A stretch of DNA of 61,726 nucleotides from an uncultured archaeon. Lineage in GTDB: Archaea; Thermoproteota; EX4484-205; JAAOZP01. The translations under genes and the position numbers were made by a program. Location of the stretch: contig CALIBN010000018.1 in NCBI GenBank assembly GCA_938045545.1, positions 1-61,726 on the forward strand, in the 5' to 3' direction. Below, one piece after another: positions 1 through 61,726 of the stretch (position 1 is its first letter; each line of letters opens with the position of its first letter). The notes below the pieces were generated by a model, which worked only from the letters and a program-made list of their open reading frames with translations, was not told where the DNA came from and made no database searches.

Positions 1-118
1 AGCCCTGCATAACTAGGTTTAGGAAGTATCCTATTGGGGGGATTAGTATTGCGGATATTATTATCCATGTTTTAAGGCCAGAAGGCTTAACTATTTCCTT
101 TGATGCTGCTTCTCCCAA
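1..118 (-). CDS. Partial (N-terminal) membrane protein running off the left edge
   Basis: TTG start after an AGGTGA RBS. Reads MGEAASKEIVKPSGLKTWIIISAILIPPIGYFLNLVMQG with no stop before the edge. Hydrophobic segment present. Confidence 0.55.
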   Translation of the reverse strand, partial: MGEAASKEIVKPSGLKTWIIISAILIPPIGYFLNLVMQG

Positions 119-510
119 TTTCAGTCACCTTTTCACGCATAAGTAGTTTCTTCCCATAAATATAAAGCTTACTTCCATCATTTCCCCATAACGCATGCTT
201 TATAAACCAGCTTCTCTATCGAGCTGATTCCCGAAAATATAAGGTAACTCTAGGATCACGATAACCATCATCCGAGAAGGATAGTGCCACATTCTCTTGG
301 TCGACGTGGCTTCTTATGTAAGGATGCTTCTTGTAAGGCCTTTTCTAGGCCACAGCTTTTGCGAAATGGCGAAGTAGGAGCCGAGGATGACCGCTTCATA
401 AGCCCGCGCTGATTAACAATTCTCGATAAGCTTAGCAAAGGGTTTTCTCAGCCATTTGGCAAACTATCCGCCATACTCAGTCTCCCTAGTACATGCAGTA
501 AGCGATTACG

Positions 511-690
511 TCAATCACCAGCAATCCTTCTGTAAAAGTAAAAAATAATGATTCCAGTTAGCCCGATGATTATCAGCAGGAGCGGGGGAGAAAGGAATTC
601 TCTGAATGTTTGAGCAATCAGCCAAATGATTCCAACGAATAGGATTGCGAGGAAAATCACGAGCATAAATTCAGCCCTACTGCTGCCCAT
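511..690 (-). CDS. Small two-TM hypothetical membrane protein
   Basis: Within the 511..720 ORF. The ATG at 690 follows an RBS-like GTGAGG. Two hydrophobic stretches. Confidence 0.5.
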   Translation of the reverse strand: MGSSRAEFMLVIFLAILFVGIIWLIAQTFREFLSPPLLLIIIGLTGIIIFYFYRRIAGD

Positions 691-1124
691 ACTCCTCACT
701 TCCAGGACTTTTATAAACATGCTTTATTAATCTTGTGAAATCGAGCCAAAAATGAGGATAAGGCAATGTATGATTAGGACGGTATGACGCGCGCTGGGAA
801 AAGATTAAAACGAATAGTTACGCGCAAGGATGGGGCTCGCGCGTAATGTTGATCATCGCAGCATCCCTTCTATTTCTAGGGTTGAGGCCAATCAAAGACC
901 CGAAAATCACTTCTATGGGATTGAGGAGAGACGTTTGTAACGCTCATCCCTCTACCAGCCAAGTAGCTTAAGTAGTATATGCTGAGAAAGGCTTATGAAT
1001 TGTACGTTCATTAGTCTAGGTTAAACCGGCTATCTTAGAATTAAAGTTTTTAGCGTGCGCTAAAACAAACGGTTGTCTACTATAAAGCTTAAATAATACA
1101 ACTGCCGATAAATGCTGGTGAAAG

Positions 1125-1823
1125 TTGGAGATATTCGAGAGTTTCTCTAAGTCTGTCGACTACGTTTCGAAGCTGTTATCAAGAGGGGTGGAGCTCATAA
1201 CAATGATTATAGTGAACATCATTCCGATAGTCAACTTCATCTTCCTAGGCTACTGCGCCAAGATTTTTAAAGAGGGGCCTGCTAAAGATGAGCCGCCGAA
1301 GTTCGAGAATTTCGGGGAGCTTTTCGGTGAAGGGTTAAAGATATTCGTCGTAGGATTATTGTGGGCATTGTTGCCGTTAATAATACTCGTTTTAGCATTC
1401 GTCTTAACCGTGCCCTGGTACTGGATTGGCGGCGGGCTCGGTTTCGCTAGACTCGGAATCACGTTTATCATCGCCCTATTCATAGTGCTCTTAGCCATCA
1501 TAGGCGTTGGGATATTTGGAGTAATAGGCCTCCTTCTCACAGCTAAGACTGGAGAAATAGGTAAAGGGTTTTCCTTCCAGCAGATAATGGCGGTGATAAA
1601 CAGCGTCGGCTTCGCCAACCATGTTATCTGGGTGATTGTGGCAGCCATTATAGTATTCATAGTGGGCTTGTTAGGCACTTTGCCGCTGATCGGCTGGCTC
1701 ATAGTCCTAGTGATATCGCCTCTCCTTGCAACCTTTCTAACCAGAGCTGCGACGCTCTTCTACTCGGAGGCTGTTGAAAAAACACTGCTCCCACCACCCC
1801 CGCCTCCGCCACCAACCGTTTAA
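1125..1823 (+). CDS. DUF4013-like membrane protein with C-terminal poly-Pro tail
   Basis: IIPIVNFIFLGY...PPKFENFGELFGEGLK pattern typical of DUF4013, multiple TM helices, ends in PPPPPPPPTV. Confidence 0.7.
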   Translation: MEIFESFSKSVDYVSKLLSRGVELITMIIVNIIPIVNFIFLGYCAKIFKEGPAKDEPPKFENFGELFGEGLKIFVVGLLWALLPLIILVLAFVLTVPWYWIGGGLGFARLGITFIIALFIVLLAIIGVGIFGVIGLLLTAKTGEIGKGFSFQQIMAVINSVGFANHVIWVIVAAIIVFIVGLLGTLPLIGWLIVLVISPLLATFLTRAATLFYSEAVEKTLLPPPPPPPPTV

Positions 1824-2010
1824 ACTCTCTGTAAGCATCTCCGTAAACCTGAAAGAATACTCTTTCTCGGCTCTAGCCGCGTTTTAAACGTCCTGCAATC
1901 ATAGTAAGAGCATCATTGCTTGAGTGTTTTCCAACAGCTCTCTTCGGCTTAACAAGGCGTAAATTCCCAATGAATGTTTTATAAATCGGAAGACTATAGA
2001 AAACGTAATC

Positions 2011-2793
2011 ATGGAGGACTGGATAAGGAGGATTTTCATAGAAAGGGCTGATCTCTTTCTTAAAATTATGAACGAGAGATGGCCCGGTGCAGAGGCTCTT
2101 GTCGATGGAATGATTAGGCTGCTTAAGGATTTCGGCGTCGAGGATGGAAGGGTCTTAGACCTGTGCTGCGGGAACGGGAGGGTTGCAATATCATTCGCCA
2201 AAAAAGGTTTCACAGCCGTAGGCATAGACTTGTCCCCGATGTTTATCGAGGATGCTAAAGCAAGGGCGAGGGAGCTAGGTGTCTCCAAGAGGACCAGCTT
2301 CATATGCGGCGATGCTCGAAAACTCCTGAGCCTTGTCCCCAAGGATGCGTGTTTCGACGTGGTAACTAGCGTTTGGACATCGATAGGCTATTACGGCAAG
2401 AGTGAAGACCTCGCGCTTTTCAAGCAGGCTAGGCAGTTAACTAGAGACGGGGGAATACTTTTCATAGCTGAGACAGCCCATAGGGATTCTCTAAGCCTGA
2501 GATTCTGCCCCTCATCGTTCACGATTCACGAGAATACTGTTCTAGTTGAGGAAACCAGGTGGAATGCGCTGACCTCAAGGCTTAGAACAACATGGTCTTT
2601 CTACGCGAAGAATGGTGACGACCTGAAGTTCATCGACAGGATTGCGTTCGAAATATACATCTATAGCGTAAGCGAGCTCGCATCAATGCTGAGAGAAGCA
2701 GGCTGGGAAACCGTCGCAACCTATGGGAACTTGGCTACGAGACAACCTTTCAGCCCCTGGACAGATTTAAACCTGGTTGCGAAAACCATTTAA
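2011..2793 (+). CDS. Class I SAM-dependent methyltransferase
   Basis: VLDLCCGNGR motif I, GIDLS, ICGDAR, FDVVTSVWTSIGY. Confidence 0.85.
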   Translation: MEDWIRRIFIERADLFLKIMNERWPGAEALVDGMIRLLKDFGVEDGRVLDLCCGNGRVAISFAKKGFTAVGIDLSPMFIEDAKARARELGVSKRTSFICGDARKLLSLVPKDACFDVVTSVWTSIGYYGKSEDLALFKQARQLTRDGGILFIAETAHRDSLSLRFCPSSFTIHENTVLVEETRWNALTSRLRTTWSFYAKNGDDLKFIDRIAFEIYIYSVSELASMLREAGWETVATYGNLATRQPFSPWTDLNLVAKTI

Positions 2794-2917
2794 TATGGGG
2801 AAGAATAATGGCGCGGGACGATTAAGCATATGCTGAGGCGCGCGCTAAGATCGAGGGGTTTGATTTTAAAGCGGTAGCACCGAGCTTTAGAGGCTTTAAG
2901 GCTTCTTTAAAGCCCCT

Positions 2918-3136
2918 TTGCTCTCCAAGGCTGATTCCCAAGACAGGGAGATAGCTGCAAAGCACCTTCACTGGTATTATTCAGATCCAAAGCTGACTTA
3001 TGAAGAGGAAATAGATCGCGTGATAGAGGCAGAAAATGAAGTCAGTAAAAATCTAGGGAACTTCCTCCTGAAGGCCTTAGAGGTTTACAAGAAGTATTCG
3101 AGCGCGAGGTTCTGGTTCTACGTGGAAATATTGTGA
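2918..3136 (+). CDS. Hypothetical protein, possibly a gene remnant
   Basis: 72-aa ORF with weak TTG start and protein-like composition, in an accessory stretch. Confidence 0.35.
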   Translation: MLSKADSQDREIAAKHLHWYYSDPKLTYEEEIDRVIEAENEVSKNLGNFLLKALEVYKKYSSARFWFYVEIL

Positions 3137-3277
3137 AGTTTTCTATGTACCGCTTCTATGAAGATTCTCAATATGTCCTTGTTATTCTGATAAAGTTCTT
3201 TGGGATGCTCAAACAGTGCTTTAGCGCTATCCGACTTAGGTTCGTCATTAAAGGTATGGAATGGAGCAGAGGGTAAA

Positions 3278-3667
3278 ATGCCTGAATATTGGCTTAAGGT
3301 GAGGGTTTCAAAAGGCCCATGGAAAGCTGGGAAGGAGCTTGCCTTGAACAGAGTTTTTACTGGGATTGCACGCGCGCTAACGGAGGACGAAATAGATGAG
3401 TATATAGAATTCCATCACTCGCTATTTAAAGATGATCCGAGTAACTTTTTCCTCAAAATTTTAAAGGCCCATAAGAAATACCCGAAGAGCAGATCCTCTC
3501 GACTATTCCCTATTATAGCATGCTATTCTCCACGTCTCGATTTGCATTTCCCAGATCATTTGGAGGGCGCACTTTTTTACTACTGGCGTGAAGATAAAAA
3601 AAATACTACGGATGGTTTATCGTGTTGGCTCTCAGAATACTTTTCCGGCCTTCTCGAGGTTCTCTAA
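3278..3667 (+). CDS. Hypothetical protein, possibly truncated
   Basis: ATG at 3278 after GAGGG. The 3' end overlaps porB tail-to-tail by 36 nt. Confidence 0.4.
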   Translation: MPEYWLKVRVSKGPWKAGKELALNRVFTGIARALTEDEIDEYIEFHHSLFKDDPSNFFLKILKAHKKYPKSRSSRLFPIIACYSPRLDLHFPDHLEGALFYYWREDKKNTTDGLSCWLSEYFSGLLEVL

Positions 3668-4579
3668 GCGCTGCCAGTTCCACTCAATCCAAGCCTTAAG
3701 GCGTTGAAGAACATCAACGTTCTTAGGGTCGAGAAGATGTCGGGTCCACCTTTGGATTTTCAAAAACTCCTCGATGGGCACCGGCTTGGAAACCCTATAA
3801 TTGATCTTCAGCTGACCGTCCTCGATCTCATAGATTGGGAACAGCCTTGTTTCAACGGCCAACCTTGAAACCTTAACAGTTAACCTAGGCTCATAACGCC
3901 AGCCGAACTGGCATGGAGCAAGGATGTGGATGAAAGCGGGTCCCTGCTCACTATAGTTAACAGCCTTGCGAATCTTGTTAACCATGTCGCGCCAAAGCCA
4001 AATGCTTGCAGTAGCGGCATAAGGAATATGGTGCGAAGCAACAATTCCAATTAAATCTTTCTTGTTTTCTTGCTTTCCAGGAATGACCTTGCCAGCGGGA
4101 CTCGTCGTGGTCGCGACGCCCAAAAAAGTAGCTCCAGACCTTTGAATCCCAGTATTCATGTATGCAAAGTTGTCATAACATAAATATATAATTTTATCTA
4201 GTCTTTCTAGTGCCCCTGAGATTGCTCCGAGTCCTATGTCGAATGTTGCGCCGTCTCCTCCGAGCGCTATGACTGGTAGTTTCTTCGCTCTTCCTTCTGC
4301 TGAAAGTTTTTCGAGTGCTGCTGCGATGCCTGATGCTACTGGCGCGTTGTTCTGGAATAATACGTGGACCCATGGTGTTTTCCATGCGGAGTATGGGTAG
4401 ATTGTAGTTCCTACTTCGACGCAGCCTGTTGCGTTTACTATTACTGCCTCCGGTACTGCAAGCGTTATTAGTTTCACGGTTATTGCCGGCCCGCATCCTG
4501 CGCAGAGTCTGTGTCCAGGCCTGAATTTTGATTCTTCGGGGAGGTCGGATATTTTGGATACTGGGTTGGTCTTGCTCAT
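3632..4579 (-). CDS. porB: Pyruvate/2-oxoisovalerate:ferredoxin oxidoreductase beta subunit
   Basis: GHRLCAGCG, ATGCVEV, TPP-binding GGDG...YDNFAYMNTGIQRS. Confidence 0.92.
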   Translation of the reverse strand: MSKTNPVSKISDLPEESKFRPGHRLCAGCGPAITVKLITLAVPEAVIVNATGCVEVGTTIYPYSAWKTPWVHVLFQNNAPVASGIAAALEKLSAEGRAKKLPVIALGGDGATFDIGLGAISGALERLDKIIYLCYDNFAYMNTGIQRSGATFLGVATTTSPAGKVIPGKQENKKDLIGIVASHHIPYAATASIWLWRDMVNKIRKAVNYSEQGPAFIHILAPCQFGWRYEPRLTVKVSRLAVETRLFPIYEIEDGQLKINYRVSKPVPIEEFLKIQRWTRHLLDPKNVDVLQRLKAWIEWNWQRLENLEKAGKVF

Positions 4580-5775
4580 TCTCCTCTCACCCCGTGGAAG
4601 TATACTCTGTCTGTTTTACCCTTGTCTATGAGCTCCTTGCCTTTCTTGTAGATTTCTATGATCCCCTGTGTTGAGATGTCTCTTCCTCCGAGGCCGTATG
4701 TGAAGTCTATTATTTTAACCTCTGAGTGTTTCGGATAGATTGTTGCGGCGATGTCCTCGTAGACTGGGCCTGCTCTTGCCCCTGGACTCATGACTTTCTC
4801 CATGACGATTATTCTTTTGAATCTTGAGAAGAGTTGCTCGGCCTCTTTAACGGGCCACGGTCTGTACTGCAGTATTCCTACGACGCCTGCTTTCTCGCCT
4901 GCTTCCCTGAGGGTTTTAACCGCGTGCCGGGCTGTTCCTACGGTGCTTCCCATCGCCACTAAGCAGGTTTCCGCGTCGCCCGTCATGTATTCTTTGAGAG
5001 GCGCGTAGCTTCTGCCGGAGATCTCCTCGTATTTCTGGAATACTTCTTTTATTACTTGCCTAGAGTTCTCCATCGCCTCGTACTGTTGTCTTTTGAACTC
5101 GAAGTAGGAGTCTTGCAACGCTAGGACGCCGAAGGTTCTCGGGTTGTCGGGGTCTATTCTCGGCCCGGTTGTCCTTACCCCTAAGAATTCTTTGACGACG
5201 TCGTCGTTTAAAGCGTAGAAGTTGGTTATCGCGTGCGAGACTATGAAGCCGTCGTACGAGACTACGACCGGAAGGAGTACTCTGGGGTCTTCTGCGATTT
5301 TGAAGGCCATGATTGTGAGGTCGTAGGTTTCCTGCGCCTCCTCGCCGTTGAACATTATCCAGCCTGCGTCCCTCATTCCGAAGAAGTCCGAATGGTCGTT
5401 GTGAATGTTTATTGGTGCTGAGAGCGCTCTCGCCGCTAGCGCCATGACTATGGGTAGTCTTAATCCTGATGCTGCGTAGAGAGCCTCCCACATGTATGCG
5501 AGGCCCTGGCTAGCGGTCGCCGTGAATGCTCTCGCCCCTGCTAATGAGGCACCTATTACTGCGGATAGGGCTGAGTGCTCTGATTCAACGTTTATGAACT
5601 TAGCGTTCAGCTCGCCGTCGTTCACGTATCTTGAAAGCGTTTCGACGACGAATGTTTGGGGGGTTATGGGGTAGGCGCTTATCACATCGACGTTAGCCTG
5701 TTTGACAGCGTAGGCTACGGCGTCGTTCCCGGTTAGCGCTATCCTATGCTGCCTTGCTAAGGCTTCCGTCATCAT
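4576..5775 (-). CDS. porA: Pyruvate/2-oxoisovalerate:ferredoxin oxidoreductase alpha subunit
   Basis: AYPITPQT, VESEHSA, TATASQGL, YGLGGRD motifs. Confidence 0.92.
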   Translation of the reverse strand: MMTEALARQHRIALTGNDAVAYAVKQANVDVISAYPITPQTFVVETLSRYVNDGELNAKFINVESEHSALSAVIGASLAGARAFTATASQGLAYMWEALYAASGLRLPIVMALAARALSAPINIHNDHSDFFGMRDAGWIMFNGEEAQETYDLTIMAFKIAEDPRVLLPVVVSYDGFIVSHAITNFYALNDDVVKEFLGVRTTGPRIDPDNPRTFGVLALQDSYFEFKRQQYEAMENSRQVIKEVFQKYEEISGRSYAPLKEYMTGDAETCLVAMGSTVGTARHAVKTLREAGEKAGVVGILQYRPWPVKEAEQLFSRFKRIIVMEKVMSPGARAGPVYEDIAATIYPKHSEVKIIDFTYGLGGRDISTQGIIEIYKKGKELIDKGKTDRVYFHGVRGE

Positions 5776-5776
5776 T

Positions 5777-6055
5777 TTAAATCTCCTCCGGAACCATTGT
5801 TATCGCCTTCCTTGGACATTCTTCGGCGCATATTCCGCAGCCCTTGCAGTAGTCGTAGTCTATCTTCACCTCGTTACCGTTTCTAATTATCGCGGGCTCA
5901 GGACAGTAGAGCCAGCATATCAGGCATCTAACACACTTCTCGTAGTCTATGACTGGTTTCTCAACCCTCCAGTTGCCGGTCTTATACTTCTCGCTTGTCC
6001 CGCCGGCGACGCTCCCACCCAGGTCTATCTCTCTCCAGGTTACTGTTGTGCTCAT
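5777..6055 (-). CDS. porD: 2-oxoacid:ferredoxin oxidoreductase delta subunit (2x[4Fe-4S])
   Basis: KTGNWR, CVRCLICWLYCP and CKGCGICAEECP. Confidence 0.92.
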   Translation of the reverse strand: MSTTVTWREIDLGGSVAGGTSEKYKTGNWRVEKPVIDYEKCVRCLICWLYCPEPAIIRNGNEVKIDYDYCKGCGICAEECPRKAITMVPEEI

Positions 6056-6663
6056 CGGGCCGCCACCTCCTCGTATCCCCTCTTAAGCATTTTCACGTTC
6101 AGCTCTCCAACCCTGCCTGGAAACCTGTTTAAAAACAGTTTTTCAAGAGTTTCAAGCCTGACCACGCCCGTCAACCTAACTAGTCCGCCTAGGACAGGCG
6201 TGTTGAAAACGTAGGCTCCAAAGACCTCCTTCGAGATCCTTGCGGCGTCAACAACTCCCAGGGTCTTCACGTTTAAACCCAGCTTCCTCCTTAGGTCTCC
6301 AGGGTTTTTAGCGGAGTTGACTACAGCAACACCCTCCGGTTTGAGGCCTGTGTAAACGCTCGGGTCCTCAGCCAAGTATGGGTCTATAACCGCCAGAATA
6401 TCCGGCTCGTATACCGAGGAATGTATGTCTATAGGGTCCTCTGAGAAGCGCGTGTAGCCCCTCACCGGCCCACCCGTCCTCTCTGGGCCGAAGTCCGGGA
6501 AAGTCTGAATGTTCTTGCCTTCTTCGAAGAGAGCCATTCCTATTAGCTGGTTTGCAAGCACAACTCCTTGACCACCCCTGCCATGCCACCTTATTTCAAC
6601 AATCCTGCTTGTTTTCGCCATTCTCATCAGCCTGGGGAAGCTGTGGAACACCGGCTTATACAC
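6052..6663 (-). CDS. porG: 2-oxoacid:ferredoxin oxidoreductase gamma subunit (true start probably ATG 6627 or 6621)
   Basis: EIRWHGRGGQG, FGPERTGGPV motifs. First gene of the operon. Confidence 0.9.
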   Translation of the reverse strand: MYKPVFHSFPRLMRMAKTSRIVEIRWHGRGGQGVVLANQLIGMALFEEGKNIQTFPDFGPERTGGPVRGYTRFSEDPIDIHSSVYEPDILAVIDPYLAEDPSVYTGLKPEGVAVVNSAKNPGDLRRKLGLNVKTLGVVDAARISKEVFGAYVFNTPVLGGLVRLTGVVRLETLEKLFLNRFPGRVGELNVKMLKRGYEEVAAR

Positions 6664-6806
6664 TTTACCCTAAATCTGGACCTCCCGGGTTGAAAACGCT
6701 CAACCAAAAAGTTGAGCCTGACGGCTTTTTAAGCTTTTAGACGGAAGGGCTCCCACCTAATTCTGATAGTGGTTAAATATGGGGCTTAACTTGATTCTGC
6801 GTCTAA

Positions 6807-7703
6807 ATGTCTAGGAAGCCTTTTAGAATAGGCGTGGTGGGCGCTTTAACGATAGACGTTAACAGGAGCCGCGGCGGATCCTACAGTTACATGGGTGGGG
6901 GAGGATTCTATTCTTCGCTCAGCCTCTCCAGAATAGGTGTTGAAACAGTTCTTTTCACAGCCTACGGGCCGGATATGAACAGGGAGTGGGTTGAGAGTCT
7001 TAAGCGGAAGGGTGTTGAGGTTTACGCTACGGAGCTTGATAGAAGCATCCTGTTCGAAAACGTTTACCAGGATTCCTCCAGGCTCCAGAAAACGTCGGGG
7101 GAGCCTTCTAGAAAGATTGTTGTTGAAAAAAGCAGGCTTACAGGGTTTGACGCCATACATGTTACGCCTGTTTTAAACGAGGTTGACCACAGTGTTTTCA
7201 AGGAGCTTGAGGAAGCAGGCTGCAGGCTTTCTATCGACGTGCAGGGGTTCATCAGGACTAGCGGTGTCGACGGGTGTGTTCACCATGTTAAGAGGTTGCT
7301 TCCAGAGGATGCTCTCAGCAGGGTTAGCTATGTTCACATGAATGTTGACGAGCAGTTTTTCTTTCTAAACCATGACGTTAAGGAGCTTTTCGAAATCAAC
7401 CCGGGGATGATTGTCGAGCTGACCAACTCTGAACACGGCTCCATGATTATTTACAAGCAAGGGTGTTTCTACATCCCTAGTCTGGAGGTGGAGACACTCG
7501 ACCCTACTGGGGCCGGAGATGTTTACGCGGCTGTTTTCCTGGCGAAACATCTTGAAACGGGAAACCTTTTGGAGTCAAGCCTTTACGCGTCAGCCTGCTC
7601 AAGCATTAAGGCTGGGAAAACAGGACCTTTGTTCGACTTCAGCTTTAACGAGGTTGAAAACAGGGTTAAAGCTTTGAAAAGGCTTCTTGAAAATTTATAT
7701 TAG
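6807..7703 (+). CDS. PfkB-family carbohydrate/nucleoside kinase
   Basis: N-terminal GGGGFY and C-terminal DPTGAGDVY signature. Confidence 0.85.
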   Translation: MSRKPFRIGVVGALTIDVNRSRGGSYSYMGGGGFYSSLSLSRIGVETVLFTAYGPDMNREWVESLKRKGVEVYATELDRSILFENVYQDSSRLQKTSGEPSRKIVVEKSRLTGFDAIHVTPVLNEVDHSVFKELEEAGCRLSIDVQGFIRTSGVDGCVHHVKRLLPEDALSRVSYVHMNVDEQFFFLNHDVKELFEINPGMIVELTNSEHGSMIIYKQGCFYIPSLEVETLDPTGAGDVYAAVFLAKHLETGNLLESSLYASACSSIKAGKTGPLFDFSFNEVENRVKALKRLLENLY

Positions 7704-7724
7704 CGTTCCTGAGCGTAAAGGCTG

Positions 7725-8252
7725 ATGAGCATACTTGGGAAAAGCGAGCTGCTGAAGATGGTGAAGAGAATGCCGATTATACACCCGTTCGACGAGAAGT
7801 ACATGGATGGAGACGGGTATGTTTTGACGGTGATGGATGATGTTAAGCTTCAATACCTTGAGCATAAGAACGTGATATCCAACGAGATTGTTTTCACGCC
7901 GCCGAACATTGTTGCACACCTCACTGCTAAAAGCCGTTACGGGAGAGCAGGCCTGTCATTTTTAAACGCGGCCAAGGTTCACAGCGGCTTCGTCGGGAGG
8001 CTTGCGCTTGAGATCGTGAACCTGAACAACGAGAGGGAGCCCGTGGTCGTTAGAAAGGGAGAGCCCTTCATGCATATAGAGTTCATAACTAGGGCTGGAG
8101 AGCCTTCTCCCTATGAGGGGGAGTACCAGTTTCAATACATGACCAGTGAGGAAATAGACTTCTACCTGCCATACCTTAGAAAGGTTTTCAAGAAGGATTT
8201 TGAAACGCTGGCTTCAAAGTGGAGGCTGAAGGAAAAGCTGAAAACCCAGTAG
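7725..8252 (+). CDS. dcd: dCTP deaminase / trimeric dUTPase-fold protein
   Basis: AKSRYGRAGL, VHSGFVGRLALEIVN, PYEGEYQFQ resemble Dcd motifs, though divergent. Confidence 0.65.
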   Translation: MSILGKSELLKMVKRMPIIHPFDEKYMDGDGYVLTVMDDVKLQYLEHKNVISNEIVFTPPNIVAHLTAKSRYGRAGLSFLNAAKVHSGFVGRLALEIVNLNNEREPVVVRKGEPFMHIEFITRAGEPSPYEGEYQFQYMTSEEIDFYLPYLRKVFKKDFETLASKWRLKEKLKTQ

Positions 8253-8309
8253 CAGGTTTCACCCTGTTAATCCTTATTAACCCTGTTCTGCTTAAAAACC
8301 GTTTGTAGA

Positions 8310-10208
8310 ATGGGGTTTCTGGAGGAGGCTGAAAGGATAAGGGTTCACGTGGACCAAGCGCTGGGGAGACTGGGGTTTATCGCTAGAGCGAGGGTTGAGG
8401 AGCCGCCTATCCCTGAGCTCGGCGACCTTGCAACCCCCGTGGCCTTCGACTTGGCTAGGAAACATGGTTTAAACCCTGTGGAGGCCGCTGACAGGATTAT
8501 AGCAGCCATAGAGCTCAGTGAGATTGAGGTTTTGAAGCATGTTGAAAACGTGAACGGCTTCATCAATTTCCGCTTCGATCCCGTGAAATACTCCGTTAAA
8601 GTGTTGAACGAGGCTCTTTCTAAACGCGACGATTACGGAAAGTTCCCTGTTGCCAGTAGGAAGATACTCATAGAGCATACCAATTCCAACCCGAATAAGG
8701 CTCTGCACATCGGTACGCTGAGGAACGCTGTCATAGGAGATGTTTTAGCGAGGCTCCTAAGGTTTCTGGGCCACGAGGTAATTGTTGTGAACTATATTGA
8801 CGACAGTGGCTCCCAGGTTGCTGATAATATTCTTGCCCACTACTTTATGAAAACGCCTCTGGAGCCTCCTGAGGGCGTAGGGTTCGACGAGTATAGCGGC
8901 AGGGTTTATGCCGAGTACAGTGAGAAGATTGAGAAGGACGGGGAGCTCAGGAGGCTGAGGAGCGAGATAATAAGAAGGATAGAGGAAGGTGGAAACGAGG
9001 TGGCTGATTTCGCCAGGTTTTTTTCGGAGAAGGTTGTCGAATGCCAGCTTGAAACAGCCTGGAGCTTCAGAATATTTTACGACTTGCTAAACTGGGAGAC
9101 TGACGTTTTGAGGTCAGGGATATTCGAGTGGGCTGTGAACGAGTTGAGAAGCAGAGGAGAAGCCTACTTGGAGGAGGAGGGTGAAAACAAGGGGTGTCTA
9201 ATGATCAGGCTTAGGGATGTTGAGGAGTTCAGCAGGCTTAAGGCGCCTGACGAGGTTCTCGTAAGATCAGATGGCACAGCCACCTACGTGGGCAAGGATA
9301 TTGCTTACGCAGCTTGGAAGCTCGGTTTAACGCCGAGAAGGTTCAGAGTGAAGAAATGGGTCGAGCAGCCGGACGGGAGGACCCTTTTAACGACGCGCTG
9401 GGATGGGGAGGAATACGATTACCGTGGGGCAGACTTGGCGATAACGGTTGTTGATAAGAGGCAGGAATACCCGCAGAAAGTGGTTGAGCATGCTCTGAGA
9501 AAGCTTGGAGCCCCGCCTGAGAAAAAGTACCTTCCGTATCTCTACGAGGTTGTCGCCCTCTCCGGCGAGACAGCCAGCGAGCTGACAGGGGTAGAAGAGT
9601 TAAAGGAAAGGAGGATGGTCCACATGTCCGGTAGGAAAGGAATAGTTTTCAACGCTAACGATCTTCTTAAAACAGTTTTTCAGAAGGTTTACGAGGAAAC
9701 CCGGAGGAGAAACCCGTCTAAGGATGAGGAATGGGTTAGGAGTGTGAGCACGCATTTGAGCGTTGCATCCATAAGATACTCGCTCTTCAAGACTGATAAG
9801 AACAACATAATAGTTTTCGACGTTAAGGACGCCACAAGGCTGGAGGGCGACACCGCCCCGTATCTTCAATACACCTATGCCCGGGCATGCAGAATACTTG
9901 AGAAAGCAGGTGTCGACGCGAACAGTCTGACAGAAGCCTCTTTCAACACTCCTGAGGAACTGGGCTTGGTTAGGCAGATAGGCAAATTCTCATGGGTTTT
10001 AAACATGGCTTGGGAAACACTGGCATTAAACATTATCGCAGTATTTATGAGACATCTTGCAGACATGTTTAACAGTTTCTATGAGAAGTGCCCCGTGATA
10101 ACCGGAGAAGGCATTAGAATGGATAGGCTGGCGCTGGTTAAAGCCTTCACGATAACCATGGGCAACGCTTTCGAAATAGCGGGCATCGAGAAGCTCAATG
10201 AAGTTTAA
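8310..10208 (+). CDS. argS: Arginine--tRNA ligase
   Basis: EHTNSNPNKALHIGTLRN (HIGH-like), MSGRKG, YLQYTYARACRIL. Confidence 0.95.
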   Translation: MGFLEEAERIRVHVDQALGRLGFIARARVEEPPIPELGDLATPVAFDLARKHGLNPVEAADRIIAAIELSEIEVLKHVENVNGFINFRFDPVKYSVKVLNEALSKRDDYGKFPVASRKILIEHTNSNPNKALHIGTLRNAVIGDVLARLLRFLGHEVIVVNYIDDSGSQVADNILAHYFMKTPLEPPEGVGFDEYSGRVYAEYSEKIEKDGELRRLRSEIIRRIEEGGNEVADFARFFSEKVVECQLETAWSFRIFYDLLNWETDVLRSGIFEWAVNELRSRGEAYLEEEGENKGCLMIRLRDVEEFSRLKAPDEVLVRSDGTATYVGKDIAYAAWKLGLTPRRFRVKKWVEQPDGRTLLTTRWDGEEYDYRGADLAITVVDKRQEYPQKVVEHALRKLGAPPEKKYLPYLYEVVALSGETASELTGVEELKERRMVHMSGRKGIVFNANDLLKTVFQKVYEETRRRNPSKDEEWVRSVSTHLSVASIRYSLFKTDKNNIIVFDVKDATRLEGDTAPYLQYTYARACRILEKAGVDANSLTEASFNTPEELGLVRQIGKFSWVLNMAWETLALNIIAVFMRHLADMFNSFYEKCPVITGEGIRMDRLALVKAFTITMGNAFEIAGIEKLNEV

Positions 10209-10235
10209 ATAAGCCCTCTGCATTAAAACCTTTAA

Positions 10236-10334
10236 GGGCCCGTGGCCAAGCCAGGATAAAGGCGTCGAGAGGATTTTGACCCTTGCGCAGGCCTGCGGAG
10301 CCGGAGAACCTGGGTTCAAATCCCAGCGGGCCCG
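10236..10334 (+). tRNA. tRNA-Arg(GCG) with a 23-nt intron at non-canonical position 29/30 (10268..10290)
   Basis: Acceptor stem GGGCCCG/CGGGCCC, T-arm CTGGG-TTCAAAT-CCCAG. After splicing the anticodon arm is TCGGC-CTGCGGA-GCCGG. BHB central helix GCGT/GCGC. Confidence 0.9.
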
Positions 10335-10390
10335 CTTTTCTCCCTCGTTTTCCGAGGCTAGGCTGCCGCCGTTATAGGATAACGCATTCG

Positions 10391-11107
<717 letters not shown>

Positions 11108-11133
11108 TTAAAAACTTAACCCTTTTGAAAACA

Positions 11134-12912
11134 CTAGTAGTAATACTTTCCCTGGGCCCTTTGAAGCCTGTCCGTCTTAGAATCCTTCTTGTTTATCCTG
11201 GGGCGAAGGTTTTCAGGCTCCCTTCTCATAGTCACGTCCAGATACTTGAGAAGACTGTTCATGCCTTGGACGACATTCAAGGGTTCAGAAGCATACCCTT
11301 GGACACCGGGCTCACCATGGATGAATATAAGCCTGTCTGAAAGAAAATCCAAGGCGGCAATATCGTGTTCAACAATGAATGCTGAAGCCTTCTTAGTCAT
11401 AACAGTATGGCGTATCGCACGTATGACGACGAGCCTCTGCTCAACATCCAAGTACGCGCACGGCTCATCCAAGAAGTATATTGGAGAATCCTTCAGAAGC
11501 GCTATCGCTATTGCGAGCGCTTGAAGCTCGCCGCCGCTAAGGGTTTCAGCAAGCCTATCGTAAAGCCTGTCAAGCTTAAGGGGCTTTATCAGCTCGCTTT
11601 CAAGAACCTCAGGCACATCGCCCCCGTAAGCCTCTTTCAAAAGGTCGCTTACAACCCCGTTAAACATGCCGGAGACATACTGCGGCTTGTAGCCTATTCT
11701 CTTAGCCAGATCCCTGTCGGACAGGGATTCCCCACCGGAGAAATATTTCAAAAGTTCTTTCAGCATTGTTGTCTTACCTATCCCGTTTGGGCCGGCTATG
11801 CCTATGACTTCCCCAACTCCTATGAAGCCTTTCTCAGCCTTAAGAGTGAAGCCTCCTAGAGAAACCTGTATAGATGGCCATTCAAACATTTTCAACGCCG
11901 GAGACTCTTCCGCCGGGCTGTGAGCCTGGAACCTTATTCTTTCCCTCCTGAAACGAATGTTCTCCTGCCTTATGTAGCCTTCCAAGTAGGAGTTCATTCC
12001 GACGCGCGCTGAGAGAACCTGTGAGACAATACCGTAAACAGAGGGCTGCCCGTAGATTATTACTAGATAGTCGGCGAGATAGTCGAGCATCGTGAGATCA
12101 TGCTCCACAACCACAACTATCTTACCATCCTCCTTCAGAGAGGCTACTAGCTCAGCCACCTTGAGACGCTGCTTCACATCTAGGAAGCTGGATGGCTCGT
12201 CGAACAAGTATACGTCGCCCCTCCGCATGAAGGCTGCTGCGACAGCCAGCCTCTGCAGTTCCCCGCCGCTTAGACTGCTAACCTTGTTGTCGGCAACGCT
12301 TTTCAAATCCAGCCTTTCCAAGACTTCGTTTAAAACTCCTTTCTCATCAACCTTCTCAAGCGTTTCCCTAACGCTTTTACCGCCGATGATCCTGGGGATA
12401 TCGTCTAAGTACTGCGGCTTATAGATGCACCGCACCCTACCCTTGAAAATTTCTTCAACCAGGTTGAATGAAACACTCCCCCTTAGGAAAGACAGGATTT
12501 CATTCACATTCACGTCTTCACCAACCCTGCCCAGATTCGGCTTCACAATACCGCTTATTATCTTCAACACAGTCGACTTGCCTATTCCGTTTTCGCCAAG
12601 AATGCCTGTAACAGCACCCTTAGAGAGAACCGGAAAACCGTAGAGCTTGAAAGCGTTAACACCATACCTGTGGAAAACCTTTTTCTCAAGCTCGTCCGGA
12701 AGGTTTACCACCCATATGGCGTTGAAAGGACACTTCTTGACGCATATGCAGCACCCGCTGCACAGATACTCGTTTATCACGGGGGGAGCTTCGTCCTCAG
12801 CGAAGTATATTGCCTCCTGGCCTATTCTGACTATTGGGCAGTATTTCCTGCACGGTTTTCCGCACTTCGTGGGTTTGCAGGAATCCCTGTCTACTACGGC
12901 TACTCTAACCAA
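11134..12912 (-). CDS. rli: Ribosome recycling ATPase ABCE1/RLI
   Basis: N-terminal Fe-S cysteines and two ABC domains (GENGIGKST, GPNGIGKTT, LSGGELQ). Confidence 0.93.
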   Translation of the reverse strand: MVRVAVVDRDSCKPTKCGKPCRKYCPIVRIGQEAIYFAEDEAPPVINEYLCSGCCICVKKCPFNAIWVVNLPDELEKKVFHRYGVNAFKLYGFPVLSKGAVTGILGENGIGKSTVLKIISGIVKPNLGRVGEDVNVNEILSFLRGSVSFNLVEEIFKGRVRCIYKPQYLDDIPRIIGGKSVRETLEKVDEKGVLNEVLERLDLKSVADNKVSSLSGGELQRLAVAAAFMRRGDVYLFDEPSSFLDVKQRLKVAELVASLKEDGKIVVVVEHDLTMLDYLADYLVIIYGQPSVYGIVSQVLSARVGMNSYLEGYIRQENIRFRRERIRFQAHSPAEESPALKMFEWPSIQVSLGGFTLKAEKGFIGVGEVIGIAGPNGIGKTTMLKELLKYFSGGESLSDRDLAKRIGYKPQYVSGMFNGVVSDLLKEAYGGDVPEVLESELIKPLKLDRLYDRLAETLSGGELQALAIAIALLKDSPIYFLDEPCAYLDVEQRLVVIRAIRHTVMTKKASAFIVEHDIAALDFLSDRLIFIHGEPGVQGYASEPLNVVQGMNSLLKYLDVTMRREPENLRPRINKKDSKTDRLQRAQGKYYY

Positions 12913-12968
12913 TCCGCATCAACTCTCAAAAACTCTGAAAAACTACGTGAGAAAAAACTTTGCCTTTT

Positions 12969-13076
12969 CTACCATTCTTCCTCTAGTTCTTCCTCTTCCC
13001 AGTCTTCCTCCCAGTCCTCTTCCTCTTCCTCCCATTCTTCCTCCTCTTCTTCCTCCTCGTCAAAATCCTCGCTCAT
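12969..13076 (-). CDS. 35-aa ultra-acidic Trp-containing small protein (not in ORF track)
   Basis: ATG..TAG frame MSEDFDEEEEEEEEWEEEEEDWEEDWEEEELEEEW. Mixed GAA/GAG codons. TATA-like TTTTTATA about 30 nt upstream on the minus strand. Confidence 0.7.
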   Translation of the reverse strand: MSEDFDEEEEEEEEWEEEEEDWEEDWEEEELEEEW

Positions 13077-13153
13077 TTTCGGTCGGATGAAGCTTTGAAA
13101 AGCAGTATAAAAACATATCCCCAGGTAAAAAAACTGCGAAGCACGCTTACAAT

Positions 13154-13879
13154 CTATATTTCTTCCGCGGTGAGGGTTACTGTCGTCCTTTCCTCAATCC
13201 TCTCTATAACGCCGTCCCTAAGCCATGCTAGCCTATCCGAAACATCCACCATTTTAAGATCATGGGTAGCACATATTACAGTAGTGTTCCTCTCCACCTT
13301 AAGCCTGTAGAGCAGCTGGACTATTGAAAGCCCCGTGGAGAGGTCGAGGTTACCCGTAGGCTCGTCCGCAAGTATTATAGAAGGATTGTTCGCCAACGCT
13401 CTTGCGATCGCAACCCTTTGCTGCTGTCCGCCGGAAAGCTCCTGTGGCCTGTGGCTAAGCCTGTCTCCCAAGCCGACAAGGCTTAGAAGCTCAGCAGCCT
13501 TCTTACGCCTCTCCTCCCTGCTTATCCCGAGGAAGACCATTGGCAACGCGACATTGTCTTGGGCTGAGAGCACCGGTATCAGGTTGAACGTTTGAAATAT
13601 GTAGCCTATTTTCCTGCTTCTAACCCATGCTAGCTGCCGGTCGTTCATCTGAGCCAGGTTTATACTGTCTATGGAGACGCTTCCGCTCGTAGGCTTATCT
13701 AGGCCGCCGATCATGTTGAACAGCGTCGTCTTACCGCTTCCAGAGGGACCCATCACAACCACGTATTCCCCCCTTTTCACCTGAAGGTCAATCCCCTTTA
13801 AAGCCTTCACAACACCGCTCCTTAGAACGTAATCCTTAGTGACCTCCTTAACGTCCACTACTATTTCCGGCGCCTCCAA
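13154..13879 (-). CDS. ABC transporter ATP-binding protein (LolD/MacB-type)
   Basis: GPSGSGKTT, LSGGQQQRVAIARAL, ADEPTGNLD. Confidence 0.9.
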   Translation of the reverse strand: MEAPEIVVDVKEVTKDYVLRSGVVKALKGIDLQVKRGEYVVVMGPSGSGKTTLFNMIGGLDKPTSGSVSIDSINLAQMNDRQLAWVRSRKIGYIFQTFNLIPVLSAQDNVALPMVFLGISREERRKKAAELLSLVGLGDRLSHRPQELSGGQQQRVAIARALANNPSIILADEPTGNLDLSTGLSIVQLLYRLKVERNTTVICATHDLKMVDVSDRLAWLRDGVIERIEERTTVTLTAEEI

Positions 13880-14011
13880 GGCTGTTTATTCTGCATGTAA
13901 ACTAGTATTTTAATCTTGCTAGCCCCTGCTTCAACTGTCAGGCTACCAAGAGAGCCTCTTAAAGCCGTTCAAATCATGAATTTCCAAGCGGCTTCTAGCC
14001 ACACGCCTGTT

Positions 14012-14554
14012 TTAAACGTATAGCAGCGCTATCCTTTCCTTGACGAGCTCAAGCACGTCGGAATACTTCAAGGCTTCAACGTTGAGATCCTTGGAAAGCA
14101 GGCTGCTCCAGAATGATGTGAACGATTGCTCATCATCCCTGAAAGGTTCAACAGACAGCCCTCTCTTCGAAAAACCTTCCTTTAAAGCAGCAACAGCCTC
14201 CTTTAAAACTTCAGCATCTTCTGAAATCACCAGTATTGCTGCCCGTTGCGAAACTGGTGCTCCAAGCGTGGATAACGCTTCCTGGAAGCTCCTCTTTCCG
14301 TAGAGCGCCACTAGAAGCTCCTGTTCAAAACCTCTGAGCACGTTATACCCGTGTTTGAAGGCTTGGTGAACATTGTAGACTAGGAAAGGTATTAGTTCGC
14401 TAACTAGGCAGGCTGGGTTGAAAAACTGAATGAAAACTCTCCTATTCTTCTTTAACTCAGCCGCTATACTAACCCATTCTTCCGGGAGGTTGTCAACCAA
14501 TAGAAGCGTGAAGCACAAGCCCAGTGAATCTATGTTTCGAACAGGTTCCAACAC
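14012..14554 (-). CDS. Probable KEOPS complex subunit Cgi121
   Basis: IQFFNP...AFKHGYNVLRGFEQELLVALYGKRSFQEALSTLG and C-terminal VKERIALL fit the Cgi121 pattern. Confidence 0.55.
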   Translation of the reverse strand: MLEPVRNIDSLGLCFTLLLVDNLPEEWVSIAAELKKNRRVFIQFFNPACLVSELIPFLVYNVHQAFKHGYNVLRGFEQELLVALYGKRSFQEALSTLGAPVSQRAAILVISEDAEVLKEAVAALKEGFSKRGLSVEPFRDDEQSFTSFWSSLLSKDLNVEALKYSDVLELVKERIALLYV

Positions 14555-14618
14555 GGATATTTATCCAAGAAACTGGATAAAAACATTTATTTTATAGCAT
14601 TTAAGCGTTAAAGCCGGA

Positions 14619-15212
14619 ATGGAGTTCGAAGTAATAAGCTGGGAGCATTTTTACCAGCTTACTCTGGAGCTCGTTGAGAAAGTTTTGAAATCCGGATATA
14701 TGCCGGAAGTGATAATCGGAGTCTCAAGAGGAGGACTAGTCCCTCTCAGGATTTTTTCAGACGAGTTCGAAAAACCGGAAATAGGCGTCATAAGGGTTGC
14801 CTTCTACGAGGATGTTAAAAAAACAGGTCGAGAGCCAAGGATACTGCAGGATGTTAACGTCGACGTTTACGGGAAGAAGGTACTGGTTGTTGACGATGTT
14901 GCAGACACGGGTAGAAGCCTGGAGATAGTACGCAAACATCTCGAGGGTAAGGGTGCTCGCGAGGTTAGGGTTGCAACCGTCTACTATAAGCCTTGGAGCA
15001 CGTTTAAGCCAGATTACTACGTCAAGAAGACAGAGAAATGGATCATTTTTCCTCATGAGATTGGGGAAACCGTGAGAAGCCTTGCTCAGAAGAACCTTAA
15101 GGAGGGTGGTAAAACCATTGATGAATTCAGAGAGATGCTGATAGATATTGGGCTGCCGCCCATGATAGTTGACAGCTATTTGAAGAGACTCAGAAATTTT
15201 AAACATGATTGA
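14619..15212 (+). CDS. Purine phosphoribosyltransferase
   Basis: SRGGLVP, PRPP-binding VLVVDDVADTGRS, WIIFPHE. Confidence 0.85.
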   Translation: MEFEVISWEHFYQLTLELVEKVLKSGYMPEVIIGVSRGGLVPLRIFSDEFEKPEIGVIRVAFYEDVKKTGREPRILQDVNVDVYGKKVLVVDDVADTGRSLEIVRKHLEGKGAREVRVATVYYKPWSTFKPDYYVKKTEKWIIFPHEIGETVRSLAQKNLKEGGKTIDEFREMLIDIGLPPMIVDSYLKRLRNFKHD

Positions 15213-15333
15213 AAAGCCTCAGAGAGGTGCATGGTCTTCATAGAGGTCTTCTCTCAGAGCAGGTCAGTTCACATCATTAAAAAAACAATGCTCAAAGAAC
15301 TATTTAAACCTGAAAGCGCATTTTTGTCAAAAA

Positions 15334-15711
15334 CTAGTTCTTACTTAAAATCTGCTCGAGGATTGTAGAGGAAAGATTATAAAGGAAATCGCTTATCTCA
15401 ACAGCCTCCTCTTCTGAAAGCTGTATTTTTTCAACCTTTTCAAGAGCCTTGTCGTACAGGCTTCTAAGCCTATACTCAACAGGGTTTGAAGCCTCCTCGC
15501 TGATGTTGGCGTTTTCATACCTGCTCATCGGCGGGAAAAGCATTGTTACGAACATTCTGCTCGAGAGTATTGACATCCTTGCGTATAGGAGTTTCAAAGG
15601 AGGAGAAGCCCTCTTAGACTCCTTAAGATAAGCTTCGGCTTCTCTCAGAGCCCTCTTCAACCAGCCGTAGTCGAAAACAGATAGGAAGATTGGGAAATCA
15701 TTCTTCTCCAA
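15334..15711 (-). CDS. Hypothetical protein downstream of rps17e
   Basis: Part of the 15334..15777 ORF. Likely TTG start overlapping the S17e 3' end. Confidence 0.5.
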   Translation of the reverse strand: MEKNDFPIFLSVFDYGWLKRALREAEAYLKESKRASPPLKLLYARMSILSSRMFVTMLFPPMSRYENANISEEASNPVEYRLRSLYDKALEKVEKIQLSEEEAVEISDFLYNLSSTILEQILSKN

Positions 15712-15925
15712 CCTCAACCACCTCCTCCTGTTGTTTCCCTCCTTCAGAGGATTTAACCGACGTAATATATCCGGCAACCCTGTTCAGAAGCTTCTTAGAC
15801 TGGAAAACCGCGATCTTCCTTAAAGCCTGCTTATTTGCATAAAAATCATCGCTGAAGAGATCACCGTGTTTAAGCAGCAGCATCCTCGCAACCCCTTTGA
15901 CCCGGCTGTCATAGATCTTTCCCAA
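15698..15925 (-). CDS. rps17e: 30S ribosomal protein S17e
   Basis: MGKI...FSDDFYANK...SKKLLNRVAGYIT signature. Confidence 0.9.
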   Translation of the reverse strand: MGKIYDSRVKGVARMLLLKHGDLFSDDFYANKQALRKIAVFQSKKLLNRVAGYITSVKSSEGGKQQEEVVEVGEE

Positions 15926-16023
15926 ACTTGGGGGAAGAAGAACCCATAACTTAATAAATGTTGTCTCCTAGGAAAAGCTTTTAAAAAGTCTTTTTAACGA
16001 AGAAGTATCGAGGTGATACGAAA

Positions 16024-17622
16024 ATGGCATATGAACGTAGTAGACCGGCAATAGTGCTTAAAGAAACAACCGTAAGGAGAAGCAAGGAAGAGGCTTATGA
16101 AAACAATATTGTGGCCTCGCTTGTAATAGGCGAGGTCGTCAGAACCGCCTACGGTCCAAGAGGCTTAAACAAGCTCCTAGTGGGCACAGTCGGAGACATT
16201 ACGGTGACTAAGACTGGAGTAACTATTCTCAGCGAGGCAAGCATTGAACACCCGGTGGGCAAGATAATAATAGACGCTGCCAAGGCTCTTGAGAAGGAAA
16301 TCGGAGACGGCACGACTTCGCTCATACTTTTAACTTGCGACCTGGTTAGAAACGCGTACAGCCTGTACAAGCAGGGAATAAGCCCGATTACAATAGTCAG
16401 AGGCTATAACAAGGCTTTGTCCGAAGCCCTTAAAAAGCTGGAGAAGGATGCTAAGCCGGTTGACCTTTCAGACAGGGAAGCTTTGAACAGGATCGCTGAA
16501 ACTGCGGTTACATTCTTCTCGTCACCAGAGGAGAGGAAAAAGATCGCTGAAATCGTCCTGAGCACCGCTGAAAGGATCGTTGAAAAAAGAGACAGCGGGT
16601 ATTACGCAGACATAGACTGGGTAAGCATAGTTAGGAAGCGTGGACACGAAGTTTTAGACTCCAGGCTTATAAACGGTGTTATAGTAGACAAGGAAGTTGT
16701 CCACCCGAACATGAGCAAAACGGTTAGAGACGCTAGGATTGCGCTGATAGACTATGCTCTGGAGGTTAAGAAGACCGAAATATCGACGGAAATAGAAGTC
16801 AAGACTACTGAGGAGCTCCGCGGGTTCATTAGAGAAGAGGAGGAAATGATAAGGGAAAAGGTTGACAGGATAGTTAAGTCAGGAGCCAACGTTGTTTTCT
16901 GCCAGAAGGGCATAGACGAGCTCGCACAGCAATACCTCTATAAAAACGGTATCACTGCGGTGAGACGGGTTAAAAGATCCGACATGGAGAGACTTGAGAG
17001 GGCAACCTATGGGAAGATCGTTTCAGACCCAGAGGACATTTCTGAGGAAAAGCTTGGGAGAGCGGATGTTGTTAGGGAGGAAGTTTTTGAAAACGAGAAA
17101 ATAGTTTTCGTAGAGGGCTGCCGCGAACCCAAGGCTGTTTCAATACTTTTGAGAAGCGTTAATGAGGATCTTTTGAAAGAGTATGAGAGAGAGTTTAAGC
17201 ACGCGCTCTCAGCAGTCCTCAGCCTGTACAAGGATCCGAGGTACGTTGTCGGCGGAGGGGCGGAGCTTCTTGAAATAGGAATGGCTTTGAGAAGAAGCGC
17301 GGATAACCAGTCTGAGGAGGACAGGCTGGTATACGAGGCCTTTGCTGAAAGCTTAGAATCCCTTGTAAGAACCCTTGCTACAAACGTCGGCATGAAACCT
17401 ATAATAACCATGTCCCTGCTCAAAAGTAAGCATTCTAAGAATGGTTCAGGATACGGTATAGAGGCTGTCAGCAGGCAAGTGGCTGATCTAGATGGAAAAG
17501 TAGTCGACCCATACCTTGTCGTTAAGAGTTGGCTGGTTTCAGCGGTTGAACTGGCTACGACAATACTAGGTGTCGACGAAGTAATACTGACTGTGAAACC
17601 TAAGACAGAGGAGAAAAGCTAA
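16024..17622 (+). CDS. Divergent thermosome (group II chaperonin) subunit
   Basis: YGPRG, GDGTTS, VVFCQKGIDELAQ, VGGGA. Both catalytic Asp positions appear substituted. Confidence 0.88.
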   Translation: MAYERSRPAIVLKETTVRRSKEEAYENNIVASLVIGEVVRTAYGPRGLNKLLVGTVGDITVTKTGVTILSEASIEHPVGKIIIDAAKALEKEIGDGTTSLILLTCDLVRNAYSLYKQGISPITIVRGYNKALSEALKKLEKDAKPVDLSDREALNRIAETAVTFFSSPEERKKIAEIVLSTAERIVEKRDSGYYADIDWVSIVRKRGHEVLDSRLINGVIVDKEVVHPNMSKTVRDARIALIDYALEVKKTEISTEIEVKTTEELRGFIREEEEMIREKVDRIVKSGANVVFCQKGIDELAQQYLYKNGITAVRRVKRSDMERLERATYGKIVSDPEDISEEKLGRADVVREEVFENEKIVFVEGCREPKAVSILLRSVNEDLLKEYEREFKHALSAVLSLYKDPRYVVGGGAELLEIGMALRRSADNQSEEDRLVYEAFAESLESLVRTLATNVGMKPIITMSLLKSKHSKNGSGYGIEAVSRQVADLDGKVVDPYLVVKSWLVSAVELATTILGVDEVILTVKPKTEEKS

Positions 17623-17644
17623 GTCCTTTCACACGCGTTTTTTT

Positions 17645-18871
17645 CTAATGCTTCAAAGATTTATTCTGGTTGACAACACTCTGTCTTACTCCTTTTTTAA
17701 GAGGCCCTATTATCCATGGGGCGAGGAGCATCGCAGAAACCATTGACAAGGCTGAAGACAGGGCGAACATGGCCCATAACCCTTGGTAATCCGAAACCAA
17801 GCCGCCGAAGTAGGGGCCGGAGGCTGTTCCCAGTTGAAGAGAGAGATTGTAAAAGCCGGCGTAAAGCCCCCCTCTCCTACTTCCTCCAAGGCTTGAGCTG
17901 ATCGACATTCCTGAGACAGTGAATAAAGCGTAGAGAATGCCCCGGATACTCTGGATTAACAGATAGCTGTAAATGTTCTTAACGGTTCCGTAGAGCCAGT
18001 AAACCATGGCTAAGCCTACTTCGCCCAAGACTAGAACCGGAAGACCCCCGACCCTGTCGGACAGCCAGCCCCCTAAATACATGGCAGGAACCTCGAAAAG
18101 AGCTCCTACCGCGATTACCACGCCTATGAAAAGAGGGTCGCTGCCCAGCTGCGATAATGAAATGGTTAAGAACGAGGATGTCGCTCCTATGCCCATTCCT
18201 GATATTAAAATGCTTGCTGTGAAACAGGCGGCGAGTTTAACAGACGAGCCTCCTCTTTCCTGAATATTCTCATAGCGGCTCTTCCTCCTACCCTCAACCC
18301 TAGGTAGAAACAGGCTAACTAGAAAGGAGAGAGTGGAGAACGCCAGGGCTACTGGAAAAATGTTCCACAGGCGGACTCTGGCGAGCAGGCCCGTAAGAAT
18401 GCAGGCGGCTGCCCAACCCATGGATCCGAATAGTCTATATCTTCCCATCGAAATCCCGAGTCGATTGTCTTCAGAAAGATCTGCAACCATGGACTGGGCG
18501 AGCGGCATGAACCCGGCTAGAAACAATCCGGCGACAACATACCATACTGACATGCTTATAACATCGGCTGACAGTAGTAGAATCAAGTATGCTAAACTCC
18601 TGATGAGAAGAGAAACGGAAACTATGGTTTTCCTGTTCCGATACTTATCAGCAACAGCGCCGAACACTGGTTGAAGCAGCGAGGAAAAAAGACTGGTTAT
18701 GGTCATAAGCAGGCCGATGAAGGCATAGGATAATCCCTGAGACCTAAGGTAAACACCGAACAAAAGCATGAATGGCGCGAATGAAGCCCATACCAGGCCG
18801 CCTACTACCGACAGCGTTAATAGTGCAAGGCTCGATTCTCCTGGTTTCAACTCCTCCATCGATTTTTCCAA
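17645..18871 (-). CDS. MFS transporter
   Basis: About 12 TM helices, GAVADKYRNRK and GWLSDRVG loop motifs. Confidence 0.85.
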   Translation of the reverse strand: MEKSMEELKPGESSLALLTLSVVGGLVWASFAPFMLLFGVYLRSQGLSYAFIGLLMTITSLFSSLLQPVFGAVADKYRNRKTIVSVSLLIRSLAYLILLLSADVISMSVWYVVAGLFLAGFMPLAQSMVADLSEDNRLGISMGRYRLFGSMGWAAACILTGLLARVRLWNIFPVALAFSTLSFLVSLFLPRVEGRRKSRYENIQERGGSSVKLAACFTASILISGMGIGATSSFLTISLSQLGSDPLFIGVVIAVGALFEVPAMYLGGWLSDRVGGLPVLVLGEVGLAMVYWLYGTVKNIYSYLLIQSIRGILYALFTVSGMSISSSLGGSRRGGLYAGFYNLSLQLGTASGPYFGGLVSDYQGLWAMFALSSALSMVSAMLLAPWIIGPLKKGVRQSVVNQNKSLKH

Positions 18872-19342
18872 AAGTATTTGAACTTTACTGATTCACTGAA
18901 AAAATGTTGACAGGATTTGAAAGGGCAACGAGTCTAAGAAACAGCGTGGATAAAAATTCCCTAATTTTTTACACCTGATTTGTAACAGAAGAATATGTTT
19001 TGCAGCACCTGATTTCCTGGTTCTAGAGACCAATAAGATTCAATACTTAAAACATCCGTCCTTTAGTAGGCCAGGGAGTTAGCACCTCCCACTGGCCGGT
19101 TAGGAGAAGCGCTCAATCAAGAAAAAACATTCGCAATGAAAAACGAGCGTCATTAGTCTGGAACGCGATGGAGAGGGAGTCGTCAAACCGCGCCTTTATG
19201 ATCATCGAGCCAGATCGACCCTTTCTCGCTGTATAATCAAATGGATTTCTGCGAAAACATGTTCCGAGCCTAAGGGGAAAACCTGTGACAAAGAGAGGGG
19301 ATGATGCTTAGTCTATAAGTTAAAAATGAAAAAATATTTAAA

Positions 19343-19417
19343 TGCTCCGACCGGGATTTGAACCCGGGCCCCGAGCTCGAGAGGCTCGTATGCTTGACCG
19401 GGCTACACCATCGGAGC
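19343..19417 (-). tRNA. tRNA-Glu(CTC)
   Basis: GCTCCGA/TCGGAGC acceptor stem, CGAGC-CTCTCGA-GCTCG anticodon arm, GGTTCAAATCC T-loop. Confidence 0.95.
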
Positions 19418-19512
19418 TGGAGAAACATTCTTCAAAGGGGGAATTAAATCTTTTGCTGCTTAAAAAGGTTCGGAAGCATGGATTTTTATAACCCGAGTGA
19501 ACGGCTTAAGTT

Positions 19513-20112
19513 ATGAAAAGCAAGGTAATAGTTGTAACAGGAACCCCTGGAACCGGTAAGACCTCCTTGTGCAGACGGATCGTCAGAGAGAATAAAGGCT
19601 GGGTTCACTTGGATCTTGGTAGGTTCGCAGTTGAGGTTAACGCGATCACCGGGTATGACGATTCGCTGGAAACCAGTATTATCAACACGAGTATTTTGAA
19701 AAAGGCTCTGCTAAAATATGTTTCAAACAGTGCTGGAGAAGGAATTCGCCTACTGATAGATGGGCATTACGCGGCTGAGGTTTCCCCGGTAAAGCATGTC
19801 GACTACTGTCTCGTCTTAAGATGTAGGCCAGACGTTCTCTGGCGCAGGCTTAGAATTATTAAGAGATACGGTGAGGATAAGGCGAAGATGAACGTTGAAT
19901 CAGAGATTACGGACTACTGCTATCTAATGGCGAAGCTCCATTTGAAAGGTAAGAGGATTGTGCAGCTGGACACAACCGGTATTAGTGTTGGAAAAACCTA
20001 CACCCGTTTTATGGAGTGTTATAGAGGGGGGTTCAGGTGTAGGGGTGACATGGTTGACTGGGTTGACTTCCTTCTGAAGAACCCTGGGAAAATGGGCTTC
20101 CTCATCCGTTAA
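19513..20112 (+). CDS. Adenylate kinase, AK6/Fap7 family
   Basis: VTGTPGTGKTS, IDGHY, VLRCRPDVL motifs. Confidence 0.8.
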   Translation: MKSKVIVVTGTPGTGKTSLCRRIVRENKGWVHLDLGRFAVEVNAITGYDDSLETSIINTSILKKALLKYVSNSAGEGIRLLIDGHYAAEVSPVKHVDYCLVLRCRPDVLWRRLRIIKRYGEDKAKMNVESEITDYCYLMAKLHLKGKRIVQLDTTGISVGKTYTRFMECYRGGFRCRGDMVDWVDFLLKNPGKMGFLIR

Positions 20113-21886
20113 TCCCTATGGTGAAAAGAATGGGTTTAGAAAAACCCTCCGCCGTTAAGAAACCGTACCCTGGTGTCTGTTTCTTTAGAAGCTCATAGTC
20201 CTCCTGGGAAAGACCCATTATGTCTGTAAGAACCCTTGACTCCTCTCCCTCGCATATCCTGTGGGATATCTTCAGGCTTGTGGACTTGACTATTTCAGGA
20301 GAGATTTGCGACGGAAACTGTGACACGAGTATAAGGCTCTCGTTAAACTTTCTCATCTCTAAGAAAAGTTTTTCAGCAATCCCCGGTGGGGAGTCACGCC
20401 TCCTGTATGGCAGAATGTTATGTGCCTCCTCAACAACAGTAAAGTGGCTCCTAGCGCTATTGTTTTTCACCCTGAACTCGTAGAGCAGCGCGAGGATGAA
20501 GAGTGAAACCAGCTTGCGAATATCCACTTCAACAATGTCACCCAGCTCGAAAACCACGTTCCTATCTATAATGTCACCAATCTTCACCAGCCTACTCGTG
20601 TTACAGAATATTTCTTTACTCTGCCCGGTTACCAACGGCTTCAGTCTTCTTAGAAGTGCGAACTTTGTCTCGTTCTCATAGAACGATTTAATGCTCCATC
20701 TCTCCAAGGCCTCTACAAGCCCCCTGAGAGAGTTTGAAGCTGGCATTCCGAGCTCTTTCTCCGTGAGCGTTTGCAGAAGCACTTCCCTAAACATGTATGA
20801 TTGAGATGGAGTGAAGCCGTATATCTGGTCGAAAATATCTGTGACTATTGCAACGTGCTCGGATAGGTTGCTAGCCTCAACGGGGTTAAGTATATCCAGG
20901 GAGAAAGAGCCTAATTTGAAAATGACGCCGTTAAGCTCCTCAGCCAGAGGCCTATACTCATTATGCCAGTCTAAAACCATGAAAGGATACCCGAGCCCGG
21001 CAAGCTTCCTTAAAACATGTTTCACAGTTGTCGTCTTACCTGAGCCTGTTGAGCCGTAGACAGCCATATGCTTCTTGAACTTGTCTGCCTCAAGCCTAAG
21101 CGGCATGATGCTTGAACCGTTAAAAACGATCGACCCGAGGTCGATAGTCTCCTTGGTTTCAACAGTATCGGCGGAGGGCCTGTAGGAGGATGAGAGAAAA
21201 CAGAGCTCGTCATCAGGCATGTGCGGTGTAAGAATCTTGATGGAGCTATCTGCGCCAACCCACTTAGCAACAGAATCGTCCACCAAGATCCTTCTCAAGT
21301 ATTTAATCAGCTCTTTCCCCCTCAGCCTGACGAGTTTTAACTCTGGGAAAACCGTGTTGTAGACAGACCTTATCTTTTCAAAATCTGTTCCAAGCATCTT
21401 CACCGCCTCATCAACTCCTCCACGCCCTATTTTTCTGCTGACCACGAGCAGCTGGGCGAGAAGAACATCATCAGAGTTCCCCGAGGGAAGTATATGGGTC
21501 ACAAATGTTATTGAAATGCCTGCTTTAAGAATCCCGTTAAAAAGGCCCTTGGTCTTCAAGTAGAAGTCTTCCTCTCCCACGATTCTTCCTGATCCCTCCT
21601 CCGGAAGTATTGAAACCGCTCCCACTACGAGCTCCGACGAACCCGTTTTCGCAATGAAGTAGTCCTCGTTTTCCCCGAAGGTCAAATGTTCAACTAGGCT
21701 CGGCCGCTTGTAAAGCAGGAGAAGCGCTACGGGGAGCAGAAGCATCATTATGAAGAGGCTACCCATAGGTGAGGAAATGCTTGAAAAAAACTGGAGGCTT
21801 GAAAAGTTTTTCAGAACGCTTATCAGCAGTATGATGATTACGGCCACGTATGCCGGATCAAACATCCTATTATTGCCGTCAGCCAT
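20102..21886 (-). CDS. Membrane-anchored HerA/VirB4-like (DUF87) ATPase
   Basis: Two N-terminal TM helices, Walker A GSTGSGKTT, LDWHNEY, Walker B VVEEAH, EMRKF, SQFPS. Confidence 0.85.
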   Translation of the reverse strand: MADGNNRMFDPAYVAVIIILLISVLKNFSSLQFFSSISSPMGSLFIMMLLLPVALLLLYKRPSLVEHLTFGENEDYFIAKTGSSELVVGAVSILPEEGSGRIVGEEDFYLKTKGLFNGILKAGISITFVTHILPSGNSDDVLLAQLLVVSRKIGRGGVDEAVKMLGTDFEKIRSVYNTVFPELKLVRLRGKELIKYLRRILVDDSVAKWVGADSSIKILTPHMPDDELCFLSSSYRPSADTVETKETIDLGSIVFNGSSIMPLRLEADKFKKHMAVYGSTGSGKTTTVKHVLRKLAGLGYPFMVLDWHNEYRPLAEELNGVIFKLGSFSLDILNPVEASNLSEHVAIVTDIFDQIYGFTPSQSYMFREVLLQTLTEKELGMPASNSLRGLVEALERWSIKSFYENETKFALLRRLKPLVTGQSKEIFCNTSRLVKIGDIIDRNVVFELGDIVEVDIRKLVSLFILALLYEFRVKNNSARSHFTVVEEAHNILPYRRRDSPPGIAEKLFLEMRKFNESLILVSQFPSQISPEIVKSTSLKISHRICEGEESRVLTDIMGLSQEDYELLKKQTPGYGFLTAEGFSKPILFTIGING

Positions 21887-22089
21887 TATTTAGGCAGCAG
21901 CCAGCCGAACAGGCTTTCACCCAGTTTGCCCACTTCCTCTATTAGAGAGTTGAAGAAGCCAGATATGTTGTCAACAATTTGCTTTGAAACCCCGAAGACG
22001 GCTCCAAGCATGACTAGGGCCAACACTATAAGCAGACCCTCCTCTATGAGCTGCGATCCTTTTAACCTGGTTTTCAAGATCTTCTTCAA
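21886..22089 (-). CDS. Small type IV pilin-like protein (class III signal peptide)
   Basis: Basic leader MKKILKTRLKG followed by SQLIEE (Glu at +5) and a hydrophobic helix. Confidence 0.75.
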   Translation of the reverse strand: MKKILKTRLKGSQLIEEGLLIVLALVMLGAVFGVSKQIVDNISGFFNSLIEEVGKLGESLFGWLLPK

Positions 22090-22116
22090 TCCAATATTAC
22101 AGTGTTCCTAAACAAT

Positions 22117-22929
22117 TTAAGCGCCAATGGCTTCACCGTTGGCTTGCACCAAGCCGCTGATCATGCTGTTAAAAACTAGGAATGAGGCTGTGAAGCTTAA
22201 CGCTGAGTAAAGAATTGTTTTAGCGAGATTCCTAAAGGCTAGGGAGTGGTGGACAAGTATAGATATGCTTAACACGTATAGGATGAGGGAAAGAAGCAGC
22301 GAGAAATCGCTCTGTAAAACGGGCGTGGCTGAAAAAGCTGAGAAAGCGTTTAGAACAGGAGTTGCAGCCGAGAGGAAACCCATTAAGGAGGAGCTTACTG
22401 TAAGCATTATTCTAGCCCTGAACCTTGCTTCTGAAAACAGGGTTTTTCTCTCGTTCTTCAAAGCCTCGTTTTCCCTGAGAAGGATCACATAGCTTTTCAG
22501 GATCTTTTTTGCGGATACAGCATCCTTGGTGAAAAGGCTTGAAGCAAGCCTGATTAGAAGCCTGCCTGTTCGGCCAAGTTCACCGGAATGGGAGATTAAA
22601 GTTTTCTCCAACGGGTGCCCATTTACGCTGCGGCGCACAGCCTTTTCGAAAAGATCACGGTAATCAGTTTCAAAATCTAAATCCGACAGCGTTTTGAAAA
22701 CTGAGCTCTCAAGGTTCAGGTTTTCAGGGTTATCCACTAACCTCCCTATTAATGTTAAGTCAACGGTCTCCGAAAGGTTTTCAGCACCGCTTTCGCCTCT
22801 CTGAGACAGCATCAGCGTGTAGACTAAGAGCTGGATTGAGAATGCAACATACGGTTTAAGCTTTAACACGGGCATTAAAAAGGCGAGTGCCCCAAGCCCC
22901 ATTACTAGGAAAAAGCGTGTTCGCCTCAA
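22117..22929 (-). CDS. TadB/TadC-like pilus platform membrane protein
   Basis: TM-cytoplasmic-TM topology, translationally coupled downstream of the secretion ATPase. Call rests mainly on context. Confidence 0.55.
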   Translation of the reverse strand: MRRTRFFLVMGLGALAFLMPVLKLKPYVAFSIQLLVYTLMLSQRGESGAENLSETVDLTLIGRLVDNPENLNLESSVFKTLSDLDFETDYRDLFEKAVRRSVNGHPLEKTLISHSGELGRTGRLLIRLASSLFTKDAVSAKKILKSYVILLRENEALKNERKTLFSEARFRARIMLTVSSSLMGFLSAATPVLNAFSAFSATPVLQSDFSLLLSLILYVLSISILVHHSLAFRNLAKTILYSALSFTASFLVFNSMISGLVQANGEAIGA

Positions 22930-23492
22930 CCGAGCAGGACACTCCTAATCCTTCCGATCTTATTGAAGAAGATAGTGAACACCATGATGCTTATGATGAA
23001 GAACACTGAAAACAGGATGGTTGGAGCCTCTGATGAAAACCCGGAGGCCAATATTATCGGTATTGGAACAAGGAACACGTAGAAGAAGAATAAGGAAATT
23101 ATAGAGTTAAGCTTCAACGTGTACTCATGGTATTTCATCCTGGCTTTCGACTCAAGGATTCTGAACAGCATTAGCGTCTCCTCCGGATCGACTCTCTGCC
23201 TAGGAGTTTTTTGAACCACATGGGTAATCGCGTTCAGCAGATCTGGGTGTTTCCGGAGAGCCTTGTTCAAAGCTCTCTGAATATCCACACCATTCAGACC
23301 CTGTTCAAGACAATAACACAGGGCTGTGGAAACACCCTCATAGTTTTTACTTGAAACGTCGCGAACAGCCCTGTAAAAATTGTTGTATGCAGATTGGGCT
23401 ATTATTATTTCAGCTACGATTGGAGTTATTACTTCGTAAGCATGCCTATCGTCATCGTTAAAAATTCTCCTTAAAAGCCTTTGCAAGATCAC
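22926..23492 (-). CDS. TadB/TadC-like pilus platform membrane protein
   Basis: Helical domain with GVDIQRAL followed by two TM helices. Overlaps the ATPase stop codon. Confidence 0.55.
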   Translation of the reverse strand: MILQRLLRRIFNDDDRHAYEVITPIVAEIIIAQSAYNNFYRAVRDVSSKNYEGVSTALCYCLEQGLNGVDIQRALNKALRKHPDLLNAITHVVQKTPRQRVDPEETLMLFRILESKARMKYHEYTLKLNSIISLFFFYVFLVPIPIILASGFSSEAPTILFSVFFIISIMVFTIFFNKIGRIRSVLLG

Positions 23493-25369
23493 TTTTGAAA
23501 ACCGCCCCCAGTCTTCCCAAGTGTTTCCACATGGATTTTTTGAACAAGCCTTTTAACGGTGAAATTATCTGAAAAACGGTTCTCTTCAACCATTTTCAAG
23601 ATGGCTTCATACTCCTCCTGAAGATTTTTCTCATCTATGCAGCTTAATCCAGCTAGTTTTCCGAAAAACCCTGAAGCCTCTAGCCCAAGGTAGCAGCATA
23701 ACTCGTCCGTAACGGTACGCCTCGAAAATATTTCAATAAGGTTTGAATCTCCATCTATAACAGCTATTTCCCCAATAAACCGTTTAACAAAATTATTTGC
23801 CTCAAGCCTCTTCATAACTATTATTAGATCAAGCTCAGAAAGCAGTATCCTAGGGATATTGTAAACGTCTACAAGCCTTTTAACGAAGCCCCTGCCGGAA
23901 GCGGCGTGCGCAGTATGCATTATTCTCAGGCCGGCTGAGACTGCGCGGAACATTGCCTTAACGTGGCTTCCCGTCTGAACTTCACCAAGTATAAGGTAGG
24001 AGGGAGTCCTGTGAAGAGCCTTAACTATTTCAAGCGTCTTAGTGTCGCTTCTCCCCTTAGTTTCAAACGGCTCCACAATGTACACTACTCTATGCTGGTC
24101 GAAGACCCTTGGGGGAAGCGTTTCAAGAGCATCCTCAACGTGTACTATGCGCCACCATGAGGGAGCAAAATAGCTTAGAAAGTTTAAAAGAGAGGTTTTC
24201 CCAGAATTCGGCTCACCCACGATAGAGATGTTGGCACGGTTTAGAATGGCGAAGATTAGGAAAGCAGCAGCCTCAACTGAAAAATATCCTGATCCTAAAA
24301 GGACTCTGAGGTGAAGCACGTCCGCCACGTGTTTCCGCACGTCTAAAACGCCTTTCCCTAACGCGAGGGGAGGAATATCTATTGAAACCCTTGTCAAAAC
24401 CCTGTCGAAGACAATAGCGGTTTTAATCGAGGGGTTAGAGTAATCCAGGTTTAAGCCGGATTCTCTTTTCACGAGCGACACAAGGCTTTCAAAATCCCTT
24501 TCTTTAAACACGAGGTTTGTACTAAGCCTTCCGAAACGAGCATGGTCAACGTAAAGCCTCCTCCCAACATCATCTAAGAAGAAACACTGCACACCGCTAT
24601 CGTTCAACAAGGGATATATTTTCGACAATCCTATGGAAGAGTACACGGCATGCTTAACTATGGAGCCCACCGGCTCCGCAGCTTCCAACTGCGCTAACAC
24701 CTTCAGAAACCTTAAGCCGACTTTAAACCTGTAGCTAAATATGTCTTTAAACCTGCCGGTTCTAAGCATTCTCTTAGAGTAGGCTAGGCGCAGAATTTTT
24801 GAAAGCTCCTTCTCAATCCAGAAGTAATCGTCAGACTTGAAAAAAACCCTATAGGAACCATCTTTAGCATTCACACAGTACAACAGGTGGCCAAGCACAT
24901 AGCTGTGTTCAGCCGGCCACGAGCCGTGAAAAACCCCTTCAAATTCCTTGAGTCCGCGTTCGGAGAAAAGCTTGACGGATGCGGGAAACCGTAGTAACGG
25001 CTTAGAATATACGCTTCCATAGAATGGCCTTATGGAAAGCATTCCTCGAGCAGAGTTCAAGCCAAGGCTATTCTCCTCATGCTCCTCCAAAAGTCTTTTG
25101 TAAAGCTCTTCCTTCTCCTTCTCGATCTCTCTAGAGAGATCCTCTAACAGCCTGACATATTGCTCTCGGACTTCGAGCAAACGTTCCTTAACACGTATCA
25201 GTATTCTCTCCGGCTTGAAATACGTGAGCTTATGCATAATGTCGCAGATAAGCCATGGATCCGTTTCCCGGGATTCCGGATATGACAGGAACAAGGTTCT
25301 ACCCCTACTGTCCCAAGCCCATTTCCTTTCAAAGCCGGCATAGAGGAAACCCTGTTGGACGCTGCTCAT
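23489..25369 (-). CDS. Type II/IV secretion ATPase (VirB11/TadA/ArlI family)
   Basis: Walker A GEPNSGKTS, Asp box VEDALE, Walker B ILGEVQ, His box MHTAHA. Confidence 0.88.
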   Translation of the reverse strand: MSSVQQGFLYAGFERKWAWDSRGRTLFLSYPESRETDPWLICDIMHKLTYFKPERILIRVKERLLEVREQYVRLLEDLSREIEKEKEELYKRLLEEHEENSLGLNSARGMLSIRPFYGSVYSKPLLRFPASVKLFSERGLKEFEGVFHGSWPAEHSYVLGHLLYCVNAKDGSYRVFFKSDDYFWIEKELSKILRLAYSKRMLRTGRFKDIFSYRFKVGLRFLKVLAQLEAAEPVGSIVKHAVYSSIGLSKIYPLLNDSGVQCFFLDDVGRRLYVDHARFGRLSTNLVFKERDFESLVSLVKRESGLNLDYSNPSIKTAIVFDRVLTRVSIDIPPLALGKGVLDVRKHVADVLHLRVLLGSGYFSVEAAAFLIFAILNRANISIVGEPNSGKTSLLNFLSYFAPSWWRIVHVEDALETLPPRVFDQHRVVYIVEPFETKGRSDTKTLEIVKALHRTPSYLILGEVQTGSHVKAMFRAVSAGLRIMHTAHAASGRGFVKRLVDVYNIPRILLSELDLIIVMKRLEANNFVKRFIGEIAVIDGDSNLIEIFSRRTVTDELCCYLGLEASGFFGKLAGLSCIDEKNLQEEYEAILKMVEENRFSDNFTVKRLVQKIHVETLGKTGGGFQK

Positions 25370-25515
25370 TTCGAAGCAACCTTTAGGAGCTCAGTCAACT
25401 CCCGATACTTTTTCTCAAGGTTTAAAATTCTAGTGTTCAACTTCCCTATGTTCACCTTCAAATCCTCTATCTCCTGAAGTATTGCGTTAACCAGTAGGTC
25501 GTCTTGGAAGATCAT
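25366..25515 (-). CDS. 49-aa coiled-coil protein, first gene of the ATPase operon (not in ORF track)
   Basis: MIFQDDLLVNAILQEIEDLKVNIGKLNTRILNLEKKYRELTELLKVASK. ATGA overlap with the ATPase start. Confidence 0.65.
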   Translation of the reverse strand: MIFQDDLLVNAILQEIEDLKVNIGKLNTRILNLEKKYRELTELLKVASK

Positions 25516-25650
25516 CCATAAACCAGAATAGTGGAAACCTATTTATTCACCAATACTGACACCGTTGGCGGTTATAAGGCTTAGGACGCTGATAAACTTG
25601 GGATTGGAAAATGCGTGTGAAGGCTGGGCGGCTTAAGAGGAGGGATACCT

Positions 25651-25794
25651 ATGAGCAGCCTGCTTGAGAAAACCCTGGTAATTCTGCTCTCAGCAGTACT
25701 CCTTGGACTAGGCTTAGCCTACTTATTGGAGCGAGTCATACCTATGATTAAGCAGATTTATGAGAGCGTGGCTAAACTGCTTACTGCAAGCTAG
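25651..25794 (+). CDS. 47-aa pilin-like single-TM protein (not in ORF track)
   Basis: GAGGAGG RBS. MSSLLEKTLVILLSAVLLGLGLAYLLERVIPMIKQIYESVAKLLTAS. Confidence 0.65.
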   Translation: MSSLLEKTLVILLSAVLLGLGLAYLLERVIPMIKQIYESVAKLLTAS

Positions 25795-25805
25795 GGTGAA
25801 ACAGC

Positions 25806-26186
25806 TTGAACGAGATTCTTGAGGAACATTTGAAAGACGCCCTCTGGATATCTTTAACACTCGTAGTAAGCTTTACATTGCTTCATGCCACAGATACTGT
25901 TAGAACAGTTTTCTTAAACAAGGTTTTTAACAACATCCTGATTTTAATAGGTAAACACGCTGATCTTTCAGCAGAGTACGGGGGGAAATTCACCCTATCT
26001 ATGCCAGAAACACCTTTATTCAACTATTCAATCCTGCTTAATGATAATGAATACTACATCATGATTCACGGGATTCGGGTCTTCCACGGAGCCTGGGAAT
26101 ACAGGTTTAACAGTGTGACCATAGAGCCGGGTGGAACATACTCCGTGAAAACATTGGAGAACGGGTTTGTTTTAACCAAACGATGA
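25806..26186 (+). CDS. Minor pilin-like protein
   Basis: N-terminal hydrophobic helix followed by a beta-rich domain. GGTGA RBS. Confidence 0.55.
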   Translation: MNEILEEHLKDALWISLTLVVSFTLLHATDTVRTVFLNKVFNNILILIGKHADLSAEYGGKFTLSMPETPLFNYSILLNDNEYYIMIHGIRVFHGAWEYRFNSVTIEPGGTYSVKTLENGFVLTKR

Positions 26187-26314
26187 GCGACAAGCTTCTA
26201 GATTTCCTAGCATCATCATTCCTGATTTTTCTGCTAGTCTTAGAATTAGCGTTGGCTCTTATTCTCACCTTAAACAATGTTTCAACCTTAACTTGGCTGG
26301 CTGAACAAGCGTGA
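26183..26314 (+). CDS. 43-aa single-TM protein (not in ORF track)
   Basis: ATGA overlap with the upstream gene. MSDKLLDFLASSFLIFLLVLELALALILTLNNVSTLTWLAEQA. Confidence 0.55.
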   Translation: MSDKLLDFLASSFLIFLLVLELALALILTLNNVSTLTWLAEQA

Positions 26315-26320
26315 ATAAGA

Positions 26321-26704
26321 ATGCAGTTTTTAGAGGGCATAATTGCAATCGTCCTGAGTACTCTCCTGTTAATACCGATAATAACTGTCTCGCAAAGCAT
26401 CAGAACCGTGTTTGAAAAAATAAAGGTAATAAAAATAGACGTGGCTTTAGAGAGCAGCCTCGCAGAGATCCCTTGTCAAACTCTGGCCGATTCTGAGGCC
26501 CTGCTCAGCGAAGTCACTAGGATCCTGAGCTCTAACAGGGTTAAGTGGAGCAAAATAGAGATTCTGAGCAAGCAGAATGGAAGAATAATAGTTGAGAATA
26601 AGCAGGCCTCAGACAATCCTTGTGAACACCATACTAGGCTTGTTCGAATAATCAGAGTCAGCAGCGAAGATGTTGTGAGCATAGCGGTGAGCGTAGAGAA
26701 ATGA
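26321..26704 (+). CDS. Minor pilin-like protein
   Basis: Begins MQFLEGIIAIVLSTLLLIP: Glu at position 5, then a hydrophobic helix. Confidence 0.55.
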   Translation: MQFLEGIIAIVLSTLLLIPIITVSQSIRTVFEKIKVIKIDVALESSLAEIPCQTLADSEALLSEVTRILSSNRVKWSKIEILSKQNGRIIVENKQASDNPCEHHTRLVRIIRVSSEDVVSIAVSVEK

Positions 26705-27141
26705 TTAAAACATGGATGATACCTATAGTCGCCTCAACAATCTTTATGGCTTCACTGTTGATAGCGAACCTAATGGTCCAGTCTGGAAGCGCCCTTCTAT
26801 TAGGCTTTTTAAAACAGAGAGCAAAGCTTGTTTTAGCCGATTCCCTGGTAAGAGATATTTTCAGCAGCTTGGAGAACATTGTAGAAACGAGTATTAGTTC
26901 TTCCCAAGGAAATTTCTCCGAGTTTAAGAAAACCCTAATAGACAAGATGGAACGCTTTAAAACGGAAAACCTTTATGAAGAATTTTTCAAAGAGTGTGGA
27001 ATACTTGTCCAGTTTAACTACACTATTGAATCTCGTGAGGAAGAGTTTTCAGTAGAGATCGAGTGCAGGATTCACGTGAGCGACCTAGAAGGCTTCTTCG
27101 AGTTTGAACGTGTTCACAAAACTGTTAAACGGCAGGATTAG
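26701..27141 (+). CDS. Pilin-like / single-TM exported protein
   Basis: ATGA overlap, N-terminal hydrophobic helix, C-terminal beta-strands. Confidence 0.5.
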   Translation: MIKTWMIPIVASTIFMASLLIANLMVQSGSALLLGFLKQRAKLVLADSLVRDIFSSLENIVETSISSSQGNFSEFKKTLIDKMERFKTENLYEEFFKECGILVQFNYTIESREEEFSVEIECRIHVSDLEGFFEFERVHKTVKRQD

Positions 27142-28051
27142 ATGAGGGTTCAACGGGTTGAGAAGGTTTTCCGAAAAACTCTTCATATGTTTCTCTGACG
27201 CTATACTCAGCATACCCAACGTATCCGGCCAGCTCCCTCTGGGTCACGGGATTTTTGATTTTCAACATGGCAGCAGCCTCCTTTGACGCCGCGTAGATGG
27301 CTGCTGCTAAACATATCATGGGGTTTTTACCATGGAAATAGTAATGCTTAGATTTCAAATCGTTGAAGAGCCTGATCGACATCGACCTAAGAATGTTTAG
27401 AAACATTTCTCTTTCAGCGAGTGACTGAAGCTTGTGGTTATTCCTCATCACCAGAGATATTATTTCGTTTATTGTTTTACCAGCATCGTATTTTGCTTCC
27501 GCAATCCCAACCTCCCTTGCAATAGAAATCACGTTAAACAGGTCTCTCGGCCGGATTTTAAAACCTATGCTGCACAGGTACGCCTGTATTTTCTTATAAT
27601 GTGGAACTATGTTAAAACTGCAGGATCTCGCTGCGCTGACTACGGAGTATGTTGCAACCGCCGCCAAGTTGATCTTTCTACTTTTAGAATTACGCAGCAG
27701 TTTTAAACCAATACTGTGGGAAAACAATCTTATCGAAGACCCCAGGTGAAAATAGCTACAGACCTTGTCTATTATCCATTTCAGCTCGTTCTCCTTCCTA
27801 GTGGCCGAGTAGAAAATGTTCCTCTGAAGCTTAGAGACACCGTTTTCGAAACCCCGTTCCGCAATCAGACTTCCGTAGCAGGAGTCTCCGTTAAACGCGT
27901 GACCCTGATCGTAGGACGCGACGTACTTGTCTAGGAAGTCGACCACTAGGCCGCACCTGCTGCAGACAAGCTCGTTCCCCGAGTTAACCAACTGAGAGTT
28001 ACAGTTTGGACATTTTACGGAGGAAAGTGGCTGAACAGTTTCCTGCTTCAT
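27125..28051 (-). CDS. Divergent transcription factor B (TFB/TFIIB) paralogue
   Basis: Zn ribbon CPNC..CSRCG, two cyclin-like repeats, GKNP..LAAAIY and VTQRELA..VGYAEYSVR HTH. Start taken at MKQE (the ORF extends to 28090). Confidence 0.8.
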   Translation of the reverse strand: MKQETVQPLSSVKCPNCNSQLVNSGNELVCSRCGLVVDFLDKYVASYDQGHAFNGDSCYGSLIAERGFENGVSKLQRNIFYSATRKENELKWIIDKVCSYFHLGSSIRLFSHSIGLKLLRNSKSRKINLAAVATYSVVSAARSCSFNIVPHYKKIQAYLCSIGFKIRPRDLFNVISIAREVGIAEAKYDAGKTINEIISLVMRNNHKLQSLAEREMFLNILRSMSIRLFNDLKSKHYYFHGKNPMICLAAAIYAASKEAAAMLKIKNPVTQRELAGYVGYAEYSVRETYEEFFGKPSQPVEPSSNPAV

Positions 28052-28172
28052 TTCTAGAAATACTATTAGTAGAACAATAAAAGTAGCCATGAAAAAAAGA
28101 TACGTTTTAGAATAAGCTCTTTACCTCAGAAAGTATTAAAAACAGGGAGTGCACTGTAAAAGTGATGTTAAA

Positions 28173-28598
28173 ATGATGAGAACAGGGTTCACGACAGAGG
28201 TTAATCGTTTAATAGGCAAGAAAGTCGCGGTTGTTACACAGGGCGGAGAAGAACTCGTAGGTGTTTTAGCTTCGCTAGACATCGACACTTTTTCAGTAAT
28301 CTTGAACGATGTTGATTTGAAAGGAGGCAAGAAGATTCCCAAGGCGATACTTAACGGGAACGATGTTAAGAGAATAGAGGTGAGGACAGCAATACTTGAT
28401 TTAAGGAAACTTGCTGAGAGAATAGAAAGAGTCTTCCCGAAAATGGTCCAGTACAACGAGGAGGCTGGAGTCATAATAGTGATGAACAGGATAAGGGTTA
28501 CTGAGAACGGTGTTGTCGAGGGAAGCGGGCTTGCCGCCGAGAAGGTGAGCGAGATATACAACGATTTCATCAAGGAGAGTTCTGTAGAGAGAGAATAG
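28173..28598 (+). CDS. Sm-like protein SmAP3 (Lsm with C-terminal domain)
   Basis: Sm fold (LIGKKVAV..LVGVLASLD..ILND) plus IRVTENGVVEGSGLAAEKV C-terminal domain. Confidence 0.8.
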   Translation: MMRTGFTTEVNRLIGKKVAVVTQGGEELVGVLASLDIDTFSVILNDVDLKGGKKIPKAILNGNDVKRIEVRTAILDLRKLAERIERVFPKMVQYNEEAGVIIVMNRIRVTENGVVEGSGLAAEKVSEIYNDFIKESSVERE

Positions 28599-28609
28599 TT
28601 TCCACCTGC

Positions 28610-29245
28610 TTAACCCTCAGAAAAATATTTTTTAAGGAAGCTGAGGATACTACTCCGAGCCGTTTTAGCGGCAGCAAGATCGGGGCTCTCCCCATTAGTC
28701 TCCACAAGAATGCATGCGCTATCCAAACCATGTAGGCTTGCAAGCCCAGGTATTAGACCAGCAGCCCCCACAACAGTACCCCTTAAAGGCAGGAATCCGA
28801 GGGAGGCTCCTAGCATTGAAATCCTCCAGTTGGTTGAAGAAATATAGATTTTTCTCTTCTCGCCAACCCGGGTTATGGCATAACCGCCTACACCTATGAC
28901 GATCCTGACTCCGGATTCTTCTGCAACCTCCACTAGCCTTCTAGCTAACTCATACTGGCTGAATTGAGTAGTAGGCTGAGACGCCCCCCTGACTATAATA
29001 ACGCCCTTAAACTCCTCTGTGCGGATTTTGTTGACAGTTATTTTCGGAGGAGTTATCAAACCTTCCCTAGAGGTTACTGATACGTATAGGAGAGACTCCG
29101 GGTAAAGCTCCAGGATCGGGGTGTTTTCAACCGCCGACTCCATGAGAAGCTCGCCCGTCAATGAGCCTACAAGCCCAATGCCCGGAAGACATATCAGCAT
29201 GCAGTCCGCGGCCCAAGCCTCTTTTCTAACAGCTTTTTCCAGCAA
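28610..29245 (-). CDS. PAC2-family proteasome assembly chaperone
   Basis: LPGIGLVG, VGGY, VVGAAGLIPG, ETNGESPDLAAA motifs. Confidence 0.8.
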   Translation of the reverse strand: MLEKAVRKEAWAADCMLICLPGIGLVGSLTGELLMESAVENTPILELYPESLLYVSVTSREGLITPPKITVNKIRTEEFKGVIIVRGASQPTTQFSQYELARRLVEVAEESGVRIVIGVGGYAITRVGEKRKIYISSTNWRISMLGASLGFLPLRGTVVGAAGLIPGLASLHGLDSACILVETNGESPDLAAAKTARSSILSFLKKYFSEG

Positions 29246-29450
29246 CCCTTCGCTTTTTACTTAGGAGGGCCAGCTTATTAAAACTTTCAGATAACATGTG
29301 CACTAGGCTAGTGGCAGCAGGTGAAGGTCTGTTTCCCACTCCGAGGCACTATTGCAATCTTGTTTTAACTCGGAAAACTCTGAATCAGCGTCTCAGAAGT
29401 TGACGCATGTGAAGATCTCGTTGTAGACGAGACCGTCGTGTCATCGTTTT

Positions 29451-29763
29451 TTAACCAGTTCCAGAGCTCCTCGAAGCTTTCGAAGAATTTTCCGATTTCT
29501 TCTCAAGCATCAGAGTATAGTTGGTGAAAAGAGACTCATATTTTCTCTCCAGTTCAGCGAGAAGGCTTCGTTTCTCCTCCATAGTATTTATCGTTACACG
29601 CTGGTTTTTCAACAATCCCCCTGATCCTACTGTTCTCTGCAAAGAGGAAAGTTGGGGAAACCAGTAATGCGAGAAAGAGTAGAAACTCCATTATCCTCCC
29701 CTTTTCTTTCAATCCTGAAAAATTCAGCCTCATAGGCTTAAAAACCTTAGGTAGTTCCTTCAT
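29451..29763 (-). pseudogene. Frameshifted membrane-anchored coiled-coil gene
   Basis: Two overlapping ORFs (29554..29763 with a TM segment, 29451..29642 with a coiled coil) that join across an A5 run near 29605. Confidence 0.4.
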
Positions 29764-29970
29764 GTTTTAGAAGGAAAATGGAAGTGTTCTTGCAGAGCCG
29801 GATCAGGGCCGAGGGTTGGAACCCGCAAGCATTCTTAAACACGAGGTTCTAACGTGCTACAACGTGACAGGTATGGAGGAGCAAGATAATGAGGGGTTTG
29901 AACGCGTACTCCGGAGAGCTTAAAACTTTAAATAAAAGACTGGGAGGAAAGGGGTGAAGAGGATAAAAAT

Positions 29971-31227
29971 ATGCTTATAAAATTTCTCGGTGGAGTACGT
30001 GAAGTAGGAAGATCCGCTATTTACCTGGCGGGCAGGGAGAAACGCCTCCTCCTAGATGCTGGAGTAATGCTTTCAGGGAGGCAGGTTAAATACCCCATGC
30101 ACATCCCGCCCAGGGAAGTAGACGGCATAATTGTAACGCATGCCCATCTGGATCATGTTGGAGCTGCTCCCATATTTTTCATAAGCGGAGTAAGAGAGTC
30201 TTTCCTAACAAGTTTAACAGCGCCGCTTGCCAAACTGATACTGCTGGATTTCATCAGGGTTTCGAAAGAAACTGTTCCGTTTGAAGTTCTTGAAGTAGAC
30301 AGGTTCATAAGCAAGTCGAGAAAGCTTGGTTATCAGGAGGAGTTCTCTCGAAACGGTTTTAAACTTGTCTTCCTGTCAGCAGGCCATACTCCCGGAGGAG
30401 GACAGGTTTTGCTCGAGCTTGACGGGAGGAGGGTGCTTTACACTGGAGACATTAACACGATTGAAACAACCCTGTTGAAGGGCGCTTACACTGATTACCC
30501 CCCGGTCGACATAGCTATTGTTGAAAGCACTTATGCGAATAAGAATCATCCCCCCAGGGAGGAGGTTGAAGCGAGCTTCGTCAGAAAGCTTAGTGAAACT
30601 GTCGAAAGAGGCGGCATAGCGCTTGTCCCAGCATTCGGGCTGGGGAGGTCTCAGGAAGTGATAACAATACTTGCTAAACACGATTTCCCCCACAACGTAT
30701 ATTACGATGGCATGGCTAGGACTGTGACGGAGATACTTTTCGATTTCCCAGAATGGTTGTCCAACCCTGATCTGCTCGAGAAAGCAGCCAAGCAAGTAAC
30801 ATGGATAACTACGCAGAGGCAGAGGGAAGGGGCTTTAAAGAGGCCCGGCGTGATCGTCACGCCAGCCGGGATGCTTCAAGGAGGCCCCGTTAACTTCTAT
30901 CTTAAAGAGGTTGGGAAGTCAGACAGAAACCTAATAGCGTTCGTCAGTTATCAGGTTGAAGGAACACCAGGGAGGCTTCTTCTAGAGAAGAAAATAGTGA
31001 CGGTGGATGGGAAACTGGCTAAGGTCAAGGCTGAAGTAAAGCATTTCGAGCTCTCTTCGCACAGCGGGAAGGATCAGCTTGAAGAACTGATAAGCAGGAT
31101 TAAGGCGGAGAAAACTTTCATAGTCCACGGTGATTCAGATAACTGTGAGAAACTGGCTGAATACGCTAGAAACCGTCTCGGGCTTGACGCAGTAGCCCCG
31201 GAGCTGGGGGAAAGCTATACTGTCTAA
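29971..31227 (+). CDS. MBL-fold beta-CASP ribonuclease (aCPSF2-like)
   Basis: THAHLDHVG, AGHTPG, YTGD, ESTY, GRSQE, SSHSG, VHGD. No KH domains. Confidence 0.88.
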   Translation: MLIKFLGGVREVGRSAIYLAGREKRLLLDAGVMLSGRQVKYPMHIPPREVDGIIVTHAHLDHVGAAPIFFISGVRESFLTSLTAPLAKLILLDFIRVSKETVPFEVLEVDRFISKSRKLGYQEEFSRNGFKLVFLSAGHTPGGGQVLLELDGRRVLYTGDINTIETTLLKGAYTDYPPVDIAIVESTYANKNHPPREEVEASFVRKLSETVERGGIALVPAFGLGRSQEVITILAKHDFPHNVYYDGMARTVTEILFDFPEWLSNPDLLEKAAKQVTWITTQRQREGALKRPGVIVTPAGMLQGGPVNFYLKEVGKSDRNLIAFVSYQVEGTPGRLLLEKKIVTVDGKLAKVKAEVKHFELSSHSGKDQLEELISRIKAEKTFIVHGDSDNCEKLAEYARNRLGLDAVAPELGESYTV

Positions 31228-31251
31228 CGGAAGCTGAGAACATATGGGGAA

Positions 31252-31343
31252 TGGGCCGGGCCGGATTTCCGATTGATTCCATTCTCGAACCGGCGACCTC
31301 CGCTGTGTGAGAGCGGCGTCCTAGCCATCTGAACGACCGGCCC
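31252..31343 (-). tRNA. tRNA-Val(CAC) with an 18-nt intron in the T-loop, position 59/60 (31266..31283)
   Basis: GGGCCGG/CCGGCCC acceptor stem, CCGCT-CTCACAC-AGCGG anticodon arm, T-loop TTCGAG[intron]T. BHB central helix TTCG/CGGA. Confidence 0.9.
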
Positions 31344-31694
31344 GGTTAAAAGCTCAACACCTGTTTTATATTCTTTTCTGTGCCCCCTTGCCAATACACC
31401 AAATACTAACCTGATTAGCCCCATGTTTCTGAGGGGGAATAAATTGCGAATGAGGCCCATGTAGCCTGTATTGCGAGAACCCGTTAGTCGGCCTCGATGA
31501 GATGAGAAACTCAAGGCTCCATGGGCCCGCGTAAATTGACAAACTTCGGGTTAACCCGAATCCTAAATTTCATAGCAAGCATGGCCTTCCGTTTCTATTG
31601 AGTTTCAACAAATACCTACTATCATCGCTATTGTTGCGGAATGCTCTCCCTCTGAGATTGGGTTACGCTAAGAGGCCCGGTTTAACGGATAACT

Positions 31695-31797
31695 ATGGAA
31701 AATAGTAGACTCAAAGGTCAAGAGGCGTCTCATAGAGTCCCTAGATTACCTTAGGAATATGGACTTCTGCGCGGAAGCTCCCATGGTCCTTTTGTGA
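31695..31797 (+). pseudogene. Remnant similar to the ORF at 61499
   Basis: DSKVKRRLIESLDYLRNMDF aligns by eye with MSDVKQRFLESITYLRKLGF. The ATG is out of frame by one base in an A run. Confidence 0.5.
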
Positions 31798-31809
31798 ATG
31801 CAAACCTCA

Positions 31810-32181
31810 TTAGGGCCTTGGCGCTATCTACTCCTAAGTCCTTCTTTAGCCTTATCGGACTTTCAAGTGGAATCTCCGGAATCAGGCGGAGAAGCGTGAT
31901 ATCCTGGAGGTTTCAGCTACATAATTCTAACATCAGGCTTAGCTTATAGTACGTATCCACCTTAGGAGGGGTGAACCTGCCTGATTTGATACAGGCCGAG
32001 GCAAGAGACAAGTGCTGCACTTCAGAGTTACTCCCATGATCTTAACCTTTTCCATAACGCACTTGTAAACTAGGCATAGAATCCTTCTCGAAAGATGACA
32101 CCCGACGCACAGCCCGAGTTTGAGATAATCACATTTATGGCACGACTTTCCACACCTTAAAGGGCCATGTGGAACACGCAT
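31810..32181 (-). pseudogene. Decayed paralogue of the Cys-rich TGT-like gene at 37136
   Basis: Similar Cys spacing (CGKSCHKCDY..LCVGC..CLVYKC versus CGFDCRGCPY..LCRGC..CLIAQC). After a frameshift and an in-frame TGA it continues DITLLRLIPEI versus KIGFERFIPQI. Confidence 0.6.
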
Positions 32182-32347
32182 CCCTATTAAAACTAGTTGT
32201 CTTTCCTTTAAAGTTTTTAGAGTTAAGAATACCGCAAGACCTTTGTCATCTTTCGCTATTTACCTTTTCATACCACGCTCTTGTGAGATTCAAACATGCT
32301 AAGAGATTAGTCGATATGATTTTAAGCGCGCACTAAGACTATTCGTC

Positions 32348-32515
32348 CTACTTCTTAGCCCTCCTCTCAGTCCTCTTCGGCCTTAAATTTTTGCTATGAC
32401 ATTTTCTACACTTCTTCGCGTTAATAGCGTTCCTAGCACCGCAGTTCCTGCATATCATGAACCGCAGTCTCCGTTTCTTGACGATCTCGATCAGCACCGG
32501 GTCGCTTATCTTCAT
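32348..32515 (-). CDS. rpl40e: 50S ribosomal protein L40e (not in ORF track)
   Basis: MKISDPVLIEIVKKRRLRFMICRNCGARNAINAKKCRKCHSKNLRPKRTERRAKK. Confidence 0.92.
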   Translation of the reverse strand: MKISDPVLIEIVKKRRLRFMICRNCGARNAINAKKCRKCHSKNLRPKRTERRAKK

Positions 32516-32611
32516 GCGCCAAATCAAGCTCCAGATTAGTATTTAAAAGGTTTACGCAGCTTACGGAAGGAGGGAAGATTTAAAAAGAGTTTATAGCCCT
32601 CAAGACAGTGC

Positions 32612-33109
32612 ATGAAAATACCTTTCTGCGATTTCTGCGTGAAAAGCGGAATCTTATGCCAGAAATGCAGAGAGCTCATAGACACCGGTAAGAATAGTGA
32701 TTTGGATTTAACAATATCAAGGATCCTGCTTGAGGAAGCCAGCAGGATCCGCGAGCTTGAAAAAATCGAGTTTAAGAAGGCCCATGTTGAAGACGGGGTT
32801 CTACTTATTTTAAGCGATAACGACGGGGTGAGGATTCTCAGGGATAGGAAGGAGATTGCAGAGAGAATAATACGGGATACCGGCGTCGAGAAAATAATAG
32901 TTGTGGATTATAGGAAGGACCAGAAGAGGAAACTTGAGGAACTCCTATACCCGTCTAGAATAGTTGGCTTAAGCAAGGTGTGGCTTCCAGGCAACATCAC
33001 TGAGTTTAAAATCATGGTTGAGGGGAAAGAGCTGGATGAGAAGCAGGTTCAAAAGCTTGAGAGGCTCGCTAAAAAACTAGGTGTTAACGTCAGGATTCAG
33101 ACTACTTGA
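32612..33109 (+). CDS. Archaeal NusA-like paralogue with N-terminal Zn finger
   Basis: MKIPFCDFCVKSGILCQKC and LLYPSRIVGLSKVWLPG pattern. Confidence 0.7.
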   Translation: MKIPFCDFCVKSGILCQKCRELIDTGKNSDLDLTISRILLEEASRIRELEKIEFKKAHVEDGVLLILSDNDGVRILRDRKEIAERIIRDTGVEKIIVVDYRKDQKRKLEELLYPSRIVGLSKVWLPGNITEFKIMVEGKELDEKQVQKLERLAKKLGVNVRIQTT

Positions 33110-33121
33110 AGATGATGGAGA

Positions 33122-34414
33122 ATGTTTGGAGACAGGAAAAGAAGCGTTGACATAACGCTTGAAGACGAGGGCGAGACGGTTAGGGTCTATGGTTGGGCGC
33201 TTGACAGAAGGGACCTTGGCGGAGTCAAGTTCATCGTTCTAGCAGACCGTTGGGGCAGGATACAGATAACCTGGGTCAGGGGCAGATCCAACCCTGGTGT
33301 TGAGAGCATGCTTGACAGCATAAAGCTCAACGACGTGATAGAGGTGATTGGAAGAGTAAGGAGAACACCCCAGGCCCCCAGGGGGCTTGAAATAGATCCT
33401 GTTGAAATAAGGATTTTAAACGCTTCTGAACACCCGTTGCCACTGGATCCTACTGACAGGATTAAAAGCAGCCTGGACGTTAGGCTGGACGCGCGGCCAT
33501 TGGATGTTTTCAGGCCAAGGGTCAGAAGCATCTTCGTAATTAAAAGTGCTCTTCTACAGGTGTTAAGAGACTTCTTCCATGAAAACGATTTCGTCGAAAT
33601 AATCACTCCCAGGATAATAGCTTCTGCAACAGAGGGCGGGGCAGCCCTCTTCCCCCTGCCTTATTTTGACAAGATAGCTTACCTCGCCCAAAGCCCTCAG
33701 CTTTTCAAGGAGCAAATGGTAATAGGCTTTGAAAGAGTTTTCGAAATAGGCCCGTTTTTCAGGGCTGAGCCCTTTAACACGACTAAGCATTTGAACGAGT
33801 TTACCTCAGTAGATGTTGAAGTCGCTTTTGCTGACATGGAGGACGTTATGGTTATCTGCGAGAAAATGATAAAGCATGTTCATGAGAAGATGGTTGAAAA
33901 ATGCAGAGATGAGTTTGAAAACTTAGGTTTAAAAATAAGAATCCCGGAGACTCCGTTGAAAAGATTCAAGTACAGCGAGATTATCTCGATGCTTAACGAG
34001 AAGGGGGTTAAAGTAGGTTTCGGAGACGATGTTGGAAGCGAGGAGTTGAAGAGCCTTGAAGAGCTGAAAGAGGAGTACTATTTCATAACTCACTGGCCGA
34101 GTAAAATCAAGCCTTTCTACATAAAGGTCAACCAAGACGGTACTTCGCAATCCTTCGACTTGAACTACGGCCCGTTGGAGCTGGGCTCCGGTGGAACCAG
34201 GGAGGAGAACAAGGAGAAGCTTGTGAGCCAGTTGATAGAGAAAAACCTGAATCCAAGCGACTTCTCGCATCATTTGAAGGCTTTCGGATACGGTATGCCT
34301 CCTCATGCAGGATGGGCAATAGGTCTTGAAAGGCTTTTAATGAGCATACTTAAGCTCGATAACATTAGGGAGGCAACGCTATACCCGAGGGACAGGTTCA
34401 GACTGGAACCCTAG
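33122..34414 (+). CDS. aspS: Aspartate--tRNA ligase (archaeal type, probably non-discriminating)
   Basis: RDLGG, YLAQSPQLFK, FRAE, GMPPHAGWAIGLERL. Confidence 0.93.
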   Translation: MFGDRKRSVDITLEDEGETVRVYGWALDRRDLGGVKFIVLADRWGRIQITWVRGRSNPGVESMLDSIKLNDVIEVIGRVRRTPQAPRGLEIDPVEIRILNASEHPLPLDPTDRIKSSLDVRLDARPLDVFRPRVRSIFVIKSALLQVLRDFFHENDFVEIITPRIIASATEGGAALFPLPYFDKIAYLAQSPQLFKEQMVIGFERVFEIGPFFRAEPFNTTKHLNEFTSVDVEVAFADMEDVMVICEKMIKHVHEKMVEKCRDEFENLGLKIRIPETPLKRFKYSEIISMLNEKGVKVGFGDDVGSEELKSLEELKEEYYFITHWPSKIKPFYIKVNQDGTSQSFDLNYGPLELGSGGTREENKEKLVSQLIEKNLNPSDFSHHLKAFGYGMPPHAGWAIGLERLLMSILKLDNIREATLYPRDRFRLEP

Positions 34415-35433
34415 CCCTCTTCACCGTAGGCTTCTTCCTCAACGTCAGCTATACCGTTCTCAGTGATTTTAAACAGGCATTCTCCCTCAGGCCTATCCAG
34501 GCTAACTATCAGCCTGGCGACTCTCAAACCCTGTTCACCCCTAGCCTTACGCAAGTATATTCTCGTGTGGCTCCTGTGTGCAAGAATGTGGCCGCCAACA
34601 GGATACGCCCCCATTCCGAAGATCTCGTCAGGCTTAGCCATAACCTGGTTGGTGACAACGATCACAAGGTTGAAGGCTTTAGAAAGACGCTCAAGCCTGT
34701 GAAGATGGGCGTTCAGCTTCTGCTGTCTTTTAACAAGGCTCTCCCTGCCCAAGTATTCGCTTCTGAAGTGGGTGGTAAGGGAGTCGACTATGACGAGCTT
34801 CACCCTCTTACTCTTAACGATTTCATCGAGACGTTCAGCTATGAGTATCTGATGGTCCGAGTTAAAGGCTTCAGCCACAGTGATGTTTTCAACAGTCTTA
34901 ATCGGATCCAGCTTCAGATACTTAGCCATTGCGACAATGCGCTCAGGCCTGAAACTGTTTTCAGTATCGATGTAAACAACGTTTCCATTTAAACCCCCTC
35001 TTTCCACAGGCAGCTGAACATTAACAGCAAGCTGATGGCTTATCTGGGACTTCCCTGTCCCATACTCCCCGAAGAACTCTGTTATCGTCATTGTCTCCAG
35101 CCCTCCTCCTAGGAGAGCATCCAGCTTCTTACTCCCCGTGGTAAGCTTCTGAATGTGCTCCCGCTGCTTAAGAATTTCTAGGGCTGAAACGAATTTAACC
35201 TCAATACTGCTTCTCGCCAATGATATTATCTTGGCGGCGGTCTTATCAGGAATGCCACCGCCTACAAGCTCGTTTACAGTAGCCGTCGCCAATGCTTCAA
35301 CAGTAGTGTAACCCAGCTCCTTGAGCTTAGCGGCAGTAGAGGGACCTATGCCTGGTATGTCCTCTATTGATTCGAAAACCTCCACTTCCCTAGATTCCTC
35401 CTCGCTCTCTTCCCCGGTTTTCCTCCTAACCAT
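34411..35433 (-). CDS. radA: DNA repair and recombination protein RadA
   Basis: N-terminal HhH (IPGIGP), GEYGTGKSQ, YIDTENSFRPERI, GGHILAH. Confidence 0.95.
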   Translation of the reverse strand: MVRRKTGEESEEESREVEVFESIEDIPGIGPSTAAKLKELGYTTVEALATATVNELVGGGIPDKTAAKIISLARSSIEVKFVSALEILKQREHIQKLTTGSKKLDALLGGGLETMTITEFFGEYGTGKSQISHQLAVNVQLPVERGGLNGNVVYIDTENSFRPERIVAMAKYLKLDPIKTVENITVAEAFNSDHQILIAERLDEIVKSKRVKLVIVDSLTTHFRSEYLGRESLVKRQQKLNAHLHRLERLSKAFNLVIVVTNQVMAKPDEIFGMGAYPVGGHILAHRSHTRIYLRKARGEQGLRVARLIVSLDRPEGECLFKITENGIADVEEEAYGEEG

Positions 35434-35548
35434 GATTTTTTCCTTCTGTTTAAACTAATAGGTTCTTCGAATGGTAGCTTATAAATGTGAAACTGATTCT
35501 CCGCAAAGGGTTTTCAAGCTTATAACTCCAGTATAGTGGAAACTTCAG

Positions 35549-36238
35549 ATGACCAGCGATTACCGTGGGGAGGTCCGTAGGCTCTACGACACCATATCCG
35601 AGGAGTTTGATAAAACGAGGGTTAGACCAGACCTCTTTCTTGAAAAACTGGTTGACAGAGGTTTTTTAAGGGAAGCCGGCTTAATACTTGACAATGGTTG
35701 CGGAAACTGCAGGAACCTGAAAGCGCTTAGAGGCAGAACTATGGTTGCAGGAGACTTTTCGCGAAACATGCTTAAACAATGCGTGAAAAACGCTTCTGGA
35801 AGAGAGGTTCACTATGTGCAGTACGAGTTAACACACCTGCCTTTCAGGAACAGGGTTTTCGACAGCATAATATGCATTTCAGCAATACACCATTTGAGAG
35901 AGAACGATGCGGAGAAGGCTCTCAGAGAGATGAGAAGGGTTCTGAGCGACAGGGGATGGATGCTTGCCTCCTCATGGTCGATAAAGACGACTAGGGATAG
36001 GAAGTTTCTACGCAGGGCTAGAAGGATCAGTGGGAACTATTTCATGGTAAACTGGGGGCCGCATAGAAGATTCTACTTCCTCATCGACGGGAAAACCTTT
36101 AGCAAGATGTGTAATAAGGCAGGCTTCAGAGACGCGATTACCCTAGAATACGGTATGAACAATTACAGCCTAGTGGACAGGAGAACCAGAGAAGCCGGAG
36201 CACGTGGAGAGGCTTCAACTGATAAAAATAATAGATGA
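35549..36238 (+). CDS. Class I SAM methyltransferase (Trm9-like); C-terminal tail supplied by the island repeat
   Basis: YDTISEEFDKTR, LDNGCGNCRN, LPFRNRVFD, ISAIHHL. Confidence 0.8.
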   Translation: MTSDYRGEVRRLYDTISEEFDKTRVRPDLFLEKLVDRGFLREAGLILDNGCGNCRNLKALRGRTMVAGDFSRNMLKQCVKNASGREVHYVQYELTHLPFRNRVFDSIICISAIHHLRENDAEKALREMRRVLSDRGWMLASSWSIKTTRDRKFLRRARRISGNYFMVNWGPHRRFYFLIDGKTFSKMCNKAGFRDAITLEYGMNNYSLVDRRTREAGARGEASTDKNNR

Positions 36239-36239
36239 G
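36191..36239 (+). repeat. 49-bp direct repeat, copy 1
   Basis: GAAGCCGGAGCACGTGGAGAGGCTTCAACTGATAAAAATAATAGATGAG. One mismatch to 39077..39125. Confidence 0.95.
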
Positions 36240-36337
36240 CAAAGGGAGAACACAATGCCCTATTAGGCCTCTCATATATGTGTAGTCACTAAAAGCACGA
36301 GATTGCTTCATTACCTTCAGATCTTGAAAGATCGCTC

Positions 36338-37024
36338 TTATATCCGATCAAGCCAGACATGAACTTCATCCTCCCAAGTTTCTACATCCTCGATCTCAAG
36401 ATCGTCGACGCTTACGTTTAACTTATAACCCAAGACCCGCTCTGCCAGACCTTCCTTTATTAACTTATTAGTTAAAGAATCTAAAAACTCCTTTGTATCC
36501 GAGAAAAAGTGATGAACAACTTCGATAAGTATCTTGTTGGCCCGATGGGATTCTAATTCACAAAGTAGGCAGATCTCTGGAATGAATACTACTTTTTTAC
36601 CTTTCATAACTTCCCTAACCCTAGGATCCACGCCGAACTTCTCAGCGATATTTTTCATCAGCTCCTCTAATTTGCTTTCCACTTTTTCCATCGGATCCCG
36701 ATACTGCATGCTAGCCGAGGAGACGGAATTAATCAATTGAACCACAACAAAATCCACTTTGGTACTTCCCTGAAGGAGTGTCACGTCGAATAGGTGCTGA
36801 GCCAGATTACCAATACCTTTAGGACTGGTTACAAATGCGGTGACGGTATAGATAATTCCCTCCTTTCTCTCTCTTGCCAGAATCCACACGCCGCATTCTT
36901 TAACGCTTTCATTCCACCTTTTGCTAACATACTTCTCACAATTCCTTCCGACATCCTTGAATTCCTCACCCCAATACCAGACAGTAACACCTTGCCCCTT
37001 TCCCTCTCCTTCCCTTGTGTTCAT
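36338..37024 (-). CDS. Hypothetical protein (island)
   Basis: Clean 228-aa ORF divergent from the TGT-like gene. No motif recognised. Confidence 0.7.
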   Translation of the reverse strand: MNTREGEGKGQGVTVWYWGEEFKDVGRNCEKYVSKRWNESVKECGVWILARERKEGIIYTVTAFVTSPKGIGNLAQHLFDVTLLQGSTKVDFVVVQLINSVSSASMQYRDPMEKVESKLEELMKNIAEKFGVDPRVREVMKGKKVVFIPEICLLCELESHRANKILIEVVHHFFSDTKEFLDSLTNKLIKEGLAERVLGYKLNVSVDDLEIEDVETWEDEVHVWLDRI

Positions 37025-37135
37025 TCACTGACTTTATTCAATTAAGACCTATTTATATGCTCCGATACTGATGCTACAATTATCACCAGAGGATACAAGA
37101 AAGAGTTTTATTCTAGCTCAATTTTTAGGGTCGTA

Positions 37136-38248
37136 TTGCCTAGAAAAGGATGGTGCGGCTTTGATTGCAGGGGATGCCCGTATTTTCATAAGCTCTGCCG
37201 TGGTTGTTCTTTCAAAATGTGCCTCATAGCACAATGCCAGAGAGGTTTCCAATATACCGGAATAACCTATCCCAAATCCTTCTGCAGGCTCCGGCCTTAC
37301 TGCCCAATTAAAACGGCAAATAGACCCTCTGTGCAAATATCTTCATTAAGCAAAAGGTCTATGACCAAAATCGGTTTCGAAAGATTCATCCCTCAAATCG
37401 ATATCAGTGATAAAAAGTCGTGGTTCTGGAGGCATGGCGTAGAATTGCCAGAAATATTTGTTCCTCTTTGGCAGCTCTTGATTAATGAGAACCTCCTTGA
37501 AGATGTCTCCTCAAAAGGCTTGCATGACTTCTTAGGGTTTAATGGAAAGATTTTCCTTTCGATGGTGATGCCAGACGAGCTTCTCGATAAGCTTAGGCTT
37601 AAGGATTATTTCAGGCTGGTTGAAAATCTTGGGCCGGATGCTACAATGATTCCAGACAACTACACTTACGTAGATGACCCGCTTTTCCTATCATGGTCTC
37701 AGACAGTTAAACTCGTTTCCCTCGCCAACGACTTCCTAAAGCTGGACACACCCTTAATCGGCTTGATTAAGGGTTCTAATCCTCTTCAGGTTGATTGGGC
37801 TATTAGGAGGCAGGTTGAAATGGGCTACGTTTCCTTCGCGATGCCCGCTAGAGAACTTTTAGAGGATAACCTGCTTGACGATCTTTTACCTGGGGCCATT
37901 ATGAGCCTTAAATGGATCTCGAAGAGGACTAAAACGGATTTCGAGCTATTAGTATATGGCGTAGGCCGTAGGCTGAAATATGGAGGGCTTAGCTACAGCA
38001 ATCTTTTTTGGTTTCTAGAGGCTAAACAAGGACACTACTTTAAAGGAGGAAAATTGTACAGCTTCAAAGATCCGGAAATCAGGTTTGAAGAGTGCACTTG
38101 TGAAGCATGTAGAGGGATGATGCCGCAGGAATTGATCGACCTGATGCTATGCGATAAGGAGCTGGGTCTCAAGACACTTGCTCTCCACAACCTACTCGAC
38201 ATGAATAGAGCTTTTAACGAGAGGAAGGTAAATGGGCGGGGGCTCTAG
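37136..38248 (+). CDS. Cys-rich N-terminal domain fused to a divergent tRNA-guanine transglycosylase (TGT)-like fold
   Basis: GLHDFLGFNGKIF, LGPDATMIPD, LIGLIKG, LLVYGVG and C-terminal Zn site CTCEAC...LALHNL. The DSGG motif is absent. Confidence 0.65.
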   Translation: MPRKGWCGFDCRGCPYFHKLCRGCSFKMCLIAQCQRGFQYTGITYPKSFCRLRPYCPIKTANRPSVQISSLSKRSMTKIGFERFIPQIDISDKKSWFWRHGVELPEIFVPLWQLLINENLLEDVSSKGLHDFLGFNGKIFLSMVMPDELLDKLRLKDYFRLVENLGPDATMIPDNYTYVDDPLFLSWSQTVKLVSLANDFLKLDTPLIGLIKGSNPLQVDWAIRRQVEMGYVSFAMPARELLEDNLLDDLLPGAIMSLKWISKRTKTDFELLVYGVGRRLKYGGLSYSNLFWFLEAKQGHYFKGGKLYSFKDPEIRFEECTCEACRGMMPQELIDLMLCDKELGLKTLALHNLLDMNRAFNERKVNGRGL

Positions 38249-39143
38249 GGTTAAGCAGTATGAAAGGAGATTCTTCGAGGGAGAGCAAGTACGAGGAGAA
38301 AGAGAAGAAGAGTCCTTTCATGTCTTAAGGACCTTTGAGAAATATGAAGTTCGCGAATCAGAAGGCGGCGGATATGAATTGCTTAAAGGTGGTGAAGTTA
38401 TCGGAATCTTTTCTGAAGCCAAGGTCGAGGAAGGCAGAATTGTTTTTACGCTGGGTAAAGGAATGAGTTTGGAAATTTTAGAGAGAAAAGCTAGAGAAAT
38501 ACTTGCTCCAGGAAAAGCAGAGTTATGCGGTCTAATAGCTTCTGACGGTGGAATTTACATTAATAGTGAGAAAGGCGTATACGAGGTTTATTTCGATAGT
38601 GAGGATAGGGAACTCGCCGAACTTTTCATTAACTTAATTGGAGAAGTCTATCACGAAACTGCTCGCGATTACATCCGTTTTGAAGACACGGGAGAAGGGA
38701 AGAAAACTTACCATAAGCCAAGGATATACAGCAAGAAGATAGCTTACGATTTAGCGGACCTAGGCATTAAGGGGCCAGAGGACTTTGAGTTCCATCCGCC
38801 TTTGAACCATTTAGACGAAGAAGGGAAAAGAGCATACTTAAGGGGTTTCTTCTCTGGCGACGGAAACATCTCCATGACAGGAGAGCGCGTCCATAGTATT
38901 CGTGTCTACTCAACATACAAGGAAGGGTTGGAAGAAGTGAGACAGATGTTCATAGACTTAGGATTTCATCCTCACGAGATTCGCACAGACCATAGGAAAC
39001 CAGGATGGCGCGATCTACATAGTTTTACTATTCCTGCAGAGGACCACCTGAAATTCATAGAGGAAATAGGCTCTAGGAAGCCGGAGCACGTGGAAAGGCT
39101 TCAACTGATAAAAATAATAGATGAGAGGAAGGAGAAGGATTGA
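38232..39143 (+). CDS. Free-standing double-motif LAGLIDADG homing-endonuclease-like protein
   Basis: ELCGLIASDGGI and YLRGFFSGDGNI motifs. No intein Cys1 or His-Asn termini. Confidence 0.85.
   Translation: MGGGSRVKQYERRFFEGEQVRGEREEESFHVLRTFEKYEVRESEGGGYELLKGGEVIGIFSEAKVEEGRIVFTLGKGMSLEILERKAREILAPGKAELCGLIASDGGIYINSEKGVYEVYFDSEDRELAELFINLIGEVYHETARDYIRFEDTGEGKKTYHKPRIYSKKIAYDLADLGIKGPEDFEFHPPLNHLDEEGKRAYLRGFFSGDGNISMTGERVHSIRVYSTYKEGLEEVRQMFIDLGFHPHEIRTDHRKPGWRDLHSFTIPAEDHLKFIEEIGSRKPEHVERLQLIKIIDERKEKD
39077..39125 (+). repeat. 49-bp direct repeat, copy 2 (3' end of the LAGLIDADG gene)
   Basis: GAAGCCGGAGCACGTGGAAAGGCTTCAACTGATAAAAATAATAGATGAG. Confidence 0.95.
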
Positions 39144-39205
39144 AACAGGGGTTAAGGTTAAAACTTTTTAACCACTTTTTTGTTGTTAAAAACGGAAAAA
39201 GAACC

Positions 39206-39280
39206 GCGGCGCTGGTCTAGCCTGGTTAGGACACCAGCCTTCCAAGCTGGGAATCCCGGGTTCAAATCCCGGGCGCCGCA
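39206..39280 (+). tRNA. tRNA-Gly(TCC)
   Basis: GCGGCGC/GCGCCGC acceptor stem, CCAGC-CTTCCAA-GCTGG anticodon arm, GGTTCAAATCC. Confidence 0.95.
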
Positions 39281-39320
39281 AAAACATAATAACCTTCTAG
39301 CGTTTTTCCCAAGCGTTTAA

Positions 39321-39686
39321 ATGGGGAAGAGGAAGGCGGTGGTCATCGCGAAGGAGAGGATAGACATCCTGCTTAGGCTTGCTCTGGAAACCGCGGAATC
39401 CGATTTGAGCAGGGCTGAATCATACGCTAGGCTTGCCTGGAGGATTGCTGAGAAGTATAATCTTAGGAAGAAGACTGTTTTGAAAAGATATTTCAGATGT
39501 AGCAAGTGCAAGAATCCGCTGATTCCGGGCCGCAGCCTTAGGATTAGGATTTTGAAAGGCAAAGGTGTGGGGCTTATCTGTCTGAAGTGCGGCGGCGTCA
39601 AGCTTATTCCTGTTTTCCACGAAAAAGATAAGAATCTGGATGTTGAAACCTATTCGACTAGGCTTGACTCTAGAGCTTGCAGCTGA
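39321..39686 (+). CDS. rnp4: RNase P protein component 4 (Rpp21)
   Basis: IAKERIDIL, CSKC..LIPG..RIR..CLKCG. Confidence 0.85.
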   Translation: MGKRKAVVIAKERIDILLRLALETAESDLSRAESYARLAWRIAEKYNLRKKTVLKRYFRCSKCKNPLIPGRSLRIRILKGKGVGLICLKCGGVKLIPVFHEKDKNLDVETYSTRLDSRACS

Positions 39687-40281
39687 AGCGGAGCGTTTCA
39701 CGAAAGCATTCATACTGTTGTTCGTCATTCTTGATTCTGTCGGAAACATTCCTGTATTCCACACTTTCCTAGAATCCTTTTCAAGCGAAAGGAAGAGGAA
39801 AATAATAAGGGAGTCCGTTGTCGCCGCAACAGCCGTGTTAGTGTTCTTCGCCCTTCTTGGAACCATAATGTTCAACTTCCTAGGGATAAGGCTTTACGAC
39901 TTCTACGTTGCCTCAGGAATGGTCCTCGTAGCAATATCCTTGAAATACATACTTGTGGGCGAGGAGAGTGAGCTTAGAGGGGAGAGGGCGGGGGAGATAT
40001 CTGTATTCCCTTTAGCTACGCCGCTTCTCGCAGGCCCGGGGAGTATTTCCACAGTCATAATAATATCTAATCCTCCGTACAATATTTTCACCTGCGTACT
40101 AGTAATACTGCTTAACGCGGTTTTAGCATATGTGATTCTCGTGAACGGTGAGAGGATTATGGTGAGCATAGGCAGAACGCCTTCGAAGCTTATTGCTAAA
40201 ATATTCAACCTGATAATAGTGGCTTTCGGAATAGTTATGATTAGAAACGGTTTAGAAGGGTTTCTACAGTTATCCGGCTGA
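39640..40281 (+). CDS. MarC-family membrane protein
   Basis: LFVILDSVGNIPVF, FPLATPLLAGPGSISTV. Confidence 0.88.
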   Translation: MLKPIRLGLTLELAAEAERFTKAFILLFVILDSVGNIPVFHTFLESFSSERKRKIIRESVVAATAVLVFFALLGTIMFNFLGIRLYDFYVASGMVLVAISLKYILVGEESELRGERAGEISVFPLATPLLAGPGSISTVIIISNPPYNIFTCVLVILLNAVLAYVILVNGERIMVSIGRTPSKLIAKIFNLIIVAFGIVMIRNGLEGFLQLSG

Positions 40282-40288
40282 CCGTAGT

Positions 40289-40458
40289 AAAGTTAATATA
40301 GTGGCCGAGTGGTCTCCGCTAAGGAGGTGTGTATCATACGCATGACTAGTAAAGCCCAAAGGGGGCGAGACTACCTGCGTTACAGAGAGAGCGACACCTC
40401 TATCACAGACCGTTGAAAAACAATATCGTTTTAAACCTGTTTTAGGAGGGGGTTCGTA
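40289..40458 (+). promoter_or_regulatory. leu operon promoter and leader (BRE/TATA AAAGTTAATATAG, RBS AGGAGGTG, motif AGGGGGCGAGAC)
   Basis: Three elements shared, in the same order and with similar spacing, with the ilv leader at 53998..54176. Confidence 0.7.
40342..40416 (+). CDS. Putative leu leader peptide MTSKAQRGRDYLRYRESDTSITDR
   Basis: uORF behind a strong RBS. Its single Leu codon lies in the RGRDxLR motif shared with the ilv leader. Confidence 0.55.
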   Translation: MTSKAQRGRDYLRYRESDTSITDR

Positions 40459-41997
40459 ATGGTTTGGAGAGGATATATTGCTGAGGCGAAAATACCTGAC
40501 AGGGTGGTTCTTTTCGACACTACTCTAAGGGACGGTGAGCAGACCCCGGGGGTCGCGCTTACGCCTGAGGACAAGCTTAAGATAGCGAGGCAGCTGGACG
40601 CGCTTGGAGTACCCGTATTAGAAGCAGGCTTCCCGGCGACATCGCGTGGCGAGGAGGAGGCTATTAGGCTGATAGTTAGAGAAGGGTTGAACGCGGAGAT
40701 CGCTGCCCTATCCAGATGCCTAAAGGAGGATATTGAGAAGGCCGCTTCAACCGGCGCAGGCAGAATACATCTCTTCATAGCGACCTCTGACATACATTTG
40801 AATAAGAAGCTGCAGATAAGCAGGGATGAAGCCGTACGCAGGGCGGTTGAATCCATAGACCTCGCTAAATCCTACGGTATGAAAATAGAGTTTTCAGCCG
40901 AGGACGCGACTAGGACGAGCATTGATTTCCTAGTGGAGTTTTACAGGAGGGTTGAAGAAGCGGGGGCAAGCACAGTCGATATTCCTGATACTGTTGGCGT
41001 TGCAACACCCTTCGCCATGAGGGAGATTGTTAAGAGGGTTTGCGAAGCCCTGAGGATCCCGGTTGCGGTACACTGTCACAACGACATGGGCCTAGCTGTC
41101 GCGAACACGCTTGCAGGCATTGAGGGAGGAGCTGCTGAGGCGCATGTAACAGTCAACGGGCTTGGAGAGAGGGCTGGAAACGCTAGCCTGGAGGAGGTGG
41201 CGGTTTCCCTGAAAGTATTATACGGCGTTGAAACAGGCTTGAAGTTTAAAGAGATATACAACACCTGCAGGCTGGTCTCCCTGATAACCGGTATAGCAAT
41301 ACCTGTGAACAAGCCTATAGTTGGGGAAAACGCTTTCTCCCATGAGAGCGGGATCCATACTCACGGCATAATAGCATCCCCAGAGACTTATGAGCCGATA
41401 GACCCAGGGTTCGTCGGGGCTCGGAGAAGGCTGGTGGCCGGGAAGCACGCCGGCGTCCACGGGATTTCAGCGCAGCTTGAGGAAATGGGGTATAGGCTGA
41501 GCGAGGAGGAGTTGAAACAGGTTCTTAAAATAGTTAAGGATATTGGCGACAAGGGTAAGAAGGTTACTGACGCGGAACTCGCCTCGATAGCTGAAAGCGT
41601 TATAGGATACGGGGTCGGCGAGAAGGACCGCATCGAGCTTGAAGAGCTTCTGGTGGTTACAGGGTTGAACACGACGCCGACGGCAACAATAAAGATAAGG
41701 AGAGGGGAACAGGCCTGGAGGGGAGCTGAGTTCGGAGTCGGGCCGATAGATGCTTCGATGAAGGCGGTCAGCAGGCTTCTCGGCGACCTGGTTAAGATAA
41801 AGCTTGAAAGCTTCAGGCTGGAGGCGATCACGGGAGGCACAGACGCGCTTGCAGAGGTCACGGTCAGGGTTTCAGACGATGAGGGGCGGAGCGTGACTGC
41901 GAAAGGATTCAGCGAGGACATTGTGCTAGCAGGGGTTTACGCGATACTGAATGGGGCCAACAGGCTTCTGCAGATTAGGAAGAGGGCCGTCAGATGA
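40459..41997 (+). CDS. leuA: 2-isopropylmalate synthase (LeuA/CimA family)
   Basis: DTTLRDGEQ, HCHNDMGLA, GERAGNA, HESGIH, C-terminal regulatory domain. Confidence 0.88.
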   Translation: MVWRGYIAEAKIPDRVVLFDTTLRDGEQTPGVALTPEDKLKIARQLDALGVPVLEAGFPATSRGEEEAIRLIVREGLNAEIAALSRCLKEDIEKAASTGAGRIHLFIATSDIHLNKKLQISRDEAVRRAVESIDLAKSYGMKIEFSAEDATRTSIDFLVEFYRRVEEAGASTVDIPDTVGVATPFAMREIVKRVCEALRIPVAVHCHNDMGLAVANTLAGIEGGAAEAHVTVNGLGERAGNASLEEVAVSLKVLYGVETGLKFKEIYNTCRLVSLITGIAIPVNKPIVGENAFSHESGIHTHGIIASPETYEPIDPGFVGARRRLVAGKHAGVHGISAQLEEMGYRLSEEELKQVLKIVKDIGDKGKKVTDAELASIAESVIGYGVGEKDRIELEELLVVTGLNTTPTATIKIRRGEQAWRGAEFGVGPIDASMKAVSRLLGDLVKIKLESFRLEAITGGTDALAEVTVRVSDDEGRSVTAKGFSEDIVLAGVYAILNGANRLLQIRKRAVR

Positions 41998-43259
41998 CTG
42001 GTTTAACGGCAATACAGAAAGTGGTTTCCAAGAAAACAGGCAGGCCCCGCGTGGAAGTGGGTGAAATAGTGGAGGCTAAGGTGGATTTTCTAATGCTGCA
42101 CGAGGTGACTGGGCCGCTGGCTGTCGAACAGTTTGAAAAAATCTCTGGGAAACCCTGGGATCCCAGCAGGGTGATAGTGGTTTTCGACCATGATGTCCCC
42201 CCGAGCACGATAGAGCTGGCCAGCCAGATGAGGAGGATGAGAAGCTTCGTTAGAAAACACGGGGTAAGAAACTTCTTCGAAATAGGGAGGGGAGGCATAG
42301 CTCACCAAGTCCTCTTCGAAGAAGGCTTCGACGTGCCCGGCTGCCTGATAGTCGGCGCGGACAGCCATACTTGCACAGCCGGGGCGACCGGCGCAATTGG
42401 AATAGGCGTCGGCTCTACTGATGCTGCTGTCGTCCTAGCCACTGGAGAAATATGGCTGAGGGTTCCTGAAACACTGCTGGTCGAAATTAACGGTAGGCTT
42501 AGGAAAGGAGTTTTCGCGAAAGACGTCGCTTTAAGCATCGTCGGGAAAATCGGCAGCAATGGGGCGACCTACAAGGCTCTTGAGTACTCGGGTGAAACAG
42601 TAAGAATGATGTCCCTGTCTGAACGCCTTACTCTTGCAAACCTCTCCGTGGAGACTGGTGCTAAAACCGGAATCGTTCAAACAGATTCTAAAAGCATTGA
42701 GTACGCTGAGCAATACGGGAAATGCAGCGGGCTGCTTGAAGTAAGAAGCGACCACGACGCAGACCTTGAGAAGATCGAGATGGATGTTTCAAACCTGGAG
42801 CCTGTTGTAAGCTTGCCGCACAGCGTGGACAACGTTAAGCCCGTTGCAGAGGTTGAAGGCCTTGAGATAGACCAGGCTTTCCTAGGCTCCTGCACGAATG
42901 GGAGGCTTGACGATCTTCACGTAGCCTCCAAGATACTTAGGGGTAGAAGGATCGCGCCGGGTGTAAGGCTGGTGGTCAGTCCGGCTTCAGTCAAAGTGTA
43001 CACGGAGGCTTTGAGAGCAGGAATCATCGAGGAGATTGTGCGAGCCGGTGGAATAGTGACGAGCCCCACGTGCGGCGCATGCCTAGGAATGTCCAGAGGG
43101 GTCCTTGCAGAAGGCGAGGTTGCTGTTTCAAGCAGCAACAGGAACTTTATAGGAAGGATGGGCGATAAGAAGAGCAGAGTGTTCCTCGCCTCCCCAGCGA
43201 CGGTGGCTGCGTCAGCAGTGGAGGGGAAAATAACTGACCCGAGGAGGCTTCTGGCTTGA
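41994..43259 (+). CDS. leuC: 3-isopropylmalate dehydratase large subunit
   Basis: GADSHTCT, GSCTNGR, CGACLG, SNRNFIGRMG. Confidence 0.9.
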   Translation: MTGLTAIQKVVSKKTGRPRVEVGEIVEAKVDFLMLHEVTGPLAVEQFEKISGKPWDPSRVIVVFDHDVPPSTIELASQMRRMRSFVRKHGVRNFFEIGRGGIAHQVLFEEGFDVPGCLIVGADSHTCTAGATGAIGIGVGSTDAAVVLATGEIWLRVPETLLVEINGRLRKGVFAKDVALSIVGKIGSNGATYKALEYSGETVRMMSLSERLTLANLSVETGAKTGIVQTDSKSIEYAEQYGKCSGLLEVRSDHDADLEKIEMDVSNLEPVVSLPHSVDNVKPVAEVEGLEIDQAFLGSCTNGRLDDLHVASKILRGRRIAPGVRLVVSPASVKVYTEALRAGIIEEIVRAGGIVTSPTCGACLGMSRGVLAEGEVAVSSSNRNFIGRMGDKKSRVFLASPATVAASAVEGKITDPRRLLA

Positions 43260-43753
43260 AAATACGCGGCAGGATTATTAGGCTTGGCGACAATGTGGAC
43301 ACAGACGTTATAATACCTGCAAGATACTTGGTGACTCATGATGCTGAGGTTCTTGCAAAACATGTTTTCGAAGACTATTATCCTGAATTCAGGGCGAAGG
43401 CGTCTGGTGGAGCAATAATAGTTGCTGGTGAGAATTTCGGGCTGGGGAGCTCCAGGGAGCACGCGGTAATAGCTTTGAAACACTCCGGTGTGAAAGCCAT
43501 AGTCGCCAAGTCCTTCGCGAGAATCTTTTACAGGAATTCTATAAACCTGGGTCTTCCAGCGCTTGTCATCAGGGAGGCTGAGGGTTTAGACAGGCTTAAG
43601 GATGGGGATGAGGCTGAGCTTGACGTTGCCAACGGGGTTTTAACGATTATCAAAACCGGGGAGAAGTTTTCCTGCGATAAAATGCCTGAATTCATCATGA
43701 AAATAATAGAGGCGGGGGGTTTAATAAACTATTTTTTGAAGGAAAACGGTTAA
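43256..43753 (+). CDS. leuD: 3-isopropylmalate dehydratase small subunit
   Basis: DNVDTDVIIP, NFGLGSSREHA, SFARIFYRN. Confidence 0.9.
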   Translation: MKIRGRIIRLGDNVDTDVIIPARYLVTHDAEVLAKHVFEDYYPEFRAKASGGAIIVAGENFGLGSSREHAVIALKHSGVKAIVAKSFARIFYRNSINLGLPALVIREAEGLDRLKDGDEAELDVANGVLTIIKTGEKFSCDKMPEFIMKIIEAGGLINYFLKENG

Positions 43754-43815
43754 ATCCAGTGGAAGGCTGGGCCCGATAACTATTTATAAACCGGCTCCGC
43801 ATAAAGCTATTACTG

Positions 43816-44661
43816 TTGCAGCGGAGAGAGGCGGTTAGAAGGGAGGCTGTAGGCACTTACTCCTGCGAGCAGTGTGGACATCCACTCAGCCCCGAATACA
43901 AGTTCTGCCCAGCCTGCGGAACCCCGCGGAAAGGAGTCTCCTATGTGAGGAGGGTTTCAACAGGCAACCAGGCTATAGACGAGATCCTGGAGGGTGGTTT
44001 CGAATCGGGTAAAACATACCTGCTCGCCGGAGAGGCTGGAACCGGGAAGACGATTTTCAGCCTGCAGTACCTCCTATACGGGGCTAAGAACAACGAGCCT
44101 GGGATCTATGTTACGATAGACGAGAGACCGGAGATGCTTGTGAGGGATGTGAGGAACTTCGGCTGGGATCTTCAGCCTCTTGTGGAGACAAGGAAGCTCG
44201 CGATCCTCCCGGTTAGAAGATACTTCACCTCCAAGATGTGGGGAAGAGAGATGGACGCTATAGTCAACAACATAATAGAGGAGCTTGACAAGAGGAGGAG
44301 GGAAATAGGGGCTAAGAGGCTTGTCATAGATCCCATAGCCCCGCTGGTAACCACCTACTCGAACGAGGTTGCATGGGTTAGAGAATACATCAGGAGCCTC
44401 ATATTCTCGATCGAGGAGAAGCTCGGCGTAACCACCGTGATAACATCGGAGGTCCCAACCGGGGAGAACATGATGAGCAGGTATGGTGTTGAAGAGTTTC
44501 TGGCGAGCGGCGTCATAATACTCTCCATATCTAGGGTTGGAAACTCCATTATAAGGACGATGTTCATAAGGAAGATGCGCTGGACGGCGGTGAACCCGAT
44601 AATCTACAGGTTTGAAATAGAGAGGGGCCGCGGAATAGTTCTTAAAGAACCTTTAAGCTAA
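43816..44661 (+). CDS. KaiC/RAD55-like RecA-superfamily ATPase with N-terminal double Zn ribbon
   Basis: CEQCG..FCPACG, STGNQAIDEILEGG, GEAGTGKT, RKMR. Confidence 0.85.
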   Translation: MQRREAVRREAVGTYSCEQCGHPLSPEYKFCPACGTPRKGVSYVRRVSTGNQAIDEILEGGFESGKTYLLAGEAGTGKTIFSLQYLLYGAKNNEPGIYVTIDERPEMLVRDVRNFGWDLQPLVETRKLAILPVRRYFTSKMWGREMDAIVNNIIEELDKRRREIGAKRLVIDPIAPLVTTYSNEVAWVREYIRSLIFSIEEKLGVTTVITSEVPTGENMMSRYGVEEFLASGVIILSISRVGNSIIRTMFIRKMRWTAVNPIIYRFEIERGRGIVLKEPLS

Positions 44662-45221
44662 GTGGGCAGCCTGGTTCCGCACCTGAAGCAGAATTTGTAG
44701 CGCGCGTTATTAATGGCTCCGCATTTCGGACAGGTTTTAGTACTTGCAGTGCCAGCTTCCTCGACAGTAGGCCGCGGCGTAGCGGCTACGGTTTCAACCT
44801 GCTCCAGTTCTGCCTCCTCGGGTTCAGCAGGCCCCTTGAAAGAAGGCTGCGCCTCAGGAACCACTGCTGCACTACTAGTGGGAGCAACCTGAACCTCCGG
44901 CTCTCTCGGCGCATAGACAGGTGGCTTCGCCGAAACCTGCTCCCTAACCTGGGCCTTCGGCTCCTCACGGGTTTCTACAGCAGGCTTCGCCGGCACAGGG
45001 GGCGCCGCGGGAACAGCAACCTCCTTCTTCAGTATGACGATGTCTTCAGCAGCGTCAACCTCGCTCCAGATGAACTCCATCTCCCTATTGTCTCTACCGA
45101 CAACAACTATTCCAACAAGGTTCTCGCCTAGGACGAACCCTATGTCCTTAACGGTGCCGACGTACCGGCCTCTCTTATCGTAAACCTGTAGGCCTATTAT
45201 CTTGTCCTTTCTAATTAGCAA
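44658..45221 (-). CDS. PRC-barrel protein with Pro/Glu-rich linker and C-terminal Zn ribbon
   Basis: IIGLQVYDKRGRYVGTVKDI..DIVILK, then CPKCG..FCFRCG. Confidence 0.75.
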   Translation of the reverse strand: MLIRKDKIIGLQVYDKRGRYVGTVKDIGFVLGENLVGIVVVGRDNREMEFIWSEVDAAEDIVILKKEVAVPAAPPVPAKPAVETREEPKAQVREQVSAKPPVYAPREPEVQVAPTSSAAVVPEAQPSFKGPAEPEEAELEQVETVAATPRPTVEEAGTASTKTCPKCGAINNARYKFCFRCGTRLPT

Positions 45222-45343
45222 CCCGTAGAGGAATTCTCTGGGGGTGACTTTTATTCTTTATCTCTACATTAGTATACAATGCTTACAACTAAAACGTAGT
45301 GCTTAACCGGCAGTGAAAACGTTTTCTAGGCCTTAGAAGTTGC

Positions 45344-46876
45344 TTAAAGTCCTTTTTCCGCGGCGGAGGAGAAAAAGCCCTTTACAAGCCTGCTGACGGA
45401 ATACTCGAGAAGCATCCTAGCCTCCCTGTCCTTCTGAGCCATCAGGCCAAGCATGGAGTAACACTCCTGCAAAGTTTTCTCCCTGGCTGCAAGCATTTTC
45501 GCGTCAGCCTCAGGCGAGCCCGCGCCCAGTGACACGCGCTTCGAAACGAGAACACTCGTGTCGGCTTCCCTCAGAATGCTCGCAAGTAGACTACTAATAT
45601 CTCTACCCAACACGTGTAGGGAAATCTCCTTTAGATCGTCCTCGGTAAGACCAGTCATCCTCCTACCCGTCTTAACGCTGAGCTTCACGATCTCCCCCAC
45701 CAGCCTGTGGGCAAGCCTGAAAGGAACCCTGGCCTCCTCAACTATTCTTTCAGCAATGTCCAGGGCGATAATGCTTGGCTCAGTTAAAGACCTTATTCTC
45801 TCACGGTTCTCCTCGAGGTTCTCGAGAACAATCCTGACGATCCTAACGGCCTCCCTGGTTGTTTCAATCGCCTCGATCAACGGAGGCTTAGTCTCTTGAA
45901 GATCCCTAACGTAGCCGCTGGGCACCGCCTTGCAAACCATTGAAAGCTGGGCCAGGCTTGAGAAAACCCTCCCAGTCCTCGCACGGGTCAGCTCAAGTAT
46001 GCACGGGTTCTTCTTATTAGGCATTGCGCTAGACGGGAACGCCAGCTCATCCGGAAGCGTGAAGAAACCGTACTCTGAGGTAAGCCAGATAATCAGGTCC
46101 TCCATAATCCTGCTCAAGTTAAGCATGAGAATGTTAAGGTTTGAAACAACCTCCAACGCAAAGTCCCGTGACGAGACGGCGTCGAACGAGTTCTCCACAA
46201 TCCCGTCGAACCCTAGTAGCCTCGTAGTTAGGCTCCTGTCTATTTTAAGAGAGGAGCCGACTATAGCAACGCTTCCCAATGGATTCTGGTTAACCCTTTT
46301 AAACGATTCAGAGAGACGGTTGAAGTCGCGCAGAAACATGTCGAAATAACCTAGGAAGTAGTGTGAAAGGGGAGCAGCCTGAGCCTGCTGAAGGTGGGTG
46401 TAGAACGGGAAAACTATGTCAACAGTCTCCCTAGCCTTCTTTAGAAGGGTCTCCTCAAGCTTAAGAAGTTCCCCCATGATGCTTAAAACCTCTCTTCGAG
46501 TCTTAAGCCTCACCGCCGTGACAACCTGGTCGTTCCTGGAGCGCGCCGTGTGAACAAGACCTCCGACCTCCAGCCCAGCCTGCTTAACCACATAAGACTC
46601 TATCAGCTCATGAACATCCTCATACTTCTCAAGGTCTAGCTGGCTCAAATCCTCGTCCCGAAGCCTTTTAAGAGCCTCGAGAATCCGTTTAAGCTGCTCC
46701 TCAGTAATATAGCCCTGCTCCATAAGCATGAAGTCATGCGCAACCGTGCACTCAATATCCTCGCTGAATATCCAGAGGTCTTCCCTGATGCTGGACACGT
46801 ATCTCGTGGCCTCTGAGGAAACCGGCCCCAGCCTGCTCCGGTATATGCCTCCACCAACATCATGCTCCATGGGCAA
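45344..46876 (-). CDS. argH: Argininosuccinate lyase
   Basis: EDVH, HTARSRNDQV, YTHLQQAQ, SSAMPNKKNP. Confidence 0.92.
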   Translation of the reverse strand: MPMEHDVGGGIYRSRLGPVSSEATRYVSSIREDLWIFSEDIECTVAHDFMLMEQGYITEEQLKRILEALKRLRDEDLSQLDLEKYEDVHELIESYVVKQAGLEVGGLVHTARSRNDQVVTAVRLKTRREVLSIMGELLKLEETLLKKARETVDIVFPFYTHLQQAQAAPLSHYFLGYFDMFLRDFNRLSESFKRVNQNPLGSVAIVGSSLKIDRSLTTRLLGFDGIVENSFDAVSSRDFALEVVSNLNILMLNLSRIMEDLIIWLTSEYGFFTLPDELAFPSSAMPNKKNPCILELTRARTGRVFSSLAQLSMVCKAVPSGYVRDLQETKPPLIEAIETTREAVRIVRIVLENLEENRERIRSLTEPSIIALDIAERIVEEARVPFRLAHRLVGEIVKLSVKTGRRMTGLTEDDLKEISLHVLGRDISSLLASILREADTSVLVSKRVSLGAGSPEADAKMLAAREKTLQECYSMLGLMAQKDREARMLLEYSVSRLVKGFFSSAAEKGL

Positions 46877-47002
46877 CCCTAAACCTGATGAACCTGCGGA
46901 AACCAGCTAATAAGGGTTACATAAGGCTCCCGGAAAATCCTCTCGGAAAACTTAAAAACGGCTTGAAACAATCGTTCAACCAAGGGTTAAAGGAAAGCCG
47001 TC

Positions 47003-48127
47003 ATGATGGTTGAGGAGAGGCTGGAACTGGGGAGGCTTGTCACATTCATACCTAACAAGCATATTCCGATACACAACTGGTTCTATTACAAGGAGGCTTT
47101 TTCCCGCGACTTCGTAGTCCTTGTGGCCAGGCAGCTCGGGCTTGGAGAAGGCTCCTGGGTGCTGGATCCGTTCTGCGGCGTCGGCACAACCCAGCTTACA
47201 GCGAAGGAGCTTGGAATAAACAGTGTCGGCGTCGACGTGGCGGAGCTCCCTGTTTTCGCCTCCAAGGTTAAGACTGCCGACTACGATGTTGAGCAGCTCC
47301 GAAGGGTTTCTGAAAAAGTTTTCTCGGAAAAGTTCAGGAGGCCCAGCCTAGGTGGGTTAAGCAGGCTTGTTAGAAGAGCCTTTCCGAGGCATGTTCTGGA
47401 GGACGTGCTGTTCTTCAGAGAGATCGTTGAAAACATTGAGGACGAGGCTGCGAGAGGCTTCTTCAAACTCGGCTTGATAAGCGCAGCTATGAAAGCATCC
47501 TACGTGGTGAAGGACGGCGGCCTCCTTAGAATAGTTAAGGAGAGGAGCGTCCCTCCTTTCAGAAAGTTCTACAGGAACAGGATTAGGAGGATGATTAAGG
47601 ATGTTGAAGCCACAAGGATGCTTAACCCTAAGGTGGCGACTTTCAAGGCTGACTCGAGAAACCTAGGGTTCCTCGAGGACGAGATGTTCGACGCAGTCAT
47701 CACTTCACCACCCTATTTGAACAAGATAGAGTACGCCAGGGTTTACGGCGTTGAAAACGAGCTTTTCTTCAAGGGCTCTGAACCTATGCTGCGCTCATAC
47801 ATAGGCGATGCGGTTAGGCTCGCCGAGGGTTCTGGAGACATTGGGAACATGCCTGCGATAGTTGAAGCCTACTTTCAGGATCTACGCCGGGTTCTGTCTG
47901 AGCTCCACCGTGTTCTCAAAAAGAACGGGAAGGGTGTTTTCGTCATAGCTCAAGGAGTTTTCCCGACTGGCGTTGTTGAAACAGAGAAAATATTCGTTGA
48001 AATGGCTGAGGATATTGGGTTCGAAACCGAGAGGCTCTGGCTGGTTAACAGGAGGGTTGCAACCAGGGACCGGGTTGTCAAGATCGGCTATGCTGACGAG
48101 TATATTGTTTTCACCCGTAAGCTGTGA
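47003..48127 (+). CDS. N4-cytosine/N6-adenine DNA methyltransferase (orphan)
   Basis: VLDPFCGVGTT (motif I) precedes ITSPPY (motif IV). Confidence 0.8.
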   Translation: MMVEERLELGRLVTFIPNKHIPIHNWFYYKEAFSRDFVVLVARQLGLGEGSWVLDPFCGVGTTQLTAKELGINSVGVDVAELPVFASKVKTADYDVEQLRRVSEKVFSEKFRRPSLGGLSRLVRRAFPRHVLEDVLFFREIVENIEDEAARGFFKLGLISAAMKASYVVKDGGLLRIVKERSVPPFRKFYRNRIRRMIKDVEATRMLNPKVATFKADSRNLGFLEDEMFDAVITSPPYLNKIEYARVYGVENELFFKGSEPMLRSYIGDAVRLAEGSGDIGNMPAIVEAYFQDLRRVLSELHRVLKKNGKGVFVIAQGVFPTGVVETEKIFVEMAEDIGFETERLWLVNRRVATRDRVVKIGYADEYIVFTRKL

Positions 48128-48135
48128 AAAAGCCT

Positions 48136-49152
48136 CTAAAGCCTGAAGCTGGCCTCCATGCTTGGACGTATCGGTTTAGAATCGTAGCCGAGCCTCCTAA
48201 GCTCCCTGGAAAACTCCTCCGGGAAACCATGGACTGTGAAAACCCTCTCCGGACTTGTTTCCCTCACGATTTCCATGAGGCCGTTGAAATCAGCATGGTC
48301 GCTCAACGGGAAAGCCTTGTCCACGCCAAGCGCCTCACTGTACCAGTTGAAAAGCGATCTGCCTGAGAAGCTTATGAAGACAGCCCCATACTTCCTTTTG
48401 ACAAGTTGCATGAAAGCATTCCTGCCTGAGACATTTGGATAGTATAGAGCCCAGGAGCCGTCCGGCAGCTCCGAGGACTGGGGTGTGAAAACCTTCTTCC
48501 CCCTTATTCCCACGGAGAAAAGCCTGTACACATTGTTATACTCAGCTATGGATGGTGAAACATATGTTTCAACAACACCCTGGAGAACAGGGTCCAGAAC
48601 CATTTGAACATGCTGAGACTTCCCCAGCGGATACCCCATCAGAACCATTGGCCTCCCCTTCCTGACCGTTTCACTCACGTAGTCGACAATCTCGCCTATC
48701 AGCTGTCTCCTCGGGGGGAAAACAAGGCTGGGACGGCCGTAGTTAGACTCTATTATCAGCGTGTGAACCCTCGGGAAGCGTTGCCTAGGTATGCTTTCAA
48801 CCGGTGAAGTGTTAACGTCCCCCGTGTACAGTATTCCACCCATATCTGTTTCCACGAGCAGGGCTTTAGACCCCAGAATATGGCCTGAGTCTAGAAGAAT
48901 GAAAGGATTCTGCTCTGCACGCTTGACTTCAAGCCCCCTTAGGGTCGAGAGCAGAAGAGTCTCCTCCGAGCATACTGCCAGCGTTCTCCTAGCGTCAGAC
49001 TTACCCAGATGGTCGAAGTGAGCGTGAGATATGAAAAGATAGTTCAAAGCCTCGTCGGAGCCTATTTTCAGAAGCGCTTCCCCTTCTCTCAGGCGAATGG
49101 TTGCGAAACGGTCAAGCTTAACCGAAAAACCCTTTGAGCATGCTGCAGACAT
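48136..49152 (-). CDS. MBL-fold beta-CASP-like nuclease
   Basis: SHAHFDH, SGHILGS, YTGD, ESNYG, LSDHAD, TVHG. Confidence 0.8.
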   Translation of the reverse strand: MSAACSKGFSVKLDRFATIRLREGEALLKIGSDEALNYLFISHAHFDHLGKSDARRTLAVCSEETLLLSTLRGLEVKRAEQNPFILLDSGHILGSKALLVETDMGGILYTGDVNTSPVESIPRQRFPRVHTLIIESNYGRPSLVFPPRRQLIGEIVDYVSETVRKGRPMVLMGYPLGKSQHVQMVLDPVLQGVVETYVSPSIAEYNNVYRLFSVGIRGKKVFTPQSSELPDGSWALYYPNVSGRNAFMQLVKRKYGAVFISFSGRSLFNWYSEALGVDKAFPLSDHADFNGLMEIVRETSPERVFTVHGFPEEFSRELRRLGYDSKPIRPSMEASFRL

Positions 49153-49155
49153 CGG

Positions 49156-50802
49156 CTAGGTGAAAAACCTGTTTCCCCTCAGCTTAGCTAGAAACCGGCT
49201 TTCAAGCCTCTTAGCCGGCGGAGCCCATTTCCGCCTCCTTTCTTCAAGATCATCACTGTTGACGAGCAGGTCAAGCCTCCTGCCCGGCACGTCTACAAGT
49301 ATCTCGTCGCCATCCTCCACGAGCGCTATTGGTCCGCCAGCGTACGCCTCTGGAGAAACATGGCCTACCGCAATACCGCTCGTGCCGCCGGAGAACCTTC
49401 CGTCGGTGACAAGCGCAACCCTTTCAACAAGCTTCCTTCCGACTATGAGTGAAGTTGGCATGAGCATTTCACGCATCCCTGGGCCGCCTAGAAGCCCCTC
49501 GTAGCGCACGACGACCACGGTGTTCACCGTGAAATCCTCTTTCTCAAGAGCTTCAACAGCCTCCTCCTCAGAGTTGAAAACCCTAGCCCTGCCTCTGAAC
49601 GTTCTAAGCTGAACAGGAGTCCCGGCGAGCTTAATCACAGCACCCTCTGGCGCCAGGGATCCCCATAGCACCGCTATGCCCCCTTCACTCCTGTAAGGGT
49701 TATCCGGGGAACGTATGAACGTGCCCCTCGGATCAGGAAACTCTTCGACAAGCTGCCTGAGGCTTTTACCAGTAACAGTTAGAACATCAAGGTTAAGATG
49801 TTTTCTAAGGATCTTCATAAGCGAGGGGACTCCGCCAGCGTTGTAAAAGTCAAACATGAGTCCTTCGCCAGACGGTCTCATCAGAACCAGCGTAGGTATC
49901 CTCCTGCTCAGCTCGTCGAAAGCCTTCAGCGAAAGCTCGTAGCCAGCCTCCTTGGCTAGAGCACTCAGATGGAGAACAGTGTTGGTGGAGCCTCCTAGAG
50001 CATTGTCGACAATTATCGCGTTGACGATGCTTTCAGGCTTAACAATATCCTTGAACCTTAAGCCCTCCCTCCAGAGCCCGACTATCCTCCTCCCAGACTC
50101 GTATGCGAGATTCTTCTTACCCTCGTCCTCAGCGTGAGTAGCAGCCATGCCCGGGAGCGACAGGCCCATCGCCTCAACAAGGCAGGCCATGGTGTTCGCA
50201 GTGAACAGGCCGGCGCAGCTCCCGGCACCCGGGCAGGCGACCCGTTCAAACTCCCTCAGCTCCTCAAGCGTAATCCTCCCCTCACGGTACTCTCCCAGGG
50301 CCTCGAAGACTGAAACCAGGTCCACCCTCCTCCCCTTGAACACGCCCGGATACATGGGGCCGCCTGTGACGAATATAGATGGAAGGTTCAGCCTTGCCGC
50401 CGCCAGCAGGTGGCCGGGGACAATCTTGTCGCACGAGGATATGAAGACCAGGGCGTCGAACATGTGTGCTGAAACCATTATCTCAACCGTGTCCGCGATA
50501 ACCTCCCTGCTAGGCAGCGAGAACCTCATCCCATCATGGTTCATAGCAATACCGTCGCAGACGGCGATCGTGTTGAAGACGAAGGGAACTCCGCCCCCGT
50601 CTCTAACACCCTTTGAAACGTTTTCCGCGATCACGTCGAGGTGAACATGCCCCGGCACAACGTTAGTGTAGGAGTTAACTACGCCTATGAAAGGCTTGTC
50701 GAAATCCCCGTTCCTCAATCCTAGTGCGTGGAGCAGAGCCCTGTGCGGAGCCCTGTCCACACCCTTCTTTACAGCGTCGCTCCTCATCAAGCCTTTTCTC
50801 AA
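49156..50802 (-). CDS. ilvD: Dihydroxy-acid dehydratase
   Basis: CDGIAM, CDKIVPG, CAGLFTANTM, GGSTN, TDGRFSG. Confidence 0.95.
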   Translation of the reverse strand: MRKGLMRSDAVKKGVDRAPHRALLHALGLRNGDFDKPFIGVVNSYTNVVPGHVHLDVIAENVSKGVRDGGGVPFVFNTIAVCDGIAMNHDGMRFSLPSREVIADTVEIMVSAHMFDALVFISSCDKIVPGHLLAAARLNLPSIFVTGGPMYPGVFKGRRVDLVSVFEALGEYREGRITLEELREFERVACPGAGSCAGLFTANTMACLVEAMGLSLPGMAATHAEDEGKKNLAYESGRRIVGLWREGLRFKDIVKPESIVNAIIVDNALGGSTNTVLHLSALAKEAGYELSLKAFDELSRRIPTLVLMRPSGEGLMFDFYNAGGVPSLMKILRKHLNLDVLTVTGKSLRQLVEEFPDPRGTFIRSPDNPYRSEGGIAVLWGSLAPEGAVIKLAGTPVQLRTFRGRARVFNSEEEAVEALEKEDFTVNTVVVVRYEGLLGGPGMREMLMPTSLIVGRKLVERVALVTDGRFSGGTSGIAVGHVSPEAYAGGPIALVEDGDEILVDVPGRRLDLLVNSDDLEERRRKWAPPAKRLESRFLAKLRGNRFFT

Positions 50803-51782
50803 CCGTACACCATCGACCTTATTTTCCTCCCAACTGTCTCTATCATGTGGTTTCTCTCCCTTTCAACAAGAGTCTTCAGAACAACCTGGTTGGAACTGTT
50901 CTCCAGTATCCACTCCCTTGCGAAAACACCTGTCTGAACGTCTTCAAGGAGCTTCCTCATCTTCCTCTTAACATCCTCGTCTATAAGGATTGGGCCGCGC
51001 GTAAGGCCGCCGTACTTAGCGGTGTCGCTGACAGCCTGCCACATGCCGGATAAGCCTTTAGACCAGATGAGGTCGACGATAAGCTTCAGCTCGTTTAAAA
51101 CCTCGAAGTACGCAACCTCAGGCTGGTATCCTGCTTCAACAAGGATTTCGAAGCCGCTTTTAATGAGCGACGAGACCCCGCCGCATAGAACAGCCTGCTC
51201 GCCGAAAAGGTCTGTCTCAACCTCCTCCTTGAAGGAGGTCTCTATCAAGCCGATTCTACTCAGCCCAACAGCCTTAGCAACCTCCCTGACTGTTCTCGAA
51301 GCATTACCGGTGTAATCCTGGTGGACAGCAATCAAGCCGGGGACCCCGGTTCCGCGGACATACGCGTCCCTTAACGCGGGGCCTGGCGCCTTAGGAGCCA
51401 CGAGTACAACGTCGAGCCAAGGGGAGGGGACAATCTGCCTGTAGTGAACGTTGAAAGCATGCGCGAAAACCAGTGTCGAACCCTTTGAAACATTCGGCTC
51501 AACATGATCCCTGTAGACAGCAGGCTGAGCAGGATCAGGTATGAGCATGAGAATAATGCTGCTCCTCTTAACGGCTTCGCCTATCTCGTAGACTTCGAAA
51601 CCGTCCTCGGAAGCCCTTTTCCACGAGGAGCCTTCTCTTCTCAAGCCTATTATCGTCTTAACGCCGCTGTCCCTGATGTTCTTAGCCTGAGCCTCACCCT
51701 GGGAGCCGTAGCCTATTACGGCTACAGTCTTATTCTTAATCAACTCAATGCTTATCTCGTCATCCCTTATTATCCTGGCCAT
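50799..51782 (-). CDS. ilvC: Ketol-acid reductoisomerase
   Basis: GYGSQG, APKAPG, ETDLFGEQAVLCGG. Confidence 0.95.
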   Translation of the reverse strand: MARIIRDDEISIELIKNKTVAVIGYGSQGEAQAKNIRDSGVKTIIGLRREGSSWKRASEDGFEVYEIGEAVKRSSIILMLIPDPAQPAVYRDHVEPNVSKGSTLVFAHAFNVHYRQIVPSPWLDVVLVAPKAPGPALRDAYVRGTGVPGLIAVHQDYTGNASRTVREVAKAVGLSRIGLIETSFKEEVETDLFGEQAVLCGGVSSLIKSGFEILVEAGYQPEVAYFEVLNELKLIVDLIWSKGLSGMWQAVSDTAKYGGLTRGPILIDEDVKRKMRKLLEDVQTGVFAREWILENSSNQVVLKTLVERERNHMIETVGRKIRSMVYG

Positions 51783-51827
51783 CCCTCAGTCACCCCTACT
51801 CCACGGCCACGTTTTCTTTTAAGCTTT

Positions 51828-52316
51828 TTACTTTCTGAAACGGTTCAGAGTGTGAATCATCACGCCGCTCCTGGAGAAGCTTTCAATACGGTCTTTAAAC
51901 TCCTCCTTGAAATCGTCAACCGTCCTGGGGTCGGCTAGGAGCTCGACTAGAAGCCTGGAGCCGCTGAGCAGGGTTGTCCTAGCCCTATACCTGACCCGAA
52001 TATAGTCGCTCACGCTCGTGTCGCAATCCTTCAGCACAGCTACGAAGGCCTCCCTTATCACGTCGTACTCCAGAGAACCCGTCTTAACCTCGAAGACGCA
52101 CGGGTTCTTCTCAAGAACCTTCACGATGTTTTCAAACTTCTCCCGAGGCAGGCTGAAGGTCAGCGATATCTCAGAGGTCTTTCCGTTCACCATGCCGACA
52201 GTGATCGTGTCAATGTTTATCGCCCTCCTTGCGAATATTGAGGATATTCTCTCCATCACGCCAGGCATGTTTAGAACCCTGAGCACGATGAACCTCTTAT
52301 TCTCATCTGAAGCCAT
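51828..52316 (-). CDS. ilvN: Acetolactate synthase small (regulatory) subunit
   Basis: ACT domain NMPGVMERISSIFARRAINIDTITVG. Confidence 0.85.
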   Translation of the reverse strand: MASDENKRFIVLRVLNMPGVMERISSIFARRAINIDTITVGMVNGKTSEISLTFSLPREKFENIVKVLEKNPCVFEVKTGSLEYDVIREAFVAVLKDCDTSVSDYIRVRYRARTTLLSGSRLLVELLADPRTVDDFKEEFKDRIESFSRSGVMIHTLNRFRK

Positions 52317-52323
52317 TCAAGCC

Positions 52324-53997
52324 CTACCTCCTCACGATGACGCTGTCAAGCGGGGAAGCCGGGGGAACCATTGGGAAAACGTTATCCTCCCTCTCAACAA
52401 TAACGTCTAACACGGTCGCCTCATCCTGCTTCAAAGCGTTCTCAAGAGCCTCCTTAAGCTCGCTTATCCTAGTCACTTTAAACCCTCTGGCTCCGAAGCC
52501 CTCTGAAACCCTAGCTATGTCAGCCCTACCCTTCAAGTCCACAGCAATATACCTCCTTCCGTAGAAAAGCTCCTGCCACTGCCTCACCATCCCCAGGAAA
52601 TAATTGTTGAGAACAATGACTATGATCGGCAGATTATAGTCGACTGAAACCGGAAGCTGGTTGCAAGTCATAAAGAAGCTTCCGTCCCCAGCTATGTCGA
52701 AGACACGGCTCCCCGGGAAGGCTGCCTTAACCCCGATCGCAGCCGGAAGCCCGAAGCCCATTGTGCCAAGACCGCCGGAGGATATGAACTGTCTTGGACG
52801 CCTGGCTGTGAAGTGGAGCGAAGCATACATCTGGCACTGACCCACCTCCGTCGTCACAAAGTCTTCAGCCCTAACGTAGTCGTTCAAAACCCTGACTGCG
52901 GCGCTCGGGTCAACTGGGACAGCATCGTAATCGTAGAGGAACTCGGACTCCTTCTTAAGCTGCCTCACCCTTTCACCCCATGCTCCAGCCTTACCCTTCT
53001 GGAAAAGCCTGAGAATCGTGCTGCGAATCCTGCTTAGAACCTGCTTAGCGTCGCCGGCGATGCCTAGGTCAGGCTTAAGCAGCTTCCCGATCTCAGACCT
53101 ATCTATGTCAACATGAATCTTCCTAGCCCCCGGGGCGAAGCCGCTTAGCTTACCAGTGGTCCTGTCGCTGAACCTCATTCCCACTGCGAAAACAAGGTCG
53201 CTCTCCTGAACAGCCTTGATCGCGGCGAGCCTCCCGTGCATCCCAACCGCGCCTAGGGATAACGGGTGATCCTCGGGAATACACCCCTTACCCATCAGCG
53301 TCGTCGCCACGGGAGCGTTTAGAAGCTCTGCCAAAGCAACAAGCTCGCCTGACGCGCCTGATATTATGACCCCGCCGCCGGCGATGAACACAGGCCTCTC
53401 AGCCTCAACCAGCATCCTGGATGCTGCTAGAATCTCCTCGTCGGAAGGAGAGGGGGGAGCATAAGAGTAAACGTAGAAATCATCGTCAGGCTCACCCTCC
53501 ATAAGCTGAACATCCCTAGGGACATCTATGTGGACAGGCCCAGGCCTCCCGGATAAGGCTATTTTAAAAGCGTTCTCTAAGGCGGAGTTAAGCTCGTTCA
53601 AATCCCTGGGTAGAAAGTTCATCTTAGTCAACCCTATCATCATGGAGAAAACATTAGCCTCCTGGAAGCCGTCGTAGCCTATGAGCGGCGTCGCAACCTG
53701 TCCGGCTATGCTTAAAACCGGCGAGGAATCCAGATAGGCGTTGGCAATCCCAGTTGCAAGATTGGTTGCGCCAGGCCCTGAAGTCGCGACGACGACGCCG
53801 ACCATGCCGGTCGCCCGGGCATAGCCGTCAGCCATGTGGGCAGCACCCTGCTCATGCCTCGTCAGAATGAACTCTATGTCGCTCGCCTTATACAGCTCAT
53901 CTAGGAACGGGAGCACAGCCCCACCAGGCACTCCGAAGATGGTTTTAACCCCGTTCTCCCTCAGCTTCTCCACTAGCAGCCTAGACCCTGAAACCAT
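52324..53997 (-). CDS. ilvB: Acetolactate synthase large subunit
   Basis: RHEQGAAHMADGYAR, TSGPGATN, SGGLGTMG, GDGSF, GMVRQWQ. Confidence 0.95.
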   Translation of the reverse strand: MVSGSRLLVEKLRENGVKTIFGVPGGAVLPFLDELYKASDIEFILTRHEQGAAHMADGYARATGMVGVVVATSGPGATNLATGIANAYLDSSPVLSIAGQVATPLIGYDGFQEANVFSMMIGLTKMNFLPRDLNELNSALENAFKIALSGRPGPVHIDVPRDVQLMEGEPDDDFYVYSYAPPSPSDEEILAASRMLVEAERPVFIAGGGVIISGASGELVALAELLNAPVATTLMGKGCIPEDHPLSLGAVGMHGRLAAIKAVQESDLVFAVGMRFSDRTTGKLSGFAPGARKIHVDIDRSEIGKLLKPDLGIAGDAKQVLSRIRSTILRLFQKGKAGAWGERVRQLKKESEFLYDYDAVPVDPSAAVRVLNDYVRAEDFVTTEVGQCQMYASLHFTARRPRQFISSGGLGTMGFGLPAAIGVKAAFPGSRVFDIAGDGSFFMTCNQLPVSVDYNLPIIVIVLNNYFLGMVRQWQELFYGRRYIAVDLKGRADIARVSEGFGARGFKVTRISELKEALENALKQDEATVLDVIVEREDNVFPMVPPASPLDSVIVRR

Positions 53998-54176
53998 TTA
54001 AAACACCCCTTGCAAACAGCCTTTTGAAAACCCCTGTTTCCCTAGCGGAGGCTTGGCTTGCAGCGGGACTCCTGCAGTTGGCGGACGGTGTCCCGCCCCC
54101 TTGGAGCGTGAATACTATGGTACACTCAGCGCACCTCCTAAGCAGTTTGCCCACGGGGAGGCCTATATTAACCTTT
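53998..54176 (-). promoter_or_regulatory. ilv operon promoter and leader (BRE/TATA AAAGGTTAATATAG, RBS AGGAGGTG, motif AGGGGGCGGGAC)
   Basis: Mirrors the leu leader. Contains a GCGGGAC/GTCCCGC stem. Confidence 0.7.
54042..54125 (-). CDS. Putative ilv leader peptide MYHSIHAPRGRDTVRQLQESRCKPSLR
   Basis: GTG start 6 nt after AGGAGGTG. RGRDxVR motif. Confidence 0.55.
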   Translation of the reverse strand: MYHSIHAPRGRDTVRQLQESRCKPSLR

Positions 54177-54189
54177 CCCCTTATGCAGG

Positions 54190-54888
54190 CTAAATATCGT
54201 CGATGCGAACATTCCTAGCTACTATAGAACATACGAATAAGGCTGAAAAGAAGAGCACTACAGAAAGGATCAGAATCGCTATAATCAGTTTGAACAATAC
54301 GTCGGACTCAAACATTTTAAGAAAGGGAGGAGTGGATGATTGGCTTGACTGCTGATTAAGCTTAACCGCCGCGCTGAAAACAAGCGTCATCAAGCTGAAA
54401 ACAATCAAGCAGAGAAAGACTGCCTTTGAACTAGCAAGTTTTCTAAAAACCTCTTCGGAGAAAACGTATCCGAAGGATAGTGAGAGAAGCCAGTTGCCGT
54501 GCGTAATTAAGAGAAAATACATAAGGCTCGAAATTACTTCGCCTCGTAAAAAATTGATTGAAGGTGTTAAAACTATTAGCGTCTTTAGCTCTAAAAGAAT
54601 AAGGGAAACCAGAGAGTGCACCAGCAAAGGCATGTACTCAGATGTGTTAACGTAAAGCCCCAGTTTAACCCCCCTGTTTAAAAACTCTTTACGCCAGATC
54701 TCAAGCTCAAAAAACGTTGAGAAGAGAACAATCATTACCCATGCCACTGGAAGCAGGGGAACAAGGTGTTCAAAGTTAGCTGAGTATACTATGATATAGG
54801 CCAACAATGCTGCTGGAGCAAGCTCCAGCACTATTAAGAGCGGCGAGGTGAAGAAGAACTTCAGCTCCCGGTCGAGAAGGTTAGCCAA
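54190..54888 (-). CDS. Multi-TM protein, probable ABC-2 type permease
   Basis: About six TM helices, directly downstream of the ABC ATPase-like gene. Confidence 0.55.
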   Translation of the reverse strand: MANLLDRELKFFFTSPLLIVLELAPAALLAYIIVYSANFEHLVPLLPVAWVMIVLFSTFFELEIWRKEFLNRGVKLGLYVNTSEYMPLLVHSLVSLILLELKTLIVLTPSINFLRGEVISSLMYFLLITHGNWLLSLSFGYVFSEEVFRKLASSKAVFLCLIVFSLMTLVFSAAVKLNQQSSQSSTPPFLKMFESDVLFKLIIAILILSVVLFFSALFVCSIVARNVRIDDI

Positions 54889-54894
54889 AGCGTG

Positions 54895-55836
54895 TCACTC
54901 CTCCATAAACCTGTTGGCAGACTCAAGCAGGTGCTGCCTGCTGCTGACTATCTTTTTCACAGAAGCGTTGTTCTTAACCAGGAACTCCAGAGTCCTCTGT
55001 ATTTTCTCCGGAGTGTTTTCCAACTCGATTATCGCCTCCTTCTCACCCGTCGCATACCAGCTTACACCCATTTTCTCAAGCATTTCGATGTTGCTTTCAA
55101 CGCTGAAGCCTGAGACGTGTATTGAAAGCATTCCGGGGCCGCTTACCCCGGTGACGAAGCTCTCCGTGTGGTCTAAGACAGCCTGCTGCCCGTTGTGGAA
55201 GATGATCACCCTGTCGCAAACATCGTCTAGGAGAACGGGCACCGTTGAAAACAAGACTACAGCCTTACCTAGGTCCGTCGAGGTCTTTATGAAGTTCCGC
55301 ATGAAGGAGGCGACATCGTACGTTGCCCCCCTGAACGGGTCGTAGAGAAGCACTACAGCCGGATCATGGATGAAAGCGGAGGCGAAGCAGAGCTTCCTCC
55401 TAAGGGAGAGGGAAAGCCTGGACCATTTAACCCTTGAAAAGTTAGCCGCTTCGAAGAGGGAGAGCAGCTCCCCAACCCTTTTAACAGCCTTCTCCCTAGG
55501 CATGCCGTGTAAAGAAGCTGCTAGAAGAAAGTTCTCCATGACCGTCAGGTCTTCAACCAGGTTCATGGTGCAAGAGTAGAACCCAACCCTCCTGCTGAAA
55601 TCCTTCCTGCCGAACCTCGGGTTGTTGAAGTATATTATGCTGCCTGAGGAAGGCCTCTCCAAGAGGAGCAGGAGCTTGAAAAGGCATTCGACCGGCTCAG
55701 TCCTGTTAGAAACAACCCCAAGTATTTCAGCACTATCCAGGACGAAGCTTGCCTTTGAAAGAAGCGTGTGCTCACCTTTTTTGAACGAGACGTCTGAAAC
55801 CTTCAGCGGCGCGCCCACGGGTTCGGTGAGGCTCAA
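54895..55836 (-). CDS. ABC ATP-binding-like protein with degenerate Walker motifs
   Basis: PSSGSI, LTVMEN, LSLSLRRKL and LLYDPFRG align with the ABC fold. Walker A reads GVVSNRTEP. Confidence 0.7.
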   Translation of the reverse strand: MSLTEPVGAPLKVSDVSFKKGEHTLLSKASFVLDSAEILGVVSNRTEPVECLFKLLLLLERPSSGSIIYFNNPRFGRKDFSRRVGFYSCTMNLVEDLTVMENFLLAASLHGMPREKAVKRVGELLSLFEAANFSRVKWSRLSLSLRRKLCFASAFIHDPAVVLLYDPFRGATYDVASFMRNFIKTSTDLGKAVVLFSTVPVLLDDVCDRVIIFHNGQQAVLDHTESFVTGVSGPGMLSIHVSGFSVESNIEMLEKMGVSWYATGEKEAIIELENTPEKIQRTLEFLVKNNASVKKIVSSRQHLLESANRFMEE

Positions 55837-56118
55837 CCTTCAGCATCCTCCTTACGGTGGAAGCTCATAACTCAAGATCACGAGCACACGGCTCAAAGGC
55901 CAGAGAATTCATCGTCTTCCACCGCGTTAACAATACTTGAGAACAGAAGCTTTTAAGCTTTCCCATGGGGAACAAGGGCAGGGGCTTAAAGATAAGCCTT
56001 ATCTAAAAGACACCGCCTGGTTAAAACGGTTTAACGAAACGCATAATGCTTTCCCAGCAGCATCCACTACCCTGGGGATAAAACTTTTAACCATCCAGCC
56101 TGTTCTAACTCCGGTACC

Positions 56119-56192
56119 GCGGCGCTGGTCTAGCCTGGTATGACACCAGCCCCCCAAGCTGGGAATCCCGGGTTCAAATCCCGGGCGCCGCA
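56119..56192 (+). tRNA. tRNA-Gly(CCC), with C at position 33
   Basis: Near-identical to the tRNA-Gly at 39206. Anticodon loop CCCCCAA. Confidence 0.88.
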
Positions 56193-56396
56193 TTCCCACA
56201 CGTTTGGCTGAATCAATCGTCTTAGACAGGCTTACCGGTGACCCGTGAAACTGAAAAACCTGTCAAAATTGTTTTCACACCGTTTAAAAAAGAATATATG
56301 CGGGCGGCGTGCCTACAACCAGTATGCCGTATGCTAAGAACCCTGCGCTGGCCTTTCAAACAGACTGTTGGAAGCCCAACGTGGGATGAGCCTGAG

Positions 56397-56693
56397 ATGA
56401 CGAAGCCCAGCGACAGGGTTTTAACCTGCGTCGACAAGGGTTTAAGCCGTCTAGGCGGAACCGTGAAACACGTGGTATACTGGTATATTGAAAACGAATA
56501 CGGCTTGAAGAGGGAGGAGATACCTGAAAAGCCTGAAGAGTTTGTGAAGGGCCTCGAAAAAATGTATGGCCCGGGAGCCAGAGTAATAGAGTTGAACATT
56601 CTTAAAGAGTTTAGCGAGGAGTTTAGAGTAGCGTGTGAAAGCCTCGTTGAAGCTGTTAAGACGGTTGAAAAGCTTGAGGATAAGCTGGACTAG
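56397..56693 (+). CDS. DUF3227/NitrOD5-like small helical protein
   Basis: VDKGLSRLG..VVYWYIE..IPEKPEEFVKGLEKMYGPGARVIE pattern. Start at ATG 56397. Confidence 0.6.
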   Translation: MTKPSDRVLTCVDKGLSRLGGTVKHVVYWYIENEYGLKREEIPEKPEEFVKGLEKMYGPGARVIELNILKEFSEEFRVACESLVEAVKTVEKLEDKLD

Positions 56694-56747
56694 CGTGGAC
56701 CTTGAAAAATTAGAAAGAAAAAAAGTTTTGGAAGGTTTTTCAGGATC

Positions 56748-58403
56748 TTAGTCTAGCTCCCCGGCTCCGCCTTCTTCAGAAGGTGGCTTCGGGGCCTTCT
56801 CCTTCTCCTTAAGCTTGCCCGCGGCAATCACGTCGTCAATCCTCAGGATCATGCTTGCAGCCTCGCTCGCAGACTTCACTATCTGCTCCTTCACGAGCAA
56901 CGGCTCGATAACGTTGTTAGCCCAGCTGTCGGAGGTCTTCTTCGAAACGATGTCTATGCCGTACCACTTGTTCCCAGCCTCATGCTGCTTCCTGAGCTCA
57001 GCTATAATGTCTATCGGGTCCATTCCAGCGTTTTCAGCGAGAGCTGAAGGTATTGACTCTAAGGCTTCTGCAAACCTGAGTACTGCAAGCTGCTCCTTGC
57101 CGGCTATGGTCTCAGCCTTCTTCCTTATTCTCATCGCGACCTCTATCTCAGGGGCACCGGCGCCGGCTACGATATACGGGTACGTGACCACGTCTTTCAC
57201 AACGCAGAGAGCATCGTGTAGAGCCCTGTCGGCCTCGTCGACCATTTTCTCAGTTCCTCCTCTTATCAGGATAGTCACGGACCTCGGGTCCTTGCACTGC
57301 TCGATGAAGACCCACTTGTCCTCGCCGACCTTCCTCTCCTCCACAAGCCCGGCGTAACCCAAGTCGTCCTTAGTAAGCTCGTTCACGCTCGTAACAATCC
57401 TGGCGCCAGTTGCCTTAGAAGCTTTTTCAATGTCAGACTCCTTAACCCTTCTAACGGCGATCACCCCAGCCTTAGCCAAGTAGTGTTGAGCAATGTCATC
57501 AATACCCTTCTGGCAGAGGACCACGTTGGCACCTGCTTCAACAATCTTGTCAACCATCTCCTTCAGGATCTTCTGCTCCTCCTCTAGGAACGCTTTAATC
57601 TGCTCAGGCCTCTCGATGCTTATCTTAGCGTCGAACTCTGTCTTCTCGATCTCAAGCGGGCTGTTGAGAATAGCTATCTTAGCGTTAACGATCTTCCTCG
57701 GCATCCCGGAGTGGACGATCTCCTTGTCGAGCACTATACCATTTATAAGCTTGGTCTCCATAACTGAGCCGCCGGCCTTCTTCTCAACCTTAACGTCGTC
57801 AAGCCTAACGTTGTACTTCCCGTTCTCCTCCCTCGCCACCTTCAGAATGGCGTCGACAGCGATCTCCGCAAGCTGATCACTATACTCCCTGACAACCTTG
57901 CTCCTTAAGGCGGTCATAGCTATCAGCTTGAGAACTGCCCTGTCCGTCGGCTTAACTTCTTGAGCAATCTCCTTCAGGAATTGGAGCGCCATGCCGGTGG
58001 CCCTCTTGTAACCGTCGACTATGATCGTCGGATGCACATCCATGTCCAGGAGCTCCTCAGCCTTCTTCAAAAGCTCCCCGGCTAAGATTACCGCGGATGT
58101 TGTCCCGTCGCCAGCCTCAACGTCAGTGCTCTTAGCAACCTCAACCATCATTTTTGCAGCCGGGTGCTCAATCTCCATCTCCTTGAGAATTGTTGCGCCG
58201 TCGTTGGTTATCGTAATGTCACCCAGCGAGTCGACGAGCATCTTATCCATTCCCCTTGGGCCGAGGGATGAGCGGACTATTTCTGAAAGGGTTATTGCAG
58301 CGTTAAGATTGTTCCTCTGGGCTTCCCTGCCCCTCGTCCTAGTGCTTCCCTCTTTAAGGATCAGTACTGGTGTTCCACCTACTGTTGCAGGTATAGCAGC
58401 CAT
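56748..58403 (-). CDS. ths: Thermosome (group II chaperonin) subunit, canonical
   Basis: [31 protein letters not shown]. Confidence 0.95.
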
Positions 58404-58511
58404 TTCAATCTCACCTCAGAAACCCGATTAAGAAAGAGGGGTATAAAAACTTTATTTCAGGCTTTGAAAAGGTAAAAACTTAAGTCTAACCTTCTTCCTA
58501 CGTAAATAGGA

Positions 58512-58838
58512 ATGAGCCCCGCGTTAATCTGCCCCTGCGGCAGGAGAATTGAGGACGCTTCCGAGTTTAAACTCCTATATCTTAAGAAGGAGCTTAACGA
58601 GATAGATATTCTCTGCCCGAATGACAACTGCTACCTGAGGGAAGTGGGATACATAAAGTTTGAAATAGTAGACGGAAAGCCCAGGTTCAAGGAGGCAAGC
58701 TTCTACCCTCCGTTCGTAACCTGGAACGCAAGCCAAATGGGAAGGGATGCGGCGATAGTGGAGTTGAAAAACACTTTGAAGAAGCTTGTTGAAAGAATAG
58801 ACTGGGCAATGATAAAACCGGTTGAAGCAAAAACCTGA
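58512..58838 (+). CDS. Hypothetical Zn-binding protein
   Basis: CPCG...CPNDNC, own TATA-like element upstream, clean ORF. Confidence 0.65.
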   Translation: MSPALICPCGRRIEDASEFKLLYLKKELNEIDILCPNDNCYLREVGYIKFEIVDGKPRFKEASFYPPFVTWNASQMGRDAAIVELKNTLKKLVERIDWAMIKPVEAKT

Positions 58839-58844
58839 GAAAAC

Positions 58845-61031
58845 CTATTCTATCAGGTCGTCCACCTTAGGAACCTCAGCCGGAAGACCCTTCCTCTTCC
58901 TTATTTCAGCGATAACGTTACCCATAAGCTGGCTTGGAACAGGCTCCCACTTGGCGAAGCTAGTATCCCAGAAAACCCTGCCTCCGGTAGCGCTCCTCAA
59001 AACCTCTGAGAGGTCAAAGCTTTCAGCAGCCGGGATCTCGCCGACAATATAGGTCATCAAGCCCTTCTGCTCAATGTTAATAACCTTGCCCCTAGCACGG
59101 CTAATAACCCTCGTCACATTCCCAACGTGATCCATACTCGTCCTAGCGTCCAGCCTTAGAATCGGCTCTAGAATAACAGGGTCGGCGAGGAGAATAGAGG
59201 CGTGCGTAGCCCTTCTTACAGCAGGGATTATCTGCGCAGGGCCATGGTGAGCAGGATCCTCGTGAATAGTCGCGTCGAGAAGCTTGACCTTCACACCCCT
59301 AACCGGCTCCCTGGCGAGAATACCCTCGTTCATAGCCTCGATGAAACCCATCCTAATGCTTCCAGCAACCTGTTCAAGCCTCTGAACACCCTTAGTGGCG
59401 TCAACCAGGAGGCTGAAGCTCTCGCTAACCGCCTCAACACCCCGAGCCTCGTCAGCAGGCCAGCCGCACTCCCTCAGCATCCTGGCAACCTCCCTCCTGT
59501 CAGTAAACTCGCCAATCTTACCCGTGGCGACAAGCTCAATAACCCTGGGCTCAAGAGGCTCAACCTCAATCATAATCTTGTTATGCCCGTTCGGAGACCT
59601 CACCATAACCGGCCCACCCTTCCTGCGAATGCTCTCACGATAAATTACGATTGGGCGAGAAGTAACGATCTGAATACCAGCCTCCTGAATAAACGTGGTG
59701 GCGACCTCAAGATGAAGCTGACCCATGCCGGATAAAAGATACTCGCCAGTCTGCTCGTTAATAGTAACCTTGAGGTTCGGATCCTCAATGCTAAGCTTAT
59801 GCATCGCGCCGATAAGCTCAGGAAGCTGAGCAGGATTCCTAGGCTCCACAGCGATGGTCATAACAGGCTCAGAAACATACCTGATGCTCTCGAAAGGAAC
59901 AAGATCCTGAAAAGTAGTAATAGTCTCGCCAGCCCTCGCAGCCTCCAGGCCGAGCAGAGCAGGAATATTGCCCGCAGCCATCGCGCCCACAACCTCCCTG
60001 TGCGGACCCATGTAGAGGCAAACCTGCTGAACCCTACCCCTACTCCTAGAGTTAACCAGGTAAACCTCCTGACCCTCGTAAACAGTACCGGAGAAAAGCC
60101 TACCGGTGGCGACGACACCAGCCTGAGGATCAACACGAATATGCGAAGCAGCCATCACAACAGGCCCGTTAGGATCACACTTCAACATCGCCCTCCCAAC
60201 CTCACTGTCCAAGTCGCCCTTCCAAATCTTCGGAATCCTGTAGGCCTGCGCAACAACAGGCGGAGGATGAAACCTCACAACCATGCTCAGAACAGCATCA
60301 TGCAAAGGCAAAACCTTAGAAAGCTCGGCCTGCCTACCCTCCTGGTAAGCGGAAACAACATCGCTAAACTTCAAACCAGCCTTCCGCATCATAGGAATAG
60401 TGAAACCCCACCTGTCCTTAGCACTCCCGAAAGCAACCATACCCTTCAAAGCGTCAACACGCCACTCAGACCTAAACTCCTCAGGACCATAAAGATCAAT
60501 AAGCCTGTTAAAATCAGCAATAATACGAAGCAAAGTCTTCTCAACCTCCTGCGGAGAAAGCTTAAGCTCACGAATCAAACGATCAACCTTATTGATGAAA
60601 AGCACAGGACGAACATACTCCTCCAAAGCCTGTCGAGTAACAGTCTCAGTCTGAACCAACACACCCTCAACACTATCCACCACAATAACAGCACCATCAA
60701 TAGCACGCAAACTACGAGTAACATTCCCCGTGAAATCTATGTGACCAGGTGTATCTATAAGATTAACTATATACGACTTTCCATCTATTTCATGGTATAG
60801 TGAAACATTTGCAGCCTTGTATGTGAACTGTCTCTCCTGCTCAATCTTAAGGTAGTCTAACGCCAGTGCTTCGCCCGCAACCGTTGGCGACAATAGTCCT
60901 GAAGCTGCGAGCAGAGAATCCGACAATGTGGTCTTCCCGTGATCAACGTGGGCACATATTGAAATATTTCTAATATTCTCTAGACTCTTCGAGAGCCGTA
61001 GCACTTCCTCCGTCGTCTTGTATCTTGGCAA
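58845..61031 (-). CDS. fusA: Translation elongation factor 2 (aEF-2)
   Basis: AHVDHGKTT, DTPGH, NKVD, GMGQLHLE, SPNGHN, HEDPAHHG. Confidence 0.95.
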   Translation of the reverse strand: MPRYKTTEEVLRLSKSLENIRNISICAHVDHGKTTLSDSLLAASGLLSPTVAGEALALDYLKIEQERQFTYKAANVSLYHEIDGKSYIVNLIDTPGHIDFTGNVTRSLRAIDGAVIVVDSVEGVLVQTETVTRQALEEYVRPVLFINKVDRLIRELKLSPQEVEKTLLRIIADFNRLIDLYGPEEFRSEWRVDALKGMVAFGSAKDRWGFTIPMMRKAGLKFSDVVSAYQEGRQAELSKVLPLHDAVLSMVVRFHPPPVVAQAYRIPKIWKGDLDSEVGRAMLKCDPNGPVVMAASHIRVDPQAGVVATGRLFSGTVYEGQEVYLVNSRSRGRVQQVCLYMGPHREVVGAMAAGNIPALLGLEAARAGETITTFQDLVPFESIRYVSEPVMTIAVEPRNPAQLPELIGAMHKLSIEDPNLKVTINEQTGEYLLSGMGQLHLEVATTFIQEAGIQIVTSRPIVIYRESIRRKGGPVMVRSPNGHNKIMIEVEPLEPRVIELVATGKIGEFTDRREVARMLRECGWPADEARGVEAVSESFSLLVDATKGVQRLEQVAGSIRMGFIEAMNEGILAREPVRGVKVKLLDATIHEDPAHHGPAQIIPAVRRATHASILLADPVILEPILRLDARTSMDHVGNVTRVISRARGKVINIEQKGLMTYIVGEIPAAESFDLSEVLRSATGGRVFWDTSFAKWEPVPSQLMGNVIAEIRKRKGLPAEVPKVDDLIE

Positions 61032-61498
61032 TTCTGGTTACACCTTGCTTGCTGTCAAGCCTCTAGGAAAAAGGGTTATTAAGCCTTTTCCTCCGCATAT
61101 AGTTGTCTCCCGGAGTATTAGAGATTTAAGCACTTTTATCGGGGTTATTGAAGGCTTGCCGGATATATCTAGGGTGGGGGGCAAGTTTAGATGAGTGGAA
61201 CGAACGGGAGATGATGGGGACAGGGTGCTTAAACATCTCTACTCAGCATTATAGTGCGGCAGATGAGGCTGAGCATAGGATAAAGGTGTTGGAGTGCGGC
61301 TCAGATATATGAATATGAATCCGCTTCCATCCAGCAGGAAAGATTAAAAAATACGTTAAAATACCCCTTCTAACTCCTTACTTATCATACGTTGCCTGTA
61401 AAATCAAAATGTCCTTTCAAATTATTGTTACTAGCGTGCTCATCTGGATTAATAGCACAGTAATTTAAATCTTGACGATCCTATTATGGTTGATAGGC

Positions 61499-61669
61499 AT
61501 GAGTGATGTGAAGCAGCGTTTCCTCGAATCTATCACGTATCTTAGAAAGCTAGGCTTTTTCGAGGAACACTCGGACTTGACTTCCGAGGATATTCTTGAG
61601 AAGCTTAAAGAAAAAGAAGGGTGGTCGTGGGAAAGATTAGGGAAGGATTGGATGAGTAGGAGCGTTTAA
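61499..61669 (+). CDS. Hypothetical protein, possibly frameshifted or truncated
   Basis: ATG after a GGTTGA RBS-like site. Similar to the remnant at 31695. Confidence 0.4.
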   Translation: MSDVKQRFLESITYLRKLGFFEEHSDLTSEDILEKLKEKEGWSWERLGKDWMSRSV

Positions 61670-61726
61670 AGAGGTTAAAGAAGAAAAAACTAGGCTTGGA
61701 CTGCTTCATCCTTTCTACAACCTCGA

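Follow-up and report, generated by a model that had tools for sequence, protein, structure and literature searches.

A multicopy, tRNA-linked cassette pairing a TGT-fold protein with a LAGLIDADG nuclease, probably mobile within and between Brockarchaeota-type archaeal genomes

Archaeal tRNA genes are classic landing sites of integrase-bearing elements, and such elements have been proposed to exert the pressure under which tRNA introns and split tRNA genes evolved. In simple homing, insertion is expected to destroy the nuclease site. Fungal mitochondria harbour mobile ORFs, LAGLIDADG or GIY-YIG genes of the free-standing kind, which enter a host gene at its 3' end and supply a duplicate of that end. 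SegB of phage T4 is located in the tRNA gene region of that phage. Movement of free-standing homing endonuclease genes has been described for T4 Seg and Mob as 'intronless homing' (PMC2790892, PMC13096335). Our literature search found no description of the three-gene cassette reported here.

The window, the whole stretch analysed, comprises 61,726 nucleotides from an uncultured archaeon with a 2.03-Mb Brockarchaeota-type genome (G000). The features of the locus, in window coordinates, are as follows.

35549..36238, plus strand: host gene for a SAM-dependent methyltransferase (MT; Pfam Methyltransf_11, E 1.8e-19)
36191-36250, plus strand: left direct repeat DR1, duplicating the 3'-terminal 60 nt of L (repeat search, translation)
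36338-37024, minus strand: U, a 228-aa orphan protein, third gene of the cassette (ORF list)
37025..37135, unstranded: divergent U/T intergenic region, presumed to hold promoters (read from sequence alone)
37136-38248, plus strand: T, a TGT-fold protein of 370 aa with a TTG start and 13 Cys (ORF and homology)
38232-39143, plus strand: L, a double-motif LAGLIDADG nuclease of 303 aa (ORF and Pfam)
39077-39136, plus strand: right direct repeat DR2, the native L 3' terminus (repeat search; homologous C termini of L paralogues)
39206-39280, plus strand: tRNA-Gly(UCC), intron-less (tRNA calling; cross-family comparison)

A sequence-only reading had described three genes flanked by a direct repeat beside tRNA-Gly(UCC), and the ORFs, the 60-nt repeat and the 62-nt spacing from the L stop to the tRNA gene were all reproduced. 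Its Cys-rich TGT-like gene overlapping a double-motif LAGLIDADG gene was likewise borne out by the 13 Cys, a 17-nt overlap in different frames and an LAGLIDADG_3 match. DR1 and DR2 agree at 55 of 60 positions (92%); among 11 repeat families in 4.6 kb theirs is the longest, with a runner-up of 23 nt at 78%. Translated, DR1 matches L residues 282-302 at 81%: the final ~13-15 codons of the MT gene are swapped for sequence derived from the L 3' end.

The cassette is multicopy. G000 contains seven full-length T-L-U sets, four remnants and two contig-edge T fragments, and T, L and U are the only genes common to the 6-kb flanks of 11 copies. The T-L pairing, whose recurrence the earlier reading had proposed to survey, returns in many T-L(-U) sets in G000, its relatives and metagenomes. 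On metagenome contigs with at least 2 kb downstream of T, L follows in 34 of 42 and L plus U in 29 of 42; one contig with a U(-)-upstream arrangement (L141) was left out of these counts because its U fragment, 550 nt from T, may belong to a neighbouring copy. Homologues of T occur in 21 of 41 related genomes, all of one order (13/16 congeners, 7/9 other genomes of the order, 0/15 outside it). Cassettes span ~2.7-2.9 kb and usually run T>L>U on a single strand. The divergent U that had been taken as the norm is a form of one sublineage, that of the window. Many copies are decayed, being frameshifted or fragmentary.

Most copies in G000 adjoin tRNA genes, as the sequence-only reading had suggested checking: 9 of 11 evaluable copies have one within 150 nt, in a genome with only 25 ARAGORN tRNA calls per 2.03 Mb. 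Across all sources, a tRNA lies within 250 nt of 24 of 44 evaluable canonical cassettes (18 called by ARAGORN, 6 more by Rfam); the other 20 have no ARAGORN or Rfam call within that distance, and some cassettes sit at the ends of protein genes, abutting ham1. In canonical copies the 3' part of the tRNA is directly repeated at both ends, giving intact tRNA, cassette and a 5'-truncated copy of the tRNA 3' part. Direct repeats taken from the target's 3' part, 21-135 nt long, flank 11 of 25 cassettes (12 of 44 in a wider set), and their length varies within and between lineages. Two related cassettes with 86% nucleotide identity occupy non-homologous loci of two genomes, next to tRNA-Leu(UAG) and tRNA-Leu(CAG) respectively, and each remnant bears the local anticodon. 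Intact target and a 92-100% identical repeat coexist in occupied alleles. The repeat in the window consists of the 3' end of L, neither tRNA nor target sequence, and is absent from pristine alleles.

A search for empty sites in relatives, also proposed earlier, uncovered both scar and pristine alleles beside occupied ones. The locus is occupied in G000, G006 and G007; in G008 and G009 the cassette is missing and a single repeat copy marks a scar; the pristine state is found in G010, G002, G016 and G003. The L-derived MT tail is found only in the occupied and scar genomes and is absent from the four pristine ones. In an independent hot-spring run (X7), a contig joins position 36223 to 39111, skipping 2887 nt, and so represents a scar allele. 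Polymorphism among congeners speaks against a conserved, syntenic core-genome locus, one of the outcomes that would have undone the earlier reading.

The cassette has also crossed families. Two genomes of another family, G021 and G022, match window positions 36334/36351-39280/39283 at 87.6-88.8% nucleotide identity, whereas in the same comparison RadA, AspRS, MT and Rpp21 share only 30-68% protein identity. Their cassette-linked, intron-less tRNA-Gly genes are identical to that of the window at 75/75 and 74/75 bases; the window copy travels together with its tRNA-Gly gene. Beside the cassette-linked copy, the native two-intron tRNA-Gly of G021 carries three G>A substitutions in its 5' acceptor strand, and that of G022 is a decayed remnant. 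In both genomes the two tRNA-Gly copies are inverted relative to each other and therefore do not stem from a single crossover. None of several inversion and circular-permutation schemes that we tried for the inverted U and for the opposed tRNA-Gly copies of G021 fits all junctions.

By homology, T is a TGT-fold protein that has lost the base-exchange residues, while its zinc site and a conserved polar face persist. Pfam TGT (PF01702) matches residues 318-362 only (E 2.3e-5; 24.1 bits, below the 26.3-bit gathering cut-off), and NCBIfam tgt_general scores 15.7 against a threshold of 47.6. Foldseek aligns T with the TIM barrel of ArcTGT (PDB 1iq8) at E 6e-12 and a query TM-score of 0.63, and the profile comparison gives E 2e-10. 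The zinc ligands of the CxCxxC...H site, C320, C322, C325 and H351, are invariant in 29/29 sequences. A HMMER alignment with 1iq8 places the invariant S142 at D95 and S288 at D249, the two catalytic aspartates of Pyrococcus horikoshii ArcTGT; the base-binding D130 aligns with invariant D174. Invariant polar residues at the catalytic face of the barrel are S142, D147, D174, D180, K212 and E240, and T is the best-conserved protein of the cassette. Its Cys-rich N-terminal 75 residues are missing from the public gene call (P0001, 295 aa); they are conserved at the protein level in paralogues and are therefore coding. Pyrrolysine or read-through at an in-frame TAG in T paralogues was considered and rejected: the TAG is the T stop, which in some copies is directly followed by an L start in frame with it. 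We take T to be a probable DNA-acting partner of L.

L consists of a ~95-aa N-terminal domain followed by the double-motif LAGLIDADG nuclease (Pfam LAGLIDADG_3, PF14528, E 1.6e-16 over two stretches). Acidic motif residues are retained: D210, with G211, is invariant in 24/24 sequences, and the D105 column is conserved at 85% or more. The conserved N-terminal domain, which starts MGxGxRxxQ..RF, also heads unrelated longer proteins 3' of distant T genes. T is accompanied by LAGLIDADG in the window, by a fused metallophosphoesterase in a sister family and by unassigned domains in distant cassettes, all of which may be exchangeable nuclease modules. Structure prediction weakly suggests a T-L complex: the pair scored 0.46 against 0.00 for the best control; among scores of 0.60 or under, the mark was reached by only 18 of 157 solved complexes and by both passing mismatched pairs. 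Partner pLDDT was at least 81, and runs agreed in at least 70% of contacts.

U is probably a conserved accessory protein. It has 15 matches within G000, a word-index search returned only 5 relatives, and its AF2 model is confident (pLDDT 92.9). It has no Pfam match above threshold and no PADLOC or PHROG match, and for neither T nor U was a PADLOC family matched at E up to 0.01. Fold searches gave no clear match: the best Foldseek PDB hit has E 0.012, the best wide VIA-align hit (Z 5.9) is a generic beta-alpha-beta-beta-alpha-beta half, with Y-family polymerase little-finger domains at Z about 5, and PDB sequence profiles reach only E 0.41. ESM Atlas similarities (best 0.87; restriction-enzyme and PD-(D/E)XK clusters at 0.84-0.85) are leads only. 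HUH and tyrosine recombinases were rejected as identities for U, which has no invariant His or Arg and no recombinase-like fold or motif.

We consider it probable that U-T-L represents a small selfish cassette of hot-spring archaea, spread by nuclease-started recombination both inside Brockarchaeota-type genomes and from one to another and settling at the 3' parts of tRNA genes or at the 3' ends of a few protein genes. Repeated gene co-occurrence, a polymorphic locus and the near-identical copy in another family all favour the homing-driven mobile cassette that the sequence-only reading had put forward as one of its two options. For the cutting roles and the recombination route we infer the following. 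L would make a site-specific double-strand break, and the cassette would then be put in place by host homologous recombination, through gene conversion with an occupied allele as donor or through ends-in (Campbell-type) integration of a copy that had been excised. The cassette would bring a copy of the target's 3' part or, at the window, the whole tRNA-Gly gene; because it carries that part, we propose, the target gene stays functional and the displaced remnant becomes the direct repeat. Recombination between the repeats would later delete the cassette and leave a one-repeat scar. No cleavage, excision or circular form was seen in the data examined, and terminal overlaps of 15-200 nt were found in 0 of 35 small whole metagenome contigs, a weak test for circles. 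Simple homing does not account for immunity of the occupied allele, in which intact tRNA and near-identical repeat persist, unless the site lies at a repeat boundary or is protected. At the window, the repeat is L sequence that pristine alleles lack, and the founding insertion here was therefore not a clean homologous event. Counting against movement by the cassette alone, G000 carries four tyrosine-recombinase genes elsewhere that could act in trans.

Those genes bear on a possible, less likely explanation: a site-specific integrative element whose repeats are att sites and whose dedicated recombinase is a novel T or U, or a tyrosine recombinase of the host or another element acting in trans, with L serving otherwise, for example in killing cassette-free alleles. 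The order of intact tRNA, cassette and 5'-truncated 3' copy matches that of archaeal tRNA-targeting integrative elements, exactly one repeat remains in scars, the four Phage_integrase-family genes of G000 encode 404-450 aa, and T is strongly conserved, with an invariant polar face. However, all four lie away from the cassettes and no integrase is found within or beside any copy, repeat length is inconstant (21 to 135 nt) and U offers no recombinase-like fold or motif; nor did the 35 small whole contigs include a circular one.

The other option of the sequence-only reading was a restriction-modification-like module in which T swaps a DNA base, as DpdA does, to mark self while L cuts unmodified DNA, for defence or addiction. 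The TGT fold and zinc site, the alignment of D130 with D174, and the translational coupling and weakly predicted binding of T and L would fit; but T lacks both TGT catalytic aspartates, and this reading is therefore not supported. It fits poorly, too, with a sub-threshold Pfam TGT score, the failure of PADLOC to match T or U, the many decayed copies and the flanks of the 11 G000 copies, which share no preQ0-pathway or DpdB-like gene; we regard it as improbable. Least credible of all is an immobile, host-beneficial paralogous family, serving for instance tRNA-gene maintenance or tRNA processing, that expanded near tRNA genes. Tight tRNA linkage and the lack of canonical ArcTGT in the window's genus speak for it, whereas the occupied, scar and pristine alleles at one locus largely refute it, and the near-identical cross-family copy, the decayed copies and the cassettes at protein-gene ends also weigh against it.

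On the selfish-cassette reading, a very small integrase-free element holds a large share of a lineage's tRNA genes, about ten loci in a 2-Mb genome, and in one documented case a cassette-borne intron-less tRNA gene supplants a native two-intron gene. A TGT-fold protein would have been recruited to a DNA-level selfish element after losing its base-exchange residues and been paired repeatedly with nuclease modules. More speculatively, the cassette may be a new integrase-free DNA integration machine, in which T, once an RNA base-exchange enzyme, would have become an enzyme acting on DNA or a targeting subunit that works with exchangeable nuclease modules. The nuclease would linearise an excised copy inside its borrowed tRNA segment, and the ends would invade any homologous tRNA gene. 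If so, cassettes, because they carry tRNA segments or whole tRNA genes, would be a driver of tRNA-gene turnover in Thermoproteota, in the form of replaced intron-bearing genes, pseudogenes and truncated or split copies. Should the activity of T prove definable, it could become a new DNA tool of thermophilic origin, specific for sequence or structure.

The nearest described systems share parts of this design. SSV-, pNOB8- and pTN3-type tyrosine-integrase elements likewise lie between an intact tRNA and a partial 3' copy, and precise loss leaves one copy; the cassette differs in having no integrase, a length of only ~2.7 kb and variable repeats. Like fungal mitochondrial mobile ORFs, it sits at a gene's 3' end, leaving the gene whole and a displaced 3' remnant downstream, but its targets are mostly tRNA genes and T and U are always co-carried. 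With intronless homing it shares a nuclease gene outside any intron or intein, polymorphism between relatives and spread with flanking markers, here tRNA-Gly. Where Seg and Mob are single genes for GIY-YIG or HNH nucleases, the cassette comprises three conserved genes and its nuclease is of the LAGLIDADG type; it also differs in being flanked by long repeats of the target's 3' part and in residing on archaeal chromosomes, with many diverged copies in one genome spread over different tRNA genes. I-DmoI-type monomeric endonucleases of archaeal rRNA introns resemble L in having two motifs per chain and in their archaeal thermophile lineage, whereas L is not intron-encoded and bears its conserved ~95-aa N-terminal domain. 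Finally, T shares the TIM-barrel fold and CxCxxC...H zinc site of ArcTGT and the TGT/DpdA superfamily, and departs from them in having Ser in place of both catalytic Asp, an additional cluster of 8-9 Cys at the N terminus, the lack of C-terminal PUA-type domains and the location of its gene in a mobile cassette.

The sequence-only reading had described a repeat-bounded, three-gene island next to tRNA-Gly(UCC), and all of its elements were located as claimed:

36191-36250: left copy of a 60-nt direct repeat (92% identity between copies), joined to the end of a SAM methyltransferase gene (MT)
36338-37024, minus strand: U, orphan gene, 228 aa
37136-38248, plus strand: T, TGT-fold gene, 370 aa
38232-39143, plus strand: L, double-motif LAGLIDADG gene, 303 aa
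39077-39136: right repeat copy, forming the 3' end of L
39206-39280: tRNA-Gly(UCC), called by ARAGORN and Rfam

The T and L reading frames overlap by 17 nt, and the GC content is ~43-44% in the island versus 46-49% in the flanks. Ordinary archaeal housekeeping genes lie on either side: AspRS, RadA and MT upstream, and RNase P Rpp21, MarC and LeuA downstream. The same island is present in two congeners (G006, 90.5% nucleotide identity; G007, 85-89%). Two others (G008, G009) carry AspRS-RadA-MT-tRNA-Gly-Rpp21-MarC-LeuA without U, T and L, with a single 60-nt repeat as the tail of MT; four more (G010, G002, G016, G003) are devoid of the repeat, and their MT terminates 7-13 codons sooner. Judged from sequence, these would represent occupied alleles, alleles scarred by repeat-by-repeat deletion, and pristine alleles, respectively; empty sites, sought in relatives, were found in both of the latter forms. 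A 9.4-kb hot-spring contig from another study's run, in which 36223 is joined to 39111 with 2887 nt skipped, is the scar form again. Native sequence restarts ~15 nt past the L stop, at the promoter-like TAAAACTTTT of tRNA-Gly; on this basis the insert extends over about 36189-39155, in place of the final MT codons.

When the 2.03-Mb assembly to which the window belongs (G000) was searched with tblastn and profiles, adjacent T, L and U genes turned up at several loci, so that the pairing of a TGT-like with a LAGLIDADG gene recurs elsewhere:

C10 27165-29820: T-L-U set
C11 31069-33729 and 57754-60454: T-L-U sets
C12 31747-34365: T-L-U set
C18 (the window): T-L-U set
C40 9738-12395: T-L-U set
C42 45196-47897: T-L-U set
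C10 92570-92728: remnant
C12 77574-78554: remnant
C16 38103-38846: remnant
C47 13927-14878: remnant

On two contigs, T is interrupted by the contig end. The paralogues share 30-73% protein identity and several contain frameshifts; the family is old, diversified and partly decaying. Outside the lineage of the window, all copies have the same-strand order T>L>U, with L starting directly after the T stop in some copies, and T, L and U are all that the 6-kb flanks of 11 G000 copies have in common. At C11 57754-58422, the middle of U (profile positions 94-189) lies on the strand opposite to both U ends, either an internal inversion or an assembly artefact. Between a G006 cassette (C24, L062) and that on G000 C42, U is 99%, L 97% and T just 84% identical and the adjoining tRNA-Leu differs, a pattern that suggests module exchange between cassettes.

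T occurs in 21 of 41 related genomes: 13/16 congeners and 7/9 other genomes of the order, and 0/15 from other families of the phylum. All public relatives are 'hypothetical proteins' of Brockarchaeota/Thermoproteota MAGs. At 42 of 80 metagenome loci, a T gene had 2 kb or more of sequence after it; L came next in 34 of these and L plus U in 29, and in the eight that lack L the T gene is a distant one (43-46% identity). The three distant genes inspected are followed by longer proteins without a Pfam family that bear the N-terminal MGxGxRxxQ..RF motif of L. At these loci (L183 6045-7208, L187 6042-7622, L193 6051-7931), the proteins after T have 387-626 aa and share only this motif with L, and orphan proteins of 381-404 aa come next; these loci may represent a form of the cassette that uses a different effector domain.

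The tRNA adjacency seen in the window is likewise recurrent. Nine of 11 evaluable G000 copies lie <150 nt from a tRNA gene (Ala-CGC, Met, Ala-GGC, Thr-UGU, Gly-UCC, Leu-UAA, Leu-UAG and two untyped), against a chance expectation below 0.1 copy, given that ARAGORN calls just 25 tRNAs across the assembly. From all sources, 24 of 44 canonical cassettes with at least 260 nt of flank on either side have a tRNA within 250 nt (18 by ARAGORN, 6 by Rfam), a lower bound because both callers miss many intron-bearing archaeal tRNAs; three further cassettes have a tRNA-Met at ~325 nt. Those without a near tRNA include a lineage in which the beginning of T overlaps a Ham1-family gene at its stop. Direct repeats 21-135 nt long (92-100% identity) bracket 11/25 canonical copies, and 12/44 in the wider set. 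One repeat copy is located within the intact tRNA and extends via a 7-12-nt spacer into the final 1-19 nt of U; the other, at the opposite side of the cassette, is a 5'-truncated duplicate of the tRNA 3' part. Both orientations relative to the tRNA are found, and in the Ham1-linked lineage the ham1 3' end is duplicated perfectly over 135 nt. Two related cassettes (86% nucleotide identity over 2.9 kb) sit in non-homologous flanks, at tRNA-Leu(UAG) in G009 and tRNA-Leu(CAG) in G003, and each truncated remnant bears the local anticodon, which points to recombination between repeat copies or to fresh integration each time.

The cassette has also crossed between families. In G021 and G022, from another family of the order, RadA, AspRS, MT and Rpp21 are 30-68% identical in protein to those of the window. 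Their DNA matches window positions 36334/36351-39280/39283 at 87.6-88.8%, and one alignment reaches from the U stop to the final base of tRNA-Gly without a break. The cassette-linked tRNA-Gly is intron-less and agrees with the window's at 75/75 (G021) or 74/75 (G022) bases. Cassette-free members of that family (G019, G025, G024) have, upstream of Rpp21, a tRNA-Gly(UCC) that is interrupted twice, by an intron of 14-15 nt in the anticodon loop and by a further insert in the 3' acceptor region. This native gene persists in G022 only as a decayed trace, and in G021 its 5' acceptor strand has changed from GCGGCG to ACGACA with no compensating change. On the simplest reading, the cassette came with its own tRNA-Gly gene; after that, the native gene was no longer needed or suffered damage. 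In G021 the two tRNA copies form inverted repeats flanking the cassette and are not derivable from one crossover. Native two-insert genes of that family (L045 1348-1436, L046 1344-1432, L051 1892-1983) place the second insert (~30 nt) between T arm and 3' acceptor strand, and ARAGORN mis-ends or overlooks them. At the same locus in L048 (G023:C1), upstream of Rpp21, the tRNA gene is truncated or split: only the 3' part of tRNA-Gly (T arm, insert, acceptor strand) is present, with coding-like sequence before it.

A confident model of T (pLDDT 87.2, pTM 0.86) retrieved archaeosine tRNA-guanine transglycosylase (ArcTGT, PDB 1iq8) as best structural match (E 6e-12), with bacterial TGTs next, and the family profile found 1iq8 by sequence (E 2e-10), bearing out the proposed TGT-like fold. 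In the alignment to 1iq8, the zinc ligands are kept (C320, C322, C325 and H351, all invariant) and ArcTGT D130 corresponds to invariant D174; D95 and D249, the catalytic aspartates of ArcTGT, correspond to invariant S142 and to S288. Residues just after the barrel strands form the usual catalytic face of this fold, and in the model the invariant S142, D147, D174, D180, K212 and E240 lie there; for this reason T looks like a working protein with another chemistry or ligand. Its N-terminus, modelled with lower confidence, holds invariant C7, C11 and C14 (CX3CX2C), C21, C29, C34 and C50, and nearly invariant C24 and C56.

The T superfamily comprises 377 clusters at 50% identity. One branch (500-660 aa; full-length in relatives, for example L092 and L095) is fused to a calcineurin-like metallophosphoesterase domain. 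In G000 this branch is multicopy and looks to be decaying too, every copy seen being a fragment (C1 18049-18348; C10 57192-57947 and 88483-89192; C16 33423-34180 and 50649-50852; C42 14706-14861). The window has a remnant of this family at 31996-32160 (minus strand). The window's genus has no canonical ArcTGT: Pfam TGT gave a full-length match in 0 of its 17 genomes (G000-G016), 10 of them at least 90% complete, and the sole match is a cassette T (26.4 bits). In other genera, 22/24 genomes have a canonical ArcTGT (E 1e-33 to 1e-86). This distribution suggests that archaeosine may have been lost in the genus with most cassettes.

L consists of an N-terminal domain of ~95 aa followed by two LAGLIDADG motifs with conserved acidic residues. 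Complex prediction hints, weakly, at a T-L complex (median score 0.46 versus 0.00 for the best control; partner pLDDT 81 or higher; 70% or more of contacts common to runs). In calibration, scores of at most 0.60 came from 18 of 157 solved complexes and from both of the mismatched pairs with a pass; a pass in this range is false in most cases unless the pairing was likely beforehand. The model of U has very high confidence (pLDDT 92.9) and shows two alpha/beta halves, and structure and family searches returned no match to any solved fold or family.

These data show a mobile, multicopy cassette linked to the 3' parts of tRNA genes and of a few protein genes; it both leaves repeats and loses them, and it can take an entire tRNA gene from one family to another. 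We infer that L cuts both DNA strands and that the recombination machinery of the host completes the process. The borrowed copy of a conserved gene segment would supply homology whenever a new host is entered, and would leave the target gene intact. Ends-in integration of a cassette copy cut within its borrowed segment would explain the near-identical repeats, the local-anticodon remnants and the one-repeat scars. A clean version of this model accounts neither for the founding event at the tRNA-Gly locus nor for the arrangement in G021, and no circular cassette forms were seen. The main rival is a dedicated recombinase; this could be T or U, with a novel activity, or one of the four tyrosine recombinases encoded elsewhere in G000.

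Literature searches, covering titles and abstract openings, returned no description of a T-L-U cassette. Compared with the two kinds of system originally proposed, a restriction-modification-like, modify-and-cut module fails because T is devoid of the catalytic residues and the copies are decayed and mobile; the mobility of a homing-driven cassette is upheld by the many copies, the three allele states and the cross-family copy.

Follow-up and report, generated by a model that had tools for sequence, protein, structure and literature searches.

Paired short open reading frames ahead of the leu and ilv operons of an uncultured hot-spring archaeon: candidate ribosome-sensed leaders

The two operons and their leaders

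The window (the whole stretch of DNA that was analysed, 61,726 nt) belongs to the 2,027,007-base (2.03 Mb) genome of an uncultured hot-spring archaeon (G000) and carries two operons for branched-chain amino acids, leuACD on the plus strand and ilvBNCD on the minus strand (Table 1). Their identities, first assigned from the letters and translations only (hereafter the sequence-only reading), were borne out by NCBIfam (LeuA, LeuC and LeuD; IlvB, IlvN, IlvC and IlvD), and inspection of the neighbouring genes of both operons revealed no adjoining regulator gene.

Ahead of each operon lies a leader in which a BRE/TATA-like promoter box is followed by a Shine-Dalgarno sequence (SD1), a short upstream open reading frame (uORF) and the Shine-Dalgarno sequence of the first gene (SD2). 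In both leaders the promoter box, the ribosome-binding site, the 12-nt motif and the cognate codon (Leu for leu, Val for ilv) were found exactly where the sequence-only reading had put them, as were the gaps between the uORF stop and the ATG of the first gene (42 nt before leuA, 44 nt before ilvB). The leu promoter box AAAGTTAATATAG ends 22 nt 5' of SD1, which places the start of the leu transcript (inferred from this spacing) probably at or just 5' of SD1. Together with the G-run inside the uORF, each leader contains three SD-like boxes in succession.

The leu peptide MTSKAQRGRDYLRYRESDTSITDR contains a single Leu, whose codon (CTG) sits 7 nt 3' of GGGGGCG, while the ilv peptide (M)YHSIHAPRGRDTVRQLQESRCKPSLR contains one Val, plus two Leu and one Ile. 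Hence, the earlier claim of one cognate codon per leader stands for the single Leu (leu) and the single Val (ilv), and had passed over the two Leu and the Ile of the ilv uORF. The ilv GTC is followed by a conserved CAA CTG (this Leu codon at 54077-54075), and the ilv anti-SD mimic, read in frame, includes a further Leu codon (CTC) two codons 5' of the stop. Among the Arg codons of the genome, the CGA of the leu G-run is the least used (3.1%). The tRNA sets returned by ARAGORN were incomplete and inconsistent between runs with and without the intron option, and isoacceptors were not used as an argument.

Table 1. Features of the leu and ilv operons and their leaders (positions in the window)
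Feature	Position	Strand	Remarks
leu BRE/TATA-like box AAAGTTAATATAG	40289-40301	+	core TTAATATA at 40293-40300; kept in 16/16 leu leaders
leu SD1 GGAGGTG	40323-40329	+	perfect complement of 16S 3' tail; invariant in 16/16 leu leaders
leu uORF	40342-40416	+	ATG 40342, 24 codons + TGA (40414-40416); peptide MTSKAQRGRDYLRYRESDTSITDR
leu internal SD-like G-run A-AGG-GGG-CGA-GAC	40359-40371	+	encodes Arg-Gly-Arg-Asp
leu 12-nt motif AGGGGGCGAGAC	40360-40371	+	position read from sequence
CTG, sole Leu codon of leu uORF (putative sensor codon)	40375-40377	+	CTG in 16/16 leu leaders
leu anti-SD mimic ACACCTCT	40394-40401	+	inside uORF; complementary to SD1 (8 bp), partly to SD2
leu A/T-rich spacer	40417-40443	+	AAAAC...GTTTT inverted repeat + two T4 tracts
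SD2 of leuA, AGGAGGGGG	40444-40452	+	position read from sequence; SD-like by 16S pairing
leuA (2-isopropylmalate synthase)	40459-41997	+	ATG at 40459; NCBIfam LeuA
leuC	41994-43259	+	3' of leuA; NCBIfam LeuC
leuD	43256-43753	+	3' of leuC; NCBIfam LeuD
ilv BRE/TATA-like box AAAGGTTAATATAG	54176-54163	-	one of only two genome copies of the promoter box
ilv SD1 GGAGGTG	54138-54132	-	SD + motif pattern; 16S pairing
ilv uORF	54042-54125	-	GTG 54125-54123, 27 codons + TAG (54044-54042); peptide (M)YHSIHAPRGRDTVRQLQESRCKPSLR
ilv internal SD-like G-run A-AGG-GGG-CGG-GAC	54090-54102	-	SD-like by 16S pairing
ilv 12-nt motif AGGGGGCGGGAC	54101-54090	-	position read from sequence
GTC, sole Val codon of ilv uORF	54086-54084	-	GTC in 15/15 ilv leaders
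ilv anti-SD mimic CCTCC	54047-54051	-	complementary to SD1 and SD2
SD2 of ilvB, AAGGGGTG	54004-54011	-	SD-like by 16S pairing
ilvB (acetolactate synthase large subunit)	52324-53997	-	ATG at 53997; NCBIfam IlvB
ilvN	51828-52316	-	3' of ilvB; NCBIfam IlvN
ilvC	50799-51782	-	3' of ilvN; NCBIfam IlvC
ilvD	49156-50802	-	3' of ilvC; NCBIfam IlvD

Recurrence and reading frame among relatives

With one mismatch allowed, the 12-mer matches the window twice against 0.61 matches expected, and 16 of 100 shuffles reach two; taken within the window only, this recurrence is weak evidence against chance. A search of the whole genome, which the sequence-only reading had proposed for finding the motif before other operons, restricted it to the leu and ilv leaders: across the 2,027,007 bases the 12-mer, the promoter box and the spaced pattern GGAGGTG-N25-36-GGGGGCG are each confined to these two places. 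The paired leader observation is thus real and above chance. A crude scan of the other operons of the genome (SD, short ORF, SD, long ORF) gave 23 candidates, among which the leu and ilv leaders were the only convincing ones.

The comparison set comprised 16 congeners and nine genomes from other families of the order; the elements, their frame, the codon identities and the complementarities were compared across 16 leu and 15 ilv leaders. Exactly two copies of the composite pattern GGAGGTG-N26-36-AGGGGGCG are present in the source genome and in each of 14 of the 16 congeners; there is one copy in a congener that is 82% complete (G015), and none in another (G001; 0.6 Mb, 70% complete) or in any of the nine genomes of the order's other families. 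The reversed control of this pattern gave 2 matches in 26 genomes.

The uORF frame is open in 31 of 31 leaders and always has an in-frame start, with a perfect SD located 4-12 nt 5' of it in every relative examined. Within the uORF core, frame 0 has no stops; the other two frames have 13 and 15 in leu and 1 and 18 in ilv, and the indels follow suit (a 6-nt one within the ORF, a 2-nt one solely upstream of the start). Wherever the GTG at the ilv-equivalent position has been lost, as in the leu leader of this window, an in-frame ATG stands two codons downstream; this relocation makes ATG 40342 the likely leu start, in preference to the ATA that the sequence-only reading had left as the other choice. 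Judged by its SD, start and open frame, the uORF is apparently a translated frame. The sequence-only reading had envisaged that relatives might keep the nucleotide motif and lose the frame or the cognate codon; they keep all three, the codon two after R-G-R-D/E being CTG throughout the leu set (16/16) and GTC throughout the ilv set (15/15). A run of cognate codons is not present: in 13 of the 16 leu leaders Leu is encoded only once, and the ilv leaders have one Val codon and 1-3 scattered Leu/Ile codons.

RNA reads of a relative's ilv leader were seen in a hot-spring metatranscriptome run (X5), where the 3-5% of the run that was read yielded 133 reads, mostly 90-95% alike and partly aligned; eight of the X5 reads gave a consensus with loose ends, the reverse complement of which matches the leader L041 by eye. 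Two other runs (X3 and X4) gave 0 reads, which at this depth counts neither for nor against transcription.

Beyond the genus, in a genome of another family (G017), ilvB is likewise preceded by the motif, in the same frame and again with GTC. Its uORF, which is probably leaderless, ends in the Val/Ile/Leu-rich V-Y-Q-I-L-C-V-L (the sole leader with a dense cognate tail), and it closes with UCUCUG, a stretch complementary to CAGAGG in the ilvB SD. The leuA of the same genome is without such a leader, as are leuA and ilvB of G020, where they lie within a larger cluster; three further genomes (G019, G021 and G023) had no LeuA or IlvB match to the queries used. A search of 401 genomes from the phylum for the ilv-type pattern AAGGGGGCG-N5-CCGTC found it in the source genome, 14 of the 16 congeners and G017 (reversed control, 2 matches). 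The one remaining match, in G045, lies inside a long open frame and was taken as chance. In metagenomes, a pattern excluding the genus matched at least 119 stretches; none of the matches listed was followed by an ilvB or leuA relative, or preceded by a TATA-like box.

G-run, anti-SD mimic and leader folding

The RGRD of the sequence-only reading appears to be conserved at the nucleotide level, and the comparison lends no support to its conservation as a peptide. The AGG and GGG of the motif show no synonymous variation across leaders, and neither do the sensor codons CTG and GTC, so that RNA- or DNA-level constraint alone could account for the conservation. R-G-R is invariant, while the Asp is replaced by Glu in a congener leader (L014) and by Tyr in G017; the codon preceding the motif is variable, yet its third base is always A. 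Where motif bases vary (only A/G, then C/T/A), the alternatives are compatible with A-U or G.U pairing to the 16S tail; the variable sites are also third codon positions. Pairwise counts of synonymous versus non-synonymous changes showed no clear excess in any frame except leu frame 0, where the synonymous excess is mild (95 vs 68 expected, and 54 vs 31); outside the motif there was none in the flanking residues, which vary freely. The predicted duplex of the motif with 16S rRNA (-13.1/-12.0/-13.8 kcal/mol) is comparable with that of SD1 (-13.9/-13.6), and A-GGGGG-CG-R appears to be better described as an internal SD-like element than as a peptide motif. Internal initiation at this element was rejected, no ATG, GTG or TTG being found at a suitable distance downstream.

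Past the sensor codon, a segment mimicking the anti-SD (CACCTC or CCTCC at most 45 nt downstream) is present in 13/16 leu and 15/15 ilv leaders, with chance frequencies per 45-nt window of ~0.009 for CACCTC and ~0.09 for CCTCC. The leu mimic lies 13-19 nt past the A-site codon, a distance at which a stalled ribosome would leave it uncovered. The consensus fold of the leu leaders contains an SD1:mimic helix with eight pairs retained in nearly all 16, and that of the ilv leaders a mimic:SD2 helix with five pairs retained in 14-15 of 15; in the source genome the leu mimic is predicted to pair better with SD1 than with SD2 (-7.1 vs -5.9 kcal/mol at 65 C). A local hairpin between the ilv G-run and a downstream CCGTCC.CC is possible in the ilv leaders.

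The leu leader of the source genome is more stable than its shuffles (z = -2.68; 4 of 200 as good), and the stabilities of the ilv (z = -0.42) and G017 (z = +0.93) leaders are not above theirs. Helix covariation was almost nil (double changes in 1/22 and 2/27 pairs), and partition-function folds of the 31 leaders with the ribosome masked revealed no consistent switch in how accessible SD2 is (at 65 C, its probability of being unpaired averaged 0.54 free, 0.53 stalled and 0.56 with the ribosome at the stop). In the minimum-energy fold of the stalled state the mimic lies on SD2 in some leaders, which is the wrong direction for induction by starvation.

The consensus folds contain no terminator/antiterminator pair and no hairpin-plus-U terminator, only T2-T6 tracts. 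Archaeal termination may need T tracts alone, and control at the transcriptional level is therefore still conceivable. The proposal of an attenuator is thus retained in part: the leaders behave as translated uORFs with a pathway-matched codon, and attenuation in the classical transcriptional sense finds no support, with no terminator/antiterminator pair evident. The suggested comparison with Rfam leu and ilv leader families, which took in the Thr, His, Trp and other leaders as well, brought no match to either leader: at the gathering threshold the whole window matched nothing but four tRNAs, and at E <= 10 the leu leader gave 0 matches and the ilv leader a single chance one to a lncRNA (E = 3.2).

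Mechanism, alternatives and known systems

In bacteria, attenuation by leader peptides is textbook knowledge. Archaeal transcription is coupled to translation but ends in a different way, and to our knowledge the use of the ribosome as a metabolite sensor through leader peptides is undescribed in archaea; a full-text literature search (most subscription journals lying outside its coverage) found no published archaeal leader peptides or attenuators. We tentatively read each leader as a regulatory uORF with the ribosome as its sensor, hence as a leader-peptide attenuator whose main action is on translation, and regard this as slightly short of an even call. The elements, frame, codon identity and complementarities stand on the comparison; where transcription begins, that the uORF is translated, that ribosomes pause on it, which way the switch turns and that amino acids elicit any response are what this reading infers.

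The mRNA would begin at or just before the perfect SD1 (as suggested by the 22-nt TATA-to-SD distance), and a ribosome would read the uORF of 20-27 codons. Nine codons in, it would meet the G-run A-GGGGG-CG-R, of SD strength and read as Arg-Gly-Arg with a rare CGA or CGG, and this run, by pairing with the 16S tail of the ribosome reading it, may hold that ribosome so that the pathway-specific codon sits at the decoding centre (CUG for Leu ahead of leuACD; GUC for Val, then Leu codons, ahead of ilvBNCD). The dwell time at this sensor codon would be set by charged tRNA. The anti-SD mimic (CACCUCY), 13-35 nt beyond the sensor, could pair with the SD of either the uORF or the first gene: with a ribosome stalled ahead of the mimic, SD1 would capture it, shutting the uORF and leaving the gene SD free, while ribosomes running through would repeatedly re-open SD1 and free the mimic to mask the gene SD. 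A stricter version, an archaeal single-codon sensor of tRNA charging that works through the SD-strength G-run, with re-partnering of the mimic or a +1 shift as output and the leu leader as an ilv copy re-specified by one codon, is unlikely to hold in all its parts.

The least unlikely of the alternatives, though still unlikely, is that a trans-acting factor (an RNA-binding protein or small RNA) or a riboswitch-like RNA senses the A-GGGGG-CG-R box and its local hairpin, the uORF being incidental or serving to load ribosomes. This would fit the nucleotide-level conservation (including the third-position A and the invariant AGG and GGG), the participation of the G-run in local hairpins, and the preference of the authors of the actinobacterial LEU element, a similar leuA leader with a uORF, for a protein-binding site over classical attenuation (PMC1262725). 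It leaves unexplained the strict frame, the start relocation and the pathway-matched codon at a fixed distance; furthermore, neither an Rfam match, nor useful covariation, nor a regulator gene adjoining the operons was found. Less likely again is an arrest peptide, R-G-R-(D/E/Y)-x-(L/V), that would sense free Leu or Val in the ribosome and, by stalling at high levels, leave the gene SD masked, in the manner of TnaC and the fungal arginine attenuator peptide, which sense a free amino acid. R-G-R is indeed in frame in two families, its +2 residue matches the pathway product, and in the masked folds of two leaders (L001 and L041) the stall moves the mimic onto SD2, with a sign that fits end-product repression. 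However, peptide conservation is inseparable from that of the nucleotides, the Asp is not invariant and the flanks vary freely without synonymous excess; as the ligand-sensing arrest peptides known to us do not need a cognate codon, its presence here also counts against them. A constitutive leader, loading ribosomes (or holding them on standby) and stabilising the mRNA of two highly expressed operons with no amino-acid sensing, would agree with the three SD-like boxes, the lack of a clear switch in the folding models and the single cognate codon. We doubt it rather more, given that the element is exclusive to the two branched-chain amino-acid operons, that the codon tracks the pathway and that the G017 uORF has a tail rich in branched-chain residues.

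Programmed frameshifting would employ the motif as an SD-like stimulator, the G5 run as a place for -2/+1 re-pairing and a codon that is rare or hungry, such that the +1 frame couples to leuA or ilvB and perhaps also couples transcription via the T-rich spacer. The +1 frame is stop-free from the motif to the gene in 32/32 leaders, save for stops at the start codon itself (at -6 in L040, at -2 in this window as TAATG, and at +1 in G017 as ATGA), the remaining ~27 distinct stops falling in frame 0 and frame +2; a rough, post-hoc binomial estimate for this openness is p ~0.001-0.01, from related sequences that are not independent and by a test devised after seeing the data. The leu +1 frame is closed just 5' of the motif and in 15/16 leaders has no start codon, so it could be entered only by a shift, and the motif has SD strength with the rarest Arg codon following its GGG. 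Against this, the pre-sensor codons UAC, CAC, AAY and ACC cannot re-pair in +1 (only CCC could), and a ribosome shifting at the G-run would be responding to Arg instead of Leu or Val (re-pairing of the G5 run at -1 or -2 is feasible, yet the run precedes the rare Arg codon, not the Leu/Val codon). The +1 frame also shows no coding constraint (81 synonymous changes vs 81 expected) and its stop is found at positions ranging from -6 to +34, counted from the gene start, and overall we consider such a shift quite improbable. A -1 frameshift was rejected, as the leu -1 frame has stops at many positions. The shared boxes would be DNA operators of a transcription factor co-regulating both promoters in what is, to us, the least probable account: the common spacing from the promoter, a partial palindrome before the G-run (CGCTCC AAG GGGGCG) and a hairpin-prone or palindromic TATA-to-SD1 spacer in 12/31 leaders speak for it, but, measured from the inferred start site, the motif lies ~35-50 bp downstream, the changes in the palindrome's left half preserve G.U pairing (unlike DNA symmetry), the spacer palindromes differ in sequence among species, and the frame and start-codon behaviour go unexplained.

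Among the closest known systems are the enterobacterial leu and ilv leader peptides, which act by classical transcription attenuation and share the short translated ORF ahead of a leuA or ilvB operon and the product codons (ilv mixing Val and Leu). In contrast to these, the leaders described here have mostly a single cognate codon (leu), no hairpin-plus-U terminator or antiterminator, an internal SD-like G-run, an anti-SD mimic, an archaeal host and no Rfam match. In the drug-induced translational attenuation of erm and cat the signal is the antibiotic together with the nascent peptide, with no amino-acid codon logic; the proposed resemblance is that a stall at a fixed codon, ~9-14 codons into the leader ORF, would re-pair downstream segments and alter access to the next SD, and here, too, part of the leader is complementary to the regulated gene's SD (mimic:SD2). 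With the autoregulatory +1 frameshift of E. coli prfB the leaders share an internal SD-like G-rich element a few bases upstream of a slowly decoded A-site codon that serves, here putatively, as the sensor; in prfB it is a stop codon that is sensed, with a P-site codon able to re-pair in +1, whereas here a sense codon would be read, re-pairing is poor and frameshifting is putative.

The polycysteine leaderless short ORFs of mycobacteria form a 'Cys ribulon' (bioRxiv 10.1101/834739), which the ilv leader of G017 resembles in being probably leaderless and in having its branched-chain codons overlap the segment complementary to the ilvB SD; the leaders of the genus differ from it by their SD-led uORF, single sensor codon, SD1 partner and SD-like G-run. 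The LEU element has Leu codons in a uORF before leuA, part of its leader pairs with the leuA SD and there, as here, either the ribosome or a factor may be the sensor (PMC1262725). It is bacterial, with a conserved pseudoknot, a Leu-codon run that itself pairs with the SD, and an unrelated sequence. On present comparison the archaeal design looks like one set apart from the bacterial one by its single sensor codon, internal SD-like element, SD/anti-SD re-pairing and absence of a terminator. The leaders yield predictions that can be tested by mutation (start codon, CTG/GTC, G-run, anti-SD mimic and +1-frame stops) and, if the stricter version given above is true, archaea possess their own form of ribosome-based amino-acid sensing.

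Leader peptides ahead of archaeal leuA seem not to be a one-off, as an independent leader, with a run of Leu codons in its uORF, precedes leuA in Methanomassiliicoccales; this order includes cultured members, which would make the general question experimentally approachable. Among the other 67 loci, uORFs rich in Leu or branched-chain codons before leuA were convincing only in this group. As in the source genome, an archaeal TATA box is followed (here after ~25 nt) by a short SD-led uORF ahead of leuA; the differences are a classical codon run (3-5 Leu/Ile codons at the uORF end), no G-run and an unrelated sequence, which likewise matched no Rfam family. A long-range helix joining the 5' end of the leader to a segment just before the leuA SD is a further shared trait, and in Methanomassiliicoccales this enclosing helix shows compensatory changes (ACCGUC:GACGGU vs CCACCU:GGUGG).

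Leader architecture and distribution

Two branched-chain amino-acid operons are placed divergently in the window, each preceded by about 170 nt in which identical elements follow one another in identical order (see table). On re-examination, all coordinates and both peptide readings of the sequence-only reading (RGRD-x-L-R before leuA, RGRD-x-V-R before ilvB) proved correct, with the addition that the ilv leader peptide contains two Leu and one Ile besides Val, which had been omitted.

Operons, leader elements (in order) and further features of the window
Feature	Position	Strand	Details
leuA-leuC-leuD operon	40459-43753	+	gene identities by NCBIfam
ilvB-ilvN-ilvC-ilvD operon	53997-49156	-	gene identities by NCBIfam
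1, archaeal BRE/TATA-like box			AAAG(G)TTAATATAG
Spacer, TATA box to SD1	40301-40322; 54139-54162		22-27 nt
2, perfect Shine-Dalgarno (SD1)	22-25 nt past element 1		GGAGGTG
3-4, start codon, then short ORF (uORF)
5, invariant box	29 nt past SD1		A-AGG-GGG-CG(A/G)-GAC
6-7, single variable codon, then sensor codon			CTG (leu) or GTC (ilv)
8, C/U-rich box mimicking the 16S rRNA 3' end (mimic)			ACACCTCT or CCTCC
9-11, stop codon, A/T-rich spacer, then SD (SD2) and start of the enzyme gene
Metallo-beta-lactamase/beta-CASP-type nuclease-like gene	48136-49152	-	directly after ilvD, 3-nt gap
Two overlapping ORFs	37136-39143	+	weak match to C-terminal part of tRNA-guanine transglycosylase; LAGLIDADG_3 domain
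tRNA (tRNA-Gln, ttg)	10236-10334	+	99 nt; Rfam, 42.8 bits

Within the window alone the 12-mer evidence is not impressive (2 matches vs 0.61 expected, a count reached by 16 of 100 shuffles). Across the whole 2.03-Mb assembly, as the sequence-only reading had proposed to search it, the 12-mer, the promoter box and the SD-plus-motif combination each occur at these two sites only. The pattern used for the order-wide search, GGAGGTG-N26-36-AGGGGGCG, is present in exactly two copies in this assembly (G000) and in 14 of 16 congeners, as a single copy in G015 (82% complete), and has no match in G001 (0.6 Mb, 70% complete) or in any of nine genomes from the order's other three families. Among 401 sampled genomes of the phylum, an ilv-type pattern was confined to the genus's family and to that of G017 (a second family of the order); the sole further match fell inside a coding frame and was rejected. 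The shared leader elements are confirmed and, among the genomes searched, limited to two families of one order.

The spacer between the TATA box and SD1 (also in loci L001-L059) could form a hairpin or palindrome, the sequence of which varies by species (e.g., GGCGGAG/CTCCGCC, GCCCCC/GGGGGC). The hairpin scores above 95% of shuffles in 12 of 31 leaders and is missing from others; if it is transcribed, transcription does not start at the inferred site. The nuclease-like gene behind ilvD may be co-transcribed with the ilv operon.

In a hot-spring metatranscriptome run (X5), 133 reads match the window, mostly at 90-95% likeness; two further RNA runs yielded 0 reads, an outcome that carries no weight either way. 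In X5, first mates over 53372-54300 fall chiefly on the + strand (depth 5.99 and 3.59 vs 0.45 and 0.17), a bias that in most stranded libraries points to RNA of the - (ilv) strand. Loose ends at 54074 in eight reads share a 30-nt consensus whose reverse complement matches, by eye, the ilv leader of locus L041, spanning the region of the Leu codon up to and including the anti-SD mimic; a congener's ilv leader is therefore present in RNA.

Reading frame, sensor codon and the RGRD box

The comparative set comprised 16 distinct leu and 15 distinct ilv leaders, all from the genus. The frame set by AGG GGG CGR is stop-free over a 54-nt core in all 31, against 13 and 15 stops in the other two frames of the leu leaders and 1 and 18 in those of the ilv leaders, and every leader has an in-frame start codon 4-12 nt past SD1. 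This start is GTG in 25 of 31 leaders, 6 nt past SD1 in 24 and at 4 nt in L006, which has a 2-nt deletion between SD1 and the start and retains, two codons on, an ATG in the same frame. Seven leu leaders, including that of the window, have lost the GTG at the 6-nt position; because an in-frame ATG sits two codons on in these (12 nt past SD1), ATG 40342 is the likely start of the window's leu uORF, and not the ATA earlier offered alongside it.

The cognate codon, whose loss in homologous leaders would have counted against the sequence-only reading, is kept, with CTG in 16/16 leu and GTC in 15/15 ilv leaders, at a constant 15 nt after the A of AGG (31 leaders); a 6-nt deletion in L011 lies within the ORF. 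In the ilv leaders CAA CTG, two codons past the sensor codon, is conserved as well, and 11 of 15 have a CTC Leu codon within the mimic, two codons ahead of the stop. The position of this stop is variable: in four ilv leaders a 3-nt deletion places it 21 nt earlier while the mimic is retained, which therefore makes the mimic an RNA-level element.

RGRD itself is conserved at the nucleotide level. AGG and GGG never vary synonymously (GGG is invariant though it accounts for only 26% of Gly codons), and the codon preceding the box is otherwise variable, yet its third base is always A. The D is replaced by E in L014 and by Y in G017. Variation within the box is limited to A/G and, after it, C/T/A, joined in G017 by the initial base of the GAY codon; almost all of these are third codon positions, and the A/G is also compatible with A-U or G.U pairing to rRNA. 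No synonymous excess was found in the leader core outside the box, and further downstream the leu leaders have a mild excess only, in frame 0, as would be expected of a leader peptide whose sequence is unimportant.

All 16S rRNA 3' ends in the assembly read GGATCACCTCC. Predicted duplexes with this tail (37 C) reach -13.1 kcal/mol for the leu box, -12.0 for the ilv box and -13.8 for that of G017, near the values of SD1 (-13.9 in leu, -13.6 in ilv; -9.4 for the ilvB SD), and on these energies the box is an internal element of SD strength. The sensor codon lies 7 nt past GGGGGCG, and the real start 6 nt past GGAGGTG; since these spacings are alike, and given the usual distance from an SD to its start codon, a ribosome with its 16S tail on the box would place the sensor codon at or next to the decoding centre. 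Within the box, Arg is encoded by CGA or CGG, the least used Arg codon of the genome or close to it (3.1% and 5.5%). Contigs C16, C20 and C36 of this 51-contig MAG carry three differing 16S rRNA 3' ends, all with GGATCACCTCC and with unlike downstream sequence, and the bin may hold rRNA pieces from more than one organism.

RNA folding and a candidate switch

In the RNAalifold consensus of the leu leaders, SD1 is joined to the mimic by eight base pairs that nearly all 16 sequences retain; in the ilv consensus the mimic is joined to SD2, by five base pairs retained in 14-15 of 15. Covariation is nearly absent (double changes in 1/22 and 2/27 pairs), so that the case for these helices is solely one of conservation and complementarity. 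CACCTC or CCTCC follows the sensor codon in 13/16 leu and 15/15 ilv leaders, the chance per 45-nt window of genome being ~0.009 and ~0.09, respectively. The G000 leu leader is more stable than its shuffles (z = -2.68), with a second domain joining the uORF end to the leuA start region, and neither the ilv leader (z = -0.42) nor that of G017 (z = +0.93) is better than shuffled sequence. In the G000 leu leader at 65 C the mimic pairs with SD1 at -7.1 vs -5.9 kcal/mol with SD2, which makes SD1 its predicted preferred partner in leu leaders. No terminator/antiterminator pair is evident in the leaders (spacer T tracts are 2-6 long), and the proposed comparison with Rfam leader families yielded no match for either leader.

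We consider it quite possible, if slightly short of probable, that the leaders act as a ribosome-sensed translational attenuator. The uORF would be translated from its 5'-terminal SD, and the internal SD-like run and rare Arg codon would delay the ribosome at the point where its decoding centre holds the single pathway-specific codon. Were the charged tRNA short, the ribosome would be held upstream of the mimic, SD1 would capture the mimic and the enzyme-gene SD would be free; with translation flowing, each ribosome would open SD1:mimic and SD1 would be re-occupied, leaving the mimic free to mask SD2. In a simpler version, applicable to G017 and to the CTC codon of most ilv leaders, the stalled ribosome would sit directly on the mimic.

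Of the steps in this mechanism, the least secure is the direction in which it would switch. Modelling a ribosome as 28 nt forced unpaired, placed on either the sensor codon or the stop (31 leaders, 65 C), leaves mean SD2 accessibility unchanged (0.54 for the free leader, 0.53 and 0.56 with the ribosome), and in some leaders the modelled stall at the sensor codon moves the mimic from SD1 to SD2. The earlier interpretation as a leader-peptide attenuator is partly supported: the frame and the pathway-matched codon are kept, but RGRD is conserved as nucleotides and the folding models lend no support to the proposed sign. The opposite sign would fit a less likely rival, an arrest peptide sensing the free amino acid. 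A device in which the ribosome shifts at the box and reads on in the +1 frame fits another regularity, as this frame is stop-free from box to gene in 32/32 leaders save three stops at the gene start codon (-6 in L040; -2 in the window, TAATG; +1 in G017, ATGA), the remaining stop triplets downstream of the box (~27 distinct events) all belonging to frame 0 or +2. In the leu leaders the +1 frame is closed just 5' of the box and has no start codon in 15/16. The parts of such a device are there too, namely a stimulator resembling an SD, a G5 run and a rare codon. However, the codons ahead of the sensor codon are unable to re-pair in +1, shifting at the G-run would sense neither Leu nor Val, and the +1 frame lacks coding constraint. 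A rough post-hoc binomial puts the open frame at p ~0.001-0.01, and because the sequences are related we regard it as a lead, not a result.

Leaders in other archaeal lineages

The IlvB of G017 is 56-57% identical, and upstream of its gene stands TTAATATA, then 52 nt, then AAGGGGGCGATACCCCGTC. The R-G-R frame belongs to an ORF with three in-frame ATGs, and since the first lies ~27 nt past the TATA box, the message is suggested to be leaderless. Motif, frame and Val codon are therefore all conserved across a much greater distance. The translation (MVMSMVRCTRGRYPVYQILCVL) has Val, Ile or Leu at five of its last eight codons, so that its tail resembles an ordinary ilv leader peptide, and the ORF end (UCUCUG) is complementary to CAGAGG of the ilvB SD, with a T6 tract between. 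No leader of this type lies upstream of leuA in G017, and the genus may therefore have acquired its leu leader by copying the older ilv leader and changing the codon.

In another family of the order (f3; G020:C149:4744-12306; L160, L162, L164), leuA and ilvB are neighbours in a larger cluster, where they are preceded by an ilvD-like gene and a second LeuA-like gene, and the cluster has no SD-led leader. With the queries used, neither LeuA nor IlvB was matched in three genomes from family f4.

A different conserved leuA leader was found in 12 Methanomassiliicoccales loci from MAGs (L140-L143, L145-L149, L155-L157), ~100-200 nt ahead of the LeuA match (which starts at 1501, or at 454 and 477 in L143 and L146). 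It begins with a TATA box, ~25 nt, then ACCGTCAGAGGTCAT and ATG, and encodes an SD-led uORF of 12-18 codons with a Leu/Ile codon run at its end (e.g., MIFAQHIGLLLLE, MIFNNLAGLILLLIIE, MIYTAASGLVLL), followed by a stop, a hairpin, ATGACGGTTTGGTGG and the leuA start. The uORF is enclosed by a long-range helix ACCGUC:GACGGU, replaced in two loci by CCACCU:GGUGG, a compensatory change. This leader has no match in Rfam, and our literature search found no paper on it; in layout it resembles a classical leader-peptide attenuator, here from a second lineage of archaea, which raises the prior for ribosome sensing by the leaders of the genus. Nor did the same search, which covered mainly openly accessible full texts, turn up any account of leader peptides or attenuators in archaea; 'attenuat' does not occur in PMC13675443. 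The actinobacterial LEU element and cys leaders are covered in PMC1262725, and mycobacterial Cys short ORFs in bioRxiv 10.1101/834739.

Elsewhere in the window, the two overlapping ORFs may reflect an intein or homing-endonuclease insertion, and the tRNA, which ARAGORN calls only with its intron option, probably contains an intron.
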